This document shows, one piece after another, positions 1-64,000 of a stretch of DNA of 64,000 bases. Position numbers and translations under genes: made by a program. Under the pieces are notes generated by a model. The model was not told where the DNA came from. It made no database searches and worked only from the letters and a program-made list of their open reading frames with translations. This DNA is from Candidatus Wolframiiraptor gerlachensis (GTDB lineage Archaea; Thermoproteota; Nitrososphaeria_A; Caldarchaeales; Wolframiiraptoraceae). Numbering within the stretch: the stretch's first letter is position 1; each line of letters starts with the position of its first letter. The stretch is from positions 1 to 64,000 of the forward strand of contig JAJPCT020000017.1 in NCBI GenBank assembly GCA_021323375.2, read 5' to 3'.

Positions 1-222
1 CAGCCCCTCCCCCCACCCCCTCCCCCCAGAGGAGGATGCCTCCCCTGGGGTCGGGCCCCGGCGGCCAAGACTGTTGAGCCGGGGGACCCCAGGCCATAAC
101 CTCCCCCTCCTAGAGGAGGGGGTTGAGGCATGAGCATTTTTGGGCGGCTTCCTCAATCACCTGCGACCATTGTTTTCTAGGGCCCCTGGGTCGCAGGCTC
201 ACTAGATCCTTCAGGAGCCCTC
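1..222 (-). other. GC-rich multi-hairpin non-coding transcript, probable rRNA operon 5' leader running off the window
   Basis: Minus-strand TTATATAA at about 245-252, then nested stems (cctgcgacc/ggtcgcagg, cctggggtc/gaccccagg, ccccggc/gccgggg) and a G-rich strand at the edge; no credible ORF. Confidence 0.4.
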
Positions 223-520
223 TATGGGGAAGTTCTCGGAGGGGTTATATAAGGTGTGTCAGGGTTATTGGGTGATTTATGTGCGTGCTTTTGGAGATTG
301 GCCATGGAATGGCCTCTATAGTCGTGATAGAGCCCTGAATGGGCCTCAAAGACCTTTAGATACCCTGGCCATCCTTTGGCCATCCGGATGGATGCTGAGC
401 GTCATACATTGAGAATATTGAGATAGCGATCTGCTCGGCCTGCATGGAGCCCCTCTAGGGCCGGAGATTAGGGCGCTCGGCAAAGGTTGAGAAGATCATG
501 CCTTAGGAGTTCAGGGAGAG

Positions 521-700
521 ATGGCTGAGTCTGTGAAGAAGAGGGGTTAGCTGAATATGCTCGAGGTTGCTAGGAGGCTTGGCGTACTGGTGCACAAGAC
601 TAGGGAAATGGCCGAGGCATTAGCCCGAGAGAAGGGATGGTAAATAGAGAAGGCCCGGAGAAAACTGATACTAAGGAGGCCGGCACCAGCGCCCGCATAA
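521..700 (+). pseudogene. decayed small HTH protein gene
   Basis: Reads MAESVKKRG*LNMLEVARRLGVLVHKTREMAEALAREKGW*IEKARRKLILRR with in-frame stops at 548-550 and 641-643. Confidence 0.5.
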
Positions 701-817
701 GACTAGAGGCTCGCCGGGCATCAGCTGCAGGATGGCGAGGCGGGCTCATATCTCTGCGCTTCAATTATTTTTAATCACCCTCCCAAATCTTCTCCTCCAT
801 CCTATCCACGGTTATCT

Positions 818-1504
818 TCAGAAGCCTTGCCTTCTCCTCCCTGAAATAACTCTCAACCTCATCCTCTCCCAGCTCCGCAGATTGGTAATGTGATGATGAG
901 TCCCGGCATTTTCTGAGGCTGTAGCGTGGAGGATATGATGAGACCTGACAAGCCTGAAAGCTCGGCTTCCCCTTTTAACTCTTCTGCCTGAAGATTCCCT
1001 TAGTCTTGGTATCCTCGCTAGCGCCAGCACCAAGGCCGAGCCTATTAGGGATTGCGCTATCAGCTCGCCCGGCAGCACGCCAATATACCCGACCCATATC
1101 ACGTCCCATAATGAGAAGCTCGGGAGGATTAGTATCGGGAGATATGATCCGACCATCAGCGTTATGATTAACGAGGATGCTAAGCTTGATAGGATTACCC
1201 TGAGCCTACTCAACCTGCTATAGCAGATTCGGTAGACCGTGTAGGAAGCGGCGAGGTTTGCGAGGCTTCCGAGCACGATATCTAGCGGGTTGGGCGGGTA
1301 GCCGACTGGGAAGAGGTTCGCGAAGAGGCATCCGAGGAAGACGCCGTAGGCCGCTGAGAGCCCAAAGATCGCCGAGAGCATTATCAGAGCATCTGAGACC
1401 CTAACCTGAAATGGGAGAAAGCTCACAGGAGCAAGCATGAATGTTATGATGAAGTATAGGGCGGCGAAAACCATAATCTCAGCGATCCGCTGGACCGGCC
1501 TCAT
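818..1504 (-). CDS. queT: QueT family transporter (ECF-type S component)
   Basis: AALYFIITFMLAPVSF..QVRVSDAL..GCLFANLF motif; likely start ATG 1504; last about 60 aa look non-conserved and overlap an antisense sRNA. Confidence 0.75.
   Translation of the reverse strand: MRPVQRIAEIMVFAALYFIITFMLAPVSFLPFQVRVSDALIMLSAIFGLSAAYGVFLGCLFANLFPVGYPPNPLDIVLGSLANLAASYTVYRICYSRLSRLRVILSSLASSLIITLMVGSYLPILILPSFSLWDVIWVGYIGVLPGELIAQSLIGSALVLALARIPRLRESSGRRVKRGSRAFRLVRSHHILHATASENAGTHHHITNLRSWERMRLRVISGRRRQGF
888..960 (+). ncRNA. C/D box guide sRNA
   Basis: C ATGATGA 893-899, 13-nt guide, D' CTGA 913-916, C' ATGATGA 935-941, 12-nt guide, D CTGA 954-957. Confidence 0.8.
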
Positions 1505-1527
1505 CCCGCAAGGCCTCCTCTCACATC

Positions 1528-2394
1528 TCAGCCCCAAGCCTCGGCTAGGAGCTTATAGTCATTTTCATCAAGCCTCCATCCAGCAGCTCCAGCATTCTCC
1601 TCAAGATGCTCCCTCCTAACAGACTTGGGTATCGTGATGACATGCTCATGCCAGATAACCCAGTTTAACGCGACTTGGATCGGCGTCCTCGAATACCTCT
1701 CAGCGACCTCCATCAGTATTCTCACCTTCCTGCTCCGCCCCTCACGAAGCTCCCTAGCAAGCCTCCCCTGCCCAAGGGGGCTATACGCCACTATAGTTAT
1801 GCCCACCCTGAAGCAGTAGGGCATCAGGTCCCTCTCAATACTCCTCTCATATAGGCTATACTCGACCTGATCCGCCACGATATCCGCATGCGACAGGTAT
1901 GATCTCGCCTCCTCGACAAGGCTCGCGGAGAAGTTGCTCACGCCGATATACCTTATCTTCCCCTCATCATGGAGCCTCTCCAAGGCTCTCATCGTCTCGC
2001 TAAGCGGGATCGAGGGATTCGGCCAGTGTATGTAGTATAGGTCTATGTGGCTTGTTTGAAGCCTTCTCAAGCTCCTCTCACAAGCCCTCAATACATCATC
2101 ATATCTCAGGTTTGTATGCCATACCTTGCTCGCTATGAAGACATCATCTCTCGCGAACTCTTTGATGGTCTCCCCAACGAGCTCCTCCGCATGGCCGCCG
2201 CCATAGATCTCGGCTGTGTCGATATGGTTCATCCCAAGCCTCACCGCGTATTTGATGGCCTCTATCGCCTGCTTGTCGGCGGAATAGCTTGGCGTCATGC
2301 CGCCGCCTACACCCCATGTTCCAAGGCCTATGACCGATATCCTCTCACCAGTCCTCCCAAGCACGCGATACTCCAACTCTACCCCAGCCTCCAA
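1528..2394 (-). CDS. aldo/keto reductase
   Basis: GLGTWG, IDTAEIYG, DLYYIHWP, IGVSNFS, AYSPLG motifs. Confidence 0.95.
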   Translation of the reverse strand: MEAGVELEYRVLGRTGERISVIGLGTWGVGGGMTPSYSADKQAIEAIKYAVRLGMNHIDTAEIYGGGHAEELVGETIKEFARDDVFIASKVWHTNLRYDDVLRACERSLRRLQTSHIDLYYIHWPNPSIPLSETMRALERLHDEGKIRYIGVSNFSASLVEEARSYLSHADIVADQVEYSLYERSIERDLMPYCFRVGITIVAYSPLGQGRLARELREGRSRKVRILMEVAERYSRTPIQVALNWVIWHEHVITIPKSVRREHLEENAGAAGWRLDENDYKLLAEAWG

Positions 2395-2410
2395 ACATTT
2401 TGAGCCATGT

Positions 2411-3013
2411 TTAATGAAGCTTTCCCAAGTATTCTCTCACGCCCTCAAGGATGAATTGAACGGCTATTGCTGCTAGGAGCATCGCCATGATCTTCGAGAC
2501 GACGTTAGCGCCAACCTCCCCCAGCGCCTCATGTATCGGGGCCGCGAACCTGAGGATTATCCACGTTATAATGGCCGCGATCGTCACAGCCAACATCGCC
2601 ACAATAACCCCGAAGGTCTTCAATACTATGATCGTGGTGGTTATCGCGCCCGGCCCGACGAGAAGTGGGACGCCTAGGGGGACCGCGCCGGCATGCTCCG
2701 GGCTATAGGCCTTAAGTTGGGTCTCTGTCTTGAGTAGGAGCTCGAATGCGAGGAATAGGAGGAGCGCTCCACCCGCGATCCTGAAGCTATATAGCTCTAT
2801 GTCGAATATTCTTAGAACCCACTCGCCCAATGTGGCGAATAATATGAGCAGGCTGAAGCCCGTGAGAACCGCTATGTTGAAAACCCTCATCCTCGCAGCC
2901 TTATCAAGCCCACTGGTCAGCCCGAGGAAAATCGGTATATTCCCCAGGGGATCCATGACTATCAAGAGCGAGATAAGGGACTTTAGAAGCCCCATTATCA
3001 GGGTTTCAATCAT
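2411..3013 (-). CDS. MarC family membrane protein
   Basis: MDPLGNIPIF, FRIAGG, VPLGVPLLVGPGAI. Confidence 0.92.
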   Translation of the reverse strand: MIETLIMGLLKSLISLLIVMDPLGNIPIFLGLTSGLDKAARMRVFNIAVLTGFSLLILFATLGEWVLRIFDIELYSFRIAGGALLLFLAFELLLKTETQLKAYSPEHAGAVPLGVPLLVGPGAITTTIIVLKTFGVIVAMLAVTIAAIITWIILRFAAPIHEALGEVGANVVSKIMAMLLAAIAVQFILEGVREYLGKLH

Positions 3014-3082
3014 AAAGAAAACACAGTGAAGCCTGTTTATAGACGTGGACGAGCCGGCTACCCCTTACCTCAGTCTTTAAGC

Positions 3083-3337
3083 TTACTCTATCAGCGAGGC
3101 GGCTTTAAGCCTGTTTATCAGGTCTATTAGAGGCTCCCTAACATCCTCAACGCTCGTCTCGCTCAGGTTTGAGAACTCCGTCACAACCTCATCAATGGTC
3201 TTCCCATCGCAAATGCTCCAGACATATGCTACGATTTCATCAACTCTGTAGGCCTCATTCGCCTCATTAACTAACACTAGATTTCCTTCCTCGTCCCTAA
3301 ACAGCTCGCCCTTACGCTTAAGCTTAACCTCCTCCAT
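3083..3337 (-). CDS. PqqD family (RRE) protein
   Basis: Three strands then YVWSICDGKTIDEVV..LINRLKAASLIE. Confidence 0.75.
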   Translation of the reverse strand: MEEVKLKRKGELFRDEEGNLVLVNEANEAYRVDEIVAYVWSICDGKTIDEVVTEFSNLSETSVEDVREPLIDLINRLKAASLIE

Positions 3338-3419
3338 AACAAAATGTATTCGAGCGGGTTCGATATAAGTATTTCAGAAGAGGAAATTTCACAGTTATGA
3401 CCCAATTCTCTTGGAATAT

Positions 3420-4301
3420 TCACCGCGTGCTCATCTTCTCCAAAAATTTCCTCGACAAGCTAGCCGCTTCGCTCTCAGGCATTCCGAGAAGCTGATCCAG
3501 CCCCAGCCCGCGGTCGCTCAACTCCCTGATGAGGGCATATCCCAGATACCTGCCAGCGAAGCTTAGGCCTCCTACGGACTCAAATGGCGAGTAAAAGCGG
3601 TCTACAAGACCCTTCTCAGCACATTCCAAGTAGCTGGTGGCAAGCTCGTCCACCCGCTCCTCACATCTCTCAGCCCAATCCCCCTCCATGACGCCATGCC
3701 ACGAGTCCTCTCCAAGGATCAGCTTCTCCAAGAATTGTGCTAAGCCTTGGCTATAGAGCCTGAAGAAGGGGTCCTCCTCAAGCTCGGCGTATCTTTCCAC
3801 CCCACCCATCTCCACAGCATGGCGAAGCTGGCCGATGCCAAATGCTATGAGACCGCGGATATTTTGCTGATCAACCCATTTCAGAGATGCGAGAGCCCCT
3901 AGGTCTAAGAATAATGCCGCCTCATCAAGGATCGAGGCCGCCCACCTCGACTTCCACCCAGACCCAACATAGAGCGCGAAGATGGGCTCGTAGGGGAAGC
4001 CAAGCCTCCTAGAGGCGATAAGATATACATCCTCCAAGTTCTGGAGGGCAGTCATCCAAGCCTCGATCACGTCATGGATCAGCTTATCAAGTCGTGAAAG
4101 GATACTGGCAACTCTAGGCTGAAGACGATCCAATCCACGCCAGTGGGAGACCTCGAAGATGAGAAGCTCAGGGTATCTCGAGATATAGCTCGTAAGCCAG
4201 CCATGAAGTATCTCCTCTAGGGGCTTCCCGGAGTAGTCTCTCCAATAGATTATGAAGTCCCTCATGCTGTCGATAATCCTCATCCGCCGCACCTGCTTCA
4301 T
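3420..4301 (-). CDS. DUF2268-like Zn-peptidase-fold protein, apparently inactive
   Basis: LYSQGLAQ and GRYLGYALI resemble the EGLA and GYxxGY motifs, but HExxH is absent. Confidence 0.45.
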   Translation of the reverse strand: MKQVRRMRIIDSMRDFIIYWRDYSGKPLEEILHGWLTSYISRYPELLIFEVSHWRGLDRLQPRVASILSRLDKLIHDVIEAWMTALQNLEDVYLIASRRLGFPYEPIFALYVGSGWKSRWAASILDEAALFLDLGALASLKWVDQQNIRGLIAFGIGQLRHAVEMGGVERYAELEEDPFFRLYSQGLAQFLEKLILGEDSWHGVMEGDWAERCEERVDELATSYLECAEKGLVDRFYSPFESVGGLSFAGRYLGYALIRELSDRGLGLDQLLGMPESEAASLSRKFLEKMSTR

Positions 4302-4335
4302 AGAGCTTGCCGAGACTTAATTATACCCTCAAGTG

Positions 4336-5445
4336 CTAAAAAGGCTTCCAGAAGGCTTCCTCCCTCTCAATAAGACGTGGCAGGAGATTAACATCATCTA
4401 TTATCGCGTCGGCCCCTTTCCGGATGAATATCTCCAGAGCATACGAGTTTGTTAGAACTCCTGTGAAGAGGGCGTCAAGCCCATTCCCCCTAGCATTCTC
4501 GACTAGGATGAGGTCCTCCAGCGAGTTCCCAACATACATTATCTTCTCTGTGCCGAGTCTCTTGGAGCACTCGATTAAGATTCCGGGATCAGGCTTCTCA
4601 AGCCTGTCTGGGGCTTCTGCTGCGAATATGCTCGCCTCGAGGTTGAAGTAGTAGAGGAGTTCTTTGAGGCTTTTCAACGTCTCCCATCTCCCCCTTCCCG
4701 TGGCTATCGCGATGCCCCTCGGAACAATCTCGCTAAGCTTCTCGAGGACATCCTCCATGATCAGCGGCCTCTCCCTCTCGAGCAACCCCTCCCAAGACAC
4801 GTATCTAGGCTCCACGTCATACCTCTTCCTAACACCCTCCAGCCCCAAGTAAACTTCATCATAGAGCGTTGTCAGGAGGCCGGAGCCATATCGGGTTAAG
4901 GGCCCTAGTAGGCTCCTCAGCTCCCGGATCCGCATCAGCCTGTCAAGCCTCTCAGCCTCAGCATCAATAAGCTTCTCAAAGTCCCGCAGCCACATGATGC
5001 TGCCATATGCTTGTGAGGCCTTTTCAGAGATCCACATCAAGCCGTTTAGAACATAGCCCGGCGAGCTCACCTCCACCATACACCTCTCCAAATAAGCGTT
5101 CACATCATCTATCTCGGCGATGTCGTCGGCGATCCTCTCAATCGGCTCGTCAACCTTCATTATTATCGCTTGGGTTATGAGGCTCGTCTTATCCCAGTCG
5201 TTGTTAAAGCCGCCGAGCATCTCAAGCCTTTCCAAGACGTTGTTCACATCTTTTCCCAGCGAGCATTTGAGTCCATAGAGCTTCTCGAGGATTATGCAGG
5301 CCACAATCCGATCCGCCAGATAATATGACTCCGTTGAGTCTATGAGCGTTCCATCACAGTCGAAGATAATCGCCTCGACCTCGGCCAGCTTATCATAGCT
5401 CCTCTGATTGACCATAACTCCCTCTCCGAGAAGCTTGTAATCCAT
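4336..5445 (-). CDS. HAD superfamily hydrolase
   Basis: FDCDGTL, ATGR, KPDP, YVGNSLED. Confidence 0.9.
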   Translation of the reverse strand: MDYKLLGEGVMVNQRSYDKLAEVEAIIFDCDGTLIDSTESYYLADRIVACIILEKLYGLKCSLGKDVNNVLERLEMLGGFNNDWDKTSLITQAIIMKVDEPIERIADDIAEIDDVNAYLERCMVEVSSPGYVLNGLMWISEKASQAYGSIMWLRDFEKLIDAEAERLDRLMRIRELRSLLGPLTRYGSGLLTTLYDEVYLGLEGVRKRYDVEPRYVSWEGLLERERPLIMEDVLEKLSEIVPRGIAIATGRGRWETLKSLKELLYYFNLEASIFAAEAPDRLEKPDPGILIECSKRLGTEKIMYVGNSLEDLILVENARGNGLDALFTGVLTNSYALEIFIRKGADAIIDDVNLLPRLIEREEAFWKPF

Positions 5446-5457
5446 CCCCTAGTCCTC

Positions 5458-8400
5458 CTACTTGCTTATCGCTGGAGCCGCCCTAATCGCCATGACCTCC
5501 TGATAGAGCTCCTCAAGTATCTTCTGGTAATCCGCCTCGCCATTCTCAACACGATCCATGTCGGCCTCAAGCCTCCTCGTCAGCTCCTCGGAGACATATC
5601 CCCCAAACCTCTCCGTCAGATACTGGTATATCCTCATGCCCTTACTAGTCGCTATGAGCCTTCCAGCCCTCTCGATGACGTAGCCCCGCTCTAAGAGCGT
5701 CTCTATTATCTTGCTATATGTGCTCGGCCGGCCTATCCCCCTCTCCTTCATGAGCGCGACGACATCACCCTCGGTCAGGAGCCAGGCGGATGGAACCCTC
5801 CTAACCTCTAGGCTGCTCACAGGATGCTCGCCGCCCTCAATCCTATCCACAACCCTAACTGTCGGATAGAACTCGAGGAACCCCTTATCCAAGATCGCCA
5901 CATCCCTAGACTGCTCGACAATATTGCCCAAGACCTCTATGGAGACCCTCTGCGTGATTATCCTAGCTGGCCTACACTGGCTCGCGATAAACCTCCTGAA
6001 TATCAGGTCATACATCCTGTAATGGGTCTCGGTGAGCCTCGCCGCGGGCACGGTAATGAGGCCTATCCTGATATAGTATCTGAGCTTCTCGGCGTCGAGG
6101 GGCTTGACAGGCCTAATGCACTCATGAGCACCCTCCACCTTATACGTCCTAGGCATGAAGAGGCTTGGATTAATCTTGCTCAGATACTCCCTCGCTATCC
6201 CTATACCGACCTGCGAGACCGTCGTCGCATCAGTCCTATGATATGTTATGAGACCAGCCTCGAAGAGATCTTGAGCCACTCTCATCGCATTGGCCGCAGA
6301 GAGCTTCAGATACGCGGAGGCATCCCTCAGAAGAGAGTCCGTGGTATATGGTGGGGGCGGGTTAATGGTGGCCTCCTCCTCGCCGAGAACCCTGATGACT
6401 GCCTTAAGACTTCCCGCCTCCCACTCCCTCAGGATCTCATCGGCGTTCCCGGGCTCGAGAAGGTCTATGTAGAGATTCTCATTAAGCCTTATCCGTATCA
6501 GCATCCGCTTCTTCCTATACTCATTGGTCCTCCCGATTATCCATCCAAGCACGGGCGTCTGGACCCTGCCGGCTGAGAGCCACCTGCTCCCAAACCGCTC
6601 CCAGAGCTTCCTGCTAAGCTCGAATCCTATCCATCTATCCTCGATCCGCCTTAGGAGCTGTGCCTCCACGAGGCTGATATTCACATCCCTCTTAGCCTGC
6701 AGGGCTGAGAGAAGAGCCCTCCTCGTAACCTCATGGAACTCAAGCCGGTAGATGTTCGGGTTAAATGGCTTGATCAAGCACATGAGATCATATGATATCT
6801 TCTCGCCCTCGGCATCCGGGTCCGTCGCCAAGTAAACCTCGTTATACTGCTGTGCAAGCCTCCTAATCGCCTCGATTATCTCCATCTTGTCGAATATGTC
6901 ATCAGAGCCGCATGACGGGCATGGCCTTCCATCAGCCCACTGCTCGCCGCAGTTATAGCACCTCTTTATGACGCCGTAAACCGGGACAAACCTGCCATCC
7001 ACCCTCTCGACCCCGTGAAGGCCCCTCTCAGAGCCCGTGATCAGATCTGTTATATGGCCCTGCGTCGCGGCGACGCCGACTATCACGCCCCCTATCGCCG
7101 CCTCATAGACCGTCAGCGGCCCAATCCTTCTCCTGAACGGCCTCCCGAAGAGGTAGGCAATCGTCCTAGCCTTCGTCGGGGATTCGACAAGCATTAGAGC
7201 GGCCCTGACCAGGTCTTTCACGCGTATCTCAACCTCGCCTCGCTGAATCTCGGAGAGGATCCTTCGCTCCCTATCAACCTGCTCGAATATCAGCTCAGCC
7301 TTTCTCGGATCATATGGCTCGAAGTCAAGCTCCTCTATCTGGGCCTTAAGCCTCGTGATAAGGCCCCTGAAAGCCCTAGCATCATCAACAACAACTATGC
7401 TCACCCCCTTCATGATACCATAAGGGTAGAGCCTTGAGGTCCTGCCGGATGCCTGGATATAGCCGGTCGTGTCAGGTATGATTAGCGTGAAGCCATCCTC
7501 AACCTGCTTCAAGGTTATGTCGAGATCCCTCTCGATCCTCTCGAGGAGCTGGGGGCTCATGATCTTGTTCACAAAATCCCTCGCTGATGCTATCACATCC
7601 TGCGCATAGCCCTCGAAGCCGCTGAGCCTTACACCCTTCTCATCAGCCTCCCTGATCCTCTCCATAACACCCCTCGTCAGCGGCGTTATCTTCCTCAGCT
7701 TCGCTATGATCTGCTCAGACTCTCTCCTTAACCGCTCATCAAGGATCGGGATCAGGTTGAGGATGAGTGTGAGTAGCTTGCCAGGATTATACTCAACCCT
7801 CTCAATCCTAATCTCCCTCCTCGGGACGCCGGCGAAGACGGCGTATCTTATCCTCGATGGTAGATCTATTCCCCGTGTGAATGGGCTTCTCGAGGATGCT
7901 ATGCCAACCATGACATCTATCTCTCCGCTCGCGAATCTCTGGAGGATGTCCGGGCTCATCTTCTTGTATAAGTGGACTTTTAGGCCGGCCTGCTCTAGTG
8001 CCTCCGCTACCTTCTCAGCATATGCCCTGCCAAGAGCATGAGGTACGAATACGAGGCATCCTCCACCATGAGTCTTGACAAGCTTGATAGTCTCCTCGAT
8101 CACGTCTCCCGATGGCTCGATATAGAGGTCCTCAACATTTCTCACAAGCTCTTGGAATCTGCCGACCTCGAAGTCTAGCAGCTCTTCGAATATCATCATA
8201 CGTCTCGTCCTCTTCCCCTTGAGCGTGGCGCCGGCCACAACGAGTACCCCCCTCCTCCTCTTCCTCTCCTCCTCAATAGCTCTTGAGAGACGCTCACATT
8301 CCTCGGAGAGATCCTTTGATGGAGACTTCGCGAGCCTTACCCTGACATCTATAAACTTGAGCGCGAGATCAACAGCCTCCGGCCTCAGCCCAAGAAGACC

Positions 8401-9087
8401 AACAGCCTTATCAATATTCTTGGGCGACTTCAGAAAGGAGTCGACATCATCCACGAACACGTAGTCGAATGGCTTTATGTTCATGAGCAGGTCTCCATGA
8501 TCCACGAGAAACCTGTCAGTTGTTATCAGGATCAATGGGCCATCGTTCTCCCTAAGCTCTTCGAGGACTTTCTCCCTATCAGCCCTGCTCAGGCCGGCGT
8601 GATAGACTAGCAGCCTCTCACCAAGCTTAAGCCCAAGCCTATCGGCGAATGCTAACGCCTTCTCGTAGAGCTGCTGGGCCAAGATGCTGCTGGGGACTAT
8701 CACGTAGCACCGCTTCCGCCTCACCGCGTGAAGATAAAGCGCCATGATAAGCCCTAGAACGGTCTTGCCAACACCCGTAGGAGCAACTATGGCGAAGTTG
8801 TCGCCCGAGATTATCCTCTTTGCCCAGACCTCCTGAAGTGCCCAAGGCTCGAAGCCGAGAGCCCTCCTAAAGAACCTCCTAAACCCCTCATACTCGACCT
8901 GGATCCTAAGATACTCCTTAAGCTTCTCGAGCTTCCCAAGCCTCTTCAGCGCCTCAGCCGCCTCGATGAGGCTCGCAGCCTTCCCGGGAAGGCATTTCTC
9001 ACAGACCCCAACCTCAATCAGCCTAGCATCAGTTATCTCCCCGCCGCAGTTGCTACAAGCGAAGTTGTAGATACTCCTAATCTCCAT
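5458..9087 (-). CDS. rgy: reverse gyrase
   Basis: N-terminal Zn finger, APTGVGKT, VDDVD, YIQASGRTSR, TOPRIM VESPTKA/DPDAEGE, ITYHRTD; start probably ATG 9087. Confidence 0.97.
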   Translation of the reverse strand: MEIRSIYNFACSNCGGEITDARLIEVGVCEKCLPGKAASLIEAAEALKRLGKLEKLKEYLRIQVEYEGFRRFFRRALGFEPWALQEVWAKRIISGDNFAIVAPTGVGKTVLGLIMALYLHAVRRKRCYVIVPSSILAQQLYEKALAFADRLGLKLGERLLVYHAGLSRADREKVLEELRENDGPLILITTDRFLVDHGDLLMNIKPFDYVFVDDVDSFLKSPKNIDKAVGLLGLRPEAVDLALKFIDVRVRLAKSPSKDLSEECERLSRAIEEERKRRRGVLVVAGATLKGKRTRRMMIFEELLDFEVGRFQELVRNVEDLYIEPSGDVIEETIKLVKTHGGGCLVFVPHALGRAYAEKVAEALEQAGLKVHLYKKMSPDILQRFASGEIDVMVGIASSRSPFTRGIDLPSRIRYAVFAGVPRREIRIERVEYNPGKLLTLILNLIPILDERLRRESEQIIAKLRKITPLTRGVMERIREADEKGVRLSGFEGYAQDVIASARDFVNKIMSPQLLERIERDLDITLKQVEDGFTLIIPDTTGYIQASGRTSRLYPYGIMKGVSIVVVDDARAFRGLITRLKAQIEELDFEPYDPRKAELIFEQVDRERRILSEIQRGEVEIRVKDLVRAALMLVESPTKARTIAYLFGRPFRRRIGPLTVYEAAIGGVIVGVAATQGHITDLITGSERGLHGVERVDGRFVPVYGVIKRCYNCGEQWADGRPCPSCGSDDIFDKMEIIEAIRRLAQQYNEVYLATDPDAEGEKISYDLMCLIKPFNPNIYRLEFHEVTRRALLSALQAKRDVNISLVEAQLLRRIEDRWIGFELSRKLWERFGSRWLSAGRVQTPVLGWIIGRTNEYRKKRMLIRIRLNENLYIDLLEPGNADEILREWEAGSLKAVIRVLGEEEATINPPPPYTTDSLLRDASAYLKLSAANAMRVAQDLFEAGLITYHRTDATTVSQVGIGIAREYLSKINPSLFMPRTYKVEGAHECIRPVKPLDAEKLRYYIRIGLITVPAARLTETHYRMYDLIFRRFIASQCRPARIITQRVSIEVLGNIVEQSRDVAILDKGFLEFYPTVRVVDRIEGGEHPVSSLEVRRVPSAWLLTEGDVVALMKERGIGRPSTYSKIIETLLERGYVIERAGRLIATSKGMRIYQYLTERFGGYVSEELTRRLEADMDRVENGEADYQKILEELYQEVMAIRAAPAISK

Positions 9088-9208
9088 CCGAGCGGAAGAC
9101 AACCACGCAAGACTAAAAACCATTTCCTCGACCAGCCTCCATCGCTAGACTTTTAAGCACCCTTAACCCTCATATTCTTGAGCCCCCACAAGGGGGATAA
9201 GAATAAAA

Positions 9209-9270
9209 GCCCGATGATGAGGATGACCTGCACGGATGCTTTGATGAGGAGCATGCACCTCTCTGAGGGG
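9209..9270 (+). ncRNA. dual-guide C/D box sRNA targeting 16S helix 34
   Basis: C ATGATGA 9214-20, D' CGGA 9233-36, C' TTGATGA 9241-47, D CTGA 9263-66, terminal ccc/ggg stem; guides complement GCAGGUCA and GAGGUGCAUG. Confidence 0.85.
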
Positions 9271-9291
9271 TCTTCTGGGGGGCGTCTCAGG

Positions 9292-9561
9292 GTGAGGGTT
9301 AGGATTTTTGGCCCGCTTAAGGAGATCTCGGGGGGAGTAGATCTCTTCGAGTTTGAGGCTTATGAGGGTGAGAGCCTTATGGATGTCTTGAGGAGGCTTC
9401 CCGACCCTCTCCGGGGGAGGGTTCTCGAGGATGGGATGCTCTCGCCCGAGCTACTGGTCCTAGTTGATGGCATGGAGATGTCATGTCTTGGCAGGCCGGA
9501 TGAGATAAGGCTGAGGGGGGTTAAGGAGATTCACTTGGTGCCCGTTATTCATGGGGGCTGA
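9292..9561 (+). CDS. MoaD/SAMP/Urm1-like ubiquitin-fold protein
   Basis: Beta-grasp pattern ending PVIHGG; start moved to GTG 9292 because the longer ORF overlaps the sRNA. Confidence 0.85.
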   Translation: MRVRIFGPLKEISGGVDLFEFEAYEGESLMDVLRRLPDPLRGRVLEDGMLSPELLVLVDGMEMSCLGRPDEIRLRGVKEIHLVPVIHGG

Positions 9562-9570
9562 GTATTCGCC

Positions 9571-10137
9571 TTGAGGCTTGCAAGCTTTGGGGATAAGTGG
9601 GTTGCAGCCTCTGTTCTGAGGAATCCTAGGAGAAGCTTTCTAGCAAACCCTATTGGGATTCTAGACTCCTTGAGGGCATTTAATAGGGATGCTGTCATAC
9701 AGGTGTTTGATGCTAGGTATGTGGTGTCTGTTAGGCAGATTCATGCAGCCGCCGTCGCCGCCTATCTAGCCTTCAAGGCTGGAACCAATATCTCGAGGAA
9801 GATGGAGATAGAGCTTCTGCTAAGGCTTGCCGCCGACACGCAAATAGGGAGGGTCTTGGAAAGGCTTGGCGTGAGAGAGGGGACTGAGGAGGTTGGCCTC
9901 TGCATCCTCGCCAATGAGAGGTCATCAGCTGTGAGGATCGCGGAGGATCTAGCCAAGGCCGTGGGAGGCACCGAGGTTGATGATGATTATCTTGGGAGAG
10001 AGGAGAGACTTGCTAGAGCCATCGAGTTCTATGGTATAGAGATGGCGGAGATAGAGTCTGTTCAGGCGAGGGATAGGGCCGAGGCGATCCTGATACTGAT
10101 ACTGGAGAGGATCGCAACGCTAGATCTCAAGAGATGA
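9571..10137 (+). CDS. cgi121: KEOPS complex subunit Cgi121
   Basis: QVFDARYVVS, EIELLLRLAADTQI, ERIA. Confidence 0.88.
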   Translation: MRLASFGDKWVAASVLRNPRRSFLANPIGILDSLRAFNRDAVIQVFDARYVVSVRQIHAAAVAAYLAFKAGTNISRKMEIELLLRLAADTQIGRVLERLGVREGTEEVGLCILANERSSAVRIAEDLAKAVGGTEVDDDYLGREERLARAIEFYGIEMAEIESVQARDRAEAILILILERIATLDLKR

Positions 10138-10533
10138 GCTTGCAGCGAGCTTCGCGAGCCTATCAGCCTCACGATTCTCATTCCTCTCAATATGCATCGC
10201 CGCGAACTTCTCAAAGCTGCCCACAAGCCTCATGAGCTCCTCATGTAATGGTGCCAGCCTACTACTCCTGACCGCATATTCTCCCCTAACCTGTTTAACG
10301 AGGAGCTCGCTATCAGAAAGGAGCTCGAGCTCCGATGCTCCTAGGGATAACGCCTCCCTCAACGCCTCTATAGCCGCCAAATACTCGGCCTCATTATTCG
10401 TCCTCACGCCAACATGCTTCCACTTCTTGGATAATAGGCGGCCATCCTCATCAAATATCAGGTAGCCTATTCCAGCAGGCCCGGGATTCCCCCGGGAGCA
10501 GCCATCCACATATATCCTCAGCTTCCTCTTCAA
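10120..10533 (-). CDS. rnhA: ribonuclease HI
   Basis: VDGCSRGNPGPAG, TNNEAEY, SDSELLV, NREADRLA. Confidence 0.93.
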   Translation of the reverse strand: MKRKLRIYVDGCSRGNPGPAGIGYLIFDEDGRLLSKKWKHVGVRTNNEAEYLAAIEALREALSLGASELELLSDSELLVKQVRGEYAVRSSRLAPLHEELMRLVGSFEKFAAMHIERNENREADRLAKLAASSSLEI

Positions 10534-11039
10534 GAGGCAGCCTTCTTCTCCAGCTTCCTAATCACAATCTGATAACTCTTTGGAAGCTTCTTTGATGCTA
10601 TGTCAAGGGCCTCCTTCGCCGCTTGGAGGCCATTCTCCCTAACTAGGACCCTGAAGACCGGGGAGCCCCGGAGAACCCTAGCCGCCCTGCCCACAGGCTT
10701 CCCGAAAGCCCTCCTCATGCCCTCCTGAAGCCTATCAGCATGAGCGCCGAAGATCAGCTTATTCTCCCTAAGGACGTGATGTGGATGAGCCTTAAGCTCC
10801 ATGAAATAGTTCGATGAGCCTAGTGTTGAGTCCAGATACTTTGTCAGGGAAACCCTCGCCGATTCGAGCGAGACATCCCTGACCTGCATATCCTCCTTCG
10901 CGACCAATAAAAGCTCATAGTCATAGTCATCCGAATATGTCCCGCCCGTATACTTCGCTATCCTAGGCTGGGGCGCGCCAGCGATATAATCCGCCCTAGT
11001 ATAGGGCCTCTCAAGGGATCTCCAGTTCTTCGCCTTCAT
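10530..11039 (-). CDS. rpl10e: 50S ribosomal protein L10e/uL16
   Basis: HPHHVLRENK, GADRLQEGMRRAFGKP. Confidence 0.95.
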   Translation of the reverse strand: MKAKNWRSLERPYTRADYIAGAPQPRIAKYTGGTYSDDYDYELLLVAKEDMQVRDVSLESARVSLTKYLDSTLGSSNYFMELKAHPHHVLRENKLIFGAHADRLQEGMRRAFGKPVGRAARVLRGSPVFRVLVRENGLQAAKEALDIASKKLPKSYQIVIRKLEKKAAS

Positions 11040-11068
11040 ACCGCGAGCTAGGCGGTGAAGCCACTTAA

Positions 11069-11836
11069 TTAGGCTTGCCCCGAGAGGCCGAGAAGCCTAG
11101 AGAGGTCGAGGAGCTCGCTAGGAGAGAGCTGGAAGACTCGTTTAGAGGTTAGCGCTTCTGGAAGCTCCTTTACAAGGCTGGCTGGCAGCAGGCCATCCCT
11201 CGATAGGTCTGCTAGGACGCGCCTAAGAACCTGTCTTCTCCTCGTGAAGAGCTTTTTCCATAGTAGTTTGCAGGAGCTCCCCAGCCTCGGGATAGCATCC
11301 CTCCGCCTCATCAAGACCATGGCCGAGTCAACCTTTGGAGGGGGGCTGAACAAGCTTCTCGGCACAATCTCCAAGATCCTAGCCTCATAGTAGATGCTTG
11401 AGATGAGTGAAGTGTAGACGTATTTTGGCGAGCCCGGATATGCCATTAGCTTGGATGCAAACTCTCTCTGAAGCATCAGTATCATTAGCTCCGGCAGCTG
11501 CTCAATAAGCCACTCGATGAGCTTTGAGGAGATGCTATATGGCGGGTTCGAGACAACCTTGTTGAAACCACTTGGCCTTAAGCGCAGAATATCACCGAAC
11601 AATACCTCAACATTTGGATACGCCTCGGAGATTGCTTTGAGATCCTCGGCAAACCTCTCATCAATCTCGACGGCTATCACCTTTCCAGCCCTTTCCGCGA
11701 GCTTTCGGGTGAGCACGCCATTCCCGGCGCCAACCTCCAGCACCACATCGGATCGAGATAGCTCGGCATAATCCACCATCTTCTCAAGAACATTCTGGTC
11801 TATGAGGAAGTGCTGGCCGAGTATTCTCCTCCTCAT
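11069..11836 (-). CDS. ksgA: 16S rRNA dimethyladenosine transferase
   Basis: GQHFL, EVGAGNG, NPPY, PPPKVDS. Confidence 0.95.
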   Translation of the reverse strand: MRRRILGQHFLIDQNVLEKMVDYAELSRSDVVLEVGAGNGVLTRKLAERAGKVIAVEIDERFAEDLKAISEAYPNVEVLFGDILRLRPSGFNKVVSNPPYSISSKLIEWLIEQLPELMILMLQREFASKLMAYPGSPKYVYTSLISSIYYEARILEIVPRSLFSPPPKVDSAMVLMRRRDAIPRLGSSCKLLWKKLFTRRRQVLRRVLADLSRDGLLPASLVKELPEALTSKRVFQLSPSELLDLSRLLGLSGQA

Positions 11837-12429
11837 TCCCCGGATTCACGCGAGACCGGCGGCCTGACAAACAGCCTATACCTCTCCTCCGGGTTTCTAA
11901 GCTCCTCAAGAATCCTCTGCTGAAGCGCCTTCACCGGATCGAGCACTCCACCCCGCTTCCTCAAGTCCTCATAGCTCTCGAAGGGCTTGATCTCCCGCTC
12001 CTCTATGATCTTCATCGCTATCTTCTTCCCAATCCCGGGTATGAGCTCGAGCGAGTGCATCCTCGGGGTCAGCGGCCGAGCGGTATTGAAGAAATCGACG
12101 AAGCGCCTCTCATTCTCCTCTAGTATCTTGAGGATCACGTTCTCGAGATTCATCCTCGCGTTCACCGTCAGGTCTTCGTAACCTATCCTCCTGAGAATCC
12201 TCAGGATGCTTCTCGGAACATCCTTCCCTATGTATAGCCTGGCTCCTATCGCGGGCTTATTCCCCTTAGGCGTGGCGGCTTCTAGGAGTGTGAAGAAGTC
12301 CTCGCCCAGAAGCTGGATCACATTCTCATCCCTATGCACGATTATCCCAGGGGATTGTGCCTTGAGCTCCGAGGCGGGAAAGACGTCCAACACGTATGCG
12401 AAGTCCTCGTATTTTTTCTGCCTCACCAA
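11833..12429 (-). CDS. DUF655 family RNA-binding protein
   Basis: FFTLLE, RMHSLELIPGIG; conserved rpl21e-rpoF-DUF655-ksgA order. Confidence 0.92.
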   Translation of the reverse strand: MVRQKKYEDFAYVLDVFPASELKAQSPGIIVHRDENVIQLLGEDFFTLLEAATPKGNKPAIGARLYIGKDVPRSILRILRRIGYEDLTVNARMNLENVILKILEENERRFVDFFNTARPLTPRMHSLELIPGIGKKIAMKIIEEREIKPFESYEDLRKRGGVLDPVKALQQRILEELRNPEERYRLFVRPPVSRESGE

Positions 12430-12463
12430 TACGTCTCACATCCCGCTCCAAGCAATCTATTTT

Positions 12464-12826
12464 CTACTCTGCCTTTCCTTCTTCCTGCAGATATCTTTTA
12501 ACGAGCTCGGCTATCGCCTGGAGCTTCTCCTCGGAGAATAGGAGGATTGGCGCGAGCCTCTTATAGCCGCTCAGGATCGCCCTAAGCTCCTCCACATGAA
12601 TCGGACAGATATCCACTATCTGGACAGCCTCCTCCCTCGTGAGCTCGAACTTCTCCATAAGCTCGTTTATCAGCTTCTCAGCCCTATCAGCCGAGAGCTT
12701 GGAGTATTTCCTCACATAGTTCAAGACCCTCTGCTGGAGCGTTGTGAGCTCCGCCCCACCACTACTAAGTATCCTCTCGACTTCCGGGAGTGAGAGCGGG
12801 GTACGGGAAATAATCCTCCTCACCAT
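12464..12826 (-). CDS. rpoF: RNA polymerase subunit Rpo4
   Basis: AVQIVDICP..ELRAIL; operon context. Confidence 0.9.
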   Translation of the reverse strand: MVRRIISRTPLSLPEVERILSSGGAELTTLQQRVLNYVRKYSKLSADRAEKLINELMEKFELTREEAVQIVDICPIHVEELRAILSGYKRLAPILLFSEEKLQAIAELVKRYLQEEGKAE

Positions 12827-12832
12827 AGGCGA

Positions 12833-13126
12833 TCACGCGCTCCATCTAATCAAGTGATCCGGGAGAATTGTAAGCGTCCTGAGACTCTCACCGATCCTAA
12901 CCCTAACAACATATGCTCTTCCCCTCCTGCCCAGGATCTCCCCTATCCTCCCGTGATAGCGCCTATGTGGCGCGCCCTTATGCACCGATGGATTTAGCTT
13001 GATAACAACCTTCTCGCCGGGCTGGAAGTCCTGTAGATAGATCTCGGGGTTAGGCCCCTGCCTACTTCCCACAGGCTTCGTCAGCAAGTCCCTTGACTTG
13101 TAACGGAATCCCTTTGACTTCGGCAT
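12833..13126 (-). CDS. rpl21e: 50S ribosomal protein L21e
   Basis: MPKSKGFR, PHRRYHGRIG, PDHL. Confidence 0.96.
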   Translation of the reverse strand: MPKSKGFRYKSRDLLTKPVGSRQGPNPEIYLQDFQPGEKVVIKLNPSVHKGAPHRRYHGRIGEILGRRGRAYVVRVRIGESLRTLTILPDHLIRWSA

Positions 13127-13178
13127 TTTTCCGGCTTTTTAGTCAAATTTCCCAACTTAAAACCTTTATCAAGCCCCA

Positions 13179-13214
13179 CCATGGACTTACAAGTCCATGG
13201 ATGGTAACATCCAT
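13179..13214. repeat. perfect 10-bp inverted repeat plus an overlapping 7-bp hairpin
   Basis: ccatggactt-ac-aagtccatgg (13179-13200) and atggatg-gtaa-catccat (13197-13214), just upstream of the rpl21e promoter. Confidence 0.8.
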
Positions 13215-13218
13215 ACTC

Positions 13219-13273
13219 CCTGCTGGCCTTTATTGCTACGAAGACTTGCCAGCCAGCCCCACCTCCATTACCC
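13219..13273. repeat. 55-nt element, copy 1 (downstream of rpn11)
   Basis: 46/55 ungapped identity to 14153-14207 by manual alignment. Confidence 0.85.
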
Positions 13274-13320
13274 TCACTTTTCCTCAATATTATATAACCA
13301 CAAAACCCTAAACCTAAGTC

Positions 13321-13992
13321 TTAAGGTTGCATATGGAAGCCAACCCTATCCTTAATCTTCTTGAAGAAGTTGCTTAGCGAGCCCGTGAGCTTGTCGACTG
13401 GAAAGCCGAGATCCGCTTCAAGATCCTCGAATTGCCCCTGATCGGCCTCGCTACTGGATTTGCCTCCGCGGATATACTTCAGCTCCATGGTCTCAATCCC
13501 CCTTAGCGTGCTCTCCAATAGCTTCTGCCTATGGATACCTATCGAGACTGGAATGGCCACCACCTCACCCTTCTGATTTATCCTGAAGACCTTGAAGCTG
13601 AGGTCCTGAAGCCTCCTCGTCCTCGCATATTTTAGGGGATCTATCACAAGCGCCACGGCCTTTGGGAAGAGCCTCTGGTAAAGCTTCTGGGTCTCAATGT
13701 CTATTGCCGAGAGGAATACATCGAAACCCGGGTGAGAGTGATACCATCCGACGATGTATAGGCCGGGCCTATTCCTGAGAACCCACTCCGCCGCCGCGGC
13801 GATCGTCTCCTCCTCCAGATAGACGAAGCCGGGCGTCGACTTCTGCTCGCCCGTTATGGTATCCCAGATCTCAAGCACATCACCCCTCTTCAAGTATTTC
13901 CCCACGAGAAGCCCTGCAACCTCCCTATTCAGGTCATCAAGAGCGTGTTTTATCATCTTACCAAGCGCCAGCGGATAAACCCTAACCTTCAT
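13321..13992 (-). CDS. rpn11: Rpn11-like JAMM/MPN+ deubiquitinase
   Basis: EVAGLLVG, GWYHSHPGFDVFLSAID, ALVIDP; divergent from ubiquitin. Confidence 0.92.
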   Translation of the reverse strand: MKVRVYPLALGKMIKHALDDLNREVAGLLVGKYLKRGDVLEIWDTITGEQKSTPGFVYLEEETIAAAAEWVLRNRPGLYIVGWYHSHPGFDVFLSAIDIETQKLYQRLFPKAVALVIDPLKYARTRRLQDLSFKVFRINQKGEVVAIPVSIGIHRQKLLESTLRGIETMELKYIRGGKSSSEADQGQFEDLEADLGFPVDKLTGSLSNFFKKIKDRVGFHMQP

Positions 13993-14152
13993 TAATGTGC
14001 CCTCCTTATAGGAGAGCTTGTAGAGAGCCTGTTTTTATTCGTTCCTAATCCTCGGAGTATGGAAGACCAAGAATAAGGGAAGGAGAAGTATTTTTTAGTA
14101 TCCTTCTTTTTTATCTCAGCTGTCTCAAAGTAATACTCTTTTTCTTTGCATA

Positions 14153-14207
14153 CCTGCCAGCCTTGATGGCTACGAGGACTCGCCGGCCAGCCCCACTCCC
14201 ATTACCC
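14153..14207. repeat. 55-nt element, copy 2 (upstream of rpn11)
   Basis: Direct repeat of 13219-13273. Confidence 0.85.
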
Positions 14208-14368
14208 CTAATTTTTATTTATCTCATTTGTCGAAAACTAGCATATGTTTCATGCAGAGAAAAATGCCATCCAAGGGGATTTTAACATTCTTAGGATGAG
14301 AGCGGGCTTTCCGGCACCTGCCATTCCTACCGGAAAACTCTCGAAGAATATCTTTCTGGAGGCCTCTT

Positions 14369-14394
14369 GCACAACATATTTATATATCGTGTGC
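14369..14394. promoter_or_regulatory. TATA box of the Ub operon, possibly bidirectional, flanked by gcaca/tgtgc
   Basis: TTTATATA 14379-86; GGAGG 14413-17 before ATG 14430. Confidence 0.6.
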
Positions 14395-14429
14395 TCGCCC
14401 TATTCTCAGACAGGAGGTTTGAAGGAATT

Positions 14430-14666
14430 ATGAAGATTAGGATCGTCCCCGCTGTGGGAGGGGGTAATCCCATAGAATTAGAGGTCTCACCTTCCACGAC
14501 TATAGGAGCTATTAGGGCTAAGGTCTGCGCCATGAAGAAGCTTCCACCAGATACGACGAGGCTCACATACAGGGGCAGGGCGCTCAAGGATACGGAAACC
14601 CTCGAATCGATAGGAGTCCAGGATGGGGACAAGCTCATATTGATAACTAGGACTGTGGGCGGATAA
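14430..14666 (+). CDS. eukaryote-like ubiquitin (78 aa, ends at GG)
   Basis: MKIRIVPAVGGG..RLTYRGRALKDTETLESIGVQDGDKLILITRTVGG; followed by E2, E1, RING. Confidence 0.95.
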   Translation: MKIRIVPAVGGGNPIELEVSPSTTIGAIRAKVCAMKKLPPDTTRLTYRGRALKDTETLESIGVQDGDKLILITRTVGG

Positions 14667-14744
14667 TCTCCGCCTCTCCGGAGAATAGCGAGCTAAGGGC
14701 TGCTCAAAGTTAATTACCTGCCTCCCAAGAATAGGATTAATAGC

Positions 14745-15224
14745 TTGAAAACGCAGCTCCCCGAGGCTCTGTGGAGCAGGAGACTGGCGCTAGAGTATAA
14801 GCTGATGAGGGAGAATGAGCCTACATTCGACATAGTGGATAATCAGCTGACGCATTACCGTGGAGTGATAATTGGTGAGGGCCTGTATGAGGGTGGATTC
14901 TTCAAGGTGGAGATAATTGTCCCGCGCACATTCCCGTATACTCCTCCCGATGTTATCTGGTGGACGAGGATATGGCATCCAAACTTCACGGACGAGGTTC
15001 CCGCGAGGATCTGCGAGTCGATATTCAAGAATGATTGGAGCCCCTCGCTCCACCTCTTCTCAGTCGTCGAGGCTTTGAGGAATCTGCTCAATAATCCGAA
15101 TCCCGATGATCCTCTAAACACGTTCGCCGCTGCTGAGATGAAGTATAGGCCGGATATCTTCGAGGCTAGAGTTAGGGCGTATATTGAGCTATACGCTAGG
15201 CCGGAGTATGCCTTCCAGGAGTAG
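14745..15224 (+). CDS. ubiquitin-conjugating enzyme E2
   Basis: YEGGFFKV, FPYTPP, IWHPN, catalytic Cys in RICES, WSPS, PNPDDPLN. Confidence 0.95.
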   Translation: MKTQLPEALWSRRLALEYKLMRENEPTFDIVDNQLTHYRGVIIGEGLYEGGFFKVEIIVPRTFPYTPPDVIWWTRIWHPNFTDEVPARICESIFKNDWSPSLHLFSVVEALRNLLNNPNPDDPLNTFAAAEMKYRPDIFEARVRAYIELYARPEYAFQE

Positions 15225-15282
15225 CTGAGGATCTTGGAGAAATAATACTCATAAGCAACATGGGCTGCCTTCACGTGGTAGG

Positions 15283-16476
15283 ATGACCGAGAAGCAAGGC
15301 GGCCTCGAGCGATATGATCGGCAGTTAAGGATCGTGGGATGGGATCAGGAGAATCTTAGCAGGGCCAGGGTCGTCGTGGTGGGAGTTGGCGCCACGGGAT
15401 GCGAGGTCTCAAAAAACCTCGCGTTAATGGGCATTGGAAAGCTCATCCTAGTAGATAATGACGTGATCGAGCTATCAAATCTAAGCAGGCAGATGCTCTT
15501 CCTAGATGAGGATATAGGTAAGCCCAAGGCCATCGTTGCAGCTAATAGGCTGAGGAGGATGAACCCGCTTATAGAGGTTGAGCCATACTTCGAGGACGTT
15601 AGAAGTCTCGACGAATCAATCTTCGAGGGGGCTGACATCATAGTATCATGCCTTGATAACTGGCCTGTTAGGAGGTGGCTCAACTCGCTCGCGGTGGAGC
15701 TGGATAAGCCGCTCGTGGATGTCGCGATGGAAGGATTCTACGCTAATCTTCAAGTCGTGATCCCGAGGAAGACCGCGTGCTTGGAATGTCATGGGGAGGA
15801 TCTGATACCAAAGGAGACGCAGCTCGCCGAATGCACGCTGAGGAGGAGAAGGCCTGAGGACCTCGTTCAAGACCTGAAGCAGGCGGGAATAAAGATAAGT
15901 CAGAAGATAGCAGAGAAGCTATTCGAACATGACATCAAGACAATTTATGATCTGAAGTATGCTCAGGAGGGCGTGTTAATGAAGCTGGATAAGAAGACAT
16001 TGGAGGTTGTTAGGAGGATTAGGGAGAGGCTGAAGCCGAAGCTTCCAGCACTTCAAAGCGTCGCCGCCATGATCTCGGGGCTAGCCTCAACAGAGATTGT
16101 GAAAATACTTCATGGAGATAGGCTCGGGGAGCCGATCAAGGGCCTTCTAGTATATGATGGTCTCGCGGGACAGTTCACGATCGTGGAGCTTGAGAGGAGC
16201 CCCGAATGCTTTGTCTGCGGAGATCTAGTCGAGGAAGGGCTGACGATCACGGTCAAGCCGGACGAGACCATTCTAGACCTGAAGAGGAGGATAGCAGAGA
16301 CATACAGCATCCCGGATCCCGAGATACTTTACCGGGAATGGAGGCTCCAGGACGATAAGAGGATCTTGGAGCTGGGAGTTAAGGAGGGCGATACACTATA
16401 TATCACCACTAGCAGGAGGTTCATGCCCCTTCAGCTAAGGGTTCAATTCCACAAGGAGGAGGTGATGGCTCCATGA
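15283..16476 (+). CDS. ubiquitin-activating enzyme E1 with C-terminal ubiquitin-fold domain
   Basis: RYDRQ, GVGATG, SNLSRQ, CLDN, CLEC/CFVC, AECTL, then VKPDETILDLK..LGVKEGDTL. Confidence 0.93.
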   Translation: MTEKQGGLERYDRQLRIVGWDQENLSRARVVVVGVGATGCEVSKNLALMGIGKLILVDNDVIELSNLSRQMLFLDEDIGKPKAIVAANRLRRMNPLIEVEPYFEDVRSLDESIFEGADIIVSCLDNWPVRRWLNSLAVELDKPLVDVAMEGFYANLQVVIPRKTACLECHGEDLIPKETQLAECTLRRRRPEDLVQDLKQAGIKISQKIAEKLFEHDIKTIYDLKYAQEGVLMKLDKKTLEVVRRIRERLKPKLPALQSVAAMISGLASTEIVKILHGDRLGEPIKGLLVYDGLAGQFTIVELERSPECFVCGDLVEEGLTITVKPDETILDLKRRIAETYSIPDPEILYREWRLQDDKRILELGVKEGDTLYITTSRRFMPLQLRVQFHKEEVMAP

Positions 16477-16709
16477 GGAGGATAACGATATTAGAGGAGG
16501 AGAAAGCGGGCGAATGGGATCTCATGTTCGAGGAAGAGGGGAAGAAACTGGATGTATGCCCGGTCTGCTCCGCGGAGATACATGAGGGCGTCCCCGTATT
16601 CGAGTGCCCCTTCTGTGGAAACAAGATGCATGCTAGATGTGTCCAGCCATGGATAAATGAGAGGGGGACATGCCCAATCTGCAAAAGGCCTTTATCACAG
16701 AAAGCATAA
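16473..16709 (+). CDS. small RING finger E3 ligase
   Basis: C-x2-C-x12-C-x2-C-x4-H-x2-C..W..CPIC; start overlaps the E1 stop (ATGA). Confidence 0.9.
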   Translation: MRRITILEEEKAGEWDLMFEEEGKKLDVCPVCSAEIHEGVPVFECPFCGNKMHARCVQPWINERGTCPICKRPLSQKA

Positions 16710-16730
16710 CATTATTAGAGGTGCTCTGGC

Positions 16731-17081
16731 TTGAGCAAGGCTGAGAATGGCGGCATAGTCCTAAAGCCGAAATACTTGGAGACGCCCAAGGGCAAGATCC
16801 CCACATATGATTTCGTGATGGGGTTGGCGAAGGCGATCAACATCCTCGACGAAGCTGTGGCGGAGCTTGAGGAGAAGATAAGGGGCATGACTCCGGCGAG
16901 CACGGCGGAGCTAAGCGACCTGAAGGCCAGGCTTGAAAGCGTCGAGGAGAGGTTGAAGAGCTTGGAGAAAAGGCTAGAGGTAGAGCTAGAGGATCTTAAC
17001 GACAAGCTGATGACCTTGACCGATGTGGTCCATGAGCTTGCTGAGAGGGTTCAGAGGCTTGAGGAGAGCATTAGGGGCTGA
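16731..17081 (+). CDS. small coiled-coil protein at the end of the Ub operon
   Basis: GAGGTG RBS-like site, 21 nt after the RING gene; heptad repeats. Confidence 0.8.
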   Translation: MSKAENGGIVLKPKYLETPKGKIPTYDFVMGLAKAINILDEAVAELEEKIRGMTPASTAELSDLKARLESVEERLKSLEKRLEVELEDLNDKLMTLTDVVHELAERVQRLEESIRG

Positions 17082-17910
17082 CGACCGCGCGCCTCATCTC
17101 CGCGATCAGCTTCTCGAGGCTCGCCCGCTTATTCTCGAGATCCTTTACCTCAGCCTCGAGCCTCTTCTTCCGCTCCTCGAGCATGTTCAGCTCGCTTCTC
17201 AGCTGGAGGACCTTCCTCTCAAGCTCCTCAGCCGCCTCCTCCTTCTCTCTAAGCTTGGATAGCCCCTCCCTGAGCTCGGCCTCCTTCTTGAGGAGGCGCT
17301 CCATCCTTATCTCCCTTATCTTGAAGTCCCTGAGAAAGCCCTTGAACATGTTCTCAAGCCTGTTTCCCAGCTCCTCGAGCCCCTTGAGATATCTGTTCTC
17401 AAGTTCCGAGATCTTGCGTTCGAGGTCAAGCTTCTTTTCCTCAAGAGCCCTTAGCTCGGCTTCCCTCATCGCCAGCTCCCTCTCCTTCGCGTCGAGATCA
17501 TTTCCCCATTTCCTCAGCTCCTGCCTGATCACAGCGAGCTCGCTCTTCTCCCTTAATAACGCCTCTATCTCCCTCTTTATCGCCTCGCGCTCCTTGCTCA
17601 AGGCCTCGATAATATCCTTCAGGCCCTCTTGGATGGAGAGAAGCGTGTTTTCATAGAACCTGACTTGATCAAGCTCCTCCGAGACCTTCTCGGCCTTCTC
17701 GAGAAAGATCGCGAGCTTTGATCTTATGGTCTCCGGCTGTGAGGCTAATGTCCCGAGAAGAGCTTGAATCTCCATGAGCCTAGACTCAAGCCTCTTCAAC
17801 ACCTCATTAAGGGGCGCTACACTCGCGGAGATTCTCTGCTCGAATTTGTTTAACCTTTCCTCAATCTTATCCTCAAGCTCCTCAACCTTCTTCCCGCCAA
17901 ATAGCGACAT
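17071..17910 (-). CDS. long coiled-coil protein
   Basis: Continuous E/K/L heptads; likely start ATG 17910 (MSLFGGKK). Confidence 0.8.
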   Translation of the reverse strand: MSLFGGKKVEELEDKIEERLNKFEQRISASVAPLNEVLKRLESRLMEIQALLGTLASQPETIRSKLAIFLEKAEKVSEELDQVRFYENTLLSIQEGLKDIIEALSKEREAIKREIEALLREKSELAVIRQELRKWGNDLDAKERELAMREAELRALEEKKLDLERKISELENRYLKGLEELGNRLENMFKGFLRDFKIREIRMERLLKKEAELREGLSKLREKEEAAEELERKVLQLRSELNMLEERKKRLEAEVKDLENKRASLEKLIAEMRRAVVSP

Positions 17911-18061
17911 TTCTGGACAAGAACCTTTCAAAGTGTTATAAAAAGTTGATTCACCCTTTGGCCATAGTCTCCACATCCCCGTGTTACGAGCTGTTTATAA
18001 GGCGGGAGAACCGAGGCACTAGGGGGCTTGTGCGAGGTTGCTCACGACTAGAGAGGAGGTA

Positions 18062-18760
18062 ATGTCTAGGCTGTATAAGATCGGGTCAATCGCAGCGGCT
18101 ATGGGGGCGATTCACATCCTTACACTCCTCCTAAGCTGGTATGTCCAAGTAATAGATGGCACTGAGAAGAGTGTTCAGGGCCTCGTAAGCCCCTACGCGA
18201 CGATGATGTCTCTTGTCGGCGGGATCCTAGCCGGCATCGGCGTAGTCGTCATCCACTTCATCAAGGGGCTTAGGGCGATGAAGAATATTCTGGGGGTCTC
18301 GATAATCGCGGGAGGCCTCCTCGCCGCGATCTCGCCAATCTACTCCTACTGGTTCTGGCTCCTAGAGCTATCAAGCTACTCTAGGTTCGATCTCGGGTTC
18401 TTCGCGGCCACCTTCACCGGAGTTATCCTCCTAGCCGTAGGAGCCCTAGCGCTCCTCACGCCCGTAAAAGAGGAGGTCATCCCATCGGCATTCACGGCAA
18501 TGCCGCCAGCCGGGCCGGAGCTCATGGAGGTTGGGGGTGCAGCTCCAAGCCCAAGCAGGCCTGCGACCACTAGGATAGTCCCGGCGCCAGATGTTGCAGA
18601 GGCGATATGCAGCATATGCTTTGACTTCATACCGGAGGGTGAGGCCATGAGATGTAGCAACTGTGATGCAATATTTCATAAGGGATGCATAGACTCTTGG
18701 GTAAGTATTAATGGGATATGCCCCAGCTGTAAGGCCATTGTTACAGATAGGGAGGGCTAA
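18062..18760 (+). CDS. 4-TM membrane protein with C-terminal RING (putative membrane E3 ligase)
   Basis: Four hydrophobic segments, Pro-rich linker, CSIC-x11-CSNC-x4-H-x2-C..W..CPSC. Confidence 0.85.
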   Translation: MSRLYKIGSIAAAMGAIHILTLLLSWYVQVIDGTEKSVQGLVSPYATMMSLVGGILAGIGVVVIHFIKGLRAMKNILGVSIIAGGLLAAISPIYSYWFWLLELSSYSRFDLGFFAATFTGVILLAVGALALLTPVKEEVIPSAFTAMPPAGPELMEVGGAAPSPSRPATTRIVPAPDVAEAICSICFDFIPEGEAMRCSNCDAIFHKGCIDSWVSINGICPSCKAIVTDREG

Positions 18761-18790
18761 GAGCTATTAAAAGACTAATATAACGGTAGA

Positions 18791-20302
18791 TTGCTCAGAA
18801 CCGAGACCACGGCCATGCAGCTTAGGCAGGATAAGGGCGTGAGCAGGAAGTTCGAGGAGCTTATCAAGCTCGCTCTCGAGAGGGGATTCTTTGCATCGGC
18901 CTCCGAGATCTATAGCGATGCTCCTGCGGGCTTCTGGGATTATGGGCCGCTCGGCGCAGCTATGAAGAGGAAGTTCATCGAGCTTTGGAGGAGGGAGCTG
19001 GTGAGGAGAGATGGTATGCTTGAAATAGATGGTGCCCAGATACTTTCCAAGAGCGTATTCAAGGCCTCAGGCCATCTAGATAGCTTCGTTGACCCGATAG
19101 CGCGATGCAGTCAATGCGGCGCGATCTATCGCGTTGATAAGCTGATAGAGGAGAAGACCGGGCTACATGTCCCCGAGAGGTTGAACCTTGATGAGATGAG
19201 GAGGATTGTGGAGGAGAATGGTGTGAGGTGCACGCGTTGTGGGGGAGAGCTGACCGGCTACTCCCACTTCAACATGATGTTCAGGGTCGGCGTCGGCGTC
19301 GCTGAGACCGATGCGTACCTCCGGCCGGAGACCTGTCAAAACATCTTCGTGGACTTTCTCAGGCTCTATAAGACGATGAGGAGGAAGCTTCCATTCGCGA
19401 TAGCGCAGTATGGGAAGAGCTTTAGAAATGAGATCTCCCCGAGGCAGGGTCTTCTCAGGATGAGGGAGTTCTATCAAGCCGAGATAGAGGTCTTCTTCAA
19501 CCCAAATAAGGCTAATGACTTTCCGAAGGCCGATGCGGTGATGGGATATGAGCTGAGGCTCCAGCAGGTTGGTGAGAGCGAGCCGTCCGAGATCACTTGC
19601 AGGGAGGCCTTGAGTCGGGGGCTCATTTCGAGCAAGCTCGTCGCCTATTATCTCGCCCTTATCCAGCAATTTTACGAGAAGACTGGGATCCCGAGGGAGA
19701 GGATTAGGCTGAGGCAGCTTGGCGAGGATGAGAAGGCCTTCTACGCCGTAGAGGCATGGGATCTCGAAGTGGAGACCAGCCTCGGGTGGATAGAGCTCGT
19801 CGCCTGTAATAATAGGGGAGGCCACGATCTCGGAGGCCATCAGAGGATGAGCGGACAGGAGATGGAGGTGCTCGATGATAGCCAGAAGATCCTACCACAT
19901 GTATTCGAGCTCTCAATGGGTGTTGACAGAAGCCTATACTGCATCCTTGAGAACTTCCTAGACTTAGAGGATGGTAAGACCGTGCTTAGACTGCCCCCAT
20001 ACCTCGCGCCAATAGATGCTGCAATCCTGCCGCTGGTCTCGAAGGAGCCGCTTACAAGCAGGGCCATGGAGATATATAATGAGCTGAAAAAAGACTTTGA
20101 CGTGGAGTATGATGATTCGGGGAGCATCGGGAGGAGGTATATGAGGTATGATGAGGTGGGCGTCCCAATATGCATCACCGTAGATTACCAGACCATGGAG
20201 GATGATACGGTCACGGTTAGGTTCAGGGATTCCGCGCACCAGATCAGAGTTGATTTAAGCGACTTGCACTGCCTCCTGAGGGAGTGGTTGGCATATCCTT
20301 AG
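18791..20302 (+). CDS. glyS: glycine--tRNA ligase
   Basis: DYGPLG, YLRPETCQ, FRNEISPRQGLLRMREF, SGSIGRRY; start may be GTG 18839. Confidence 0.96.
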   Translation: MLRTETTAMQLRQDKGVSRKFEELIKLALERGFFASASEIYSDAPAGFWDYGPLGAAMKRKFIELWRRELVRRDGMLEIDGAQILSKSVFKASGHLDSFVDPIARCSQCGAIYRVDKLIEEKTGLHVPERLNLDEMRRIVEENGVRCTRCGGELTGYSHFNMMFRVGVGVAETDAYLRPETCQNIFVDFLRLYKTMRRKLPFAIAQYGKSFRNEISPRQGLLRMREFYQAEIEVFFNPNKANDFPKADAVMGYELRLQQVGESEPSEITCREALSRGLISSKLVAYYLALIQQFYEKTGIPRERIRLRQLGEDEKAFYAVEAWDLEVETSLGWIELVACNNRGGHDLGGHQRMSGQEMEVLDDSQKILPHVFELSMGVDRSLYCILENFLDLEDGKTVLRLPPYLAPIDAAILPLVSKEPLTSRAMEIYNELKKDFDVEYDDSGSIGRRYMRYDEVGVPICITVDYQTMEDDTVTVRFRDSAHQIRVDLSDLHCLLREWLAYP

Positions 20303-20355
20303 AGATCATGAAAGGCTTTATATCAGTAGCGCCCAAAAAGACGTGATAGGGGAAA

Positions 20356-21021
20356 ATGAGCCTTCCACGCGATAGGGAGGAGGATTTTCGAATAGCGATC
20401 CTCAATCTCATACAGGATCAGGTTAGGGTGGTTTTGGATGGATACCGCCTCCTCTTGGACATGTTGGAGCATTTTCTGAGGGGAGAGCAGACCGATGTCA
20501 TAGAGGAGTTTTACCAGAAGATCTTGAAGAATGATGAGAAGGCCAAGGAGATGAACCGCCTCGTTGAGAAGGAGATCTCGAGGGTTGGCGCGATCCTGAC
20601 ATCTAGGGAGAACTTCGTGAGGCTAACTCTGGAGGTTGATAGGATAGCGGATATCACCGAAGGGGCTGCCTTCAGGATCGTGAACCTGAGCAGGATGAAG
20701 ACTAAGTTGGGAAAGGATACGTGTAAGCTCTTCCTAGCGCTTGGGGAGGCCGTGCTAGCAACCCTCAACTCAATGAGACAAGCTTTGCTTGCTACGACTA
20801 TGAATTCTGCAAGCCTTGGCGAGAAGATAGCGGAGACGGAGGTGAATGAGAAGAAGGCTGATGATGTTTACAGGCAGCTTGACCTCGAGATCCTCAAGAG
20901 CAACATGCAGATAGCCCAGCTGCTATTGTGCAGGGAGGTGGCCGAGATGATTGAGGACATATCAGATCACGCCGAGAGAATAACCGATATCCTTCGGACG
21001 CTGACAATCGTCCCGGTATAG
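20356..21021 (+). CDS. DUF47 family phosphate transport regulator
   Basis: DRIADITE, EKKADDVYR, IEDISDHAE. Confidence 0.85.
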   Translation: MSLPRDREEDFRIAILNLIQDQVRVVLDGYRLLLDMLEHFLRGEQTDVIEEFYQKILKNDEKAKEMNRLVEKEISRVGAILTSRENFVRLTLEVDRIADITEGAAFRIVNLSRMKTKLGKDTCKLFLALGEAVLATLNSMRQALLATTMNSASLGEKIAETEVNEKKADDVYRQLDLEILKSNMQIAQLLLCREVAEMIEDISDHAERITDILRTLTIVPV

Positions 21022-21033
21022 GGAGGCAGGATA

Positions 21034-21588
21034 ATGGCTGTGGAGACTGTTAGAGCCGAGCTCGTTCAGGGGAACATAATAGTCTGGGACATTGAGAAGG
21101 GAAGAAAGCTGTATAGGCTAGGGTTCTATGGTAAGCCTCTCGGGATTCCCAAGCCGAAGTCCGCTGACTTCAATGCACCCCTCGTGCTGGATATAATTGA
21201 GGCGGTGTATCTCGTAGAGGAGGGGCTACTGGAAGTATACGAGGATGGGAGAAAGCTGACCTTAGACGAGCTGAAGGAGCATGCCGAAAAGACCTATGAG
21301 AACTTCAGGGAAAAGTATCAGGTGTATAGGGATCTTAGGAAGAGGGGATTCATCGTGACACCAGGGATAAAGTTTGGAAGCGACTTCGCGGTCTACCGCG
21401 TGGGACCCGGCCTTGAGCATGCACCCTTCATAGTCCAAGTCAAGCTACTCGGAGAAAATATCTCGGCCTTAGAGATAGTCAGGTCGGGGAGGCTCGCGAC
21501 AACCGTTAAGAAATATTTCACGATCGCTGTTCCGGATCGATCAGGTGAAAAGCCCACTTACATCCTCTTTGAGTGGTGGCGTGCGTAG
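21034..21588 (+). CDS. endA: tRNA splicing endonuclease catalytic subunit
   Basis: VYRDLRKRG, GIKFGSDFAVY, EHAPF, GRLATTVKK; GFYGKPLGIPKPK loop. Confidence 0.93.
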   Translation: MAVETVRAELVQGNIIVWDIEKGRKLYRLGFYGKPLGIPKPKSADFNAPLVLDIIEAVYLVEEGLLEVYEDGRKLTLDELKEHAEKTYENFREKYQVYRDLRKRGFIVTPGIKFGSDFAVYRVGPGLEHAPFIVQVKLLGENISALEIVRSGRLATTVKKYFTIAVPDRSGEKPTYILFEWWRA

Positions 21589-21594
21589 GGTCTA

Positions 21595-22398
21595 TTATAT
21601 GGAGCTATTGAGCTTCTCAGCTATCTCCCTCGCCCTCTTGGTAGCCGCCTCAACAGCCTTCATGACAGCAGTCCTCACGCCACCCTCCTCTAAGTAGAAT
21701 ATGCCCTCTATCGTCGTCCCGCCCGGCGTTAGAACCATCTCCTTTATAGTTGAGGGGTGCAACCCTGTCTCGAGCATTAGCTTCGCCGTGCCATATACCG
21801 TGTATGCAGAGGATTTATAGGCCAGGTCCCTTGGAAGGCCGACTTTTAGCCCCGCATACGCCATGGCCTCTATTAGGAGGGCTACGTAGGCCGGCCCGCT
21901 CCCGCTCAATGCCGTGATCGCGTCCATCAAGTCTTCATCAACCTCGACATACGCTCCGAGCTCCCCCAAAAGCTCCTGAACAACCTTGATATCCTGCTCG
22001 GTTATGTTGGGGCCTCTACAGTAGGCTGTGAAGCCGGTCTTCACGATCAAGCCGACATTAGGCATGGCCCTAATGATCTTGGCCCTTGGCGCTAGGAATC
22101 CAAGCCTCGAAGTTGGAATTGCTGCCGCCACGGAAATCAGAAGTTTGCCATCAAGCAGATCCGAGACCTCTCTTAGAACCATAGAGACTTTATTCGGCTT
22201 AACAGCTAGGAAGACCGCATCGGATGTTTTCGCAACATGTCTATTATCTGTTGTGAGCTCGACGCCCAGCCGCTCTAGATCCTTAATCTTCTCGATGTTT
22301 CTTCTGGACGCGATCACCTTATACTTGCCGGACTCAGCGAGTGCCTTGGCTATGGCTGACCCTATCTGCCCCGCACCGATAACGCCAACCCGCAGCAT
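21595..22398 (-). CDS. proC: pyrroline-5-carboxylate reductase
   Basis: GAGQIG, RAMPN, TALSGSGPAY, TPGGTT; start ATG 22398. Confidence 0.95.
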   Translation of the reverse strand: MLRVGVIGAGQIGSAIAKALAESGKYKVIASRRNIEKIKDLERLGVELTTDNRHVAKTSDAVFLAVKPNKVSMVLREVSDLLDGKLLISVAAAIPTSRLGFLAPRAKIIRAMPNVGLIVKTGFTAYCRGPNITEQDIKVVQELLGELGAYVEVDEDLMDAITALSGSGPAYVALLIEAMAYAGLKVGLPRDLAYKSSAYTVYGTAKLMLETGLHPSTIKEMVLTPGGTTIEGIFYLEEGGVRTAVMKAVEAATKRAREIAEKLNSSI

Positions 22399-22435
22399 AT
22401 TCTCGCGATATGCGTGTGGGCGCTTAATTAAGGGT

Positions 22436-23539
22436 TTACCCGAGACCCGACTCCTTGAGAATGAGCTCGGCATCCTCAACGCCCGGCCTATACTTATGTA
22501 GAATTGTGTATCGGTCCGGCCTTATCCTCCAAGCCTCGATTATTGCGTTGATTATCAGGCTTCTCGGCAGCCCAACCTCATCAAGGCCCGTTGGAAGCCC
22601 CACCCTCCTAAAATACTCCCGGATCATTTTTAGACGATATCTCTCGTCCGTCCACCAGTCAGGGTTCCTCATCTCATGATATGCGGCCATGAGCAGTGTG
22701 CCCATAGCACATTGGACTCCATGAGGATATTTACGCCCCAGCTTCATGTCGAGGTAGTGGCTGATTAGGTGCTCGCTCCCAGATGCCGGCCTCGACGACC
22801 CCGTGATCATCATGGCCACCCCGCAGTTTATTAGGGCTCTTATGAGCGGTTCAAGAGATTCCACCAACCCCCCAGATCCCATTATAGAGCTCGTGAGGGA
22901 TTCTAGCGACTCGAGGATGAGGCTCTCGGCGGTTGGGCAGTATGACTCGCCCACATCTTCTCTACCGAGCTGCCAATCCTTGATCGAGACAATCTTCGCG
23001 AGGACATCGCCGTAGCCGGATATTATCAGCCTCCCTGGAGCAGACTTGATTATCTCGAGATCGATGACAGCCAGCCTAGGCGATCTCATGAGGATCGATT
23101 TCCTCCCACCCTCATCGAAGAGCGAGACTATCGGTGAGACTATGCCATCATGGGAGGGCGCTGTGGGGATTGAAACAAAGCTCGCGCCAGCCTTATATGC
23201 CGCGTATTTGGCCACATCTATAACCGTCCCACCCCCAACGCCTACAACAGATCTAACGCCCCCCACCTTAACAGCGAGCTCCTCGGCATTCCAGAATGTG
23301 GGAGCTGTAACAAGAAAGCCTCTAGCCCCAAGCAATTCCTCAACCCGGCTTCCAGCCACCTTATACGTGATCTCATCGTAGAATACCGCATAGGGGGGTT
23401 CTAGGCCGAGATCACCGAATCTCGGAACAACCTCTTCCAGGGAGCCTATGAAAACCGCCTCAAGCGATCTATCATGGGGATAGCCGCAGCCGCATTCATC
23501 CCGAGACTTTAGGGCATGCTTGAACTCGAGCTTCTTCAA
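22436..23539 (-). CDS. egsA: sn-glycerol-1-phosphate dehydrogenase
   Basis: GGGTVIDVAK, PTAPSHDG, SRPASGSEHLISH, HGVQC, RYTIL. Confidence 0.92.
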   Translation of the reverse strand: MKKLEFKHALKSRDECGCGYPHDRSLEAVFIGSLEEVVPRFGDLGLEPPYAVFYDEITYKVAGSRVEELLGARGFLVTAPTFWNAEELAVKVGGVRSVVGVGGGTVIDVAKYAAYKAGASFVSIPTAPSHDGIVSPIVSLFDEGGRKSILMRSPRLAVIDLEIIKSAPGRLIISGYGDVLAKIVSIKDWQLGREDVGESYCPTAESLILESLESLTSSIMGSGGLVESLEPLIRALINCGVAMMITGSSRPASGSEHLISHYLDMKLGRKYPHGVQCAMGTLLMAAYHEMRNPDWWTDERYRLKMIREYFRRVGLPTGLDEVGLPRSLIINAIIEAWRIRPDRYTILHKYRPGVEDAELILKESGLG

Positions 23540-23578
23540 GCCCTCTCGGAGGCTAATTAAAGCATTTTTAAAGTTGCT

Positions 23579-23675
23579 CTTTCAGAATGAATAAACTTAG
23601 CCTTTCAGAATGAATCAACTATACGGGTTATACGGGCTATGAATAAACTTAAAAGCAATCAACTACACGGGTTAT
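23579..23675. repeat. mosaic of short direct repeats in a divergent promoter
   Basis: ctttcagaatgaatMaact at 23579 and 23602; atgaataaactta at 23587 and 23639; aatcaactaYacgggttat at 23613 and 23657. Confidence 0.8.
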
Positions 23676-24471
23676 GAGGATGCCTAAGCGCATTATAATT
23701 AAGGACTCGGATCTGGAGAATGCCGAGCCTGTCATAGAGCCTGTTGAGGAGGCTGAGAAGCCCGCTGAACCCTCCATCGAGGCTGAAATTACTGAGAGAA
23801 AGGAGGATATAATGCTTGAGAAGGCTATCGCGGATGCCGACGCGGCATATGAGCTCGTCCTCGGCAAGATAGATGAGATAAGGATTAGGGAGGAGGTTAC
23901 CCAGAAAAAGTTCTTGGATGATCCAGGGATGAGCCTCGCGATCCTGAAGAAGCTCATCCAGCGCTGGGACTCCATGAGAGAGGAACTGATACGCTATATT
24001 GATGACGCGATCGAGAGATATCGTAAACTGGCCGAGCTATTGGAGGAGAGGTTCTCGAGCATCGAGGAGGAACTTTACTTCAATCAAGTTGAGCTGGATA
24101 CGATAATGCAGCTTGAGTCTCAGGGAAAGCCTATCTCCGTCTCGAAGAAGGAGGAGCTTGAGAACCTTATCCCGAGGCTGAGGGAGGGGCTAGCCCAGCT
24201 CGATAAGAAGATCAAGGAGGTTAATGGAAGAATCGAAGAGCTTAAGAGGATGCGGGAGAACGTGTATGAGGCGACCTCATATAAGAGGCTCGCGGACGAT
24301 ATATTCACGCAGATAGTCAATAGCCTTCAGACGAAGTATGAGAGCCCGGAGGAGGCGGCGGTGAAGATCAGGTCTCAGGTCGAGATCATCGCCCAGCGCG
24401 AGGGGATCCCGAGGGAGTACGCGACTCTCTATCTCTGGAAGAGGTTAAAGGGCCAGCTTAGGACCGGCTGA
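23674..24471 (+). CDS. acidic coiled-coil protein of unknown function
   Basis: Short N-terminal strand, Pro/Glu linker, long heptad region. Confidence 0.75.
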   Translation: MRMPKRIIIKDSDLENAEPVIEPVEEAEKPAEPSIEAEITERKEDIMLEKAIADADAAYELVLGKIDEIRIREEVTQKKFLDDPGMSLAILKKLIQRWDSMREELIRYIDDAIERYRKLAELLEERFSSIEEELYFNQVELDTIMQLESQGKPISVSKKEELENLIPRLREGLAQLDKKIKEVNGRIEELKRMRENVYEATSYKRLADDIFTQIVNSLQTKYESPEEAAVKIRSQVEIIAQREGIPREYATLYLWKRLKGQLRTG

Positions 24472-24865
24472 GCACAGGCCTAAACTTGTAGCCATACTCG
24501 ATTATTCCCTGCTCCCCATTAACTCTCACTTTCCGGAAGACCGCCTCGACGCGGATACCATCTCTCAACTCATCCTCTTTGAAGTCTGTGAGCTGTGAGA
24601 GGATCTTCGTTCCATCCTCGAGCTCTATGAGGCCTATGGAGTATGGCGCGTAGCGCTCAAACTCTTTTGGAGGGGACCTGATCACCGTGTATGCTATAAG
24701 CCTGCCCGAGCCCGGTAGCTCGACTTGTGTGAACTCCCTAGACCTGCATCTCCTACAGATTACTGGCTTATAGTGGTGGAAGGCCCCACAGTGGGTACAT
24801 TTCCAGCCCGCGAGCCTATAGAGGAATGATATGTTTCTCCAGTAGCCGGTGACCCTCATACCCAT
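24458..24865 (-). CDS. DUF35 Zn-ribbon/OB-fold scaffold of the thiolase-HMGS complex
   Basis: CTHCG..CRRC, PYSIGLIELEDG, YGYKFRP. Confidence 0.93.
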   Translation of the reverse strand: MGMRVTGYWRNISFLYRLAGWKCTHCGAFHHYKPVICRRCRSREFTQVELPGSGRLIAYTVIRSPPKEFERYAPYSIGLIELEDGTKILSQLTDFKEDELRDGIRVEAVFRKVRVNGEQGIIEYGYKFRPVLSRS

Positions 24866-26025
24866 TACACCTCCTCTATTTTAAGCAGGCTTGTGAAGGC
24901 TGCTGCGCCGACGCCGCTCAAGGATATCGCCAGCCCAGTCCTCGGCTTATCAAGCTGATTCTTCCCAGCACGCCCAGTAAGCTGGAGATATATCTCCGCG
25001 ACTTGATAGATTGCTGTCGCGCCGAATGGATGGCCCCGCGCCTTAAGCCCCCCGAAGGTATTGCAAGGAAGGCGGCCATTTAGCCCGAACTCGCCCTTCA
25101 TGGCCAATTTGCCCGCGGCGCCGGGCGGAGAAAATCCCCCTGACTCCAAGCAGAGGGCGCCAAGTATGGATACTGAGTCATGGAGCTCCACCATGTTCAC
25201 CTCACCCCTACTGACCCCTGCCTGCTCCAATACCTTGCTCACCGACAACATGACGGACTGGAGCCTAAGAGGATCCTCCCTATCAAAGGGATTCATGTAA
25301 TCCGTCGCGGAGGATATGAATATCTTGATCTTGGGAGATTTCAGCCTGCGAGCTAGTCCCTCGCTCACGAGGACTAGTGCCGCCGCTCCATCACCTATAC
25401 CACTTACCTCCAGCATCCTAAGAGGCTCCGCGATGAACGGCGACTCTAAGACACGATCCAAGGTTATCTTGAATGGATACTGGGCGTGGGCAACCCCCTC
25501 CGCATGCTCATGGCTTATTACTGGGAAGAATGGTATACCCTCATCACCATATCTCTTTGAGTAGAGCCTATAGAGTAGGGCGCTTATGGCGTAGAAGTCT
25601 GCTCCCATAAAGCCCTCATACCAGCTCCTCCCACTCATCATCAGCATCCCGGATGAGACCTCCTCGGGGAGGCCGTCTGAGAGCTTCTCCCCGCCAATGA
25701 CTAGGACCGCCTCAGATCTGCCCGAGGCTATATCGCAGAACCCCGAGTAGAGCGCGGCGGCCCCGGATGCCTCAGCCGCCTCGGACCTGAATGCCGGCAC
25801 CCCGACGAGACCGGTGCACTCCGCCATTAATGCACCCAAATTCGCCTGACACTGAAGATACTCGCTCAGTGCGCATCCCACGTAGATGGCGTTCACCGTG
25901 GAGACTCCCGCATCCTCTAGAGCCTTTACAGCCGCCTCGGCCATGAGCTGTTCTAGATCCTTATCCCAATGCTCCGCGATCTTCGTGAAGCCAACCCCGG
26001 CAACATATACGCCCACCATCACCAT
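24865..26025 (-). CDS. acetoacetyl-CoA thiolase family protein
   Basis: DGAAAL, ELHD, GGLKARGHPFGAT; EAAEASG at the usual ACAS site. Confidence 0.9.
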   Translation of the reverse strand: MVMVGVYVAGVGFTKIAEHWDKDLEQLMAEAAVKALEDAGVSTVNAIYVGCALSEYLQCQANLGALMAECTGLVGVPAFRSEAAEASGAAALYSGFCDIASGRSEAVLVIGGEKLSDGLPEEVSSGMLMMSGRSWYEGFMGADFYAISALLYRLYSKRYGDEGIPFFPVISHEHAEGVAHAQYPFKITLDRVLESPFIAEPLRMLEVSGIGDGAAALVLVSEGLARRLKSPKIKIFISSATDYMNPFDREDPLRLQSVMLSVSKVLEQAGVSRGEVNMVELHDSVSILGALCLESGGFSPPGAAGKLAMKGEFGLNGRLPCNTFGGLKARGHPFGATAIYQVAEIYLQLTGRAGKNQLDKPRTGLAISLSGVGAAAFTSLLKIEEV

Positions 26026-27075
26026 TCACCTCATGAGTATCTCATCTCTCAGCTTCAAGTATGTCGAGTAGTCTATGTAGATCTTGTTCCTGATGAATTC
26101 AGCGAGCTTGGGCGCTAGATCCCTCTTCTCCAAGATGCCATCAAGAACTCTGAGCACGAAGGCGTCGCTACCAGCCCCCGAACCATATGATGCTACGAGG
26201 ATTCTCTGGCCCGGCTGAGCCTGATCCAAGACATTTACTAGGCCGAGCAGCGAGCAGGCGCTATAAGTGTTCCCGACAAAGTTCGCTATCAAGCCCGGCG
26301 AGACCTTCTCCTGCCCCACCTTGAAGTACTTCGCGACTGCTAGGGGGAACTTCATATTGGGCTGATGAAATATAACATAGTCTATCTCATTAAGCGTGTA
26401 GCCATCATTCTCGAGAAGGGATTGCACGGCGCCGATTATGTGCTTGAAGTATGCTGGCTCACCCGTGAACCTCGCAGCATGCATCGGATACCTATCACCC
26501 GGCCTTCTCCAGAAGTCTGGTGTATCGGTTGCATAGCCGCTCCAGGCCTCTATCTCTGCGATTGCCCTATGATCTGTTTTCCCCAGTATGAATGCGGCAG
26601 CCCCGCTTGCGGCCGTGTATTCAAGCGCATCGCCCGGCCTCCCCTGCGCCGTGTCGGCGCCGATCGCCAGTCCATATTCCACCTGGCCCGAGCGGATCAA
26701 GCTCGCTATTATCGCCATTGCTTCGCTCCCAGCCTTGCAGGCGAATTCTAGGTCTGCTGCAAGCTTCGTGGGAGAGGCTCCAATTGCCTCGGCCACAATC
26801 GTCCCGGTAGGCTTGACAGCATAGGGCTTCGACTCGCTCCCCACATAGACTGCGCCGATCCTCCTCGGGTCTATCTTGGCTCTTCTCAGGGCTATTCTCG
26901 CGGCCTCAACAGCCATCGTCGCCGCATCCTCATCAATACCGGCCACCGTCTTCTCCGCGACGGGAAACCCGGACTTATCCTGCCCCCACATCCGGCCTAT
27001 CTCCTCGGCCCTTATCCTGTATCTCGGGATATAGCCGCCGTAACCTTGAATCGCCACCCCACCTAGCTTAACCAT
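26026..27075 (-). CDS. hydroxymethylglutaryl-CoA synthase
   Basis: GSESKPYAVKP, EFACKAG, FHQPN, GNTYS, SYGSGAG. Confidence 0.95.
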   Translation of the reverse strand: MVKLGGVAIQGYGGYIPRYRIRAEEIGRMWGQDKSGFPVAEKTVAGIDEDAATMAVEAARIALRRAKIDPRRIGAVYVGSESKPYAVKPTGTIVAEAIGASPTKLAADLEFACKAGSEAMAIIASLIRSGQVEYGLAIGADTAQGRPGDALEYTAASGAAAFILGKTDHRAIAEIEAWSGYATDTPDFWRRPGDRYPMHAARFTGEPAYFKHIIGAVQSLLENDGYTLNEIDYVIFHQPNMKFPLAVAKYFKVGQEKVSPGLIANFVGNTYSACSLLGLVNVLDQAQPGQRILVASYGSGAGSDAFVLRVLDGILEKRDLAPKLAEFIRNKIYIDYSTYLKLRDEILMR

Positions 27076-27184
27076 ATCTCCCCCGGAGCTTTTTTCCGGG
27101 CCCCTCTTAAATATTGTCGAGGACATGTTCGTTGATTAACGTAGAGAGAAGCCTTAAGCATCGAGCGCCCTAGCCTGCAAGTGT

Positions 27185-27655
27185 ATGAGGAAGGCCGTCA
27201 AGCGTGCAGAGAAGCTCGATGAGAAGGATCTTCTTATCCTGAGGGAGCTTGAGCTGGATTCGTCTAGGAGTTTGAGGGAGCTTGCCGAGGTCTTGGGCAT
27301 GCCGAGGACGACAGTCCAAGATAGGATTAACAGGCTTAGGAGGATTGGTGTGATAAAGGGCTTCACGGTGAAGCTTGATAAGGCGAAACTCGGCAAAAGC
27401 ACACTCGCCTTCGTCCTCGTCTCCTTCATGCCCGGCTCTGACATCTCCCAGAAAGCCCTAGCCCATGAGATCGCCATGCTCGACAATGTCGAGGAGGTCC
27501 ATCTTATCACAGGAGAATGGGATATACTGCTCAAGGTAAGAGGATCCTCAATCAAGGAGATAGGAGACTTGGTCATAGACAAGCTTAGGGGGATGCGTGG
27601 GGTCGCGAGAACCCTCACCTGCGTCGCCGTCCACAGCGTCAAAGAGGATCCATGA
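27185..27655 (+). CDS. Lrp/AsnC family regulator
   Basis: LDEKDLLIL HTH, ITGEWDILLKV. Confidence 0.93.
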   Translation: MRKAVKRAEKLDEKDLLILRELELDSSRSLRELAEVLGMPRTTVQDRINRLRRIGVIKGFTVKLDKAKLGKSTLAFVLVSFMPGSDISQKALAHEIAMLDNVEEVHLITGEWDILLKVRGSSIKEIGDLVIDKLRGMRGVARTLTCVAVHSVKEDP

Positions 27656-27667
27656 GGAGCAAATTAT

Positions 27668-27738
27668 CCGCGTATTCCCATAAGCTATGGATACGTATTC
27701 CATTATACGCGGTCTTAAGCATAGGTTTTATGCCTATG
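27668..27738. promoter_or_regulatory. nested palindromes upstream of vps4/cdvC
   Basis: ccgcgtat/atacgcgg, ccata/tatgg, atacgtat, catagg-TTTTATG-cctatg. Confidence 0.6.
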
Positions 27739-27764
27739 GATTCCCGGGGAAAGGCTCGAAGGAT

Positions 27765-28865
27765 ATGAAAGAGCTTGAGAGGCTCGCAGCTGAAAAGGCT
27801 CGCGCCGCCGTCAAATATGATAAGATCGGGATGAGGGAGGAGGCGGCGAAGCGGTATCGCGAGGCTATAGCCCTCCTAGAGAAGCTCATAGAGCTCACTG
27901 ATGACCCGGTCATGAAGAGGATCTACGAGGAGAAACAGGCGCAGTATAGGCGGAGGATCGAGGCGCTAAGCGAGAAGGTCTCGGTTGGCGGGAGATCCGA
28001 TGAGCAAGCTGAGGTTGATGAGAGCTTCATAATCCAGAATCCGCCACCCGTCAAGTGGGATGATGTAATTGGATTGGAACAGGCGAAGAAGGCTATTCTC
28101 GAGAGCATAATCTACCCCATGAAGAGGCCTGACCTCTTCCCACTAGGATGGCCTCGCGGGATTCTGTTATTCGGGCCCCCGGGCTGTGGCAAGACCATGC
28201 TCGCGGCCGCGGTCGCGAACGAGATAGACGCGGTCTTCATGCACGTGGATGCCTCTCTGATAATGTCGAAGTGGCTCGGCGAGTCTGAGAGAAACATAGC
28301 CAAGATCTTCAACGCCGCGAGGAAGTATGAGTCCACGGGCAAGCCCGTGATAATCTTCATAGATGAGGTGGACTCGCTTGCCGCGGTGAGGCTGAATGAG
28401 GTTGGGGGAGAGGCTAGAGCAAGAAACCAGCTGATAAAGGAGATGGATGGCCTGCTGGATAAGGGCAGGAAGAGCCTAATCTATATACTGGCCGCGACGA
28501 ATAAGCCCTGGCTCCTTGACGAGCCTTTCATCAGGAGATTCCAGAAGAGGATCTACATAGGATTACCGAGTTATGAGGCGAGGCTCCGGCTATTCCAATA
28601 CTATGCGGGGAAGCTGAACCTTGATAACGTGGACTTCGCGGAGCTCGCGAAGATAACGGAGGGCTACTCAGCCGCCGACATATACTCGATATGCGTGGAA
28701 GTTCAGACGAAGATCGTCAGCGAGTTCTTCGAGCAGGGTGGAGAAGAGCCGAGGAAGATAACAATGGAAGACTTCTTGGAGGTTATCAGGAGCAGGAAGC
28801 CAAGCATCGACCCAAAGAGCATAGAGAAGATGATGGAGTGGTATGAGAGGTTTGGCGCCCTCTAG
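27765..28865 (+). CDS. cdvC: Vps4/CdvC AAA+ ATPase with MIT domain
   Basis: MIT (AVKYDK..YREAI), GPPGCGKT, SKWLGESE, FIDEVD, RRFQKR; start ATG 27765. Confidence 0.92.
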   Translation: MKELERLAAEKARAAVKYDKIGMREEAAKRYREAIALLEKLIELTDDPVMKRIYEEKQAQYRRRIEALSEKVSVGGRSDEQAEVDESFIIQNPPPVKWDDVIGLEQAKKAILESIIYPMKRPDLFPLGWPRGILLFGPPGCGKTMLAAAVANEIDAVFMHVDASLIMSKWLGESERNIAKIFNAARKYESTGKPVIIFIDEVDSLAAVRLNEVGGEARARNQLIKEMDGLLDKGRKSLIYILAATNKPWLLDEPFIRRFQKRIYIGLPSYEARLRLFQYYAGKLNLDNVDFAELAKITEGYSAADIYSICVEVQTKIVSEFFEQGGEEPRKITMEDFLEVIRSRKPSIDPKSIEKMMEWYERFGAL

Positions 28866-29602
28866 CCGACGAGCTCTATCAACCCCTTCTCCTCTAATTT
28901 CATCAGTATCTCCTTAACCTGCTTGACGTCTATTCCAAGCTCCTTCGCGCATTTCTTCAGGTTGATCTCGGAGCCGGCTTTCGATAGATATGAATAGACC
29001 ATCTGCTCGATCTCCGAGAGCTGCGGGACGTCCGGGAATGATTCCTTGATCCGCTCGGCCGCGAGCCTTCTAGCCTCTTCAAGAACCTTCTTCGCGTCCT
29101 CGCTCACCTCCTGTGTTCCGATCTCCACGGCACTGGCCATATTCGAGCTAGTGAAGTCCTCGATGTAGCAAGCGAGCTCGTGCAAGTTCTTGGCCGCATC
29201 CGGCGCCACCCCAGCCACCTCATCCTCCACTTCAGCAATTAGCGAGAGGAGAGGCACGACTAAGCCTATGAGATCACTCACCTCGATTATCGTCTCGAGC
29301 CTGAGCTTCACCTGTTCCAGCATCAGCTGCGACCTCCTAACCATCTTAGCCAGCTTCCTCAACTCAGCTATCTCCTCGGCATATATTGAGGCCCTCTCCT
29401 CGTCCCCAGACTCCATGGCGTCCACGACCTGCTCGAAGTATTCCTTGCTCCTTGACACCAGCTCTCGATACTTGGACTCGAGCCTAAGGATCTGGGCATT
29501 AAGCTTGCTAAGGGACTGCTCAAGATTACGCCTAACCTCCTCTCTCGCCTCCTCGTCAATGAATGGATCTACTTTATAGCCGTCTCCGCCAGGCACTTGC
29601 AT
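28862..29602 (-). CDS. cdvB: ESCRT-III CdvB with MIM2-like motif and C-terminal winged helix
   Basis: RASIYAEEIAELRK..LEQVKLRLET, FPDVP, wH ending LEEKGLIEL. Confidence 0.9.
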   Translation of the reverse strand: MQVPGGDGYKVDPFIDEEAREEVRRNLEQSLSKLNAQILRLESKYRELVSRSKEYFEQVVDAMESGDEERASIYAEEIAELRKLAKMVRRSQLMLEQVKLRLETIIEVSDLIGLVVPLLSLIAEVEDEVAGVAPDAAKNLHELACYIEDFTSSNMASAVEIGTQEVSEDAKKVLEEARRLAAERIKESFPDVPQLSEIEQMVYSYLSKAGSEINLKKCAKELGIDVKQVKEILMKLEEKGLIELVG

Positions 29603-29723
29603 GCGCAGAATGCTCTCAAGCTTCCGGTCTCTTAAAGTGTTTTGGAGAAATCAAGCATGATGTGATGTCTATGGGATTCTTGGAGAAATACCGCTCACAT
29701 GTTCTAGGTTTGGCCACGGGGGA

Positions 29724-31178
29724 TCAGGAATACCTCCTCCCAAATAGGAGCCTCGTCTCCCCCATGGCCCTCAGCTCCACCTCCCTAACCCTTACGACCA
29801 CCGGGAGATCATTCACCACGCGACCTATTATCAGGCAGTGCCTCGGGGGGAGCATCTTCGCTATCCTCTTAACCGTGTCAGAATCCACCCTTGAGGCCTT
29901 AGATATATAGTTCAGGTCAGACTCGTTCGTGAAGTTGAAGAGGAAGATGTTGTCGGCCTGCCTATATATCATCTCGGGGATACTGTCAGGTTGATTCGTC
30001 ACGAATATTGGGAATATGCCGATATGCCTCATCCGCGTTACCAAATCATCCCAGTAGGTCTCCCTGAGGTATAGATGGGCCTCCTCAGCTACTAGGAAGA
30101 GGGGGTCTATGGCGCCTTCGCGCAAGAGGCTCGAGAGCTTGCTCAACACATACTCCACGATTATCTTCTTCGTCTGGTGGATGCTATTCGAGAGATCTAT
30201 CACGATTATCCCGCCGCTCCTAGAATTCAATACATCCTCGATCCTTACTGGGCTCTCATCATCGAAGAAGCCGGTCTCGCTGAGGCTTAGTAGCCTGCTC
30301 ATCAACGCCTCCCTCACCGACTCATGCATCTGCATCCTGCTGACCGCGTTTATCAGCCCCCTCAACGTAACCCTCCCCTCATTTCTCTCAACGGAGCTCC
30401 AGATCCTCATGAACTCCCTAATCGTGGTCGCGGGCGTCGCGAGGATGTGCTGGAGTATATCGGCCATAGTCTTGAGGCCGGCATCCTCAACCGAGACCCT
30501 GAAATTTTCCCCCGGCGTTAGCACATAATGCCTACCAGCCATCCTGCTCACCGAGCCATCAACGGTCTCTGATAGGCCGATGTATTCGCCGTTTATATCG
30601 AAGACCACCACCGTGGCCCCATACTCCGCAAGCGATGTTATCAGAAGCTTCGTCAGATAGGATTTACCAGTCTCCTTCTTTCCCGTTATTATCGTGAGCC
30701 TTCCATCAAGATCCTCGGCATATATTGAGATCGTCCCACTCATGCATTCCCCGATAATTATCCTCCTCCGGCCGCATGTCCTCATGAGATCGGAGATAAG
30801 CTCCGGAGAGGCCTTCTCTATCCTTGAGTTGAACCTAGATGGAAGCCAGATCACATCATTCCTCAGCGATCCATCAACGATTACTCCGCGGAACTTCGCT
30901 ATTATCCTGCGGGAATCCCTCACATCGAGGAGTATCGAGCCGACGCCATATGGGTCGAAATTCTTCATCGAGAAATGTTCTGATGCGAGCTCCCTCAGCA
31001 CGTCCTCGAGTATCCCCGGGACATCAGCATATTCTATGTCTATCACCTGTGCTAGGATGGATCTACCGCCATCAGTTATGAGTATGTAGTCTCCACGGAC
31101 TAGGGGCTCCTCATCAGGTGAGGCAAGGAGCTCGATCGTATCGCCATTCTTCGATAGTATCTTCACCTCGCAAATCAC
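29724..31178 (-). CDS. herA: HerA/FtsK family ATPase
   Basis: HAS-like N-terminus, GKKETGKS, FDINGEY, AEEAH, RMRHIG, TNQP. Confidence 0.88.
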   Translation of the reverse strand: MICEVKILSKNGDTIELLASPDEEPLVRGDYILITDGGRSILAQVIDIEYADVPGILEDVLRELASEHFSMKNFDPYGVGSILLDVRDSRRIIAKFRGVIVDGSLRNDVIWLPSRFNSRIEKASPELISDLMRTCGRRRIIIGECMSGTISIYAEDLDGRLTIITGKKETGKSYLTKLLITSLAEYGATVVVFDINGEYIGLSETVDGSVSRMAGRHYVLTPGENFRVSVEDAGLKTMADILQHILATPATTIREFMRIWSSVERNEGRVTLRGLINAVSRMQMHESVREALMSRLLSLSETGFFDDESPVRIEDVLNSRSGGIIVIDLSNSIHQTKKIIVEYVLSKLSSLLREGAIDPLFLVAEEAHLYLRETYWDDLVTRMRHIGIFPIFVTNQPDSIPEMIYRQADNIFLFNFTNESDLNYISKASRVDSDTVKRIAKMLPPRHCLIIGRVVNDLPVVVRVREVELRAMGETRLLFGRRYS

Positions 31179-32209
31179 CTCCTATCAATCGGGTTGAAGA
31201 GCATGTCTCGTATCGAGTCCTCCCTAAAGAGCTCGGCCCCCAGTCCTCTGAGCATCGCCTGTATCGCGATCACATCGCTCTTCGTGAACGTGCAATAGTC
31301 ATGGGCTAGTATAAGGAGCTCCGGATACCCGTAGATCAGTGGGTCGCTTTTCAGGAGGCTTCCGAACACCTCCTCAACCCTCCTGCATGTCACTGCATCA
31401 ACCCTGTAGGCGCTGAGCCCAGAGCTGAGCTTAGCGAGAAACGTCCTCCCGAGGACGCGAACCCGCATCTCAAGCCCCTCGATTAGCCATGTCATGTCGA
31501 TTATGTATGGTGGTTTGGCACCAAGCCTATCATCCGTGAATATCGAGCTCCAGAACTGGAGGATGCTCGTCTTTGAGAATGCTAGGATATCGTTGCCCCG
31601 CGGCCTAGCCTCCTCAAGTATCCTCGAGACGAGCCATAGCGGGTTATCCTGCGGCCCAGCGGAGAGGGATCCATCCACAAGTATTATGCTATCCTTGAAC
31701 TGCTTGACGACATGCTCTTGGAGGCGTTTCTCGAGGAGGCTGGCCAGCATCTTTTGGATGGAGCCATCCAGCTGATAGCCTGATAAGTCGAGGGGCGGGA
31801 GGTCTCCGAAGATCGATCCGAGGACACTTGTGATGTTCTCCGGGGTTAGGTATACAATGAAGGGGCCGACCCTCTGGATCTCCAGGCCGAGCGTGTTCCT
31901 GACAGCTATGCTGCCCCTAACCCCTAGGATAATGCCATCCCTCCCCACTGCGACGACTATTGAGGAAGTATCTATGGCCACGACCTGCCTCTCCACCGCG
32001 CCCTCCAAGGGTATGCTAATCGCGGAGACATCCAGCTGCTCAGCCTGCTCAATAAGCCTCAAATCCCAATCATTTTGAGCAAAACTCTCCTCATCAAACT
32101 CCATCGAGTAGGCCCCGTTGACAAGACCTAGGCTTCTCCGCCCTACCTCTAGGAAAGGCTTAAAGATTATCTCGAAATCGTTTAATCTGGGTTGGGCGAG
32201 TTGGCTCAT
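31175..32209 (-). CDS. nurA: NurA family nuclease
   Basis: VAIDTSS, LVDGSL, FSKTS, GYPELLILAHDYC; stop overlaps the herA start. Confidence 0.85.
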   Translation of the reverse strand: MSQLAQPRLNDFEIIFKPFLEVGRRSLGLVNGAYSMEFDEESFAQNDWDLRLIEQAEQLDVSAISIPLEGAVERQVVAIDTSSIVVAVGRDGIILGVRGSIAVRNTLGLEIQRVGPFIVYLTPENITSVLGSIFGDLPPLDLSGYQLDGSIQKMLASLLEKRLQEHVVKQFKDSIILVDGSLSAGPQDNPLWLVSRILEEARPRGNDILAFSKTSILQFWSSIFTDDRLGAKPPYIIDMTWLIEGLEMRVRVLGRTFLAKLSSGLSAYRVDAVTCRRVEEVFGSLLKSDPLIYGYPELLILAHDYCTFTKSDVIAIQAMLRGLGAELFREDSIRDMLFNPIDRR

Positions 32210-32280
32210 GTCCCTGGTCTCCCCGATTTTATTGGTCTTCCTGTGCTTATAAATGTTGCTCAACTTGAGCAAGATGGGAA

Positions 32281-32712
32281 ATGAGCGGGAAGGACAAAAT
32301 CAAGGTCGAGATCATGATAGGCCCCGCCACCGTTAGGGTTGAGGCTCCACCCGACCAGATAGAGGAGGCTGTGAGAAACGCCGTTACCGCCCTTAGATCG
32401 GCTTTACCCGAGCTTGGGGCTGAGGCCTCACTTAGCGGGCCTGCTATGGCCAAGCCTGAGAAAGCTCGGCGGAAGCCAGCGCCGACATGCTCCGAGCTTA
32501 TAAGGGGGCTTATAGAGGAGGGCTGGTTCGATCAGCCCAGAACGTTATCCGAGGTTGTTCAGGAGCTGGCTAAGAGGGGCTATCATTATGACTCGACCGC
32601 GGTTGCGCACAGCCTGCTAGATCTCGTGAGGGAGAGGGCGCTTGTGAGGGAGGGCATTCCAAGGCGCTATGTCTATCGTAGGCCTCCGCCCGCCGCCTGG
32701 GAAGGAGGATGA
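32281..32712 (+). CDS. winged-helix protein, paralog 1
   Basis: N-terminal KVEIMIG..VEAP; LIEEGWFDQPRTLSEV..LVREG..YVY. Confidence 0.8.
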   Translation: MSGKDKIKVEIMIGPATVRVEAPPDQIEEAVRNAVTALRSALPELGAEASLSGPAMAKPEKARRKPAPTCSELIRGLIEEGWFDQPRTLSEVVQELAKRGYHYDSTAVAHSLLDLVRERALVREGIPRRYVYRRPPPAAWEGG

Positions 32713-32713
32713 A

Positions 32714-33232
32714 CTAGCCCTGCTCCACCTCTCCCGCCAAGCCCTTCTTCGAGAACTTGTCGGCAAGATACTTTACTCCCAGGGGGGTTATGGTATAGTC
32801 TCCGCGATCAAGCCTCCTGAGGAGCTCTAGTTGAACAAGCTTCGTGAGATTATTCATTATTGTCTTCTTCTTTGCTGGTAGAACTGCCTCAAGCTCTCCG
32901 GGGCTTATATTTGGCGCCTCGATCCTCCCCAGCTTATGCTCCAAGTATTTCCTCAGGGCTAGTAGGAGGATTTGATCGGAAACTGATTTCAGCTGGCTTA
33001 GGCTGATCTTGAGGAAGAGGCCCTCCTGCGCATCATATACGAAGACTTCGCTAAAAGCCTCCAAGAGATCTTTCAAGTCCATGTTGAATGCGATCTTCCT
33101 AGCAAGCGAGTACGCTGGCAGAGTCTTCTCTATAAATGCTATGATCTGGCGGTAGACCGCCTCCGGCGGCCCCGAGAAGCTCATCTCAAGATCACCATAT
33201 CTTATTGTTACCTTAAGCTCCTCCATGCTCAT
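32714..33232 (-). CDS. winged-helix protein, paralog 2
   Basis: KVTIRYGDLEMSFSGPPEAV; C-terminal RGDYTITPLG. Confidence 0.8.
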   Translation of the reverse strand: MSMEELKVTIRYGDLEMSFSGPPEAVYRQIIAFIEKTLPAYSLARKIAFNMDLKDLLEAFSEVFVYDAQEGLFLKISLSQLKSVSDQILLLALRKYLEHKLGRIEAPNISPGELEAVLPAKKKTIMNNLTKLVQLELLRRLDRGDYTITPLGVKYLADKFSKKGLAGEVEQG

Positions 33233-33699
33233 GCCTCCTCACCAAATAGCTCGTTAATGGAGCCTGATGTGAATGAATATAATCCTTCATTGGTCTTGGC
33301 GACGAGCCCTGCTTTTCTCAGCTCACTCAGCCTCGCTCTGGCAACCCGCTCATCGAGGCCTGTGCAGACCGCTATCTCCTTGGGCGTGAGATGCTCCTTC
33401 TCGAAGAGACCGAGCCTCCTCCCGACATAGGCCGCTGCTAGGCAAAGGAGTATCCTCCTCTTGGCATCCCTCTCCTTCATGATTATTATCCTGCCATCCC
33501 TGAATTCGACAAGGCCCTCGAGCTTCCTCGCGAGACCTGTCAAGTCCACGGCTCCGGTAAGCTTCTTGGCAACCTCGAGCGCTGGATAAGTCTCGGAGAA
33601 GAACTTGTTCACGCTCCTCCAAACTTCCTCATAGCCTCCCTCGAACTCCACCTCAGTCTCGCCGCACTTGATCACGACCTTAACCCTCTCAGAGCTCAT
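33229..33699 (-). CDS. winged-helix protein, paralog 3
   Basis: KVVIKCGETEVEFEGGYEEV; ARLSELRKAGLV..GLY. Confidence 0.8.
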   Translation of the reverse strand: MSSERVKVVIKCGETEVEFEGGYEEVWRSVNKFFSETYPALEVAKKLTGAVDLTGLARKLEGLVEFRDGRIIIMKERDAKRRILLCLAAAYVGRRLGLFEKEHLTPKEIAVCTGLDERVARARLSELRKAGLVAKTNEGLYSFTSGSINELFGEEA

Positions 33700-34187
33700 C
33701 CCCCGCCACCTCCCCCGCTCATGAGCTTCTCAACATATTCAATCCCCTTTCTCAATATCCGGAAGACCTTGCGATCATTCTGCTTCCCAGCATCCTCCAT
33801 GTAGCCCTCGCGGATCAGATGAGACATTACATCCCAGACATTCTTCGGCATGGGCCATCTAGCCTGAGCATAATACTTCTCAACATCCTCGTATGTCAGA
33901 TCCCTCCCTTCCTGCCTGTAGAGGTAGTAGGCTATTGTCAGAAACTTCTCCCAGTTCTTCTCGGGATTCACGTGGCTCGCGAACTCAACGAAGGATGAGA
34001 AGCTCGCGGTTGTCATGACCGCCAGCTGCTGAGGCGCCTTAACCGTCTCCTGCCTTCCAAGGCCTCCAAGCCTCTCGAGAAGCGCGTCGATCCAGCTTAG
34101 ATCCGCGAACCTGGCTTCAAGGAACTCCCTGTCTCCCTCGAGTTCCAGCTCCAGCCCCCCAACCTTTACCCTAAGCCTGTATGTCAT
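33696..34187 (-). CDS. winged-helix protein, paralog 4
   Basis: RLRVKVGGLELELEGDREFL; FRILRKGIEYVE. Confidence 0.8.
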   Translation of the reverse strand: MTYRLRVKVGGLELELEGDREFLEARFADLSWIDALLERLGGLGRQETVKAPQQLAVMTTASFSSFVEFASHVNPEKNWEKFLTIAYYLYRQEGRDLTYEDVEKYYAQARWPMPKNVWDVMSHLIREGYMEDAGKQNDRKVFRILRKGIEYVEKLMSGGGGGG

Positions 34188-34303
34188 CTGTGCCTCAAGG
34201 AAAATTGTTCCCTTATCAGGCTATTAAGGCTTAGGGACCCGGTCGAAAATGAGGTTTCATGAATGTTCTTGGGCACGTTTAAGGCACCGGTCATACGTGG
34301 ATT

Positions 34304-36220
34304 CTAGGGATATGTTTGGCCGGTTTGGCCATACACTGCTTGGGAGACGAGCTGATATAGCTTTCCCCCGTCAAACCTCCCGCGATAAGTCTTCATGAGC
34401 TCGCCCATGATCACGGAGATCGCCTTCCCGGGGTTCGATCTGACGAGGTCTCGATTAGCCTCCACGAGCTCAGCGATCCGGGCTCTAATTTCCTCAAGGC
34501 TGGCGGCTCTTAATCCCAAGGCATTTATCGCATCATCCAAGTTCTTGCCGGGATTCTGGGCGAGCCATTTAATGATCTCGGGAGCAGCCTCCTTCGCCAG
34601 CTCCCCCCTCACCACACGCCTAAAGAACTCGAGGAGATCCTCCTCCCTGATCTTCTCTACTTCATAGCCCTCGCGCCTTAGGCTCTTCATGTGCTCCACG
34701 AGTATCGAGGCCGCTATGCTGGGCTGGACGCCCGTCTCCCCAACTACTCTCTCGAAGAGCTCAACCTTCTCCGAGTCTATCAGCTCATCAGCAATCTGCC
34801 TGCTTACCCCATATCTCCTCGAGATCCACTCGGCGACCTCGTCGAGGCTTGGTGGAAGCCGGCGCCTAACCTCCTCAACATATTCTCTTGGTAGTGGGAG
34901 TGGCGGGATATCGGTCTCAGGATACATTCTAGCAGCCCCGGGCCTCGGCCTCAAGTATATCGTGGTTCCATCCGGCTTTGCTCCACGAGTCTCTGATGGC
35001 ACGCCGTGAAGAGCCTCGATCGCCCTCTCCCTAACCTTCTCAAGCGCATCCTCAGCCCTCTCCCGCTCAGCCGCGACTATGACGACCGCGTCGAGGTCGC
35101 CGGCCCCAACCTCCTCCCTCAACCTCGCAATCTCCTCCTCTGAGATCCCATAGCCGGGCAGCTCATCGGTATGAAATATCCCCTCGACATCAGACCATGC
35201 TCTAGCCCTTCCCGCGAGCTCTGCTCCAAGCCTTATCCCCGGAGCCGCCTCCAGCCCCAGAAGACCTCTAAATCCCCTAAGCTTCAGCGCCAGAACAACG
35301 CCGCCCGCCTCAATCTTCCTCCGAAGAATCTTGGATGAGGTCTTCGCGAATATTTGTGTAACATCCCTTATCGGCTCCCGCCTAAGATCATCCTCAGACA
35401 CTCCCCTATTTCTCAATTCATCCCTTATCTTGAGGAGGTGGAGTTGTCTAACTACCTCGAGTTCGATGACCTTTGGCAGAAGGTCTAGCTCCTGGACTCC
35501 CTTAATCTCGACGAGGGCTCCACCTGTTATCGAGATGTTTAGATCCTGCCTGACGGTTCCTATTCCTCTCTTGACCCTTCGCGTTGCCCTGAGTATCCTT
35601 CCTATGGCATATGCGACCTTATACGCCTCCTCCGGCGAGTTTATCACCGGCGCTGTCGAGACCTCGATCAAGGGTATCCCGAGCCTCGAGAGATCATAAT
35701 GCACCTCATGCGGCTTCTGTTCGATTATCCGGGCTGCATCCTCCTCGAGTGTTATCGTCTGTATTGGAATCTTCTTCCCATTAACCTCAATCTCCCCTCC
35801 CAATGCTATCACACATGTCCTCTGGAACCCGGTAGTATTCGACCCATCTATGACTATCTTTCTCATTATGTGGATCTCATCTACTGGCCTCGCCTTCATC
35901 ATGAGTGCTGCTGTGAGCGCTATCTCAACCGCCTCCCTATTCAGATCATGCGGCGGCTCCTCATCAAGCTCCACGAGACACGTGTTCTCTGTGTTCGCGT
36001 GATAGACTATCATCCTCCGCTTCCGGGACTCGAAGAGGGCTGCTGGATCAACCTCTCCGAGCTCGCTCTGGGCCTCCCTCAGCCACCTGATGAAGACTAT
36101 CTCCCTGCCACCCTCCCTCGGCGTCGTTGGGCAGTCGCAGAATAGCTTATGCCGCGTATCAAGCTGTCTATGGATCTCCAAGCCAACCTTCAGGCCGATC
36201 TCCCTATAGTCGATCTTCAT
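34304..36220 (-). CDS. gatE: Glu-tRNA(Gln) amidotransferase subunit E
   Basis: GLEIHRQL, DGSNTTGFQRT, PRPGAARMYPETD. Confidence 0.97.
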   Translation of the reverse strand: MKIDYREIGLKVGLEIHRQLDTRHKLFCDCPTTPREGGREIVFIRWLREAQSELGEVDPAALFESRKRRMIVYHANTENTCLVELDEEPPHDLNREAVEIALTAALMMKARPVDEIHIMRKIVIDGSNTTGFQRTCVIALGGEIEVNGKKIPIQTITLEEDAARIIEQKPHEVHYDLSRLGIPLIEVSTAPVINSPEEAYKVAYAIGRILRATRRVKRGIGTVRQDLNISITGGALVEIKGVQELDLLPKVIELEVVRQLHLLKIRDELRNRGVSEDDLRREPIRDVTQIFAKTSSKILRRKIEAGGVVLALKLRGFRGLLGLEAAPGIRLGAELAGRARAWSDVEGIFHTDELPGYGISEEEIARLREEVGAGDLDAVVIVAAERERAEDALEKVRERAIEALHGVPSETRGAKPDGTTIYLRPRPGAARMYPETDIPPLPLPREYVEEVRRRLPPSLDEVAEWISRRYGVSRQIADELIDSEKVELFERVVGETGVQPSIAASILVEHMKSLRREGYEVEKIREEDLLEFFRRVVRGELAKEAAPEIIKWLAQNPGKNLDDAINALGLRAASLEEIRARIAELVEANRDLVRSNPGKAISVIMGELMKTYRGRFDGGKLYQLVSQAVYGQTGQTYP

Positions 36221-37560
36221 GGTGCAACCACCTCCCGGATCGAGGGCATGCTCCTCTCGCCCATCTCGCCCGCAATAGGCGTCAGCATGAGCTTCTTCAC
36301 CTCCTCCAAGTCACGTGCTCTAGCAAGACACCATGATAGCTTCACATAAGCGGTCTCGGGGAGCATGTCATCGAGCGGCACGACGCCAGCCTTAAGCAAG
36401 TATCTCCCCGTATCATAGACCCTCATGTTTATCCTACCGAAGATGCATTGCGATGTCATACCTATGAAGACACCTTCATCTACAAGTCTTCTTATCGTTG
36501 GGATTAGCTTGTTGGCGACGTGGCCTAGGCCCGTCCCCTCCAGTATAATCCCCCTAATTCCGAGATCGTGGACTGCTTCTAGGATCTCGGGCGGCATCCC
36601 CGGGTAGAACTTGATGAGAGCAGCATCCTTCGAGAATCCTGGCTCAAACCTATAGTCTCCCGAGCCGCGCGGGTTCAGGTTCCTTGCATTGATCTTTATC
36701 TCGCCCCCTGAGACATATGCTATTGGCTCTGAGTTCACAGATTTGAATGCATCCCTGCTGCTCGTGTGGAGCTTTCTCACCCTCGTTCCCCTATGGATCG
36801 CTATCACAGTGTCGGAGTGCCATGCGTGCATCGAGACGCAGACCTCCGCGAATGGCGCGTGGCCAGCGATCCTGACAGCCGCGATAAGATTTGTTGCTGC
36901 ATCGCTTGAGGGCCTATCAGAGGATCTCTGAGCGCCAACGAAGACCACTGGAACCGGGGGCTTCTGGAGCGCGAAGCTTAGTGCCGCGGCCGAGTATCCC
37001 ATGGTATCGGTTCCATGCGCTATCACCACGCCCTCAACGCCTCCCCTGATCAGCTTATCAACCTCAGCCGCCATCATGTTCCAGTGATCCGGCGTCATAT
37101 CCTCGCTATATATCGAGAACAGGATCCTTGCATCAAGATCCGCGATATCGGCGAGCTCGGGGACTATTGAGAGCAGATCCTCGGCGGTGAGCGCCGCCCT
37201 AACACCGCCAGTCCTATAATCTATCCTGCTGGCTATAGTGCCGCCTGTGCTCACTATCACGACTTTGGGTAGTCCCGGCTTCTGCGGCGGTCGCGGGGGC
37301 GGGATGAACCTCGGCTTAGCCGCTCGGGCCACCCTCCTGATCGAGGTAATACTAGAGGCATTTATCCCAATATTATATCCGTTCGGGAGCTTTATGACTA
37401 TGTATCCGGGATCCGCGAGCTCGTATCTCGACATTAATATCCCGCGGTAAACCTCATCTCCCGCCTGGATCTCCACCTCGTCTCCAACCTCTACGCCGGC
37501 CCTCTCTAGGAGGGCTCGAACCTCGCCATGGTATCCTTGTAGAGCATCTTGATCGCTCAA
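36217..37560 (-). CDS. gatD: Glu-tRNA(Gln) amidotransferase subunit D
   Basis: TGGTIASRIDYRTG, HGTDT, GAQRSSDRPSSD. Confidence 0.97.
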   Translation of the reverse strand: MSDQDALQGYHGEVRALLERAGVEVGDEVEIQAGDEVYRGILMSRYELADPGYIVIKLPNGYNIGINASSITSIRRVARAAKPRFIPPPRPPQKPGLPKVVIVSTGGTIASRIDYRTGGVRAALTAEDLLSIVPELADIADLDARILFSIYSEDMTPDHWNMMAAEVDKLIRGGVEGVVIAHGTDTMGYSAAALSFALQKPPVPVVFVGAQRSSDRPSSDAATNLIAAVRIAGHAPFAEVCVSMHAWHSDTVIAIHRGTRVRKLHTSSRDAFKSVNSEPIAYVSGGEIKINARNLNPRGSGDYRFEPGFSKDAALIKFYPGMPPEILEAVHDLGIRGIILEGTGLGHVANKLIPTIRRLVDEGVFIGMTSQCIFGRINMRVYDTGRYLLKAGVVPLDDMLPETAYVKLSWCLARARDLEEVKKLMLTPIAGEMGERSMPSIREVVAP

Positions 37561-37601
37561 TTTCCCGCCGCTTTTCAGGGTTTCCCGCGATTAAACTTTT
37601 T

Positions 37602-38831
37602 ATGCGATCAATTTCTGTCTCATTTTTAAAAATGGTGGGGTATAAGGTTCCTAGGAGACTTCATGGAATAGAGGCTGAGGCCGCCTTCTCGGTCCTAGCC
37701 GCGGCCAAGAAGGTCGAGGCCACGGGGAGGAAGGTCGCCCATCTAGAGATCGGCGACGCAGGCTATGATACCCCGGAGCATATCAAGGAGGCGGCGATAA
37801 GGGCTTTGAAAGAGGGAAAGACCCATTATACGCCGACGACCGGGATCCCTGAGCTGAGGCAAGCGATAGCTGAGAGCGTGAAAAGGGATTACGGCGTCGA
37901 GATAGACTGGGAGAAGAATGTGGTCGTGGCTAATGGATGCAAGCAAGCGATCCTCGCATCAATGCTCTCCATACTTGAGGAGAGTGATGAGGTCCTTTAC
38001 CCGAATCCCGGATACCCGGAGTATGAGGCTGCGGCCAGGTTCGCCGGGGCCAAGCCTATACCATACAGGCTCACGATAGAGGATGAGTTCAGGATTGACG
38101 TCAACAGGATCGCGGAGCTCATAACCCCTAGGACGAAGCTTGTCGTGATCAATACGCCGCATAATCCATGCGGTTCCATAATACAGAAGGATGATGTCAA
38201 GGCGCTCGTGGACCTCTCGGAGGATCATGGTTTCTACATACTCTCCGACGAGATCTATAGGCCATTCCTCTATAATGGCGAGGAACATCATTCACCGCTC
38301 TCGATCAAGAAATCCCTAGATAGGCTGATAATAGCGGATGGATTCTCCAAGAGATATGCGATGACGGGATGGAGGATCGGATACGCGCTCATACCGGAGG
38401 AGCTGATGACGACCGTGTTCAAGCTGCTGAACGTGATGACATCATGCCCGAGCTCTATATCCCAGTGGGCTGCCCTCGCAGCCCTCACAGGGCCCCAAGA
38501 GCCCGTATATGAGATGAAGAGGGGCTATGAGCGAAGGAGGGATATCGCGGTTAAGCTGCTCTCGGAGATTGAGGGGATAAGGTTCGCGAAGGCGAAGGGA
38601 GCATTCTATATAATGATAGATGTCAGCAAGCTCCTCAACAAGCTGAAAATGGACACGGAGAGGTTCGTGATGATGCTGATAGAGAAGTATGGCGTCGCCT
38701 TCCTACATGGAACCGCCCTAGGATCCTATGGCGATGGATATGTCAGGATGAGCTTCTCCATCTCGGAGGATCACATAATCAACGGGCTCGAGAAGTTTAA
38801 GTGGGCGGCCAGCGAGATACTCAGCTCCTAA
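37602..38831 (+). CDS. class I/II PLP aminotransferase
   Basis: NTPHNPCG, SDEIY, GFSKRYAMTGWRIG; start may be ATG 37632. Confidence 0.93.
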   Translation: MRSISVSFLKMVGYKVPRRLHGIEAEAAFSVLAAAKKVEATGRKVAHLEIGDAGYDTPEHIKEAAIRALKEGKTHYTPTTGIPELRQAIAESVKRDYGVEIDWEKNVVVANGCKQAILASMLSILEESDEVLYPNPGYPEYEAAARFAGAKPIPYRLTIEDEFRIDVNRIAELITPRTKLVVINTPHNPCGSIIQKDDVKALVDLSEDHGFYILSDEIYRPFLYNGEEHHSPLSIKKSLDRLIIADGFSKRYAMTGWRIGYALIPEELMTTVFKLLNVMTSCPSSISQWAALAALTGPQEPVYEMKRGYERRRDIAVKLLSEIEGIRFAKAKGAFYIMIDVSKLLNKLKMDTERFVMMLIEKYGVAFLHGTALGSYGDGYVRMSFSISEDHIINGLEKFKWAASEILSS

Positions 38832-39510
38832 CCCCCTCGAAGACTAAGAGCCTCCAACAAGGCCTCCAACATGAATCATATACATAATCCGCATCTGGAA
38901 GATTTGAGAGATAGTCTAGCAGCTTGATGAGCCTTTTTCCAAACGGATGCACTAGATAGTCGAGCACCCTAACCTTGAACCCGGAGTCTATCATCAGCCT
39001 ATAAGTCCTCCCTATTCCGACGAGTGAGATCACTGGGATTATTAGTCGGCCGCCGCTCTTCAGGTGGCTTGGCGCTCCTCGGATAACCTCGTCAAGGACT
39101 TCCCTGCCATTAGGTCCTCCCCATGTATAGCGTGGTAGGGGATTCCTTGAGGGCGTCATCGGCGGGTTCGAGATTATGAGGTCGAAGGCCTCACCTCTAA
39201 CCGGCTCATAAAGGGAGCCCAGCCTGAAATCCACGTTATCCACGGAGTTTAGCATCGCGTTTATCTTAGCTGCTTTAAGAGCTCTAGGTGAGATGTCCGT
39301 GGCGACGACCTCGCCGGCGCCGAGCTTTGATGCGAAGATTGCTAGGAAGCCCGAGCCAGTCCCGAGATCTAGCACCCTAGACCCCCTCTCCATATGCAGG
39401 TTCTTGGCGAGGCAGAGCGTCGCGGCCGACGGCATATACACTCTACGATCAATCATTATTCTTATTGTCTCGGAACCTATCCTGTATTTGATCACCCTTC
39501 TCCCGCTCAT
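38821..39510 (-). CDS. HemK/PrmC-like SAM methyltransferase
   Basis: LDLGTGSG, IISNPPM, GGPNGR. Confidence 0.85.
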   Translation of the reverse strand: MSGRRVIKYRIGSETIRIMIDRRVYMPSAATLCLAKNLHMERGSRVLDLGTGSGFLAIFASKLGAGEVVATDISPRALKAAKINAMLNSVDNVDFRLGSLYEPVRGEAFDLIISNPPMTPSRNPLPRYTWGGPNGREVLDEVIRGAPSHLKSGGRLIIPVISLVGIGRTYRLMIDSGFKVRVLDYLVHPFGKRLIKLLDYLSNLPDADYVYDSCWRPCWRLLVFEGVRS

Positions 39511-41111
39511 CTCCCAGCCAGCCGCATTATCTTCTCCCGGAACTCTGATGGATTTCGTGGAAGTATAAGGGGTGCTAGGACCCTCGCGTATTTCGGGTCC
39601 ATCGCCTCCTCGACGACCTTGATGTTCCCGACTTCTGCGTATCCCTCGATCACGCCGGAGAAGAAGAGGTCCTCCTGCTCGGGCTTCAGATATCTAGCCG
39701 AGTAGTAGAGTAGCTCGGCCAGATCCCATGCATACGAATCGTCATAGGAGCATTGCTCTAGGTCGACGATGTAGATCCTGCTATCGGCCGCAAAGATGAA
39801 GCTTGATGGATTGCAGTCTCCGAGGCATATGCCGTTCTCGTGGAGCCTGGCGAGGAGCGCACCGATCTCCCGGCCACGCGTTGCAAGAGCCTCATCGAGA
39901 GAACTCCTTAGAACTCTTGCTAGGTCAATTCCTTCAATGAATTTCTGGAACAATATTCTCCCAGACCAGTTCACGTGTAGTATCTCGGCGGTGTTGAAGC
40001 CGAGCTCCATAAGCTTGTTCACGAAGTATATCTCGTTGCCCATCCTGATGGAGGCGAGGAGGGAGAAGTTCTTTACACCGATGGCCCATAGCCAGGCTGC
40101 TACCCACTTGAAATCTGTCCAATTGAGATATTTCTTCGCGAAGATTCTCATCCGAGAGCCATCCGTCGGGAACTCGATTATGTAGGCAGAGTTAAGGGCG
40201 CTCGCCGCCCTCCTGATCCTGATCTTCTCGGGCTCAACACCATAGAATGTCTCGACGAAGTCCCTAAGACCTAGCTCCACGTAGAGGGGCTGGGGGCCTA
40301 ACCCCGTCTCCCTCTCAACATATCTCGATGGCTCCGGGAGCTTCACGGGCCTAAGGATCATCGGGTCGAGTGTAAGCCCCCTAAGAGGCTCTATAGGCGA
40401 TGATAGGCTTGCACTGAGATATAGCTTGAAGGAATGCTCCAGCTCTCTCGAGATCTTCAGGAATGCCGATGACTTGGACAATGTTGAGAGCACATATTCC
40501 TCGCTTGGCGAGTAGCGCTCACCCCTTCTCACTAGGATGCCTTGGGAGACGAGATCACCTAGGGCTCGCTCAAATCCGGGGAGGACAAGCTTAAGAGACC
40601 CGGACAAGTGATCATGAAAGCAGGATTTCACAAGCCTTCTAACCGGTAGATGGATTGCGGAGAGCTTCCTGAGCTTGTCAAAGAGGAAGTATTCCGCCCT
40701 TATCAGGAGATGGCTTGAGGCGAGCCGATAGTCGAGAATAAGGTTCTGAAGCGATTCCAAGATCACGTGCCTCTTATACTTCACCTCCGCAGCGTCTAAG
40801 GCCTGGTCTCCCAACGCGGTCTTATACGGGAAGAGTAGGAGCGATGCTATCGCCCCGCCAAGCCTCTCATCCGCGCAGTCCCCCTCAAGATTCTCCTCGC
40901 CAACCGTGATCACTAGATCTGCTTGAACACATTCCTTAATCCTCTGAAACCTCGGCGGGGCATCACCCTCCAAGACGACCAGGACGTGGTAGGGCTCATT
41001 CTCGTAACCGAGAGCTATTGCTCCATGAATGCTCACAGATTTCACGCTAGCGCTCTCGGCCCCAAGACAGCTTAACACCAGCTCAGCGACATCATTGAAT
41101 GATCCTTCCAA
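39507..41111 (-). CDS. atypical (Bud32/RIO/Kdo-like) kinase with N-terminal nucleotidyltransferase-like region
   Basis: FAKKY, LHENGICLGDCNP, IVDLEQ, WDLAELLYY. Confidence 0.7.
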   Translation of the reverse strand: MEGSFNDVAELVLSCLGAESASVKSVSIHGAIALGYENEPYHVLVVLEGDAPPRFQRIKECVQADLVITVGEENLEGDCADERLGGAIASLLLFPYKTALGDQALDAAEVKYKRHVILESLQNLILDYRLASSHLLIRAEYFLFDKLRKLSAIHLPVRRLVKSCFHDHLSGSLKLVLPGFERALGDLVSQGILVRRGERYSPSEEYVLSTLSKSSAFLKISRELEHSFKLYLSASLSSPIEPLRGLTLDPMILRPVKLPEPSRYVERETGLGPQPLYVELGLRDFVETFYGVEPEKIRIRRAASALNSAYIIEFPTDGSRMRIFAKKYLNWTDFKWVAAWLWAIGVKNFSLLASIRMGNEIYFVNKLMELGFNTAEILHVNWSGRILFQKFIEGIDLARVLRSSLDEALATRGREIGALLARLHENGICLGDCNPSSFIFAADSRIYIVDLEQCSYDDSYAWDLAELLYYSARYLKPEQEDLFFSGVIEGYAEVGNIKVVEEAMDPKYARVLAPLILPRNPSEFREKIMRLAGR

Positions 41112-41181
41112 CAGCTCTACTGCAAAAAGTATTCGCCTCTTACATTAATCCTCTTCGCGCAATCTTTATTTTCTCAGACTC

Positions 41182-42531
41182 GTGGATGATCTGCAGACCT
41201 TGGAGCCGGAGAAGATCTGTAAGCATATTGTCTCGGAGGCTCTTAAGCGCGGCGCGACCGATGCCGTCGTGGAGGTCTATGTCGGCCGAGAGCACATGAT
41301 AAAGTTCGCTAACAATATGATCGTATCGGCTGAGAGCCGCATCGTGAGCAGCATCAATATATTTGTAGCGATTGAGGGGAGGAGGGCGGCGACTTCGATC
41401 GATGGCCTCAACATACAAAGGGCGAGAGAAGCCTTAGAACATGCCATCCAGCTAGCGAGGCTCGCGCCACCCTCAGATACATATGCCCCGCTACCGAGGG
41501 GGCCATTCAAGTATGATGAGAGGCTCCTGAAGGGGTCTAAGATGCGTGTAGACCCAGATATGCTGGTTGACTCGGTTAATGCCGCGATAAACGCCGCCCT
41601 ATCCGCTGGGGCCGAGAGGGCTGCGGGAAGCCTCGTATATACGCGTGGGAGGACCTGGCTATTGACGAGCGGCGATGCTGGTGGAAGCTATGAGGACTCC
41701 ATGATAGAGCTCTCGATCCGGGCGCTTGCATCCGATAATGCTGCCGGCCACTTTGTCTCAATAGCGGCTAGGCGGGAGGACTTTAAGCCCGAGGAGGCTG
41801 GGAAGAGGGCGGGCGAGCTGGCGGCCATGGCCGTAAACCCCACAGAGGTGGAGCCCGGGACATATGAGGTGCTCCTAGGCCCTATGACCTTCGCGAATCT
41901 CGTCGAGGAGTTTGGAGAACATGACTCGGCATTCCACGTGGAGTCCGGCCTCTCATTCCTCGCTGATAAGATCGGCGAGAACGTTGCATCAGAGAAGTTC
42001 ACGCTAATCGATGACCCGACGATCCCGGGAACACCCGGCGCGAGGCCATTCGATGATGAAGGCCTGCCAACAAGGAGGAATGTTCTCATCGAGAGGGGCG
42101 TCCTCAAGACCTATCTCCATAACTCGGCAACAGCCAAGAAATTCAATACCGAGACCACGGCGAACGCGGGCCTGATAGTCCCACATCCCTTCAACCTCAT
42201 AGTTGAGGGCGGGAGCAGCAGCCTCGACAAATTGATCTCGAGCATAGATGATGGCATATTTGTCACGAATGATTGGTATCTCCGGTATCATAACTATCGG
42301 ACTGGTGACTTCTCCACAATCCCGAGAGACGCGATTCTGAGGATAAGGAAGGGTGGAATAGATGGGGCGGTGAAGGGCTTGAGGATAAGCGACAACATCG
42401 TGCGTGTCTTCAGGAATATCAGGGAGATGAGCGGGGAGCGCTATTGGATACTCTGGTGGGAGGTTGATACGCCGATTTATGCGCCCTATGCCGTGATAGA
42501 TAGGCTGAACTTCACGCGGCCCACATCCTAA
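41182..42531 (+). CDS. TldD/PmbA family protein (TldE-like)
   Basis: IKFANN, FDDEGLPT, TYLHN, TTANAG. Confidence 0.9.
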   Translation: MDDLQTLEPEKICKHIVSEALKRGATDAVVEVYVGREHMIKFANNMIVSAESRIVSSINIFVAIEGRRAATSIDGLNIQRAREALEHAIQLARLAPPSDTYAPLPRGPFKYDERLLKGSKMRVDPDMLVDSVNAAINAALSAGAERAAGSLVYTRGRTWLLTSGDAGGSYEDSMIELSIRALASDNAAGHFVSIAARREDFKPEEAGKRAGELAAMAVNPTEVEPGTYEVLLGPMTFANLVEEFGEHDSAFHVESGLSFLADKIGENVASEKFTLIDDPTIPGTPGARPFDDEGLPTRRNVLIERGVLKTYLHNSATAKKFNTETTANAGLIVPHPFNLIVEGGSSSLDKLISSIDDGIFVTNDWYLRYHNYRTGDFSTIPRDAILRIRKGGIDGAVKGLRISDNIVRVFRNIREMSGERYWILWWEVDTPIYAPYAVIDRLNFTRPTS

Positions 42532-42557
42532 GCCCGTATATTCCTCGGATGATGCTG

Positions 42558-43349
42558 TTAGAGGCTGAGATCCTCCACCTCTCTATACCACGGCTTGGAT
42601 GTCCCTATCTTGGCGCGCTTAACCCAGTTCTTTGTCTTCTCGGAGCTCTCTATGGCGAGCTTGAGCTTCTCGATATTCTGGAGTATCCTCGCATGCTGGT
42701 CAGCCGTTATCACGCCCTCATCCCTGAACCTGCTCGCAAAGCTCTCGATCTTCCTTAGGTTCTCCAGAGCATCATACCAGAATCCCCAGTCATCTGATAA
42801 TATGCGCCCGATGTATCCAGCATGTATCACCTCTCGCCCATCGGCGTTATCAACCTCATGCGTCATTAGGATCGCTATGACATCGATTATGTCCTTCTTG
42901 TTTATCTGGTGAATCTGGAGCTTCTCCAAGAGCAGGTCTGTTAGGCTTATGGTTGGGTAGTCTAGCTCGAGCCTGCCCTTCCCCGGCTCGCTCCCGAAGA
43001 GGACATCATGGCTGAACTCAAGCCTGTCGAAGAAGATGTCAACCTTCACGCCATCCCTGAAGAATATTAGCCTCTTGTGGCCAAATAGCGTGTTTATGGC
43101 CCTGTTCTCGTCGAAGCCGAGCTCCCTCATGAGACATATCAGCTGCTTCCTCTGCTTACTATATCCGATGACGTCAACATCCGTGAATACCGTCCCGCCA
43201 TCAACTCTGCCAATACTCCTGAAGAACATGACCGCTCTTTCGTTCTCAGTGCAGTGGAGATAGGCTGCCACCGCTCCGAGAATCCTGAGTATTATTCCCC
43301 TGCTTTGGGCCCGCTTCAGCCACCTCGAGCGCGGGGGTCCTCCCAGCAC
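42558..43349 (-). CDS. nucleotidyltransferase-fold hypothetical protein; 5' end appears frameshifted
   Basis: LRILGAVA..TDVDV, KVDIF, DLLLEKLQI; ALEVAEA lies in another frame at about 43312-43332. Confidence 0.65.
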   Translation of the reverse strand: MLGGPPRSRWLKRAQSRGIILRILGAVAAYLHCTENERAVMFFRSIGRVDGGTVFTDVDVIGYSKQRKQLICLMRELGFDENRAINTLFGHKRLIFFRDGVKVDIFFDRLEFSHDVLFGSEPGKGRLELDYPTISLTDLLLEKLQIHQINKKDIIDVIAILMTHEVDNADGREVIHAGYIGRILSDDWGFWYDALENLRKIESFASRFRDEGVITADQHARILQNIEKLKLAIESSEKTKNWVKRAKIGTSKPWYREVEDLSL

Positions 43350-43625
43350 TAGCTCTAAGGAGAACTCAGTCCAGCAGACACTCCAAGCCCTAGCAATTCA
43401 CCACACAGGACTTTTATTAATCTTATCCTAGTCCACCAAAGAATCTTAAGCTATTCGGCCCTTTTACGAAATATTCTTCGTTGGATGAGGGGTGATGTCC
43501 GGGCCCGTGAGGCGGAACCTAGGCCAGCCCCTCAACTTTTAAGTAGCCAGATTCTAGGGGTTTCCCCATCTCCATCTCCGGCTTTTCGCAGAGATTTATA
43601 TCCCCTAGAGATTAGCCTACTTATT

Positions 43626-44960
43626 ATGTCTAGGGTGCTTGAATATCTTGAGAGGGAGGAACGCGTAATTGGAAGGGTTATCGGCATAAGGTTTTACCCA
43701 ATCGTAGTGGAAAGGGCCTCGGGGTCTAGGGTCTTTGACGTGGATGGTAGGGAGTATATTGATTTCTCATCGCAATGGGCGGTAGTGAATCTTGGGCATA
43801 ATCACCCAGAAGTTATCGAGGCCGTAAGAAATCAGTTGGAGAAGCTGATATTCTCCTCTCACACGAGCTTCCCGAATACCGTCGCGATAGAGCTTGCTGA
43901 AAGGCTCGTGGAGTTGACGCCTGGGAATTTCGAGAAGAAGGTATGGTTCGGCTTAACGGGCTCTGATGCAAACGAGCTCACCTACAAGATCATGCCGATT
44001 TATTCCGGCAGGAGGAGGATGCTCGGATTCCAAGGATCTTATCATGGTCAGACGATGGGCGCATTAAGCTTGTCGGGGCATAAAGCGCTAACTAGGTTCA
44101 TCGGGTTCCCGAATGTCGTCAAAGCGCCCTACCCATATTGTTACAGGTGCCCGTTTAAACAGACTTATCCCGAGTGTGGATTACTATGCCTAGACTTCTT
44201 GGAGAACAATTCTATTGAGAATGCTCCCGCCGAGGATCTGGCCGCCGTGATTGTCGAGCCCGTGCAGAGTGATGGTGGAGTGATCGTCCCGCCCCCAGAA
44301 TTCATTCCAAGGCTCCATAGGATGTGTAGGGATAGGGGAATAAGCCTGATCGTAGATGAGGTTAAGGTTGGATTTGGAAGGACTGGCAGGTTCTTCGCCG
44401 TCGAGCACTTTAACGTGGCTCCGGATGTTATTTCGATAGCTAAACCTATGGCCTCAGGCTTCCCGCTCAGCGCCGTGGTTGGGAGGGCGGAGATAATGGA
44501 TGCGGCGCTAGCGGCCCACCTATTCACGAGCAGCGCTCACCCTGTTAGCTGCGCGGCATCGCTAGCCACGATAAACGTGATCCAGAGGAATGGACTTCTT
44601 GAGACGGCTTCTAGGATGGGCAACTACATCCTTGAGAGGCTTAGGGAGATCGCTGAGAAGCATCAATTGATAGGTGATGTCAGGGGGATGGGGATGATCC
44701 TCGGTGTTGAGCTTGTCAGGGATCATAGGGCGAAGACACCTGCCACGTTTGAGACTGCCTCCCTCGTTTATAGGGCCTATGAGCTCGGCCTCCTCCTAAC
44801 ATATGTAGGGACATATTCCAACGTGGTGGAGATTACGCCGCCACTAACAATTAGCATCGAGGAGGTAGATAGGGCGCTGGAGATCTTCGAGAAGGCGCTG
44901 GATGATGTGGAGAAGGATCGGGTGGATAAGGAGAGTGTTAGAAGGTTCGCTGGCTGGTAA
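43626..44960 (+). CDS. class III aminotransferase (GABA/polyamine type)
   Basis: DVDGREYIDF, EPVQSDGG, DEVKVGFGRTG, AKPMASG; start ATG 43626. Confidence 0.92.
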   Translation: MSRVLEYLEREERVIGRVIGIRFYPIVVERASGSRVFDVDGREYIDFSSQWAVVNLGHNHPEVIEAVRNQLEKLIFSSHTSFPNTVAIELAERLVELTPGNFEKKVWFGLTGSDANELTYKIMPIYSGRRRMLGFQGSYHGQTMGALSLSGHKALTRFIGFPNVVKAPYPYCYRCPFKQTYPECGLLCLDFLENNSIENAPAEDLAAVIVEPVQSDGGVIVPPPEFIPRLHRMCRDRGISLIVDEVKVGFGRTGRFFAVEHFNVAPDVISIAKPMASGFPLSAVVGRAEIMDAALAAHLFTSSAHPVSCAASLATINVIQRNGLLETASRMGNYILERLREIAEKHQLIGDVRGMGMILGVELVRDHRAKTPATFETASLVYRAYELGLLLTYVGTYSNVVEITPPLTISIEEVDRALEIFEKALDDVEKDRVDKESVRRFAGW

Positions 44961-45915
44961 ATGGGATAAATGGGCTTCCATTATCCCATATCTCGAGCCT
45001 GAATCCCCTATCCAGCAGCATCCCCCTAACCTTCTCCTCTAGGCTCGCGGGAACCACGATTATTACGCCCCCCTCCCTTCCATCACCTCTTAGAAGCGCC
45101 CTCCTCACATACTCAGCCGGCTGCAAGTGGGCACCATACATCCTATATGTCTCCCTGAGTATCAGGAAGCATCTATCATCGACCTCGATTAGACCGCCGC
45201 ATCCAATATAATGCCCAACGCTCTCCCTGAAAATCTCCTGGAACTCTTCTCCTAGGAGGAGCTTCTCCGAGAGCCTCGGGATCTTCTCCGAGTCGAGTAG
45301 ATGCCTCGTGTTCAAGTTTAGTATGAATTGAGCATCATACTCCCCCGATCTTCTAATTATGTCTAGGAGACCCATCATCCTGTCCTCTGTTAGGAACCCG
45401 CCCTCCGTCTTGCTAACTGTCTTCACGGGGATTGCTCTCAGCTCTGACATGCTTATCTCATGTATGGCGCGGATGACGCCCTCGGGACTCGCGCCGAGCT
45501 CATGCGGCTTCAGCGTCGTCGGGAGGTCATCAAACTTATACCAGATATCCCTATTCCTCCTCATAATCTCCTCCGCCTCATCCTTCGGCAGCCTCGCCAC
45601 CTCGAGCTTAAGCCTCTTCAACTTCTCCAGATCACGGGGATCAACATTCACCCTCGCTATGTATGCGACATAATCTTGGTCGACTATCTCGCCCCTATGA
45701 GACCTGTATCCTAGGCCTCTTAGGATATAGGCGGCGGCGAACGCCCCACAAAGGCTCTCCTTCTGATCAAGCTCGTTGAGATATTCCCTATGGATCTCGA
45801 GATAGCGTGGCGTTGGGTATACCCTTATCCTGTCTCCGATGCTCTGAAGTATCTTCTCAGCATCAACATCCTTCAGCGTGCTCAGGATCTTCCTTATCTT
45901 AGAATACTGGGACAT
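44938..45915 (-). CDS. papain/C39-like cysteine hydrolase candidate (DUF6885-like)
   Basis: QKESLCGAF, GHY, RETY; start overlaps the GS-like gene. Confidence 0.55.
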   Translation of the reverse strand: MSQYSKIRKILSTLKDVDAEKILQSIGDRIRVYPTPRYLEIHREYLNELDQKESLCGAFAAAYILRGLGYRSHRGEIVDQDYVAYIARVNVDPRDLEKLKRLKLEVARLPKDEAEEIMRRNRDIWYKFDDLPTTLKPHELGASPEGVIRAIHEISMSELRAIPVKTVSKTEGGFLTEDRMMGLLDIIRRSGEYDAQFILNLNTRHLLDSEKIPRLSEKLLLGEEFQEIFRESVGHYIGCGGLIEVDDRCFLILRETYRMYGAHLQPAEYVRRALLRGDGREGGVIIVVPASLEEKVRGMLLDRGFRLEIWDNGSPFIPFTSQRTF

Positions 45916-47266
45916 AGTTCCTAATCTCCCATGGGCTCACATATCTGTTATATGAGTCGCACTCAACCCTCTTAATCTTGATATATTCGTTTACGAGGTC
46001 TAGGCCAAGCTCCGTCTTAATGTAGCTGTCTTGATCGAGGTATGATAATGCCTCGTCAAGGCTTCTTGGGAGGAGCTCTATATTCCTTCTAACCCTCTCC
46101 TCCGGGGAGAGCTTGTAGGCGTCAACGTTCACTGGGTCTCCAGGGTCGATCTCTTCTCTAATGCCATGCACCCCCGCCGCGATCGTTGCCGCTAGGGCCA
46201 GATAGGGGTTTGCCGCGGGATCCGGTGTCCTAAACTCTATCCTGATATTGCTCTCCTCCTTGCCAGCCCTAGTCGTCGGCACCCGTATTGCCGCCGACCT
46301 GTTATTGTATCCATAGCATATGTTTGATGGCGCCCAAGAGCCTGGAATCAGCCTCTTGTAGGAGTTTACTGTTGGGGCCACGATCGCTGATAAGGCCTTC
46401 ATGTGATGCAGTATTCCGCCTATGAAGTGGTATGCTATCTTGGAGAGGCTTAGCCCTCTTACATCATTCTTGCCGTAGAATGCATTTCTCCCGGTCTTCT
46501 CGTCTAGGGCGCTTATGTGGAGGTGCATCCCGCTTCCCGCATGCCAGTCGAATGGCTTCGCCATGAATGTGGCTACTAGGCCATGTTTGGCCGCAACGCC
46601 CTTCGCCGCATCCCTCAAAACCACCACATCATCAGCAGCCCTCAGAGCTTCTCTATGCTTCATGACTATCTCCAGCTGCCCCGGGCCATACTCCTTGATG
46701 AACCTCGAGACGAATATCCCCGAAGCCTTGAGAGCATTAATTATCTCTAGGGCAATGTCTCCGAGAGTATCATATCCGACTGTTGAGAAGCATTTGGCCC
46801 AGTCCACGGGCTCGACTCTATCCAAGGCCACCTGCCTCAGAATGTAGAACTCTATCTCGGCGGCGCTCTGGAAGATCAGCCCAAGCTCCTCCCGATATCT
46901 TCTCAGGAGCCTTCTCAGGAGGCTGCGCGTGCAGAAGTCCCACTCAGTCCCATCCCTCATCATCATGTCGCAAATTACCCTACCCTGTCCCTGAGAGTAT
47001 GATATCGGGGAGAATGTCTCGAGATCCGGGACTAGGAAGATATCCTCCGACTCAGGGCCGAATCTCGGCTCGGCTAGGATTGTGTCTAGGGCTGTGAAGG
47101 ACTGCATCGCCATCGTCAATCCTATGCCGTGAACAAGCTGATCTTCGAGCTCATCAATGTATGATGCCTTCGCCCTCAAAACACCATCAAGCCCAACATA
47201 AATGAACCTGACAAGCTGGATGTTATTCCTCCTAGCGGCCTCAATTACCTCCTCCAGCTTACCCAT
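45899..47266 (-). CDS. glutamine synthetase family protein (gamma-glutamyl-amine ligase type)
   Basis: EIEFY, EYGPGQLE, GSGMHLH, NSYKRL, RIEFRTPD. Confidence 0.9.
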   Translation of the reverse strand: MGKLEEVIEAARRNNIQLVRFIYVGLDGVLRAKASYIDELEDQLVHGIGLTMAMQSFTALDTILAEPRFGPESEDIFLVPDLETFSPISYSQGQGRVICDMMMRDGTEWDFCTRSLLRRLLRRYREELGLIFQSAAEIEFYILRQVALDRVEPVDWAKCFSTVGYDTLGDIALEIINALKASGIFVSRFIKEYGPGQLEIVMKHREALRAADDVVVLRDAAKGVAAKHGLVATFMAKPFDWHAGSGMHLHISALDEKTGRNAFYGKNDVRGLSLSKIAYHFIGGILHHMKALSAIVAPTVNSYKRLIPGSWAPSNICYGYNNRSAAIRVPTTRAGKEESNIRIEFRTPDPAANPYLALAATIAAGVHGIREEIDPGDPVNVDAYKLSPEERVRRNIELLPRSLDEALSYLDQDSYIKTELGLDLVNEYIKIKRVECDSYNRYVSPWEIRNYVPVF

Positions 47267-47391
47267 AGTAATCCACCTTCTCCTAAGCGAGCTAATTAAC
47301 TTTTAAGGAGAACGACTCCTCGGTGAAGAATCTTTTGAGAACGCCGGGTTTTCGTAAAATTCTTATATATGGGTGGCGGCGGCTCAGAATC

Positions 47392-49049
47392 GTGAGCTCT
47401 GACGAGATAGTTTTCGTTAGGAAAACTTCGGGGCTGGTTAAGGAGATCGGCGCCTTCTCCGTGATGGCTATGGCGGCGAACTACGTCATCGCTGATGGCT
47501 TCTACCTATTTACGGCTAGGCAGGGCTATGATGCTCCGGGAGCGAATATACCGCTAGCGATGCTCATCGGCGGGACGATAATGGTTCTAGCAGCCTTCGC
47601 GGTAGTCCTGCTAACCATGGCCATGCTCAGGACAGCATCAGACTATGTTTGTATCTCGAGGATACTCCACCCGCTACTCGGATACGTGGAGGCATTGCTG
47701 GTCTTCGGCGTCCATATCTGGATCGTCGGCGCGCTATCCTTCTTCATGGCATGGTTCTGGGGCAGTGCCATAATTCAGATAGGCCTCGCGACCCATAATA
47801 GCGGCCTAGTTGCGCTGGGAGAATGGCTCTCCACAGATGTAACGGCATCCGTCGTCATCGGGATCATATACGTGCTAGTATTCGGCGTTATCAGCCTGCT
47901 CGGTGTAAAGGTCTACAAATATGTGGTTAACGCGCTCTTCGTTATAGCGCTGGCAGCCGGGATAGCCACGGTGGCTGGGGCAGTGTATACGGCGACGCTA
48001 TCACCCGCTCAGGTCAAGCATCTATGGGATATGACGTATGGCGCTGGAGCCTATGATGAGATAATGAGAGTTGCAGAGGCGACGGGCTGGAGTGAGCATA
48101 TTGCATCATTCACCGGCAATCCGTCTACATGGGGCTGGCCAGGCCCATGGTCGCTCGGGGTGACGCTCTCGCTCAGCTTGGTGGTCTCGGCATATGCCTT
48201 CTGGGGCCTTGAGTTCGCCAACTATATGGCTGGCGAGATAGATAGGCCGAAGAGGAACTTCCTCCTAGGTGTCATAGGTGCAATCATACTCGTCTTCGCC
48301 TACTATCTCTCAATATCATCCCTTACGCTTCTAGGTCTTAGAGAGTTCTTCTCGGCCTACAATTACGTGATGTATACCGAGGCAGCTTACAGCCAGCTCA
48401 CGATCAATCCTGTCCAGACGCCGACTTGGGCCGTTTTCATAGCATCGCTCTTCGGGGGCTGGACCCCGATACTCGCCGTGATAATGTCCCTCGCCGTTCC
48501 CCTTTGGGTGATGAACGGCATTCCCGTCTATATGATGGTGCCCTCAAGGATCGCCTTTGCGCTCGCATTCGATAGATTCTTCCCCGAGAAGCTCGCAGAG
48601 GTTAATGAGAGGTTCCGGACACCACACTGGTCAATAATCTTGGTGATGGCTGGCGCCATAGCAATGATATTCGTCCTAGCATCGCCCGAATATGGACCGC
48701 TCTTTTACGCGATAACCGCGGTTACAGCAGTAACCGTCAAGTGGTTCCTCTCGGCAATTGCCACAACGATCATGCCATACAGGAGACCTGAGATATTCAA
48801 GGAAGGCTATACTGGGACCATCGGAAGGATCCCGGTCGTATCCATCGTTGGTGGAGCAGCGGTGGTCGCGACATTTGCGCTTCTAGTGCTTGGTTTGCAG
48901 GAAGTTGCCAAGGACCCGACACTGAGTCTCACCGCTCTGGATGATAGGCTGGACTCTATTAGCAGTGGTCCTCTATGCCTACTATAGTTGGGTGAATAAG
49001 AAGAGGGCATAGAAGTCAGGAAGATATTCAGCGGATACCGCCAGCCTAG
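47392..49049 (+). CDS. APC family amino acid/polyamine permease with frameshifted 3' end
   Basis: FVRKTSGLVKE, RIAFALAFDR; last TM and KKRG..IPPA tail recovered only with three single-base frame corrections. Confidence 0.8.
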
Positions 49050-49111
49050 GATTGTGACCCGGCCCAGCTTTTTATCCTCCCATTTTTATCTTTCCCGGGC
49101 TGAAAGGGGCG

Positions 49112-50062
49112 ATGGCATCCTTCAAGATCTTCTTCATGGCGGACATACATAATAGCGAACTCGTGTTCAGGAGATTCCTATCCGTCCCAAAGCACTATGA
49201 CGTGGATATCATGATCCTCTCGGGAGACTTGACCGGGAAGGCGATAATCCCTATAGTGGATCTTGGAGGAGGGCGATATCAATATTCCTTCAGGGGCAAG
49301 TCAAATATCGTTGATGGGCCCGAGGAGCTGGAGAGAGCGAAGAGCGAGCTGATGAACTCCGGGATATACCCCTATGTCTGCACTAGGGATGAGGTTGAGG
49401 AGTTGAAGAATGATCCCGAGAAGGTTGACAAGCTGTTCTCGAAGCTGATAACAGAGAATATCGCGAGATGGGTCTCGATGATAGAGGAGCATATCCCCAA
49501 GGACAAGCAGGTAATAGTCATGCCCGGGAACGATGACATATTCGAGATAGACCCGGTTTTAAAGAGGGGTGGCAGAGACATCTATCCCTTAGGAAAACTC
49601 GTTGAACTACCCTTAGGATATGGCATGATATCCTTCGATTATGTTAATCCAACACCATGGAATACGCCGAGGGAGGCGAGTGAAGGGGAGCTTTGGAAGA
49701 TGCTTGAGAAGCTGGTCGACCTTATTGATAGGGATTGGCGCAAGATCATATGCTGTTTCCACGCGCCGCCATATAATACGACGATAGATGTGGCCCCGAA
49801 GCTTGATAAGAATCTAAGGCCAGTATACTCCCTCGGCGAGATCGAGAAGGTTAATGTTGGGAGCAAGTCTGTGAGGAAGTTCTTCGAGAAATATAAGCCG
49901 TTGATGGGGCTGCATGGGCATATACACGAGTCGCCCGGATATGATAAGGTTGGAGGTACTATCGTGTTTAACCCGGGCTCAGAATACTCCTCGGGGATAC
50001 TTAGAGGATTAATCCTCGAGCTGGACAGTGATGGTTTAAGAAGCTGGCATCGCATAGGATGA
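49112..50062 (+). CDS. Icc-like metallophosphoesterase
   Basis: DIH, GDLT, PGNDD, HAPP, LHGHIHE. Confidence 0.9.
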   Translation: MASFKIFFMADIHNSELVFRRFLSVPKHYDVDIMILSGDLTGKAIIPIVDLGGGRYQYSFRGKSNIVDGPEELERAKSELMNSGIYPYVCTRDEVEELKNDPEKVDKLFSKLITENIARWVSMIEEHIPKDKQVIVMPGNDDIFEIDPVLKRGGRDIYPLGKLVELPLGYGMISFDYVNPTPWNTPREASEGELWKMLEKLVDLIDRDWRKIICCFHAPPYNTTIDVAPKLDKNLRPVYSLGEIEKVNVGSKSVRKFFEKYKPLMGLHGHIHESPGYDKVGGTIVFNPGSEYSSGILRGLILELDSDGLRSWHRIG

Positions 50063-50066
50063 GAAG

Positions 50067-51638
50067 ATGATAGTGGGCCTACATGCTCTGGGCCGTAGCG
50101 CCATAGCATCACATTCACCCCTAGCATCATACATAGCTCTCAAGATTATTGAGGGAGAGGGTAATGCGATTGATGCGGCTGTGGCAGTATCACTCCTGTT
50201 AAGCACGCTGGAGCCTGGGTGGAGCGGCCTAGGAGGTGGCGGCTTCGCGCTGGTATACTCCGAAGATACCGGGCTTAGGGCCCTAGATTATCGTGAAACC
50301 GCGCCGCTCCGGGTTAGGCCAGAGGAGTATAAAAGGGAAGATGATCTATCAATCGGCTATAGGGCTGTAGCGACTCCCGGGACCCTAAAAGGCCTCTGGA
50401 TCCTACATCAGGAGCTCGGCGAGATGAGGTGGAGCAGGATAATTAAGGCTGTCATGGAGTATGTGAGGCGATGCAGAGTCTCCCGTCTATGGAGCACATG
50501 TATGAGGGTCAACTTAGATAGGGCCTTGGATAAGCTCAGGATCTGCCCAGAGAGCTGTGCAACATTCCTCAAAGATGGAGGGGTTTATCCCGAGGGCTCT
50601 GAGATCACCTTCCCGAGGCTGCTGGATACACTGAAGATGATCAGGGATGATGTGGACTATTTCTATGAAGGTGAATTCGCAGATGAAGTTGACAAGGTGT
50701 TCTCCAGCAATAATGGCTTCCTATCATTGGCGGATCTGTCACATTATAGCCCGGTCTGGAGGAGGCCGATTACATGCGAGCTTGATCTCGGTGGCAGGGA
50801 GCTTAGGCTCGCTGCGATGCCACCGCCCGGCTCAGGCGTCCTCGTGGCGGAGGCTCTCAAGATCCTTTCCCGAATGTGCTTTGATGCCAGTAGCTATTAT
50901 CCGGAACTCGCCCGCCTCCTCTTCCACATAATTGACGAGAGATGCTCCCTGATATGCGACCCATCCTTCAATGACGTTGACGTTGGGAAGCTTCTCTCTG
51001 ATGAGCATGTCGAGCGGGCTCTCAGGTTCATAGAGGAGGGCAGGATAACTTATCATCCAGCCAGGGATAGTGGCGGGACATCCCAAGTAAGCATAGCGGA
51101 TGCCGAGAGCAGGACATACGTCTCCCTCACCGAAACTATCGAATGCTTCATGGGCTCTGGGATAACAGTGCATGGAGTGCTCTTGAATGATGAAATGCAT
51201 GACTTCGCTCTTCAGAGCGGTCATCCCAACTCGATATCCCCCGGCAAGAGGCCTGCAAGCAGCATGTCGCCACTAATAATCCTCGACGAAGATGATACAC
51301 CATCAATAATAATCGGGGCCTCTGGAGGCATGAGGATAATATCCTCTATGATACAGGTTCTCTCAAACCACTTGTTAAGGAGCATGGACCCCATCTCCTC
51401 AATACTCGAAGGGAGGATCCATGTTAGGGGAGATAAGGTAATCCTAGAGGACCTAGTAGACGACGTGGCCTCGGACACCTTGTCGTCAGCAGGTCTGAGA
51501 CTGGGGAAGATTAGGGAGGTCTCAATACACCCCGGCACAGACATCTACTTCGGCGCTGTTCAAGCAATATTCAGGAAGGACAACCTCTTCCTAGCAATCT
51601 CCGATCCGAGAAAGCAGCCCGGAGCCGCTGCGAGATAA
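50067..51638 (+). CDS. ggt: gamma-glutamyltransferase
   Basis: GNAIDAAVA, LDYRETAP, GTSQVS, PGKRPASSMSP, SDPRK. Confidence 0.92.
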   Translation: MIVGLHALGRSAIASHSPLASYIALKIIEGEGNAIDAAVAVSLLLSTLEPGWSGLGGGGFALVYSEDTGLRALDYRETAPLRVRPEEYKREDDLSIGYRAVATPGTLKGLWILHQELGEMRWSRIIKAVMEYVRRCRVSRLWSTCMRVNLDRALDKLRICPESCATFLKDGGVYPEGSEITFPRLLDTLKMIRDDVDYFYEGEFADEVDKVFSSNNGFLSLADLSHYSPVWRRPITCELDLGGRELRLAAMPPPGSGVLVAEALKILSRMCFDASSYYPELARLLFHIIDERCSLICDPSFNDVDVGKLLSDEHVERALRFIEEGRITYHPARDSGGTSQVSIADAESRTYVSLTETIECFMGSGITVHGVLLNDEMHDFALQSGHPNSISPGKRPASSMSPLIILDEDDTPSIIIGASGGMRIISSMIQVLSNHLLRSMDPISSILEGRIHVRGDKVILEDLVDDVASDTLSSAGLRLGKIREVSIHPGTDIYFGAVQAIFRKDNLFLAISDPRKQPGAAAR

Positions 51639-51684
51639 AAAATTCATTAAATTCTGGCTTCGGCATAATCAGATGTGATGAGGC

Positions 51685-51782
51685 GCCCCGGTAGCTCAGC
51701 CCGGTTAGAGCGCCCGCTTGGTACCCCCTCGTGAGAGGGGCCTGAGAGCGGGAGGCCGCGGGTTCAAAGCCCGCCCGGGGCT
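51685..51782 (+). tRNA. tRNA-Thr(GGU) with a 23-nt intron at 37/38 (51724-51746)
   Basis: GCCCCGG/CCGGGGC acceptor, CCCGC/GCGGG anticodon stem, GGT at 51720-22, GGTTCAAA T-loop, U discriminator. Confidence 0.93.
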
Positions 51783-51920
51783 TCATCAAAATCCTAGAGA
51801 CCAACCCTAAGTCTGGAGGGATAGATAGAAATTACTTGGACTTGAAGAATTTAGCATTATATTATCTAGTTACTAGATTTAAATGAGGAGAAGGGGAAAT
51901 ATTATAGAGGTGCGGGTGTT

Positions 51921-52352
51921 TTACCAGTATTGAGGCTTTTCACTATGCCTTACTCTATCAGCTGGATCATCTACGAATCTCCATTTCCCTGAGCCCGTGG
52001 CAAGCAGGATTATGCCGAGCTCCTCAGTAAGCTTATCATTCACGAGAACCTCCTCCTCTATTGGTGATATCAGGACATCCACTAACTTGGGGCCTACCTC
52101 TCTATCCTCTGTCACTGCCCAGACTTCGAGAGCATCTCTGACCAAGAAGACCCTTGAAGGGCCGCCAGCCGTTCCAACTTCAATAATACTGGATGTGACG
52201 GGTGGAGGATAGAGGGCAAGAAGCCTTGCCAGCCCAACAGGGATTAGGAGCTGGGGGCTATCAGTCTCGAAGCCGCTATTTATGAGAGCAGAGACCTCAA
52301 TAGCTTCCCCTAAGGCCTTAGGTTTCAGCCTCAGCTTTATTCTTACGGCCAT
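51921..52352 (-). CDS. retropepsin-like (clan AA) protease homolog
   Basis: ALINSGFE, GTAGG, EEVLVND. Confidence 0.7.
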   Translation of the reverse strand: MAVRIKLRLKPKALGEAIEVSALINSGFETDSPQLLIPVGLARLLALYPPPVTSSIIEVGTAGGPSRVFLVRDALEVWAVTEDREVGPKLVDVLISPIEEEVLVNDKLTEELGIILLATGSGKWRFVDDPADRVRHSEKPQYW

Positions 52353-52508
52353 ATTCGCTCACGCACCTCAAATAGTAGATGTGTCCCACCTTTCCACGCC
52401 TAAGCTGATAAATATGCCCTATCCTCGACCTCATGTCCATAATGCTAAATCCGCATAGGGGCTTATAAGCTTGCCCGGCTTCCTACTTTAGCCTTAACGA
52501 TTCTGTGG

Positions 52509-53141
52509 CTAGTATTTTCTTCCGGTGATAATGTATGATGTGGCGTCTGCGATGTAGCATGCATGGTCTGCTAATCTCTCGAGGCATCTTAGTATTAATG
52601 TTATGGAGGGTAGGCATGCTGTATCTATCTTTCCGCCCATCTGTATTAGGTATTTGATGTTTTCTGCATAGAGCTTGTCCACTTGATCATCTCTACTTCT
52701 CACATCATCGGCTTTCTTCAGGTCCTTGTTTAGATATGCTTTTCCAGCATCTTCAACCATCTCAAGGACTATCTGTGAAAGCTCTCTGACGCTTGTGAAG
52801 TTGCATCCTCCCTCCGGGACCATCTTGGCGATTTCCGCTATGTTTGCGGCGTATCTGCCGATCCTAGAGAAGTCGTAGGAGGCTTGTATTGCCGATTTTA
52901 TCTCTCTTAGGTCTGAGGCCACCGGCTGGAACCTTGCTATAAGTTGGACTGCGAGCTCACTCGCCTCATCCATCATGAATAATAATTGATCGGATAGCCT
53001 CCTAACCTCCTCAACATAATCAATTTTTGTCAGGATGGATTCTATGCTCATCCTGAGTGCTTTTTCAGCCAAGTTAATTATGTCGCTCATTAGACCATTT
53101 AGCTTTTCCAAGCCATAGTCTATGGGCCTCTTCAAGCTCAT
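52509..53141 (-). CDS. phoU: phosphate uptake regulator PhoU
   Basis: ARFQPVASDLR, DDQVD, LERLADHA. Confidence 0.92.
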   Translation of the reverse strand: MSLKRPIDYGLEKLNGLMSDIINLAEKALRMSIESILTKIDYVEEVRRLSDQLLFMMDEASELAVQLIARFQPVASDLREIKSAIQASYDFSRIGRYAANIAEIAKMVPEGGCNFTSVRELSQIVLEMVEDAGKAYLNKDLKKADDVRSRDDQVDKLYAENIKYLIQMGGKIDTACLPSITLILRCLERLADHACYIADATSYIITGRKY

Positions 53142-53159
53142 CTCAATCAGCCCCCAAAC

Positions 53160-53921
53160 CTATCCCATCCTCCCTAAGACATATTTCTCTGTTAACACGT
53201 GTGTGGGCCTCGTGAATATTGTCGAGGTCTCCCCAATCTCGATCAACTCCCCCATGTATATGAATGCCACGTAATCGCTTACCCTCGCGGCCTGCTGGGG
53301 ATTATGCGTGACGATTATTATCGTGTAATCCTCCTTCAGCTCGAGCAATAGCTCTTCGATCTTTGATGCTGCTACTGGGTCTAGGTTGGCCGTGGGCTCA
53401 TCCATGAGGATTATCCTCGGCTTTAATGCTAGTGCGCGCGCAATGCATAGCCTCTGCTGCTGCCCTCCACTAAGCATCGAGGCCGGCTTCTTCAAGTCAT
53501 TCTTCACCTCATCCCATAGATACGCCTTCTGTAGGGCCTCTTTAACGAGCTCATCCAGCTCTGATTTGCTCCTCACTAGGCCGTTGAGCTTCGGGCCGAG
53601 AGCTACGTTCTCGTATATTGAGAGGTGTGGGAAGGGGTTTGGTATCTGGAAGACCATTCCGAATTGCCTGCGAACCCATGTAACATCAACGTTATCGCCG
53701 TAGATGTTTATGCCGTTTATCTTAACCTGACCCTCCACTCTAGCATGGGGGTTTAGGTCGAGCAGCCTATTCATCGCTCTTAGTAGCGTGCTTTTGCCGC
53801 ATCCGGATGGACCCATTATCGCTAATACCACGTTTTTGGGCACCCTGAAGCTAACATTCCTAATTACATGTTTGTCGCCATACCATACATTTAGGTTATG
53901 AACTTCTACAGCCCAACTCAT
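53160..53921 (-). CDS. pstB: phosphate ABC transporter ATPase
   Basis: [35 protein letters not shown]. Confidence 0.96.
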
Positions 53922-54757
53922 ATCTTCGCCTCCCTAACCATTAGCCTTGAGATCACAAATATTACAAGTATTATTGTTAACAGGACTGCTGCGGCGCCCC
54001 ATGCTACCTGGTGCCATTTCTCATAGGGGGAGAGGGCGAAGTTGTATATCAGTAGCGGTATGGCGTTTATGGGCTGATCTAATCCTCCAAAGTATGTAAA
54101 TGTTGTTCCAAGTATTGTTAGCAGTAATGGAGCCGTCTCGCCCGCTGCTTTGGCCATTCCAATGAGGAGTGCCGTTAAGACGCCGCGCCTTGCAGCGCTC
54201 AGCAATATCCTCAGATAAGCGATGGGCGCTGAGACGCCTAAACTAAATGCCGCCTCTTTCAGGGTATAGGGGATTGATTTGTAGGCCTCCCTAACATTCA
54301 ATGCGACATATGGTATTATGATTATTGATAGGGCGATTGCCCCTGCTAGGGCATTAAATCTCTTTAATGGTGCGACTAGGATCATGTATGCGAATAATCC
54401 CACGATTATTGTAGGGAACTCGACCATTATCTGGAGGAACATCTGAGTGTATTGGGCGAGCCTTGTATGTGAGAACTCCGAGAGGTACAGGCCGGTGAAA
54501 AAGCCTATGCTCCCTCCTATGAGCAATGTTAATGATATGAGGATGAGTGAGCCGACTAAGGCCGGCCCTATCCCTCCACCCTTGCCGCCTATTGGGGGTG
54601 GGGGTGGGTCAATTAGGAAGTTGGGGGTAATTTGTCTAGCTCCCTCGGAGTATACGTTGATTATTATTGCGAAGATTGGTATTGTCGAGGCTACTGCTAG
54701 GGCTGAGATTACGCCGAGCATGAGCTTATCCATTATCTTCCTCTTGTTGAGCCTCAA
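53918..54757 (-). CDS. pstA: phosphate ABC permease
   Basis: [17 protein letters not shown]. Confidence 0.93.
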
Positions 54758-55659
54758 CTCCTAGCCACCACCCTCCTTATCAAGTATAATCCGGCTAGGT
54801 TGATGATTAGACCAATTGTGAAGAGTATGAGAGCTCCGCCATATAGTGCTGGCACCATGTAGCTGTAGGCCTCAGCGTTCGGGAACTGGTTTGCTATCAG
54901 GCTGGATATCGTGTATCCCATGTCGAATAGGCTTCTGGGTATGGTGAATGTGTTCCCGACGACCATGGCCACGGCTACCGTCTCGCCCATAGCCCTCCCC
55001 AAAGCTAGAAATGCCCCGGCGAGAATTGCTGACCTAATATATCCGAGCAGCGTCCTAATGACCTCCCACCTAGTCATACCCAGGCTATATGCCGCCTCTT
55101 TCAGATGATATGGCACAGCGCTATATGCTTCGCGGATTATACTAGAGGCGAAAGGGGTTATCATGATCGCGAGCAGGACTCCCGCTGTGAAGAGGTTTGT
55201 GGGTATGGGTTTTGTGGAGAATAATGGTATGAATCCAATATACTGGTGTAGGGGGGTCATGATATATTGATTTAGGATTGGGGCGAGGACATATAGTCCC
55301 CATAGCCCATATATGACTGATGGCAGGCTCGCCATCAGATCTGAGACGCTGTTGATGAGCCCTCTAATGTTTTTGGGGGCGATCTCGGCGGAGAATGTTG
55401 CGAGGGATATGGCTAGGGGTATAGCAAAGCTTATTGCTATCGTTGAGGTGATGAGTGTGCCGAGGAGCGCAGGGAGTATGCCGTAATCCTCTTTCACGGG
55501 GTTCCACGTACTCTTAAAGATGAAGGGCAAGCCATCCCTCAAGAATATCGGATATGAGTTGACGACTAGCGAAATGACTATCCCCGCGACGAAGAGTAGC
55601 GAGGTAGATGCGAAGACGATTAAAAAAATAAGAAAGAGTTTTTCAGCGTTCATTACCAC
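54754..55659 (-). CDS. pstC: phosphate ABC permease
   Basis: LPSVIYGLWG, GRAMGETVAV. Confidence 0.93.
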   Translation of the reverse strand: MVMNAEKLFLIFLIVFASTSLLFVAGIVISLVVNSYPIFLRDGLPFIFKSTWNPVKEDYGILPALLGTLITSTIAISFAIPLAISLATFSAEIAPKNIRGLINSVSDLMASLPSVIYGLWGLYVLAPILNQYIMTPLHQYIGFIPLFSTKPIPTNLFTAGVLLAIMITPFASSIIREAYSAVPYHLKEAAYSLGMTRWEVIRTLLGYIRSAILAGAFLALGRAMGETVAVAMVVGNTFTIPRSLFDMGYTISSLIANQFPNAEAYSYMVPALYGGALILFTIGLIINLAGLYLIRRVVARS

Positions 55660-55663
55660 CTCT

Positions 55664-56875
55664 TCACCCAGTCCTCAGCAGTTTTAGACCATTTAATCCT
55701 ATCGCGGCCACCTCAGGAGGTAGGGGTTCATAGCCTTCCACAATGTTCTCAGGCTTCTGGCCTTCGGTCAGCACCCACTCGAAGAACTCCTTAAGTATGG
55801 CGACTTTAACAGGATCGTCATACACCTGTCTCAGGATCACGAATGAGAAGGATGTTATTGGGTAGCTCTCACTTCCAGGCGGATCCACGGTCTCATCCGG
55901 GAATATGGACGACCAGTCCTCATCAGCTCTTGGAAGAACTTTTATCAGGGCCTTGGCTGCTGATGCTACTGCCTCTTTTGTTGGTAGAACGTAGTTCCCA
56001 TCTCTATTCCGTATCAGGGCTATGCTTAGGCCTGCTGAGTGTGCATATGCCGTCTCAACGTATCCTATGGAGTATCGGTTCTGCTGTACAGCGGCTGCTA
56101 CACCCTCATTTCCCTTAGCGCCTACACCATTGCCCAATTTGTCAACCGGCCATTCGACAGTTAGATCTGAGCCGACTTTATTCTTCCAGCTCTCTGAGAC
56201 TTTAGACAGGTATGCTGTAAAGACTCTTGTAGTCCCGCTGCCATCAGAGCGATGCACCGCGATTATTTTCTCATGAGGGAGATTCAGCTCGGGGTTCAAC
56301 GCCTTTATCGCCGGATCATCCCAGTAGACTATCTCACCCATGTAGATCTTAGCTATCACCTCTCCCGTCAGCTTCAATTTGCCGGATTCCACATTCGGTA
56401 TATTGTACACGACTGCTATTGTTCCAATTATTACTGGGAACTGAACTATTCCACCCTTTTCCTTGAACTCGTCGTATATCTCTGGTTTAAGGGGTGGATC
56501 GCTGCCCGCAAAGTCAAGTATTCCCTCCCGGAATTTCGCCTGACCAGCTCCGCTACCAATAGACTGATAGTTTATCTGAATCCTTCCACCTGTAAGCTCG
56601 TAGAATTTCGAGGCCCAAGCCTGCATCTGCGGATTAAGGAATGATGCTCCTGCACCGTTAACCACGCCGGATAACGTTGAAATTGCGCGCGTAGTGGGGC
56701 TGGTGGTCGCATAAGTCGCGGTAATAGTGGGAGTTGTGGTTGCAGCGGCAGCATACGTTACAGTTCTCTCGACAGAAGCCTGCAATGATGGCAGCATGAA
56801 GGCCGCTATCAAAGCCGCTACTATTATTACAGCAATTATGGCTACATACTTGGCATACTTTTTCACTCTTTTCAC
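55664..56875 (-). CDS. pstS: phosphate-binding protein
   Basis: GAGAS, YQSIGSGAG, HRSDGSGTT; N-terminal TM plus Thr-rich linker. Confidence 0.95.
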   Translation of the reverse strand: MKRVKKYAKYVAIIAVIIVAALIAAFMLPSLQASVERTVTYAAAATTTPTITATYATTSPTTRAISTLSGVVNGAGASFLNPQMQAWASKFYELTGGRIQINYQSIGSGAGQAKFREGILDFAGSDPPLKPEIYDEFKEKGGIVQFPVIIGTIAVVYNIPNVESGKLKLTGEVIAKIYMGEIVYWDDPAIKALNPELNLPHEKIIAVHRSDGSGTTRVFTAYLSKVSESWKNKVGSDLTVEWPVDKLGNGVGAKGNEGVAAAVQQNRYSIGYVETAYAHSAGLSIALIRNRDGNYVLPTKEAVASAAKALIKVLPRADEDWSSIFPDETVDPPGSESYPITSFSFVILRQVYDDPVKVAILKEFFEWVLTEGQKPENIVEGYEPLPPEVAAIGLNGLKLLRTG

Positions 56876-56900
56876 CTCGTCTAAAGGGCGTTAAGCCTTC

Positions 56901-56945
56901 AATTTATAAATTACGCAAATAGAATATATTTTCAATATTTTCTAT
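56901..56945 (-). promoter_or_regulatory. pst promoter TATA with an upstream AT-rich palindrome
   Basis: TTTATAAA 56903-10; atagaatatatt-ttc-aatattttctat (11/12 inverted) 56919-45. Confidence 0.55.
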
Positions 56946-57345
56946 ATAGAAGAGTCTTCATATATAAAATGGCCCTAATAAACTCACTTTTCAGCTTCTT
57001 CAGGCTTATGAAGATCGTTAGCAGCCATATGAGTCCAACGATGATACTAGAGGAGTGCACCCTACATTACCAATGCACAAGTAGCTAGTGCATGCATAAG
57101 AGGGGGAGGTTATCCCTATTCCTGAAACACATAGAAGTGCTCGCTGGTGTTACGTAATATCTGTTTAAATGCTGGTTGAAGGGGTGCTTTTTCAGCTTTA
57201 ACGGCCACGAATCCAGCTTCCCTATAATAGCCTCTTCTTGGAACCCCAAATCGCAGTGGTTCCTCAGTTGATTTTTGAAAGTGCGAAAGTTTATCGGAAA
57301 TAGATGATTAGCTCAACATTTTAGAAATGATCAAATTTTCATCAT

Positions 57346-58244
57346 TTGAGTGATACAAAGTTTATATATTATGCGCAGCTTCCTCAATGTGTCGTGAGGT
57401 ATTCAGCTGTTTTTATTATATTGATGCTTGCTGTGGGCTTGGTGGCTGGAGTAAGCATCGGCTCACTGCTATTTGCTAAAGTATTAACAGTATTAACTAG
57501 GAATACTACGGTGTATTCAACAGTCACCTTGACTGAGAAGATTCGTATAGTGGTTCTCGTGATAATAATCCATACAGGCAGAATCTTGAGAAAACATGGG
57601 GTCTCTCAGTATATGTTGAGGCTGGTGGAGTGAGGCTTCTCTTCAACACGGGTCCTGACCCCATGGTTCTCGAGGTGAATGCTAGGAGGCTTGGCATAGA
57701 CCTGTCTAAGATAGACTTTGTCGTAATAAGTCATGCGCATGGGGATCATACAGGCGGCCTGAGGTTATTAGCCTTGATCAAGCCAGGGATGATGGTCTAT
57801 ATTCCACCTGATGGGAGCCTTGTAAATTATGTTAGAAGTTTGGGCCTAAAACCCATTCAGGTAAATGATACCATTGACGTTTCGAGGGGGATATATGTTG
57901 TTAAGCCGCTTTATGGCCCTCCGGTGGAGGAGGCTTTAGCAATCAAGACGGGTAGAGGGCTTGTGATCCTCGTTGGCTGCAGCCATCCCGGAGTTGTAAA
58001 TATTGCTGGGCAGGCTGTGAATGATATCGGTGTAAAGCCCTACATCGTGCTGGGAGGGTTCCATATGGGCGGAGCCCCACCTCAGGAGATCGAGAAAGTC
58101 GCATCCCAGCTTGTTGAGATGGGTGTGGAGAAGATATACCCCTTACACTGCAGTGGCGACAATGTTAGAAGCTATCTCGCAAATCACTATAAGGATAATT
58201 ATGGGAGAGGGGGAGTAGGCTTAGAAATAGTCATTCAAGAGTAG
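57346..58244 (+). pseudogene. MBL-fold hydrolase split by a frameshift at about 57560
   Basis: IVVLV/DNNPY..WGLSVYVE..LLFNTG joins the two ORFs; SHAHGDHTGG, GCSHPG, GGFH, PLHCSG. Confidence 0.75.
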
Positions 58245-58369
58245 AATACGCTAACAAAAATTAAATTTACCTTAGTGACACAATCGCCAAGACCTTCCAT
58301 TATCCCCTTAGAGCCTCTTTGAATAAAGCCTTATATATTGGTGGTGTTGATAATCACTTACGTGAAAAT

Positions 58370-60052
58370 ATGAGTAGGAAGATAGGTTTTAATAGAAAGA
58401 TCTCACGTAGAGAGGCTATTTCGACTGCTGGTAAGATTGCTATTAGTGCTGTTGTGGCGGGTGTTGTTGCTGGTGTTGGTGGATATTATGCTGGGAGCGC
58501 GGCCGCTGCGCCGACAACGGTGGAGAGAACAGTTACTCATACCGTAACCGCTGCAGAGAGGACCGTGACAACCACTGTGACAGCTCCCGGAGTCACTGCA
58601 ACCGTCACTGCTCCCGCAGCCACTGTAACGGTGACGAAGACTGTCGCGGCGCCAGTGGCTGCAAGGCCCTATGAGGGTGTAAAGTTGACGGTCTTATGTC
58701 ATACTGGTGTCCAGGCAGGGCCGTGGCACGCGTACAAGGAGGATATAAAGAACTTATATGGTATAGATCTAGAGGTTGTCGAGGCTCCACCCGAGGAGCT
58801 TTATTCTAAGGGTCTCCTCGGATTAAAGTCTAAGCCGGCAGATTATGATCTCGTGCAGTTTAACTCAGCTTGGATTGGAGACTTCGAACCATATCTGCAG
58901 CCATTGGACGAATATGTTCAGAAGGCTGATCCAGGATGGGGCGATGTTCTTCCAGGATTCCGACTATTCCGAAGCATGTGGGCCGGCAAGATCTACTCTT
59001 GGACACTTGACGGAGATACATTCATGTTCTACTATCGAAAAGATCTCTTCGACCACCCCGAGGAGAAGGAGGAGTTCCGCAAGAGATATGGCTATGAACT
59101 CGGCCCGCCGAAGACCTGGGATCAGGTGCGTGATATTGCTGAGTTCTTCACTAGAAAAGCCGGAGATAGGCTTGCTGGAAGCAAGCTATTGAAAGACTTT
59201 TATGGCTATGCTGACCAAGCTAAGAGGGGAAGAGTATACTACTGGTATCTCTTCAGGTGGATACCTTATAGAGCTGCTGAGGAGGGCGGTATCCCACACT
59301 ACTTTGACCCAGATACCATGAAGCCGTTGATAAATACGCCTGCATCTGTTAAGGCACTAGAGGCGATGAGAGATATATTAAAGTTCTCACCACCAGGCGT
59401 TCTCGGATTTGAGTGGACGGAGCTATTCACAGCAGCCATGAGCGATAGCGTCATCGCCATGTGGATTCACTGGCCTGACGAGGGAGACAGGTTCCAGGAC
59501 AAGCTCCAGCCATTACCAGTTGAGAACCCGCCGAAACCACAGCTGGGATTCGCCCCAACGCCAGGAGTTGAAAAAGATGGCAAACTATATCGGTATACCC
59601 TCATTGATACTGCTTGGGAGCTAGGGATTGCTAAGAATAGCAGGAATCCAGAGGCGGCCTATGCGGTTCTATATTTCTTGATGAGGTCTGATAATGCCTT
59701 GGAGAGGGTTATGGCGCCAACAGCTAAGGTGCCGAGCTCGAATCATGATCCATATGCCTACTCGCAGTTCTACTCTCCAAGATGGCGTGCTGAGAAGCCA
59801 TGGGTTGGGCCGTTCCTAGATGCTGAGCTTGAGGCGCTGAAGAATCCATATCCGCTGCTCAGGATACCGGGAGGCTTTGAGTATCTAGATGCGCTGGATC
59901 TAGCTGTATCAGAGTGCCTAGCCGGAGCGAAGGATGCTAAGAGCGCTCTAGATGAGGCTGCTGCAAAGTGGGAGGAGATAACAGACAGGCTTGGAAGAGA
60001 GAGGCAGAAAGAGTTCTACCACAAGATGTGGATGGTGCCGCTAGTCTTCTAA
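58370..60052 (+). CDS. sugar ABC transporter substrate-binding protein with Tat signal
   Basis: SRREAI, Thr/Val-rich linker, YYRKDLF, PKTWDQV. Confidence 0.9.
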   Translation: MSRKIGFNRKISRREAISTAGKIAISAVVAGVVAGVGGYYAGSAAAAPTTVERTVTHTVTAAERTVTTTVTAPGVTATVTAPAATVTVTKTVAAPVAARPYEGVKLTVLCHTGVQAGPWHAYKEDIKNLYGIDLEVVEAPPEELYSKGLLGLKSKPADYDLVQFNSAWIGDFEPYLQPLDEYVQKADPGWGDVLPGFRLFRSMWAGKIYSWTLDGDTFMFYYRKDLFDHPEEKEEFRKRYGYELGPPKTWDQVRDIAEFFTRKAGDRLAGSKLLKDFYGYADQAKRGRVYYWYLFRWIPYRAAEEGGIPHYFDPDTMKPLINTPASVKALEAMRDILKFSPPGVLGFEWTELFTAAMSDSVIAMWIHWPDEGDRFQDKLQPLPVENPPKPQLGFAPTPGVEKDGKLYRYTLIDTAWELGIAKNSRNPEAAYAVLYFLMRSDNALERVMAPTAKVPSSNHDPYAYSQFYSPRWRAEKPWVGPFLDAELEALKNPYPLLRIPGGFEYLDALDLAVSECLAGAKDAKSALDEAAAKWEEITDRLGRERQKEFYHKMWMVPLVF

Positions 60053-60108
60053 ACCACCAAATTTTTTATATTTCTTTCCAGCTCTAAAAATAGAACATAA
60101 CCTAAGGG

Positions 60109-60972
60109 GTGGATTGTATGCGTGAGAGAAGAACAGCGTATATGTTTGTCCTTCCGGCCCTAATCCTATTAATAGCGGCCGTAATCTTCCCTATGGTTTT
60201 CTCGATAAATGTTGCTCTTAGAAAGTATGATCTAAGGCTTCCCACGGAGGATTATCCATTCATTGGGATAGATAATTTCCTGAGAGCGGCTCGTGACAAG
60301 TACTTCCTTAACTCATTACTCATCACATTACAATTTGTCGTCATGGGGATAGCTTTACAATTCCCGATAGGGCTTGGTGTTGCCGTTCTCTTAAGCAGGT
60401 TTAGGTGGAGGCGCTATGTCTTACCAGCGATAGCAATCCCAGTCTTAACACCTCCCATCGTCGCCGGCTACATGGGAATAATACTTTTTCACCCGGATGG
60501 CGTCGTGAATTATTTCCTAAGCTTATTTGGCGCATCAAAGATCCCCTGGTATTCAAGGCCGGATACAGCCCTAATCACATGTGTCTTAATAGATACTTGG
60601 CAATGGTATCCCTTCATAACGTTAATACTTCTTGCCGGAATACTCTCAATACCCCCGGAATACATTGAGGCGGCGCGAATAGATGGAGCTTCGGAAAGAT
60701 CGATCTTTAGGCATGTCATTCTCCCGATGCTGAGGGGCGTGATAGCGGTGGCGCTCATCTTCAGAATGCTTGAAATGCTCAGGGTCTTCGACGTAATATA
60801 TATCGTGACTTATGGTGGTCCTGGAACCGCTACTCAAGTAACAAACTTCTATGGCTATCTTGTGGGATTTCATTACTGGGATCTTGGATATGCGGCAGCG
60901 ATGGGCTGGATCCTCGTAATAATATTGAGCATATTAGTGACTTATTACATGAGGGCGTTTAGGGTGAGTTGA
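60109..60972 (+). CDS. sugar ABC permease (MalF-type)
   Basis: DTWQWYPF, EAARIDGA. Confidence 0.92.
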   Translation: MDCMRERRTAYMFVLPALILLIAAVIFPMVFSINVALRKYDLRLPTEDYPFIGIDNFLRAARDKYFLNSLLITLQFVVMGIALQFPIGLGVAVLLSRFRWRRYVLPAIAIPVLTPPIVAGYMGIILFHPDGVVNYFLSLFGASKIPWYSRPDTALITCVLIDTWQWYPFITLILLAGILSIPPEYIEAARIDGASERSIFRHVILPMLRGVIAVALIFRMLEMLRVFDVIYIVTYGGPGTATQVTNFYGYLVGFHYWDLGYAAAMGWILVIILSILVTYYMRAFRVS

Positions 60973-60973
60973 G

Positions 60974-61789
60974 ATGAGGAGAACAAGTCTAATGGAGGTC
61001 GCTAAGATAATCTTGGTCGCAATAATCCTCCTCATAACCCTCTTCCCAATCTATTGGATGATTATAACATCGTTAGAACCATGGGAGCTGGTTCTCGTAT
61101 GGCCTCCAGCCTTCCTTCCAAGACAATTGACTATAGAGTATTGGGAGTGGGCTGGATCCCGGTTCCTCCTTCCACTACGAAACTCATTAATAATTGCTGG
61201 ATCGACCACAGCAATATCGGTTGCGCTGGGATTCCCTGCAGCATATAGTTTCTCTAGATTCCGTATAGGCGGGACAACTCTGCCATTCTGGGTCCTCTCA
61301 TTAAGATTCCTGCCAGGGATCGTGCCATGCGTAGCCTTCTACATACTCTTCAGATTCCTCGGTCTTCTCGACACCCACCTAGCAGTGATAATCGCCCACC
61401 TACTGATAACATTACCCTTCTCAGTATGGATGTTTAAGGTCTTTTTAGACGCCGTGCCAAGAGACCTTGAAGAGGCGGCCCTCGTGGATGGATGCACATA
61501 CTCCCAAGTTCTGATAAGGATCATCTTACCAATAGCTCTACCCTCAATAGCCGTCGTAGCGCTCTTCAGCTTCACCTGGTCTTGGAACGAGTTCATGATG
61601 GCCCTAATCCTTACAAAGTCTCAGGCATACACTCTCCCCGTAATGATCGCCGGCTTCCGAGGCGCAGGAATGATCTGGGGAGGCGTATCCGCTGGAGCAC
61701 TACTCTCATTAATCCCCGCAATAATATTAGCCATCTTCTTCCAAAGATACCTAGTCGCCGGGTTAACCATGGGAGCTGTCAAAGGTTAG
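60974..61789 (+). CDS. sugar ABC permease (MalG-type)
   Basis: EEAALVDG, WNEF, GLTMGAVKG. Confidence 0.92.
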   Translation: MRRTSLMEVAKIILVAIILLITLFPIYWMIITSLEPWELVLVWPPAFLPRQLTIEYWEWAGSRFLLPLRNSLIIAGSTTAISVALGFPAAYSFSRFRIGGTTLPFWVLSLRFLPGIVPCVAFYILFRFLGLLDTHLAVIIAHLLITLPFSVWMFKVFLDAVPRDLEEAALVDGCTYSQVLIRIILPIALPSIAVVALFSFTWSWNEFMMALILTKSQAYTLPVMIAGFRGAGMIWGGVSAGALLSLIPAIILAIFFQRYLVAGLTMGAVKG

Positions 61790-61957
61790 CTTAAATGAGG
61801 TTTTACAGCCTAATAATCCCTCCCAACACCATTTTATAGAGTAATCCCAACCACAATCATAAAATTTGAAAGTCCCAAAACTCTTCGACGACACCGTAAG
61901 CTTGAGAGACGCCGAGCACTAGACAGGATTAGGCTGGAGGGAGCCGAAGATTGCTGA

Positions 61958-62398
61958 TTAGCCTATTACTTCAACTGGGGTAGGTGCTACGATGAATTTT
62001 TGAGCTTCGAGAAGTGGTGGATCGGTAATCAGGAATAGGTTTACGACTGTTCCGGGTTCATAGGTGTGGGGTAGAGGTACTCGAAGGGCTGCTCTCTGCC
62101 CTACTTTAACGATTGTTGTTCCAAGCATTCCCTCAACGGGCAAATCTATCCGCTCTTTATCCAAAACTATCGCTTTTATAACAAAATCCACCGTGCCGGT
62201 ATTTTGCACCGTGAATGTGATGTAAGCCTCTCCCGAGTTTGGATTCACATATATGGTATTCTGCATGACAGTATAGTCCACCCTCTCTGCAGGTTTTACT
62301 ATGAAGAAGGAATATGCGAAGATTATCATTGTGCAGATAAGCAAGCATAGAACTATCCCCATAGTTATGCTAATCGTGCCGCCCCCTTTACTGTTCAT
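61958..62398 (-). CDS. archaeal pilin-like surface protein
   Basis: MNSKG then hydrophobic helix; beta-rich TVQNTG domain. Confidence 0.55.
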   Translation of the reverse strand: MNSKGGGTISITMGIVLCLLICTMIIFAYSFFIVKPAERVDYTVMQNTIYVNPNSGEAYITFTVQNTGTVDFVIKAIVLDKERIDLPVEGMLGTTIVKVGQRAALRVPLPHTYEPGTVVNLFLITDPPLLEAQKFIVAPTPVEVIG

Positions 62399-63372
62399 TT
62401 AACAAACACCCCCGCCCTTCTCATAGCTAAAGCTGCAACGAGGAGAATAATTCCTCTTACTACATATTGCATGAAGCCGCCTATCCCTGCAAGAACCATA
62501 ATATTCAATATTGATGTCATGATAAAGGCGCCTATCGCTGTGGCTATCAAACTACCTGTTCCACCGGTAAGGGCTACACCGCCAACCACAACCGCCGCGA
62601 TAACATCAAGCTCATATCCTAGCCCTGAGTGGGGGTATCCGGCCCCAAGCCTAACTCCAAGCACGTAACCAGCGATAGCGGAGCAAACGCCTGAAAAAAC
62701 AAAAGCAAGATTCTTTACACCAGAGTTATCGACCCCTAGATTTCTAACAGCGAGCTCATTTGAGCCTGTAGCTCTGACATAGAGGCCTAACCGTGTTTTC
62801 TCAAAGAATAGAGTTAATATTACTAAAGCAATGAGATAAATCCAGAATATTATGGGAACGCCATAAAGAACCTCATTTAATCTGAGAAACTCTTCATTAT
62901 AGACTGGTATATTCAAGCCACCGGAAATTATGTAGGCTATCCCTCGAACAACGGTTAACGTTCCAAGTGTAACCACAAATGAAGGTATCCGGAGTTTTGT
63001 CACGAAGATGCCATTGGTCAGACCTATAATGCCGCCAATCGTCATCACTGAGAAGAGGGCCATATAAGGCGAGAAGTTATATTGAGCTATCAGTATCGCT
63101 GCTACAACATTGGCTAGTCCGATAATGGATCCGACCGATAAATCTATGCTTCCAGAAAGTATGACAAAGGCCTCTCCAAGAGCGGCAATCGCGATTACGC
63201 TTACCTGGCCAAGAAGCATGGTTATGTTTTGGGGCAGATAGAATTGTGGCGTGACCACAGCAGCCAAGATTAGAATACCAATAAATCCCGTCAACGATTT
63301 AAGCTCATCTATTGATGCATACTTTTCCTTTATCGTTGTAAGTAACCTGGAGTAAAAAGTATTCCGAGCCAT
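62395..63372 (-). CDS. RbsC-type monosaccharide ABC permease
   Basis: IDLSVGS, IPSFVVTLG, YELDVIAAVVVGG. Confidence 0.92.
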   Translation of the reverse strand: MARNTFYSRLLTTIKEKYASIDELKSLTGFIGILILAAVVTPQFYLPQNITMLLGQVSVIAIAALGEAFVILSGSIDLSVGSIIGLANVVAAILIAQYNFSPYMALFSVMTIGGIIGLTNGIFVTKLRIPSFVVTLGTLTVVRGIAYIISGGLNIPVYNEEFLRLNEVLYGVPIIFWIYLIALVILTLFFEKTRLGLYVRATGSNELAVRNLGVDNSGVKNLAFVFSGVCSAIAGYVLGVRLGAGYPHSGLGYELDVIAAVVVGGVALTGGTGSLIATAIGAFIMTSILNIMVLAGIGGFMQYVVRGIILLVAALAMRRAGVFVK

Positions 63373-63376
63373 TCTC

Positions 63377-64000
63377 TCACAACCTCATTAATCTTACAAG
63401 CTCTACAGGATTTGTCTCCTCCGGCATTTTCTCAGCTATAATTCTTCCACTCCGCATCACAAGTATTCTGTCAGAGTACCTAATTATAGCATTTAGATCG
63501 TGAGCCACATATATCCCACCAATCATCTTGGTCTTTATCAATTGTTTTACAAAGTTCATCACCTGTTCTGATGCTCCTGCAGATAAGTTGGCTGTAGGCT
63601 CGTCCAGAAGCAGCACCTTAGGATCGAACATGAGTGTTCTTAGTATCGCGACCATCTGCTGCTGCCCTCCTGATAGAAATCTTACTTTCTTTTCAATGCT
63701 CGGAATATCGAATTTTAGATCCTTTAACTTCTCTTTCAAGATCTTTTTCATGAGCTTGTAATTCAAGAATTCGCCCGATACGATTTCCCTGCCCAAGAAG
63801 ACATTTTGTGTAACATTTAAGTCGGGACATAACATGAAGTCCTGAAAGACCATCTCAATGCCTGCTTTTCTAGCATCCATAGGGCTTTTAAATTTCACCT
63901 CCTTTTTCTCTAGAAATATTTTACCTGAGTCGGGGGAATATACCCCGGCAATTATCTTCAATAATGTCGATTTTCCTGCCCCATTATCTCCGATGATTGC
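63377..64000 (-). CDS. monosaccharide ABC ATPase, 5'-partial
   Basis: Frame is open to the window edge with IIGDNGAGKSTL; LSGGQQQ, LDEPTANL. Confidence 0.9.
   Translation of the reverse strand, partial: AIIGDNGAGKSTLLKIIAGVYSPDSGKIFLEKKEVKFKSPMDARKAGIEMVFQDFMLCPDLNVTQNVFLGREIVSGEFLNYKLMKKILKEKLKDLKFDIPSIEKKVRFLSGGQQQMVAILRTLMFDPKVLLLDEPTANLSAGASEQVMNFVKQLIKTKMIGGIYVAHDLNAIIRYSDRILVMRSGRIIAEKMPEETNPVELVRLMRL

Follow-up and report, generated by a model that had tools for sequence, protein, structure and literature searches.

The ubiquitin system of Candidatus Caldiarchaeum subterraneum is the closest described relative of the locus reported here and consists of five genes, according to the available text of three papers (Nunoura 2011, PMC3082918; Hennell James 2017, PMC5654768; Fuchs 2018, PMC6043591). 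In the available text of the two later papers (PMC5654768, PMC6043591), sequential E1-E2-E3 transfer and cleavage by Rpn11 are documented in vitro for the C. subterraneum proteins only, and the reconstituted cascade placed ubiquitin on coiled-coil lysines of a surrogate substrate, Rad50 (PMC5654768). Asgard ubiquitin systems, as described in the accessible part of a preprint, are tied to ESCRT (Makarova 2024, PMC11188069). A cluster with the order JAB-Ub-E2-(Ubl-E1)-zinc ribbon/B-box was found in G108, a genome from the same phylum as our host.

The DNA analyzed here, hereafter the window, is a stretch of 64,000 nucleotides from the hot-spring archaeon Candidatus Wolframiiraptor gerlachensis. 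Its ubiquitin locus (13321-18760) is arranged as Rpn11 on the minus strand, Ub-E2-E1-srfp-CC1 on the plus strand, CC2 on the minus strand and mRING on the plus strand (Table 1). All eight genes were recovered at the coordinates in Table 1 from open reading frames and Pfam matches. Like the window, the G108 and Asgard clusters hold Ub, E2, E1 and JAMM genes in one compact group, but from what is available of the Asgard source their neighbors, and those in G108, are zinc-ribbon, B-box or ESCRT genes, with no srfp-type RING, CC1/CC2 or mRING. The explanation that we favor, with a probability of roughly 0.5 for the reading as a whole, is that the locus is the orthologue of the Ca. Caldiarchaeum subterraneum system with an extra E3 block, srfp-CC1-CC2-mRING, and that this block is ancestral to the whole class to which the host belongs.

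Table 1. Features of the ubiquitin locus and of nearby genes in the window
Feature	Position	Strand	Description
Rpn11-like JAMM deubiquitinase	13321-13992	-	PF01398, E 1.6e-18; divergent from operon
261-bp insertion	13989-14249		Rpn11/Ub intergenic; bears ~60-bp interspersed repeat
Ub	14430-14666	+	PF00240, E 1.6e-14; 78 aa; true start 14430
E2, UBC fold	14745-15224	+	PF00179, E 7.7e-29
E1	15283-16476	+	ThiF PF00899, E 7.5e-64; C-terminal ubiquitin-like domain
srfp, small RING finger protein, soluble E3	16473-16709	+	PF13639 zf-RING_2, E 4.7e-9
CC1	16731-17081	+	116 aa; next cistron after srfp; coiled-coil matches sub-threshold only
CC2	17071-17910	-	279 aa; convergent with CC1; 11-bp 3' overlap (17071-17081)
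CC2/mRING divergent control region	17911-18037		127 bp; two conserved TATA-like boxes
mRING	18038-18760	+	240 aa; C-terminal zf-RING_2 PF13639, E 8.3e-9, above cut-off
Glycyl-tRNA synthetase (GlyRS)	18791-20302	+	Pfam; downstream of mRING
CC3	23674-24471	+	265-aa helical-bundle protein; AF2 pLDDT 86.6, pTM 0.74

Core ubiquitin genes and the conservation of their neighbors

The Rpn11, Ub, E2, E1 and small RING genes had been assigned to a Caldiarchaeum-type cluster, and this was confirmed by Pfam and by comparison with solved C. subterraneum proteins; the two systems share the same five genes, order, orientation and RING spacing. The best solved relative of Rpn11 was CsRpn11 (PDB 6FJU, E 3.3e-68), and the best specific relative of Ub was CsUb (PDB 6FJ7, E 8.5e-41). 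The E2 translation contains WHPNF...ICESI, with the HPN motif and the catalytic cysteine, and this E2 was the sole one detected in its own genome (G000, 1 match). The ubiquitin-like domain of E1 was matched by PF00240 at residues 320-376, and the E1 stop and the srfp start share 4 bp. An alignment of 24 srfp sequences showed that the N-terminal G-x-W motif is kept, with G13, W15 and all eight zinc ligands invariant, and the RING spacing, C-x2-C-x11-C-x2-C-x4-H-x2-C-x10-C-x2-C, matches that printed in the available text of PMC3082918. Unlike the published pro-ubiquitin, the Ub of the window ends in TVGG followed directly by the stop codon, with no propeptide. Genus g8 has a Ub with a nine-residue tail like that of the published pro-ubiquitin, and the same CC1, CC2 and mRING genes lie downstream of it.

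The 261-bp insertion is outside the ubiquitin system. It is missing from the congeneric genome G002, has 23 more partial matches in its own genome (mostly to one stretch of ~60 bp) and shows five times the depth of the contig; contigs break at it in four runs, and one contig of run X4 spans it.

CC1 and CC2 are not mentioned in the available text of PMC3082918 and PMC6043591, and the lone coiled-coil mention in that of PMC5654768 is Rad50. CC1, CC2 and mRING are real, conserved and almost undescribed neighbors of the known operon. Full-length relatives of all three, down to 25-35% identity, were found across four families, and these genes are therefore not chance ORFs. CC2 was present in 41 of 41 genomes, and CC1 in 40 of 41 by single-protein search, with the 41st recovered by profile. 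Of the 76 class genomes (4 families, 15 genera), 72 encode full-length mRING; it was not found in G002, G004 and G012, where srfp alone was found, or in G067, which is 59% complete. Outside the class, none of 258 genomes of the same phylum yielded the full-length protein, compared with 42 of 43 inside. Searching 5.8 billion proteins yielded 24 relatives of the mRING transmembrane part, all 230-249 aa in length and all RING-bearing, and the CC2 profile retrieved 17 representatives at E<=1e-10 among 1.84 billion proteins. The range of mRING and CC2 is thus narrow, in keeping with that of the ubiquitin system. Within the class, co-occurrence with ubiquitin is uninformative, since E2 was found in 75 of the 76 genomes and related genomes are not independent.

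mRING and its relation to srfp

The hydropathy profile of mRING contains four 19-residue windows with a mean of at least 1.9, corresponding to hydrophobic segments at about residues 14-36, 52-75, 83-105 and 118-142, and these spans are conserved in the alignment. They are followed by a proline-rich linker and the C-terminal RING. Loop 2 contains three K/R and no D/E residues, while loops 1 and 3 carry a net negative charge, and from this distribution of charge the protein should be N-in/C-in, with the N-terminus, loop 2 and the RING facing the cytoplasm. The RING has the spacing C-x2-C-x11-C-x2-C-x4-H-x2-C-x10-C-x2-C, and its zinc ligands (C191, C194, C206, C209, H214, C217, C228 and C231) do not vary among 11 sequences. 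Ile193 and Pro229 are also invariant, Trp221 is found in at least 90%, and a lysine follows the last cysteine in 7 of the 11. The positions of Ile193, Trp221 and Pro229 are presumably those that contact the E2 in eukaryotic RING-E2 structures.

The host genome encodes exactly two RING proteins and one E2. All 35 RINGs that we studied (24 srfp and 11 mRING) share one C4HC3 spacing, and in a tree of these sequences srfp and mRING are separated by a single branch (support 96/86), so both predate the four families. Judged by these sequence comparisons, mRING is a paralogue of srfp and probably a second, membrane-bound E3, and we regard its predicted E3 activity as likely. The original prediction had described a membrane RING in the cluster. 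A predicted membrane protein with a RING is indeed there, but it is not wholly new: in the text available to us, Fuchs 2018 (PMC6043591) places "a second E3 protein" next to the operon, the sole published mention of mRING, made without membrane topology.

Alternatively, mRING might not act as a ligase for this Ub and E2 but as a zinc-finger membrane protein that does something else and is linked to the transcription unit of GlyRS. At all 25 mapped loci GlyRS, which is probably not part of the ubiquitin system, adjoins mRING, including those at which mRING no longer lies with CC2 and the Ub/E3 block, and the two genes may be co-transcribed. RING-bearing proteins were also found in 12 of the 258 phylum genomes outside the class, as in G119, which has a bPH_2-RING protein, and none of the 12 had an E2 match. 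We nevertheless consider this alternative quite unlikely, because mRING has the same zinc-ligand spacing as srfp, a proven E3, and is most closely akin to it, the residues equated with the E2-contact positions of RING E3s are kept, and the full-length family was found only in the class in which this E2 is nearly universal. Fuchs 2018 (PMC6043591), in its available text, likewise took the protein to be a second E3.

Under the favored reading, a single E2 would serve two paralogous RING E3s, with srfp soluble and mRING fixed in the cytoplasmic membrane, and some ubiquitylation would take place at the membrane via mRING. Since the mRING RING is predicted to face the cytoplasm, a membrane-associated branch of ubiquitylation, as first proposed for this locus, is a reasonable inference.

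Hrd1-type ERAD ligases are polytopic membrane RINGs with a cytoplasmic C-terminal RING and a soluble E2. The predicted form of mRING is similar in that several transmembrane helices precede a cytoplasmic C-terminal RING, but mRING has only four transmembrane segments and its host has no ER, making this an analogy and not membership. The relatives found for the transmembrane part belonged to its own family only, and an Atlas search for it gave nothing.

The convergent CC1/CC2 pair

Near its N-terminus CC1 has a T-P-x-G motif, with a helix after it; T18, P19 and G21 are invariant in 30 sequences of the class. In the window its start lies 22 nt past srfp, with GAGGTG 8 nt before the start. At most loci outside genera g1, g2, g4 and g5 (families f2-f4 and genus g3), the CC1 start overlaps the srfp stop or lies within 6 nt of it. 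The convergent, overlapping, long coiled-coil gene of the original prediction is present, but the frame given for it (start 17976, 301 aa) was too long. We placed the CC2 start at ATG 17910 because relatives align from residue 23 of the longer frame and because this ATG is preceded, at a distance of 26-35 nt, by a conserved TATA-like box. All 10 aligned sequences, drawn from four genera, keep both that box (17936-17945) and a second one for mRING (17994-18000).

CC2 is predicted to be nearly one continuous helix, spanning residues 7-57 and 59-276 (AF2, pLDDT 86). No family in Pfam, NCBIfam or PDB matched it above cut-off, and no family, fold or motif was found that links either CC1 or CC2 to ubiquitin biology. 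The CC2 N-terminus, M-S-L-F-G-G-K-K, resembles, as we read it, that of the ESCRT-III/PspA superfamily. That identity was rejected: neither Snf7 nor PspA is among the Pfam matches listed at E<=1 for 10 members of the CC2 family, and the continuous helix at 59-276 leaves no alpha1-alpha2 hairpin. Some relatives of CC2 are labeled SMC or "chromosome segregation ATPase" in public sources. CC2 is all helix at 279 aa and SMC/Rad50 models scored 24-32 bits against cut-offs of 567-1000, and such names are coiled-coil artefacts.

TRIM/Bre1-type ligases combine a RING with a long coiled coil that dimerizes and brings the RING or the substrate into position. In the window, by contrast, separate genes encode the RING and the coiled-coil proteins, and the single TRIM match (TRIM45, E about 1e-3) was coiled-coil noise.

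CC1 and CC2 might instead be the main physiological substrates of the cascade and not helpers of the E3, and the rod that they may form would then depend on ubiquitylation for control of its assembly or turnover. This would fit their lysine content (9.5% in CC1 and 10.8% in CC2), the occasional linkage of enzyme and target genes, and the modification of the Rad50 coiled coil by the reconstituted cascade, as given in the available text of PMC5654768. Rad50 was an arbitrarily chosen surrogate, however, any coiled coil tends to be rich in lysine, and the present evidence fits an adaptor equally well, and we therefore judge the substrate reading distinctly improbable.

Linkage and breakage of the E3 block

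The extension of the cluster past the five published genes is conserved class-wide, as had been proposed, but the block is broken in some lineages. By a hand count over the 76 class genomes, 53 have srfp and mRING on a single contig no more than 2.2 kb apart; in 13 the two genes fall on separate contigs, in 2 they are widely spaced, and in 4 mRING is present without an srfp match. CC1 and CC2 are always convergent with overlapping 3' ends and were contiguous in all 28 genomes mapped in detail; srfp, CC1 and CC2 were contiguous in 26 of these 28, the pair being on a different contig from srfp in G058 and G061. mRING is away from CC2 in G063 and in genus g9, where it was near srfp in 0 of 7 genomes. 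In family f2, 17 of the 19 genomes have matches to both E2 and srfp, which never adjoin in these 17, and E1 and srfp are split throughout the family. Ub-E2-E1 stay there with Rpn11 and CC3, while srfp stays with CC1, CC2, mRING and GlyRS, and the gap between the two blocks measures 84 kb in G025, 166 kb in G034 and 311 kb in G065. This split indicates that the extra genes travel with the E3 and not with the cascade.

A CC1/CC2-like pair was also found outside the class, in G079 (94% complete), with E 3.8e-6 for the CC1-like gene (Z=2000) and 1e-24 for the CC2-like gene. It has the same convergent overlapping layout and lies beside an AAA ATPase, and searches of this genome for E2 and RING detected neither. 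The pair can therefore apparently exist without this ubiquitin system. The original prediction had named extra genes unlinked elsewhere and present in genomes lacking ubiquitin as evidence against itself, and some evidence of this kind exists, in the breaks within f2, g9, G063, G058 and G061 and in the G079 pair.

These observations give weight to a reading that we hold to be somewhat less probable than the favored one, in which CC1 and CC2 form a structural pair of their own (cytoskeletal, division or envelope-associated, for example) lying beside the ubiquitin operon by descent in a slowly rearranging genome, with mRING alone of the extra genes belonging to the system. Neither protein has a ubiquitin-related domain, srfp is found apart from the pair, and GlyRS and the genes that usually follow mRING-GlyRS, a PhoU-like gene and the tRNA-splicing endonuclease (EndA), are equally constant neighbors. 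Since such housekeeping genes are as syntenic in the class, adjacency alone proves little. On the other hand, CC1 is translationally coupled to srfp in most lineages, and the operon break in f2 fell between E1 and srfp and not between srfp and CC1. The T-P-x-G motif, invariant in the class, is missing in the G079 homologue of CC1, which fits a change of role after capture.

In the favored explanation, CC1 and CC2 would be a coiled-coil module of greater age that ended up downstream of srfp. They would form a long helical rod, measuring about 30 nm when stretched out, and would act with srfp as a scaffold or adaptor or serve as its main target. The original prediction had cast the extra genes as substrates, adaptors or a scaffold, and for the coiled coils the evidence does not discriminate among these roles. 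We put contact between srfp and CC1/CC2 at even odds.

CC3, some distance downstream in the window, lies directly beside Rpn11 in most other genera (g3, g6, g7, g8, g10 and g12). The CdvA profile PF18822 gave no match at CC3 or CC2 in the host genome at E<=10. Alignment of CC3 to the S. islandicus CdvA filament (9s9g_A; VIA-align Z 11.0, rmsd 3.5, 130 residues) tied with designed helical bundles, and the tool advises a Z of ~13 for helical proteins.

A bolder, and doubtful, proposal is that srfp, CC1, CC2 and mRING make up one membrane-tethered, multi-subunit RING ligase machine. The ubiquitin system would have captured a coiled-coil pair that existed before it, of the kind seen next to an AAA ATPase in G079. 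This pair would now provide a ~30-nm rod that either joins the soluble RING to its membrane counterpart or offers membrane or division proteins to the two RINGs, and CC3 beside Rpn11 would be the corresponding partner for ubiquitin removal. If true, this single machine would represent a prokaryotic precursor both of coiled-coil RING ligases and of ubiquitylation carried out at membranes, as in ERAD or endosomal sorting. The extra neighbors may show where, and on what, the archaeal ubiquitin system acts.

The core ubiquitin genes and their published counterpart

Eight genes lie between positions 13321 and 18760 of the window, and five of them were recognised by Pfam (see table). The best specific matches of the Rpn11-type protease and of ubiquitin were CsRpn11 (6FJU, E value 3.3e-68) and CsUb (6FJ7, E value 8.5e-41). 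These five core genes are the C. subterraneum system, which Nunoura et al. (2011, PMC3082918) discovered and Hennell James et al. (2017, PMC5654768) later reconstituted. An archaeal Rpn11 has been crystallised, and physiological targets and substrate choice form the closing question of Fuchs et al. (2018, PMC6043591). E2 was present in 75 of the 76 genomes of the class, and the window's own genome encodes one E2 and exactly two RING proteins. The smaller of these, the soluble RING finger protein srfp, has an invariant G-x-W motif N-terminal to its RING.

Features of the ubiquitin locus, with CC3 and a CC2-like gene from outside the class
Feature	Position	Strand	Properties
Rpn11-type JAMM protease	starts the cluster at 13321	-	Pfam; PDB 6FJU
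Ubiquitin	14430-14666 (real start 14430)	+	Pfam; ends Gly-Gly-stop
E2	between ubiquitin and E1	+	Pfam
E1	between E2 and srfp	+	Pfam; C-terminal ubiquitin-like domain
srfp	between E1 and CC1	+	Pfam; 78-residue RING protein
CC1	16731-17081	+	116 residues
CC2	overlaps CC1 stop by 11 bp	-	279 residues
mRING	18038-18760	+	four hydrophobic spans and C-terminal RING
CC3	23674-24471		265 residues; class-specific; 5 kb from the cluster in the window's genome
CC2-like gene of genome G079	5190-7921 region of L059 (G079:C10)		470 residues, two CC2-type repeats

In two respects the window departs from the C. subterraneum system: its ubiquitin lacks a propeptide, and the spacer between Rpn11 and ubiquitin holds a repeat-bearing insertion of 261 bp. 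Relatives of C. subterraneum likewise carry the two coiled-coil genes CC1 and CC2 and the membrane RING gene mRING; the system is the same. In contrast, other ubiquitin clusters in the phylum lack these three genes and have zinc-ribbon or B-box proteins instead. Ubiquitin also ends in Gly-Gly-stop in genomes G016 and G035, while in relatives (loci L013-L023) the C-terminus is extended by 2 to 15 residues; genomes of genus g8 have a tail of nine, a length also published for C. subterraneum. Since some lineages encode ubiquitin ending in Gly-Gly-stop, processing of a precursor by Rpn11 is not needed in every lineage.

The 261-bp insertion (13989-14249; also 13219-13281) is missing from the congeneric genome G002 and from one contig of metagenome run X4, and contig depth there was about 5x in all four runs. 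It contains an element of about 60 bp (core about 14153-14220), with some 20 more copies at 80-91% identity in the same genome. Searches with Rfam over 12800-19000 and for tRNAs over 13000-14500 returned no matches.

Other ubiquitin-like genes were also seen. A 127-amino acid ORF ending in VIHGG (9178-9561, plus strand) weakly resembles SAMP1 and Urm1-like modifiers (E value 1.2e-5; 25.7 bits where the cut-off is 60) and, from this sequence similarity, may encode a prokaryote-type ubiquitin-like protein. Genome G034, of genus g9, has a second set differing from the main one (L058, G034:C2, 4881-8531), consisting of a Prok-RING_1 protein, a 280-amino acid protein, a Ubl-E2 fusion of 272 amino acids and a JAB protease; similar Ubl-E2 frames occur in G058 and G061. 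In genome G108, from a different lineage of the phylum, a cluster (L054, G108:C16, 6655-10757) encodes a JAB protein (525 amino acids), ubiquitin, E2, a Ubl fused to E1 and double zinc ribbon/B-box proteins, without a RING. Among 258 sampled genomes outside the class, five had an E2 above cut-off, none of them with a RING match.

Three further genes beside the soluble ligase

The original prediction that the cluster goes on with coiled-coil genes and a membrane RING was borne out, since CC1, CC2 and mRING follow srfp in the window. The long coiled-coil gene predicted to converge on and overlap CC1 is present, but it is shorter than first drawn: the alignment of CC2 relatives begins only at residue 23 of the longer frame, and 26-35 nt ahead of the ATG at 17910 there is a conserved TATA-like box (17936-17945), which together give a protein of the length listed in the table. 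A second such box, at 17994-18000, would serve mRING. The core was already known and the additional genes occur also in relatives of the published organism; the novelty lies in how they are described and compared across genomes and not in the kind of system. The coiled-coil genes are not described in the main texts of the literature searched; Supplementary Fig. 1 of PMC5654768 is said to show a wider operon set and may show neighbours.

We surveyed all 76 genomes of the class in the collection (four families, 15 genera) and found a full-length mRING in 72. In G002, G004 and G012 only srfp was found, and G067, which is 59% complete, gave no match. In G002 (95% complete) contig C46 ends 745 bp after CC2 without a long ORF in between, reflecting either loss or an assembly break. 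Counting by hand from match coordinates, srfp and mRING were on one contig within 2.2 kb in 53 of the 76 genomes, on different contigs, mostly at contig ends, in 13, and far apart in two (553 kb in G034, 6.7 kb in G063); four genomes had mRING without a srfp match, three had srfp without mRING, and one had neither. CC2 was present in all 41 genomes searched and CC1 in 40 by single-protein query, the last being recovered by profile. Among the 28 genomes mapped in detail, srfp-CC1-CC2 was contiguous in 26 and the convergent CC1/CC2 pair was found in every one, with 3' ends overlapping by 4-16 bp in the compared loci and nearly abutting in one (L018).

Outside genera g1, g2, g4 and g5 the CC1 start overlaps the srfp stop or lies within 6 nt of it; in the window the distance is 22 nt, with GAGGTG ahead of the start. 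By these usual signs CC1 follows srfp as the operon's next cistron. The gene order is also supported by independently assembled metagenomes: runs X1 and X3 each gave one contig from ubiquitin into CC2, and another contig of X3 runs from the 5' end of CC2 through mRING into the glycyl-tRNA synthetase gene (GlyRS); no one contig reaches across the entire stretch.

Breaks in the block and the nature of the coiled-coil genes

Of the 19 genomes of family f2, 17 gave both E2 and srfp matches, and in none of these were the two genes side by side; the two parts are separated by 84 kb in G025, 166 kb in G034 and 311 kb in G065. Rpn11 and the helical protein CC3 stay with ubiquitin-E2-E1 (L032), and CC1, CC2, mRING and GlyRS stay with srfp; the operon was thus cut between E1 and srfp, and the additional genes went with the ligase. 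Breaks elsewhere put mRING outside the block in genus g9 (near srfp in none of seven genomes) and in G063, and place CC1-CC2 on another contig than srfp in G058 and G061. No break was seen at the CC1/CC2 junction in the mapped loci, or at the mRING/GlyRS junction in 25 of 25 loci, one of which has GlyRS inverted. In genus g7 the GlyRS adjoining mRING (L018, 11051-12709; L042, 8359-10050) aligns with the enzyme of the window as two segments about 230 bp apart, residues 22-361 (L018) or 11-361 (L042) at 35-36% identity and residues 365-492 at 46%. Either an insertion or a domain that has diverged may account for this.

The position of the f2 break, the operon structure and a motif gained in CC1 (below) point to a tie between srfp and the CC1/CC2 pair, for which we judge the odds to be about even. 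The main rival, somewhat less likely, is that CC1 and CC2 are bystanders. GlyRS, a PhoU-like gene and a tRNA-splicing endonuclease are as constant in the class as the ubiquitin genes, and since unrelated housekeeping genes are equally constant, adjacency alone is weak evidence, related genomes of the class being non-independent observations.

A profile search over the phylum also bears on this rival. CC2 was recovered in 42 genomes of the class and in one outsider, G079 (E value 1e-24), which is 94% complete and stands alone in its family with no close relatives in the collection. The N-terminus of its CC2-like protein, MGFLPKK, resembles that of the CC2 family. The convergent neighbour, overlapping by 26 bp, encodes a CC1-like protein of 154 residues (E value 3.8e-6 at Z=2000) that aligns in the N-terminal segment and lacks T-P-x-G. 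An AAA ATPase gene (PF00004 and AAA_lid_3, 279 amino acids) adjoins the CC1-like gene and is divergently transcribed. PmbA/TldD genes lie upstream in this locus. Searches of G079 for E2 and RING found neither, which points to a CC1/CC2 pair that predates its association with the ubiquitin genes or does not depend on it, and counts against the original proposal that the additional genes are substrates, adaptors or a scaffold.

Within the class, CC1 consists of a short N-terminal segment with an invariant T-P-x-G motif followed by a helix. The CC2 model is a nearly continuous helix (residues 7-57 and 59-276; pLDDT 86), with a pTM of 0.32, as expected for a rod. Its profile recovered 17 representatives at E values of 1e-10 or lower among 1.84 billion proteins, and no Pfam, NCBIfam, PADLOC or PDB family scored above noise. 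P0010, P0014 and members of their cluster carry the public names "Chromosome partition protein Smc" or "chromosome segregation ATPase" and are really all-helical proteins of about 280 residues without ATPase heads; we rejected an Smc identity for CC2, these names being coiled-coil artefacts. An ESCRT-III/PspA identity was not supported by a Pfam search of members or by the model. Neither CC2 nor CC3 gave a profile match to CdvA, and fold comparison of CC3 with CdvA gave a Z of 11, short of the roughly 13 advised for helical proteins. NCBIfam and PADLOC returned nothing above cut-off for CC1 or CC3, the CC2 and CC3 profiles matched only generic coiled coils among PDB sequences, and Foldseek with the CC3 model found no clear structural relative in the PDB (no match at E value 0.001 or lower). 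No relation among the three coiled-coil genes was detectable by profile-profile comparison (probability 8% for CC1 and 17% for CC3, each against CC2).

CC3 directly adjoins Rpn11 in genera g3, g6, g7, g8, g10 and g12, which is probably the older arrangement, and it remains with Rpn11 where the operon is split. Its ends are conserved (N-terminal MPKKIVIK and C-terminal GIPREYA..LWK in L014, L018, L019, L022, L032 and L034), and its model is a confident helical bundle preceded by an acidic disordered stretch. CC3 may be a partner of the deubiquitinase.

Co-folding of srfp (24 rows) with CC1 (30 rows), run without controls, gave scores of 0.11 and 0.14 where the mark is 0.32, and favours neither contact nor its absence. 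If tied to srfp, the CC1/CC2 pair may serve as adaptor, as scaffold or as target. The reconstituted cascade placed ubiquitin on lysines of the Rad50 coiled coil in vitro (PMC5654768), and CC2 is 10.8% lysine; both points are suggestive only.

A candidate membrane-anchored RING

We consider mRING to be a second, membrane-anchored E3, with a probability of roughly 0.75. Fuchs et al. (2018, PMC6043591) describe the operon as "adjacent to a second E3 protein", in a main text that contains neither "membrane" nor "coiled". The RING of mRING has the ligand spacing of srfp, and in a tree of 35 RING domains one branch with support of 96/86 parted srfp (24 rows) from mRING (11 rows); finer branching is unreliable, because the alignment has only 49 columns. 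By this sequence comparison, the two paralogues arose before the four families did. In mRING, Ile193 and Pro229 never vary and Trp221 hardly does, at what we take to be the E2-touching positions of eukaryotic RINGs. Prokaryotic RING fingers were reportedly the subject of a 2011 study by Burroughs, Iyer and Aravind, which may mention the additional genes.

The N-terminus of mRING has three K/R residues, as does loop 2, which has no acidic residue, and loops 1 and 3 are net acidic; these charges predict that both termini and the RING are cytoplasmic. Among 5.8 billion proteins the transmembrane part had 24 relatives, every one with a RING and a length of 230-249 residues. NCBIfam and PADLOC gave nothing above cut-off for mRING, and an ESM Atlas search with the transmembrane part reached no more than 0.78, too low to be useful. 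In a sample of 301 genomes of the phylum, full-length mRING was found in 42 of 43 genomes of the class and in none of 258 outside it. Genome G119 encodes a 308-amino acid protein that combines a bPH_2 domain with a RING at its C-terminus (L049, G119:C26, 5099-6025), and no E2 was found there; RING proteins thus exist in the phylum without a recognisable E2.

The original prediction of membrane-associated ubiquitination keeps its gene, with four hydrophobic spans and a predicted cytoplasmic RING; the functional links of the locus, this one and all others, are drawn from gene order. Overall, the observation was confirmed and its interpretation supported in part. We propose that the class inherited the block srfp-CC1-CC2-mRING beside its ubiquitin cascade, that a soluble and a membrane-bound RING would both serve one E2, and that a captured coiled-coil pair may have become tied to the soluble RING.

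The block supplies concrete, testable candidates: a second ligase expected in the membrane and two further proteins that stay with the soluble ligase where the operon has been cut. If the link is true, soluble and membrane RINGs sharing the work, and the use of coiled-coil partners, would be older than eukaryotes; otherwise the system remains the five genes already published and the additional genes are ordinary neighbours. With this locus, a few direct experiments could address where the archaeal ubiquitin system acts and on which targets.

Follow-up and report, generated by a model that had tools for sequence, protein, structure and literature searches.

The gene that most likely spans positions 18038-18760 (+ strand) of the window, by which we mean the whole 64,000-nucleotide stretch analysed here from Candidatus Wolframiiraptor gerlachensis, probably encodes a RING ubiquitin ligase anchored in the membrane, which would be the second E3 in the eukaryote-like ubiquitin/E1/E2/Rpn11 system of its order, Caldarchaeales; from sequence comparison, we put the probability of this reading at about 0.6. 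Its product is predicted to carry, on a cytoplasmic tail, a RING of the type of the proven ligase encoded next door, so that a second, membrane-bound ligase is probable. A sequence-only reading had placed the gene at 18062-18760. The open frame and its stop at 18760 were confirmed, but the start had to be moved. The ATG at 18062, which gives a 232-aa product, is poorly kept (ATG in 4/10 relatives in a DNA alignment), whereas a TTG at 18038-18040, which gives 240 aa, is invariant in 10/10, and more distant orthologues have an N-terminal extension of 8-11 residues. Therefore, the coding sequence most likely begins at the TTG; residues are nevertheless numbered here from the ATG at 18062. The heptamer TTTATAA (17994-18000, + strand), located 38 nt upstream of the TTG, where a divergent spacer separates a 301-aa coiled-coil gene from the membrane-RING gene, is kept in 9/10 aligned relatives and is a putative, TATA-like promoter element. 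The family to which the protein belongs comprises 31 protein clusters of 219-249 aa.

We located the transmembrane (TM) segments by Kyte-Doolittle hydropathy, using 19-residue windows and a threshold of 1.4. Four hydrophobic segments exceed it, at about residues 7-29, 45-67, 75-99 and 111-134, in agreement with the four helices read earlier. TM1 (18080-18148; this and all following parts of the protein are on the + strand) contains H18, kept in 30/31 relatives, and ends with W26-Y27 (W in 31/31, Y in 26/31), the W-Y pair that had been noticed after this helix. TM2 (18194-18262) holds S50 (31/31) and a small-residue motif, G53-G54-x2-A57-G58, and TM3 (18284-18358) holds G84-G85, S91 (31/31) and P92 (30/31). 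TM4 (18392-18463) opens, as had also been described, with a GFF motif, G112-F113-F114, conserved in 31/31, 21/31 and 28/31 relatives, respectively. The linker that follows (18464-18601, residues 135-180) is rich in Pro, Thr, Ser and Ala; with 9 prolines in 46 residues it deserves the name Pro-rich, and it varies among relatives both in sequence and in length (35-80 residues).

Both termini of the protein, and hence the RING, are predicted to lie in the cytoplasm. The positive-inside rule is the established basis for reading topology from charge, and we counted K+R against D+E over the 31 sequences: 74/45 for the N-terminus and 96/1 for loop 2-3 (KGLRAMK in the window, 18263-18283), the putative inside parts, and 15/44 for loop 1-2 and 26/43 for loop 3-4, the putative outside parts. 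Since these counts put the N-terminus and loop 2-3 inside, the RING would be cytoplasmic and not extracellular; the charge of loop 2-3 is the main determinant of this N-in/C-in topology. Against a cytoplasmic ligase it can be said that extracellular proteins of archaea often have Pro/Thr-rich linkers.

The membrane domain is, as far as sequence comparison goes, without match outside the membrane-RING family. The claudin-like layout proposed for it did not hold: 16 membrane domains searched against Pfam gave no claudin/PMP22 match, and no recurrent family of any kind, at E<=5. Claudins have a long first outside loop with a W-GLW-C-C motif; the first outside loop is about 15 residues here, and loop 1-2 of the family has 13-16 residues and no Cys. 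NCBIfam gave no match to the domain. A profile of it run against 1.84 billion representatives gave 14 matches at E<=1e-10, all from its own family, and three weak matches beyond it (P0047, P0048 and P0050). P0047 and P0050 have the appearance of 4-TM proteins from bacteria, and P0048 (E 2e-4), which also carries a RING of identical spacing, is a singleton with no relatives by search and none in a metagenome scan. In the ESM Atlas, residues 1-145 of P0016 gave a best score of 0.78, to be taken as a lead only, and P0015 returned just the family's own two clusters.

The RING itself (18608-18733, C183 to K224) has the ligands C183, C186, C198, C201, H206, C209, C220 and C223, a C4HC3 order with the spacing C-x2-C-x11-C-x2-C-x4-H-x2-C-x10-C-x2-C. 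It matches Pfam zf-RING_2 with 36 bits (cut-off 27.3), and in the whole-genome scan the same model scored 39.6 bits over exactly 18608-18733. All eight ligands are invariant in the 31/31 aligned relatives, an alignment that excludes cluster P0012 (22 member sequences), in which R replaces the eighth ligand, the last Cys. A profile of the 31 members searched against the PDB matched 63 sequences at E<=0.01, the best of which are RING-H2 E3s: ZNRF3 (1.9e-12) and Arkadia (6e-12), with RNF165, ZNRF1, RLIM, RNF38, EL5, RNF13, synoviolin/HRD1 and AMFR further down. About 20 distinct RING-H2 ligases are found at E<=2e-8 and 8 at <=3e-10; judged by this profile, RING-H2 ligases are the closest solved relatives of the RING. 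Several of them are membrane ligases of the same build. Hrd1/synoviolin, gp78/AMFR, ZNRF3/RNF43, RNF13 and ATL (EL5) also consist of one or more TM segments, a cytosolic linker and a C-terminal RING, and eukaryotic RING-H2 membrane ligases share the I/W/P pattern of E2 contacts and the C-P-x-C-K/R ending; for ZNRF3 and synoviolin the match is not confined to the RING but begins in the last TM helix and spans the linker as well. The archaeal protein differs from them in its fourth ligand, a Cys within C-x2-C-x4-H where RING-H2 domains have C-x-H-x2-H, in a membrane domain unrelated to theirs, and in a host that has no endomembranes.

Two other assignments of the Cys/His domain were considered. 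The parallel first drawn with the eukaryotic MARCH/Doa10 ligases had to be given up at the level of the domain: RING-CH (RINGv) spacing is C-x-C-x7-H, while the third and fourth Cys are here 2 residues apart and the His follows after 4 (C-x2-C-x4-H); RINGv is absent among the 13 Pfam families that match at E<=0.1; and the PDB search, which gave RING-H2 ligases, contains no MARCH/Doa10 chain at E<=0.01. In addition, the RING of MARCH/Doa10 precedes the TM helices and that of the archaeal protein is C-terminal. What they have in common is the C4HC3 order, attachment to the membrane and a proposed role in the fate of membrane proteins. Very improbably, the domain could instead belong to the PHD or C1 type and, at the inner face of the membrane, have a peptide mark or a lipid head group as its ligand in place of an E2. 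Its inner spacing, C-x2-C-x4-H-x2-C, is the signature of PHD and C1 domains, Pfam gives weak matches to C1_1 (22.8 bits) and PHD (16.4 bits), and PKC C1 domains appear in the PDB search at E of about 2e-3. However, both scores fall under their cut-offs (26.5 and 24), the PHD match covering model positions 1-33 of 47, whereas zf-RING_2 exceeds its own; against the score of RING-H2 ligases just given, no PHD chain is matched at E<=0.01. C1 domains have an N-terminal His ligand, which is missing here (the 13 residues preceding C183 contain no His), and the C-P-x-C at the end, with W-x6 before it, is RING-like. Lastly, a paralogue of identical spacing, srfp, is described as an active E3 (PMC5654768).

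This paralogue, the small RING finger protein (srfp, 16473-16709, + strand), is encoded in the same cluster, its ATG overlapping the E1 stop. The membrane RING had been credited with the ligand order, Trp and post-Cys Lys of srfp, and we found the same: the spacing is identical, and W213 and K224 are present in both. The ligand motif printed for C. subterraneum srfp equals that of the window RING letter for letter (PMC3082918). A BLASTP alignment with the srfp of locus L034 (E 5e-9, 26% identity) sets I185, W213 and K224 opposite srfp I30, W58 and R69, residues whose mutation is reported to abolish or impair ubiquitylation in vitro (PMC5654768); P-Y and P-S motifs of the E2 were mutated in that work too. 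Within the membrane-RING family, the residues predicted to contact E2 are well kept (I185 in 28/31, with L in 3; W213 in 30/31; P221 in 31/31); isoleucine occupies the I185 position in 16/16 membrane RINGs compared, and I or V the equivalent position in 9/11 srfp. In a tree, membrane RINGs and srfp fall on two sides of one branch, with weak support (47/63). The membrane-RING protein thus resembles srfp (CSUB_C1477 in the ubiquitin operon of Caldiarchaeum subterraneum) in ligand order, spacing and mutagenised positions, as well as in gene cluster and taxonomic range. They differ in that srfp, with 57-89 aa, is soluble and lacks the 4-TM domain and long linker of the membrane-RING protein, and in the linchpin position after the last Cys. 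Lysine stands there in the window and in 22/31 membrane-RING relatives (G in 6, Q in 2, N in 1), compared with K or R in 10/11 srfp; the orthologues of family f2 have G, and one of them, that of L034, also has Y for W213.

The linchpin bears on a second explanation, an unlikely one in our estimate, according to which the RING is non-catalytic and the protein, as a receptor or scaffold, brings srfp, E2 or ubiquitylated proteins to the membrane, perhaps together with the coiled-coil proteins of the cluster, like the inactive RING of eukaryotic pairs. A linchpin K/R is missing in 9/31 members of a family whose soluble counterpart keeps it in 10/11, the eighth ligand is lost in cluster P0012, and, where the gene cluster is split, the membrane-RING gene is found with srfp and the coiled-coil genes. 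Moreover, the gene may be missing from an otherwise intact ubiquitin system: in G063, a congeneric genome that is 95% complete and whose assembly contains a gap, the expected locus cleanly lacks it, homology to the window stopping at 18003 and resuming near 18768, and the membrane domain occurs nowhere in the assembly, while ubiquitin, E2, E1, srfp and both coiled-coil genes are retained at 91-99% identity. On the other hand, I185, W213 and P221 are kept at least as well as in srfp, and many eukaryotic RINGs are active although they have no classical linchpin. In addition, no dimerisation helices flank the RING; its flank is the variable Pro-rich linker.

We then turn from the protein to its neighbours. 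The cluster in the window comprises an Rpn11-like JAMM protease (13321-13992, - strand; Pfam JAB, 67 bits), ubiquitin (14430-14666, + strand; Pfam ubiquitin, 53.8 bits; 78 aa from a conserved MKI start, ending in RTVGG before the stop), an E2 (14745-15224, + strand; UQ_con, 100.5 bits), an E1 with a C-terminal ubiquitin-like domain (15283-16476, + strand; ThiF, 215.6 bits; ubiquitin, 28.8 bits over residues 320-376), srfp, and two coiled-coil proteins. One of these, cc116 (16731-17081, + strand), directly follows srfp, has 116 aa and contains a conserved N-terminal TP(K/R)GK motif; the other, cc301 (17071-17976, - strand), is a 301-aa frame divergent from the membrane-RING gene, for which the lengths of its orthologues (277-285 aa) point to a start at 17910 instead. 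The membrane-RING gene lies 1.3 kb after srfp, and these two genes encode the only RINGs found by the scan of the organism's own genome. The usual block is srfp, coiled-coil, coiled-coil, membrane-RING beside Ub-E2-E1. The genes for srfp, cc116 and cc301 stand just upstream of the membrane-RING gene at 15/19 public loci, the other 4 being cut by a contig end, and the same synteny is found in 11/15 genus representatives, with 2 cut and 2, from one genus, separate. In three genera of family f3 the srfp-cc116-cc301-membrane-RING block is intact and Ub-E2-E1-JAMM is relocated; in genus g11 the membrane-RING gene is apart from both srfp and Ub-E2-E1. The most constant neighbour of the membrane-RING gene is glycyl-tRNA synthetase and, as this is a housekeeping gene, part of the synteny may be inertia.

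Matches that include the membrane domain occur in 72/76 genomes of the order, over 4 families and 15 genera (counted from match rows; the class-level search covers the identical 76 genomes), and an E2 in 75/76. The co-occurrence with ubiquitin operons that was to be expected is thus observed, with a complete Ub/E1/E2/JAMM set, mostly adjacent; all these genomes belong to one clade, and the co-occurrence counts are therefore not independent. Among 337 sampled genomes of the phylum outside the order, the membrane domain was found in 0 and the RING part only in 4. One genome from another family of the phylum, G326, encodes, beside a FlaI/VirB11-like ATPase, a multi-TM protein of 312 aa whose RING has a similar pattern; no E2 match was obtained in that genome, and a membrane RING in an archaeon is therefore not necessarily tied to ubiquitin. 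This last case supports a further alternative, namely that the protein is a membrane zinc-finger protein independent of ubiquitin, engaged for example in envelope, division or transport contacts, its proximity to the ubiquitin genes being inherited order. The adjacency of glycyl-tRNA synthetase, conserved at least as well as that of the ubiquitin genes, the separate gene of g11 and a membrane domain that matches no known family agree with such a role. We nonetheless consider it improbable. The RING is of the unusual subtype of the proven E3 next door and keeps that protein's three tested residues; the two RING lines lie on either side of one branch, with the weak support already mentioned (47/63); the order-wide range is common to the family (72/76) and to full-length E2 (75/76); and, outside the order, RING-like matches come from 4 genomes and E2-like matches from 8 different ones.

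Taken together, the polytopic domain, an srfp-type RING predicted on the cytoplasmic side, co-occurrence with ubiquitin, E1, E2 and JAMM genes, and the retention of the residues tested in srfp make the candidate membrane E3 of the sequence-only reading a fair description. As a membrane-bound ligase, the protein would consist of a lineage-specific four-helix bundle embedded in the cytoplasmic membrane, its two ends facing the cytoplasm, and a flexible Pro-rich tether of 35-80 residues carrying a two-zinc cross-brace RING. I185, W213 and P221 would form the contact between the RING and the operon's E2~Ub, and K224, in this organism, may help to hold E2~Ub in a closed, reactive state, from which ubiquitin would pass to lysines of membrane or membrane-proximal proteins. 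Substrates may be chosen by the membrane domain, with H18, S50 and S91-P92 as candidate residues, and/or by the two coiled-coil proteins whose genes lie between the two RING genes, and with which the membrane-RING protein may form a complex. A bolder version, which we regard as doubtful, is that srfp, the 116-aa coiled-coil protein, the ~280-aa coiled-coil protein and the membrane-RING protein make up one membrane-tethered ligase machine, whose orphan four-helix domain would read membrane proteins within the bilayer via H18, S50 and S91-P92, in an ERAD-like turnover or quality control that depends on ubiquitin and operates without endomembranes.

A second E3 protein beside the operon, called small, has already been mentioned, apparently without a description, by Fuchs et al. 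2018 (PMC6043591), in a main text from which the word 'membrane' is absent. That protein is very probably an orthologue of the membrane-RING protein, because in G012, a single-contig genome of the order, the only two RING matches are an srfp-like protein and a member of the membrane-RING family, about 1.3 kb apart. The portions of the open literature covered (PMC3082918, PMC5654768, PMC6043591, PMC6053391, PMC11354881, PMC11188069, PMC10547907, bioRxiv 10.1101/2023.07.25.550441 and PMC13328587) yielded no earlier description of a membrane-anchored archaeal RING, and in the portions covered PMC6043591 is the only one of these to mention the second E3. A prior record of the protein's TM segments may exist. 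Prokaryotic RING fingers were reportedly surveyed in 2011 by Burroughs, Iyer and Aravind.

That this archaeal group has a ubiquitin system has been known since 2010; the system is, to our knowledge, the simplest complete E1/E2/E3/DUB cascade outside eukaryotes. The novelty is accordingly smaller than had first been implied, the system being known and its second E3 already mentioned (PMC6043591). The published reconstitution used a foreign substrate, Rad50 (PMC5654768). If the system has a membrane-fixed second E3 throughout the order, the search for substrates would be directed to membrane or membrane-proximal proteins, and the protein would provide a tractable, thermostable model for the action of RING ligases at a membrane. 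Should the RING prove inactive, the membrane-RING protein would still be the first candidate membrane receptor of this ubiquitin system. The block of two RING and two coiled-coil genes, which remains intact when E1, E2 and ubiquitin move, offers a testable hypothesis of an archaeal multi-subunit ligase. The finding also bears on whether the ubiquitylation of membrane proteins, of the Hrd1-, Doa10- or MARCH-like kind, arose before endomembranes: if the four proteins do act as one ligase machine, it would predate the endomembranes of eukaryotes and exist outside Asgard archaea.

The gene under study encodes four transmembrane (TM) segments, a Pro-rich linker and a C-terminal RING, a layout that an earlier, sequence-only reading had described as a claudin-like tetraspan protein fused to a C4HC3 RING. 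The observation is real, although its claudin comparison is not supported, and the membrane-RING gene is under clear constraint. Hydropathy places the TM segments at residues 7-29, 45-67, 75-99 and 111-134, numbered from the ATG at 18062. The W-Y and GFF motifs pointed out in that reading recur in the 31 aligned relatives (alignment A3), with W26 and G112 present in all, Y27 in 26/31, F113 in 21/31 and F114 in 28/31. The linker has 46 residues, 9 of them Pro; in relatives it spans 35-80 residues and its sequence is poorly conserved. Since all 10 relatives in a DNA alignment keep a TTG at 18038 but only four keep the ATG at 18062, and since distant orthologues carry an N-terminal extension of 8-11 residues, the protein most likely comprises 240 aa. 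A TTTATAA 38 nt before the TTG is conserved as well.

Eight RING ligands (C183, C186, C198, C201, H206, C209, C220 and C223) are each found in 31/31 relatives, with the spacing C-x2-C-x11-C-x2-C-x4-H-x2-C-x10-C-x2-C. The motif printed for the small RING finger protein (srfp) of C. subterraneum has identical spacing (PMC3082918). In the Pfam scan of the protein, zf-RING_2 passed its cut-off of 27.3 with 36 bits; PHD and C1 stayed below their own cut-offs and RINGv was not listed. When all PDB chains were searched with a profile built from the 31 relatives, 63 sequences matched at E<=0.01. The best matches were RING-H2 ubiquitin ligases, led by ZNRF3 (1.9e-12) and Arkadia (6e-12), with RNF165/ARK2C, ZNRF1, RLIM, RNF38, EL5, RNF13, synoviolin/HRD1 and AMFR also near the top, and no PHD finger or MARCH/Doa10 chain occurred at that threshold. 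C1 domains appeared near 2e-3 only, and a PHD- or C1-like binding module is a very improbable description of this domain. It follows from these matches that the RING is, by sequence, a variant of the RING-H2 line common to it and srfp, and not a RING-CH: the C4HC3 ligand order stands as first read, whereas the proposed kinship with MARCH/Doa10 ligases falls away. One cluster of 22 member sequences (P0012), left out of A3, reads CPNRK where all other members have C-P-x-C-K, which puts Arg in the place of the eighth zinc ligand.

Hennell James et al. (PMC5654768) showed that ubiquitylation in vitro depends on srfp; the reaction is lost with I30Q and impaired by W58A or R69A. In the srfp of locus L034, residues 30, 58 and 69 are I, W and R, and BLASTP aligned the window's RING with this protein (E 5e-9, 26% identity), placing I185, W213 and K224 opposite these residues. 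Position 185 is I in 28/31 relatives and L in the other 3, W213 is kept in 30/31 and P221 in 31/31. After the last Cys, no more than 22/31 membrane RINGs have K (9 have G, Q or N), and 10/11 srfp sequences have K or R. The looser conservation of this position would suit a membrane protein that serves srfp as a receptor or partner without catalytic activity, an explanation we consider unlikely. A tree built on 27 RING domains (48 columns) splits membrane RINGs from srfp RINGs at one branch of weak support (47/63), which fits two old paralogues without proving them.

Over the 31 sequences, K+R/D+E counts were 74/45 for the N-terminus, 15/44 for loop 1-2, 96/1 for loop 2-3 and 26/43 for loop 3-4. 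Because these counts are read by the positive-inside rule, both termini, and hence the RING, are predicted to be cytoplasmic; this rule-based placement speaks against an extracellular RING, which the first reading had named as a point against its proposal.

Eukaryote-like ubiquitin clusters are well known in the former Aigarchaeota. ORF and Pfam analysis finds that cluster in the window: a JAMM/Rpn11-like gene (13321-13992, minus strand), ubiquitin (14430-14666), E2 (14745-15224; UQ_con, 100.5 bits), E1 (15283-16476; ThiF, 215.6 bits, with a ubiquitin-like domain at the C-terminus) and srfp (16473-16709; 78 aa). The E1 stop is overlapped by the srfp start codon in an ATGA (16473-16476), which suggests translational coupling. 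The window's ubiquitin is encoded in mature form, since RTVGG directly precedes the stop, and its activation would need no processing by the Rpn11-like protease; orthologues at L044 and L048 likewise end at GG, and those of other genera at L034, L035, L043, L045, L046 and L047 have tails of 2-10 residues beyond it. Between the two RING genes lie two coiled-coil genes, kept across the order: cc116 (16731-17081, plus strand; 116 aa) and the convergent cc301 (17071-17976, minus strand), which share 11 nt at their 3' ends. Judging from its orthologues, cc301 would start at 17910. Pfam and NCBIfam returned no real family match for either, only coiled-coil noise; in alignment A6 of cc116 relatives, the coiled coil is preceded by (L/I)x(Y/W)(L/V/I)(E/D)TP(K/R)GK, with T-P-x-G invariant. 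The membrane-RING open frame (18038-18760) diverges from cc301, and the glycyl-tRNA synthetase gene begins 30 nt past it. Elsewhere in the window are a putative tRNA-splicing-endonuclease-like ORF (21034-21588), so named from its sequence alone, and a tRNA (51685-51782, plus strand; Rfam 54.2 bits), which probably contains an intron, being 98 nt long against a 71-position model and missed by ARAGORN.

srfp, cc116 and cc301 are directly upstream of the membrane-RING gene in 15/19 public loci, the other 4 being cut by a contig end. The same order is found in 11/15 genus representatives; 2 are cut, and 2, both of genus g11, adjoin glycyl-tRNA synthetase only. In three genera of family f3, Ub-E2-E1(-JAMM) is located elsewhere, 87 kb off in G030, and the four genes from srfp to the membrane RING still form one block, which speaks for a functional 'E3 module'. 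The cluster of g11 is in three places, with srfp-cc301 apart from the membrane RING. These split arrangements were read at L038, L041, L042, L052, L053, L054 and L055, in genomes G019, G030, G037 and G022. At 277-279 aa the membrane-RING protein of g11 is longer, and its linker is acidic and has 73-80 residues. Besides the normal E2, this genus has a second, weaker UQ_con match of ~31-33 bits, which covers model positions 47-119 and lies within open frames of 274-288 aa ( G022:C2:193699-193947, G024:C29, G025:C1:95496, G026:C28 and G028:C23). Since no neighbour is more constant than glycyl-tRNA synthetase, the synteny probably reflects inherited gene order in part; all synteny and distribution evidence comes from one clade.

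The homologues retrieved fall into 31 clusters of 219-249 aa; every one has the RING, and annotation goes no further than 'hypothetical protein'. Within the order (76 genomes, also the whole class), matches including the membrane domain occur in 72/76 genomes by count of rows, covering 4 families and 15 genera, and E2 occurs in 75/76. Four genomes are without the membrane domain: one, 59% complete, is also without E2, and two (G066, G071) are fragmented assemblies in which contigs break off within the cluster, the G071 E2 being split over contig ends. In the congeneric G063 (95% complete), which shares Ub, E2, E1, srfp and both coiled-coil genes with the window at 91-99% identity, homology stops at 18003 and resumes near 18768, so that the membrane-RING gene is missing precisely from after the TATA box to the stop codon; the membrane domain matched nowhere else in this assembly. 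The AT-rich DNA found instead has no long ORF and contains short dispersed repeats, with ~100-nt stretches recurring at 72-80% identity elsewhere in G063, G075 and G000, and both contigs (C46:1-745, L056; C85:1-150, L058) end inside it; this may be gene loss or an assembly gap. In a phylum sample of 401 genomes at least 80% complete, none of the 337 outside the order matched the membrane domain. The RING part alone matched in 4/337, none with an E2 match, and E2-like matches occurred in 8/337, the two sets not overlapping. That this family is a zinc-finger membrane protein working independently of ubiquitin we hold improbable. Six of the eight E2-like matches are partial but above cut-off (G107, G135, G274, G279, G299 and G380; 59-67 bits, model positions 47-121, frames of 185-212 aa, no RING match) and may represent a different E2/UEV-like family. 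The 14 proteins that a membrane-domain-only profile matched at E<=1e-10 among 1.84 billion representatives are without exception family members (163-277 aa). The membrane domain is thus, as far as these profiles detect, an orphan found only fused to the membrane RING. A singleton on a 4.3-kb contig (P0048, 310 aa) has a weak membrane-domain match (E 2e-4), followed by a region resembling a coiled coil and by a RING whose spacing is identical to that of the membrane RING, and may be a distant family member from another lineage. In another family of the phylum, G326:C8 (L049:6272-7210) encodes a 312-aa multi-TM protein with a RING-like end (C-x2-C-x15-C-x2-C-x4-H-x2-C-x10-C-x2-C), directly before a 681-aa FlaI/VirB11-like ATPase gene; its membrane part did not match the membrane-RING family, and the genome has no E2 match.

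The ubiquitin system and a 'second E3' are already known. The cluster description of Nunoura et al. names five genes and calls other CDSs hypothetical (PMC3082918); the words 'transmembrane' and 'second RING' are not used by Hennell James et al. (PMC5654768), nor 'membrane' in the main text of Fuchs et al. (PMC6043591), who mention the 'second E3' next to the operon. Full-text searches of openly readable main texts turned up no account of an archaeal RING anchored in a membrane, and in that literature we did not find the membrane anchoring, the orphan 4-TM domain, the order-wide conservation or the four-gene block in print. Our best reading, to which we give a probability of roughly 0.6, is that the protein is a RING E3 tethered to the membrane and acting together with the E2 of the cluster. 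Such a protein, judging from a RING with conserved E2-contact residues, would bind E2, activate E2~Ub and act on membrane proteins.

Follow-up and report, generated by a model that had tools for sequence, protein, structure and literature searches.

HerA-NurA is a core DNA-break-processing machine of archaea, and its regulation and targeting are poorly understood. In Sulfolobus and Pyrococcus, it consists of a DUF87 ATPase translationally coupled to a NurA-type nuclease with D/E/D/H-type motifs. The canonical operon is not known to include companions similar to the four proteins described below. The HerA and FtsK ATPases are said to form one superfamily, and in FtsK a winged helix, the gamma domain, reads KOPS, a DNA word dispersed over the chromosome. 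Small winged-helix (wH) proteins are also found in MarR/ArsR repressors, among them autoregulating ones, with a helical bundle as the dimerisation element of MarR, and in ESCRT-II (Vps22/Vps25/Vps36), a hetero-oligomer with two winged helices per protein.

We analysed a window of 64,000 nucleotides, i.e., the whole stretch of DNA from Candidatus Wolframiiraptor gerlachensis, in which an extra, very divergent NurA-HerA pair adjoins four paralogous genes, designated P1 to P4. PMC9246946 reports a relative of Wolframiiraptor in cultivation. We found no published description of this module in the accessible portions of the literature on HerA/NurA and archaeal winged-helix/ESCRT proteins, and the terms "HerA" and "NurA" do not occur in the available part of PMC10936438 (Makarova et al. 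2024), which deals with ESCRT systems. A second NurA-HerA system of this kind spans large uncultivated archaeal groups, and an accessory family that has no Pfam or NCBIfam model, together with a class-spanning operator, provides testable handles on it.

Organization of the locus

Four short open reading frames form the module. P1 (32281..32712, plus strand, 143 aa) comprises a beta-hairpin and a helix, a disordered linker and a winged helix. The other three genes are on the minus strand and form an operon led by P4 (33696..34187, 163 aa), the most divergent paralog; P3 (33229..33699, 156 aa) is the central gene and P2 (32714..33232, 172 aa) is the final one. P4 and P3 overlap by 4 nt (33696-33699), and so do P3 and P2 (33229-33232); P1 converges on the operon, and a single base separates its last position, 32712, from the terminal position of P2, 32714. 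The ORF check thus bears out the gene positions and the arrangement proposed by the sequence-only reading, including the coupling of three paralogs by 4-nt overlaps, which recur in all six related loci that hold P4, P3 and P2 (L014-L017, L020 and L021).

Directly upstream of P1, and divergent from it, lies a pair of minus-strand genes (29724-32209) encoding a NurA-like nuclease (31175..32209) and a HerA-like ATPase of 484 aa (29724..31178), the start of the latter overlapping the end of the former by 4 nt. This pair, the conserved partner of the paralogs, had been overlooked in the sequence-only reading. Beyond the HerA-like gene, at a distance of 120 bp, this genus has the genes for CdvC (27687-28865) and for a CdvB whose C-terminus is a winged helix (28862-29602).

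The NurA-like and HerA-like proteins

The window's NurA-like protein matches Pfam NurA (PF09376) with 19.0 bits, under the gathering cut-off of 21. At the level of the family, 16 of 18 members reach E <= 0.01 against NurA, the lowest value being 2.6e-8, and a relative in L072 scores 24.3 bits. The sole PDB profile match is S. solfataricus NurA (2ygk, E 0.031), in which AIDGGS, LMDGSL and GYPFPLLKAH align with the motifs AIDxS, LxDGSL and GYPxxLxxAH. D80, D179 and H303 are invariant among 18 sequences and E160 is nearly so; we take these four residues to be catalytic. Translation probably starts at the ATG at 32209; a longer ORF from the TTG at 32272 would start within the palindrome described below.

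The HerA-like protein scores 54.2 bits against Pfam DUF87/HerA (PF01935; cut-off 23.2, E 2.7e-14) and matches the HerA structure 4d2i with E 4.8e-9. Its translation contains a Walker A motif GKKETGKS and a Walker B-like motif LVAEEAH, and G166, K168, G171, K172, S173, E365, E366 and A367 are invariant in 10 sequences. It is not the canonical equivalog of the double-strand-break-repair helicase: the matches to NF040937 (37.1 bits, cut-off 800) and NF040819 (32.3 bits, cut-off 970) are partial, and HerA_Thermprot is matched in the C-terminal part only (1.2e-9). Thus, the pair resembles the archaeal HerA-NurA of Sulfolobus and Pyrococcus in the translational coupling and in the retained nuclease motifs, and differs from it in the strong divergence of both proteins and in being an extra copy that has no Mre11/Rad50 neighbours. 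The genome contains a separate NurA of 427 aa (contig C9, 28.6 bits) and a separate HerA-like DUF87 ATPase adjoining a Rad50/SMC-like gene (contig C20).

Conservation of the linkage

The HerA-like protein has 566 relatives in GTDB genomes. In a set of 20 Caldarchaeales loci, the HerA-like, NurA-like, P1 and P2 genes were each found in 18, P3 in all 20 and P4 in 10. All of the 20 loci taken from elsewhere in the phylum contain P2/P3-type genes, 17 contain a NurA, either divergent or bona fide, 15 the HerA-like gene and 13 a P1-type gene; a bona fide Pfam NurA (1e-19 to 1e-20) is the partner in six of the phylum loci. A further set of 80 loci from Caldarchaeales and Bathyarchaeia, which shares some genomes with these two sets, was anchored on the HerA-like gene. 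The NurA-like gene accompanies it in 78 of these loci and P1 in 66, each time directly upstream of the NurA-like gene and divergent from it. In 37 of the 80, P2/P3-type genes are no more than 6 kb away from the HerA-like gene, so their tie to the pair is looser than that of P1. The linkage of P1-P4 to NurA-HerA is therefore conserved across Caldarchaeales and Bathyarchaeia, and it holds while HerA identity drops from 96% to 45%. The gatD/gatE synteny around the module is conserved as well; in genus g5 (L022 and L023), P4-P3 stand beside gatED, and P2, P1, NurA and HerA are not nearby.

A family of four paralogs with a shared N-terminal module

The relationship among the paralogs was assessed with sequence searches, profile-profile comparisons and structural models. 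A search of the genome with P3 retrieved P2 (E 7.9e-12, 27% identity), and hhalign aligned these two proteins over their full length (E 2.6e-26, prob 99.7). The remaining profile pairs gave much higher E-values: 8e-4 for P3-P4, 3e-4 for P3-P1, 7e-4 for P2-P1, 1.3e-4 for P2-P4 and 4.7e-5 for P1-P4. Judged by sequence, P2 and P3 are clear homologs, and P1 and P4 are more remote ones (E 1e-3 to 2e-5). P4 can be tied to the family indirectly, because it matches a third, phylum-wide class (A9) with E 2.1e-5 (prob 77, 142 columns), and this class in turn matches the P2/P3 family with E 4.8e-23.

The N-terminal pattern that had been read from the translations is visible in all four proteins, in a looser form in P1 and P4, and the hairpin is in register in all six pairwise profile-profile alignments. 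HMMs of about 45 N-terminal residues, built with the window's own sequences excluded, were run against the 5377 ORFs of at least 50 aa in the genome. The P1 HMM found P3 as its top non-self match (E 0.0021, the next match being at 0.14), the P2 HMM found P3 (2.6e-9) and the P3 HMM found P2 (7.4e-6); the P4 HMM retrieved nothing significant among these ORFs, with P3 at rank 7 (E 2.9). AF2 models were made for P1 and P3 and contain the same N-terminal elements. In P3 (pLDDT 84), strands 6-12 and 15-21 and a helix at 23-37 precede the winged helix; in P1 (pLDDT 75), strands 7-13 and 16-22 and a helix at 27-41 are followed by a disordered linker (45-63) and the winged helix. The proposal of a shared N-terminal module thus holds.

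P1-P4 are paralogs that diverged long ago within a single, hitherto undescribed family, which combines this module with a C-terminal winged helix. In this genome the family is confined to the one locus. P3 has 87 homologs, and of the 41 related genomes 37 contain a match to it. In the tree, P2 clusters with 16 P2-type proteins from other classes (UFboot 82 / SH-aLRT 91), and the paralog classes probably predate the split between Caldarchaeales and Bathyarchaeia.

The winged helices, also proposed from the sequence, were found by structure match in P1 and P3, by homology in P2 and by profile alignment in P4. Residues 74-156 of P3 match 2x4h (Z 9.6, rmsd 1.9, 69 aligned residues) and the MarR protein 7kfo (Z 9.5). 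Residues 65-143 of P1 match 2mh2 best (Z 10.0; rmsd 1.7 with 64 residues aligned for residues 69-135), and also DNA-binding domains of the Fur family (Z 9.6-9.7). In both models, the H1-(S1)-H2-H3-wing topology agrees with that of solved wH domains. It should be noted that these wide structure searches with VIA-align covered the wH portion of each of the two proteins. The net charge of the winged helix is zero in P1 and P4, i.e., these domains are not basic. In P1, the segment GYHYD-TAVAH-LLDLVR is almost invariant across classes, with an overall identity of merely 32-38%.

As had been suspected, the proteins fall outside described families, since all matches to Pfam and NCBIfam models stay below the respective cut-offs. 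Among the Pfam families of the MarR/ArsR/TrmB type, the best matches of P3 are HTH_20 (17.9 bits) and MarR_2 (17.7 bits), each with a cut-off of 27, and P1 and P4 have no Pfam wH match at E < 0.01. The N-terminal module corresponds to no Pfam family, and searches with the P3 model and with family profiles matched no solved structure to its hairpin and helix. Foldseek with the P3 model against PDB gave only wH matches, none at E <= 0.001; residues 1-76 of P3 yielded no usable match in the ESM Atlas; and PDB profile searches with A6, a diverse alignment of the family, and with A2 gave matches that were insignificant or restricted to the wH region. Hence, P1 and P3 resemble MarR/ArsR repressors in the fold of the C-terminal domain, and the family is unlike MarR in its predicted dimerisation element, a separate N-terminal beta-hairpin and helix in place of a helical bundle, and unlike MarR/ArsR in the presence of four paralogs in fixed order.

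The P1 promoter and a candidate operator

Upstream of P1 (32248..32272, plus strand), a TATA box, TATAAAT, is followed by a perfect 8+1+8 palindrome, TTGCTCAAcTTGAGCAA, at 32256-32272, which ends 8 nt ahead of the start codon. The TATA box with the inverted repeat occurs once in the 1.28-Mb genome; 0.20 matches to the pattern would be expected per window. A regular-expression search found the operator neither upstream of the P4 operon nor elsewhere in the genome. When two mismatches were allowed, a single further site appeared on contig C5, and the reversed control pattern also gave one match. The TATA box with the first half-site is present once, upstream of P1, in all 19 Caldarchaeales sources that have P1; the corresponding counts are 9 for the 20 phylum loci and 63 for the 80 HerA-anchored ones. 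The TATA-proximal inverted repeat is therefore a unique, class-spanning feature of the P1 promoter, and its position between the TATA box and the start codon is similar to that in autoregulating MarR/ArsR repressors. A single conserved operator facing P1 fits a specific regulator, and P1 is a candidate operator-binding repressor.

The promoter region of the P4-P3-P2 operon (34188..34303, minus strand) has elements of its own. A by-eye comparison of 11 loci revealed family-level conservation of two GTGC boxes, CAYTTTC, AAGCCTTAATA and GCACAG ahead of the ATG.

Proposed role and alternative explanations

P1-P4 adjoin an extra NurA-HerA pair together with a conserved control site in numerous uncultivated archaea, and therefore they most likely control or guide NurA-HerA and act outside the cell-division apparatus. 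In its specific form, our proposal is that P1-P4 constitute a module dedicated to both the control and the targeting of a second, divergent NurA-HerA, in which P1 would be the repressor that binds the operator; we regard the chances for and against this as about equal. Several observations weigh against it: the looser tie of the P2/P3-type genes, the arrangement in genus g5, the different promoter of the P4 operon, which does not carry the operator, the non-basic winged helices of P1 and P4, the score of the NurA-like protein under the Pfam cut-off, and the finding that fusions to NurA or HerA are absent from the representatives listed. In this scheme, a P1 dimer would bind the palindrome via the almost invariant winged helix and would repress its own promoter, probably also the back-to-back nurA-herA promoter. 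Given that the operator sits downstream of the TATA box of P1, its control over nurA-herA is something we only infer. P2, P3 and P4 would be co-translated from the coupled operon and would pair with one another, possibly also with P1, via the common N-terminal module; they might either modulate P1, e.g., upon DNA damage, or serve as a tether between NurA-HerA and DNA.

The original interpretation of the locus, a wH adaptor for CdvB/Vps4 analogous to ESCRT-II or, alternatively, a chromatin-bridging hetero-oligomer similar to H-NS/Rok, now appears very unlikely. Small wH proteins encoded near ESCRT-III/Vps4 genes are reminiscent of ESCRT-II in this genus, in which CdvC and the wH-bearing CdvB follow the HerA-like gene, and ESCRT-II wH chains are among the structure matches of P1 (1u5t_B, Z 8.1, rank 33; 3cuq_B, Z 7.9, rank 44). 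However, these chains score on a par with dozens of unrelated wH proteins, many of them regulators, and ESCRT-II is found neither among the 50 structure matches listed for P3 nor among the 60 PDB profile matches listed; the similarity appears to be at the generic wH level. The models of P1 and P3 contain one winged helix each, not a tandem pair, and no more than 8 of the 40 related loci have Cdv genes next to the module: CdvB/CdvC are found at a distance of up to about 9 kb in 8/20 Caldarchaeales loci and in 0/20 elsewhere in the phylum. Likewise, a family restricted to a single locus, with P1 facing one unique and deeply conserved operator, is ill-suited to the role of an abundant nucleoid protein. 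A different connection to division, to which we attach little probability, is that of a phylum-wide housekeeping NurA-HerA targeted to DNA by a P1-P4 hetero-oligomer, as an analogue of FtsK gamma; clustering with CdvB/Vps4 in Wolframiiraptor-like archaea would then reflect the clearing or resolving of chromosomal DNA at the ESCRT-III division site. The likeness to FtsK gamma/KOPS would be one of analogy only, a winged helix that may read a DNA word beside an ATPase of the HerA-FtsK superfamily, whereas here the winged helices are on separate polypeptides and the conserved word is one promoter site rather than a dispersed chromosomal motif.

Three further explanations compete with a control module of this kind. 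P1-P4 might be ordinary ArsR/MarR-like regulators, functionally unlinked to the adjoining NurA-HerA; their matches to known models are weak and generic (MarR_2, HTH_20, ArsR), and one source labels homologs as ArsR family regulators. Yet the synteny with NurA-HerA is kept throughout the range of HerA identities in both groups, the specific N-terminal module is common to all paralogs and the translational coupling is conserved, which makes a lack of connection improbable. Alternatively, the paralogs might be stoichiometric structural subunits of NurA-HerA, i.e., adaptors for DNA ends or sites that replace Mre11-Rad50, and not mainly transcription factors. This is rather unlikely, although it finds support in the tight operon-level linkage, with the paralogs and NurA-HerA in one co-directional operon in some lineages (e.g., L072, L075, L080, L082, L086, L088 and L089), in the location of the Rad50-like gene beside the other HerA-like gene and not beside this pair, and in the nuclease-like N-terminal extension of the relatives P0165 and P0196, a motif recognized by eye that has no Pfam match. 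The operator and the invariant recognition region, however, point to a sequence-specific regulator, at least in the case of P1; 43 of the 80 HerA-anchored loci have no P2/P3-type genes in the 6-kb flank; and among the 150 representatives listed none is fused to NurA or HerA, nor did the A6 search retrieve longer forms of the family at E <= 1e-5, weak evidence by the nature of that search. If the paralogs were indeed subunits or adaptors, they would represent a new mode of coupling a HerA/FtsK-type motor to DNA.

The third explanation, in which HerA would belong to an anti-phage or mobile defence system and the wH proteins would be its sensors or regulators, seems very improbable. The best PADLOC match of the HerA-like protein is mad8 (1.6e-16), and generic models of defence-type HerA are matched too. 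Fusions to a Ser/Thr kinase or to DUF488 occur in distant members of the family; a domain of about 200 aa that has no assignment is the other fusion among the 150 representatives. Against a role in defence, PADLOC gave no match for P1, P4 or the NurA-like protein and only weak generic wH matches for P2 and P3, and the flanks that were examined showed no genes for integrases or mobile elements. There is one copy of the system, and the identity of the HerA-like protein declines with taxonomic distance, from 95-96% to 45-48%, a sign of vertical inheritance. The conserved gatD/gatE synteny points in the same direction, as does an intein in one HerA copy.

The four genes and the adjoining NurA-HerA pair

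Re-reading the ORFs gave the same coordinates, 4-nt overlaps and convergence that the sequence-only reading had described for the four small paralogs P1-P4. P1 (32281-32712, plus strand, 143 aa) is convergent with P2 (32714-33232, minus strand, 172 aa), and 4-nt overlaps join P4 (33696-34187, minus strand, 163 aa) to P3 (33229-33699, minus strand, 156 aa) and P3 to P2. None of the four had a Pfam or NCBIfam match above the cut-off; P2 and P3 produced weak, generic winged-helix matches in their C-terminal halves only. The window has a G+C content of ~53% and comes from a genome of 1.28 Mb (27 contigs, 89% complete), whose closest named relatives by the HerA-like gene are Candidatus Wolframiiraptor MAGs (Caldarchaeales/Aigarchaeota; 95% and 86% identity); the source names of P3 homologs are consistent with this placement.

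Directly past P1 lies a NurA-like and HerA-like pair, followed by CdvB, with its C-terminal winged helix, and CdvC/Vps4, whereas GatE and GatD flank the paralog cluster on the opposite side. The NurA-like gene (31175-32209/32272, minus strand) scores 19 bits against Pfam NurA, just below the cut-off, and overlaps by 4 nt the HerA-like ATPase gene (29724-31178, minus strand; Pfam DUF87, 54 bits). The longer NurA ORF, from TTG 32272, would begin within the palindrome described below; therefore, ATG 32209 is the likelier start. In the NurA-like family, D80, D179 and H303 are invariant and E160 nearly so, Pfam NurA is matched by 16 of 18 members, and S. solfataricus NurA is the only PDB profile match, through the AIDxS, LxDGSL and GYPxxLxxAH motifs. 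The HerA-like family keeps the Walker motifs. This pair is an extra one in the genome: a separate 427-aa NurA is encoded on contig C9, and another DUF87 ATPase adjoins a Rad50/SMC-like gene on contig C20.

Conserved partner of the paralogs

Using tblastn with the window's proteins, we surveyed 20 Caldarchaeales loci spanning four families. P3 was present in all 20, HerA-like, NurA-like, P1 and P2 in 18 each, GatE/D in 14, P4 in 10, and CdvB/CdvC in 8, the latter restricted to three genera in the family to which the window belongs; in family f2, one gene stands for P2 and P3 together. Outside Caldarchaeales, all ORFs of 20 loci from other lineages of the phylum were clustered. P2, P3 or third-class genes, 2-4 in tandem, occurred in 20/20, any NurA in 17/20 (divergent NurA-like, 11/20; a bona fide NurA in its place, Pfam 1e-19 to 1e-20, 6/20), HerA-like in 15/20, P1-type in 13/20 and CdvB/C in 0/20. 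In a library of 1.8 billion proteins, the P2/P3-family profile had 443 representatives at E <= 1e-3. It also matched 164 of 301 sampled phylum genomes at E <= 1e-5, mostly as adjacent gene pairs; the weakest matches in these genomes (~1e-6) may be generic winged helices.

A third set was anchored on the HerA-like protein, which has 566 confirmed relatives among GTDB species genomes. The 80 best-matching loci, ranging in identity from 96% to 44%, cover Caldarchaeales (Wolframiiraptor, Geocrenenecus, Caldarchaeum, Pelearchaeum) and many Bathyarchaeia, and share some genomes with the two 20-locus samples. NurA-like was adjacent in 78/80, P1 was directly upstream and divergent in 66/80 (most others are truncated by a contig end), P2/P3-type genes lay within 6 kb in 37/80, and P4 was found in 9/80. 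Based on these locus counts, the conserved partner of the paralogs is NurA-HerA, not the Cdv genes, and P1 is the paralog most tightly bound to it.

Other neighbors recur as well. The gatE-gatD genes (window 34304-37560) adjoin the paralog operon in 14/20 Caldarchaeales loci (L014-L029), and GatE is next to paralog genes in 9/20 other phylum loci (L071-L086), an unusually deep synteny of a tRNA amidotransferase with these genes. A neighbor of ~236 aa (LPRRLSF..LVAYLNAGAD...NISRNN.FLKSWGF), without a Pfam match and absent from the window, stands beside the paralog genes in 7/20 phylum loci (L071:5673-6386, L073, L074, L076, L077, L079, L081). One HerA of the second type (the type that partners bona fide NurA) contains an intein, at L081:3962-6556 (Intein_splicing, 2.1e-16); at L077:14831-17698, an Lhr-type helicase (DEAD, DEAD_assoc, WH_Lhr) comes after a HerA of this type.

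The shared N-terminal module and its history

By sequence comparison, P2 and P3 are unambiguous full-length homologs (tblastn E 7.9e-12, hhalign E 2.6e-26). P1 and P4 are far more distant (pairwise profile comparisons, E 8e-4 to 4.7e-5), with the N-terminal hairpin in register in every comparison involving either. As a control, HMMs of the N-terminal ~45 residues, built from orthologs only with the window's own sequences excluded, were searched against all 5377 genome ORFs of at least 50 aa. The P2 and P3 modules retrieved each other (2.6e-9 and 7.4e-6), and the top non-self match of the P1 module was P3 (E 0.0021; next 0.14); the P4 module had no significant match among these ORFs. P4 is tied to the family indirectly, since it matches (E 2.1e-5, prob 77, 142 columns) the third small gene class that heads the operon in many other lineages (alignment A9), and this class is clearly related to the P2/P3 family (E 4.8e-23).

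The AF2 models of P1 and P3 agree with a shared module. The P3 model (pLDDT 84) has strands 6-12 and 15-21 and helix 23-37, then two more helices, a second hairpin and the winged helix; the P1 model (pLDDT 75) has strands 7-13 and 16-22 and helix 27-41, then a disordered linker (45-63) and the winged helix. The winged helices match solved structures (Z 9.6 for P3, 10.0 for P1); no solved match covered the N-terminal part, which was compared only within the larger chains.

A maximum-likelihood tree built from 87 P2/P3/P4-type proteins recovered every Caldarchaeales class as monophyletic (100/99 to 100/100) and gave P4 a very long branch. The P2 class was joined by 16 P2-type proteins from other classes (82/91) and the P3 class by two (90/91); therefore, the duplications probably took place before the orders diverged, with moderate support.

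A candidate operator at the P1 promoter

A perfect palindrome, TTGCTCAAcTTGAGCAA (32256-32272), ends 8 bases before the P1 start codon, immediately after a TATAAAT box (32248-32254). It occurs once in the genome; the chance expectation is 0.2 matches per window. The loose pattern of TATA box plus first half-site had one match, upstream of P1, in 19/19 P1-bearing Caldarchaeales sources, and was found in 9/20 other phylum loci, with 3 off-target matches in 771 kb; it was also present in 63/80 HerA-anchored loci. The site is an 8+1+8 repeat in Caldarchaeales and a 7+9+7 inverted repeat, TTGTGCA-n9-TGCACAA, in Bathyarchaeia. Across classes, the P1 winged-helix segment GYHYD.TAVAH.LLDLVR..L.R.G..RRY.Y hardly varies, whereas overall identity is only 32-38%. 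The palindrome is a candidate operator conserved across classes, and we infer that dimeric P1 binds it and represses, at a minimum, the P1 promoter. By eye, a TATA-like nurA element sits back-to-back at ~20 bp distance; joint control is thus plausible.

The P4-P3-P2 operon promoter (34188-34303) has two GTGC boxes ~10 bp apart, a CAYTTTC box, TATA-like AAGCCTTAATA and GCACAG before the ATG; these elements are kept at the family level and differ from the P1 operator.

Proposed role and alternatives

There is about an even chance that P1-P4 form a module dedicated to controlling and targeting the second NurA-HerA machine, in which P1 would be an operator-binding autorepressor and P2-P4 partners pairing through the shared module. 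Possible hetero-oligomers, the central idea of the sequence-only reading, are suggested by three points: translational coupling of the paralog genes, P2- and P3-type genes that constantly occur together, and lower model confidence of isolated N-terminal modules (pLDDT 56-82). The main rival, in which the paralogs are structural subunits of the NurA-HerA machine, appears unlikely. The earlier suggestions of an ESCRT-II-like adaptor beside CdvB or a chromatin-bridging complex are, even taken together, highly improbable; the adaptor had been placed beside genes found in 8/20 Caldarchaeales and 0/20 other loci. A mobile defence system is very unlikely, given that PADLOC assigned the small proteins to no specific defence system and that HerA-like identity follows a vertical pattern. 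We found no published description of a paralog/NurA-HerA module in the parts consulted of the literature on HerA/NurA, winged helix, CdvB/ESCRT-II and Bathyarchaeia/Aigarchaeota, and the consulted part of a 2024 ESCRT survey (PMC10936438) mentions neither HerA nor NurA.

The Cdv cluster and distant family members

The Cdv cluster (27154-29602) adjoins HerA-like and comprises a 162-aa gene without a Pfam or NCBIfam match (27154-27642, minus strand), CdvC/Vps4 (27687-28865, plus strand; NCBIfam CdvC E 1.3e-151) and CdvB with its C-terminal winged helix (28862-29602, minus strand). The three hold the same position in 8 related loci (L014-L021), and the 162-aa protein might stand in for CdvA. At 24458-27126, three co-directional genes (thiolase, HMG-CoA-synthase-like protein, ChsH2/DUF35-type OB-fold protein) look like the usual archaeal mevalonate-pathway trio.

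Distant members of the paralog family include fusions (P0106, P0202, P0165, P0196): for example, in one a Ser/Thr protein kinase precedes two copies of the C-terminal part of the module, and another is joined to DUF488. Further distant members have a ~200-aa N-terminal domain without a Pfam match, whose PDG...YE(L/C)K pattern, read by eye, resembles the PD-(D/E)xK nuclease motif.
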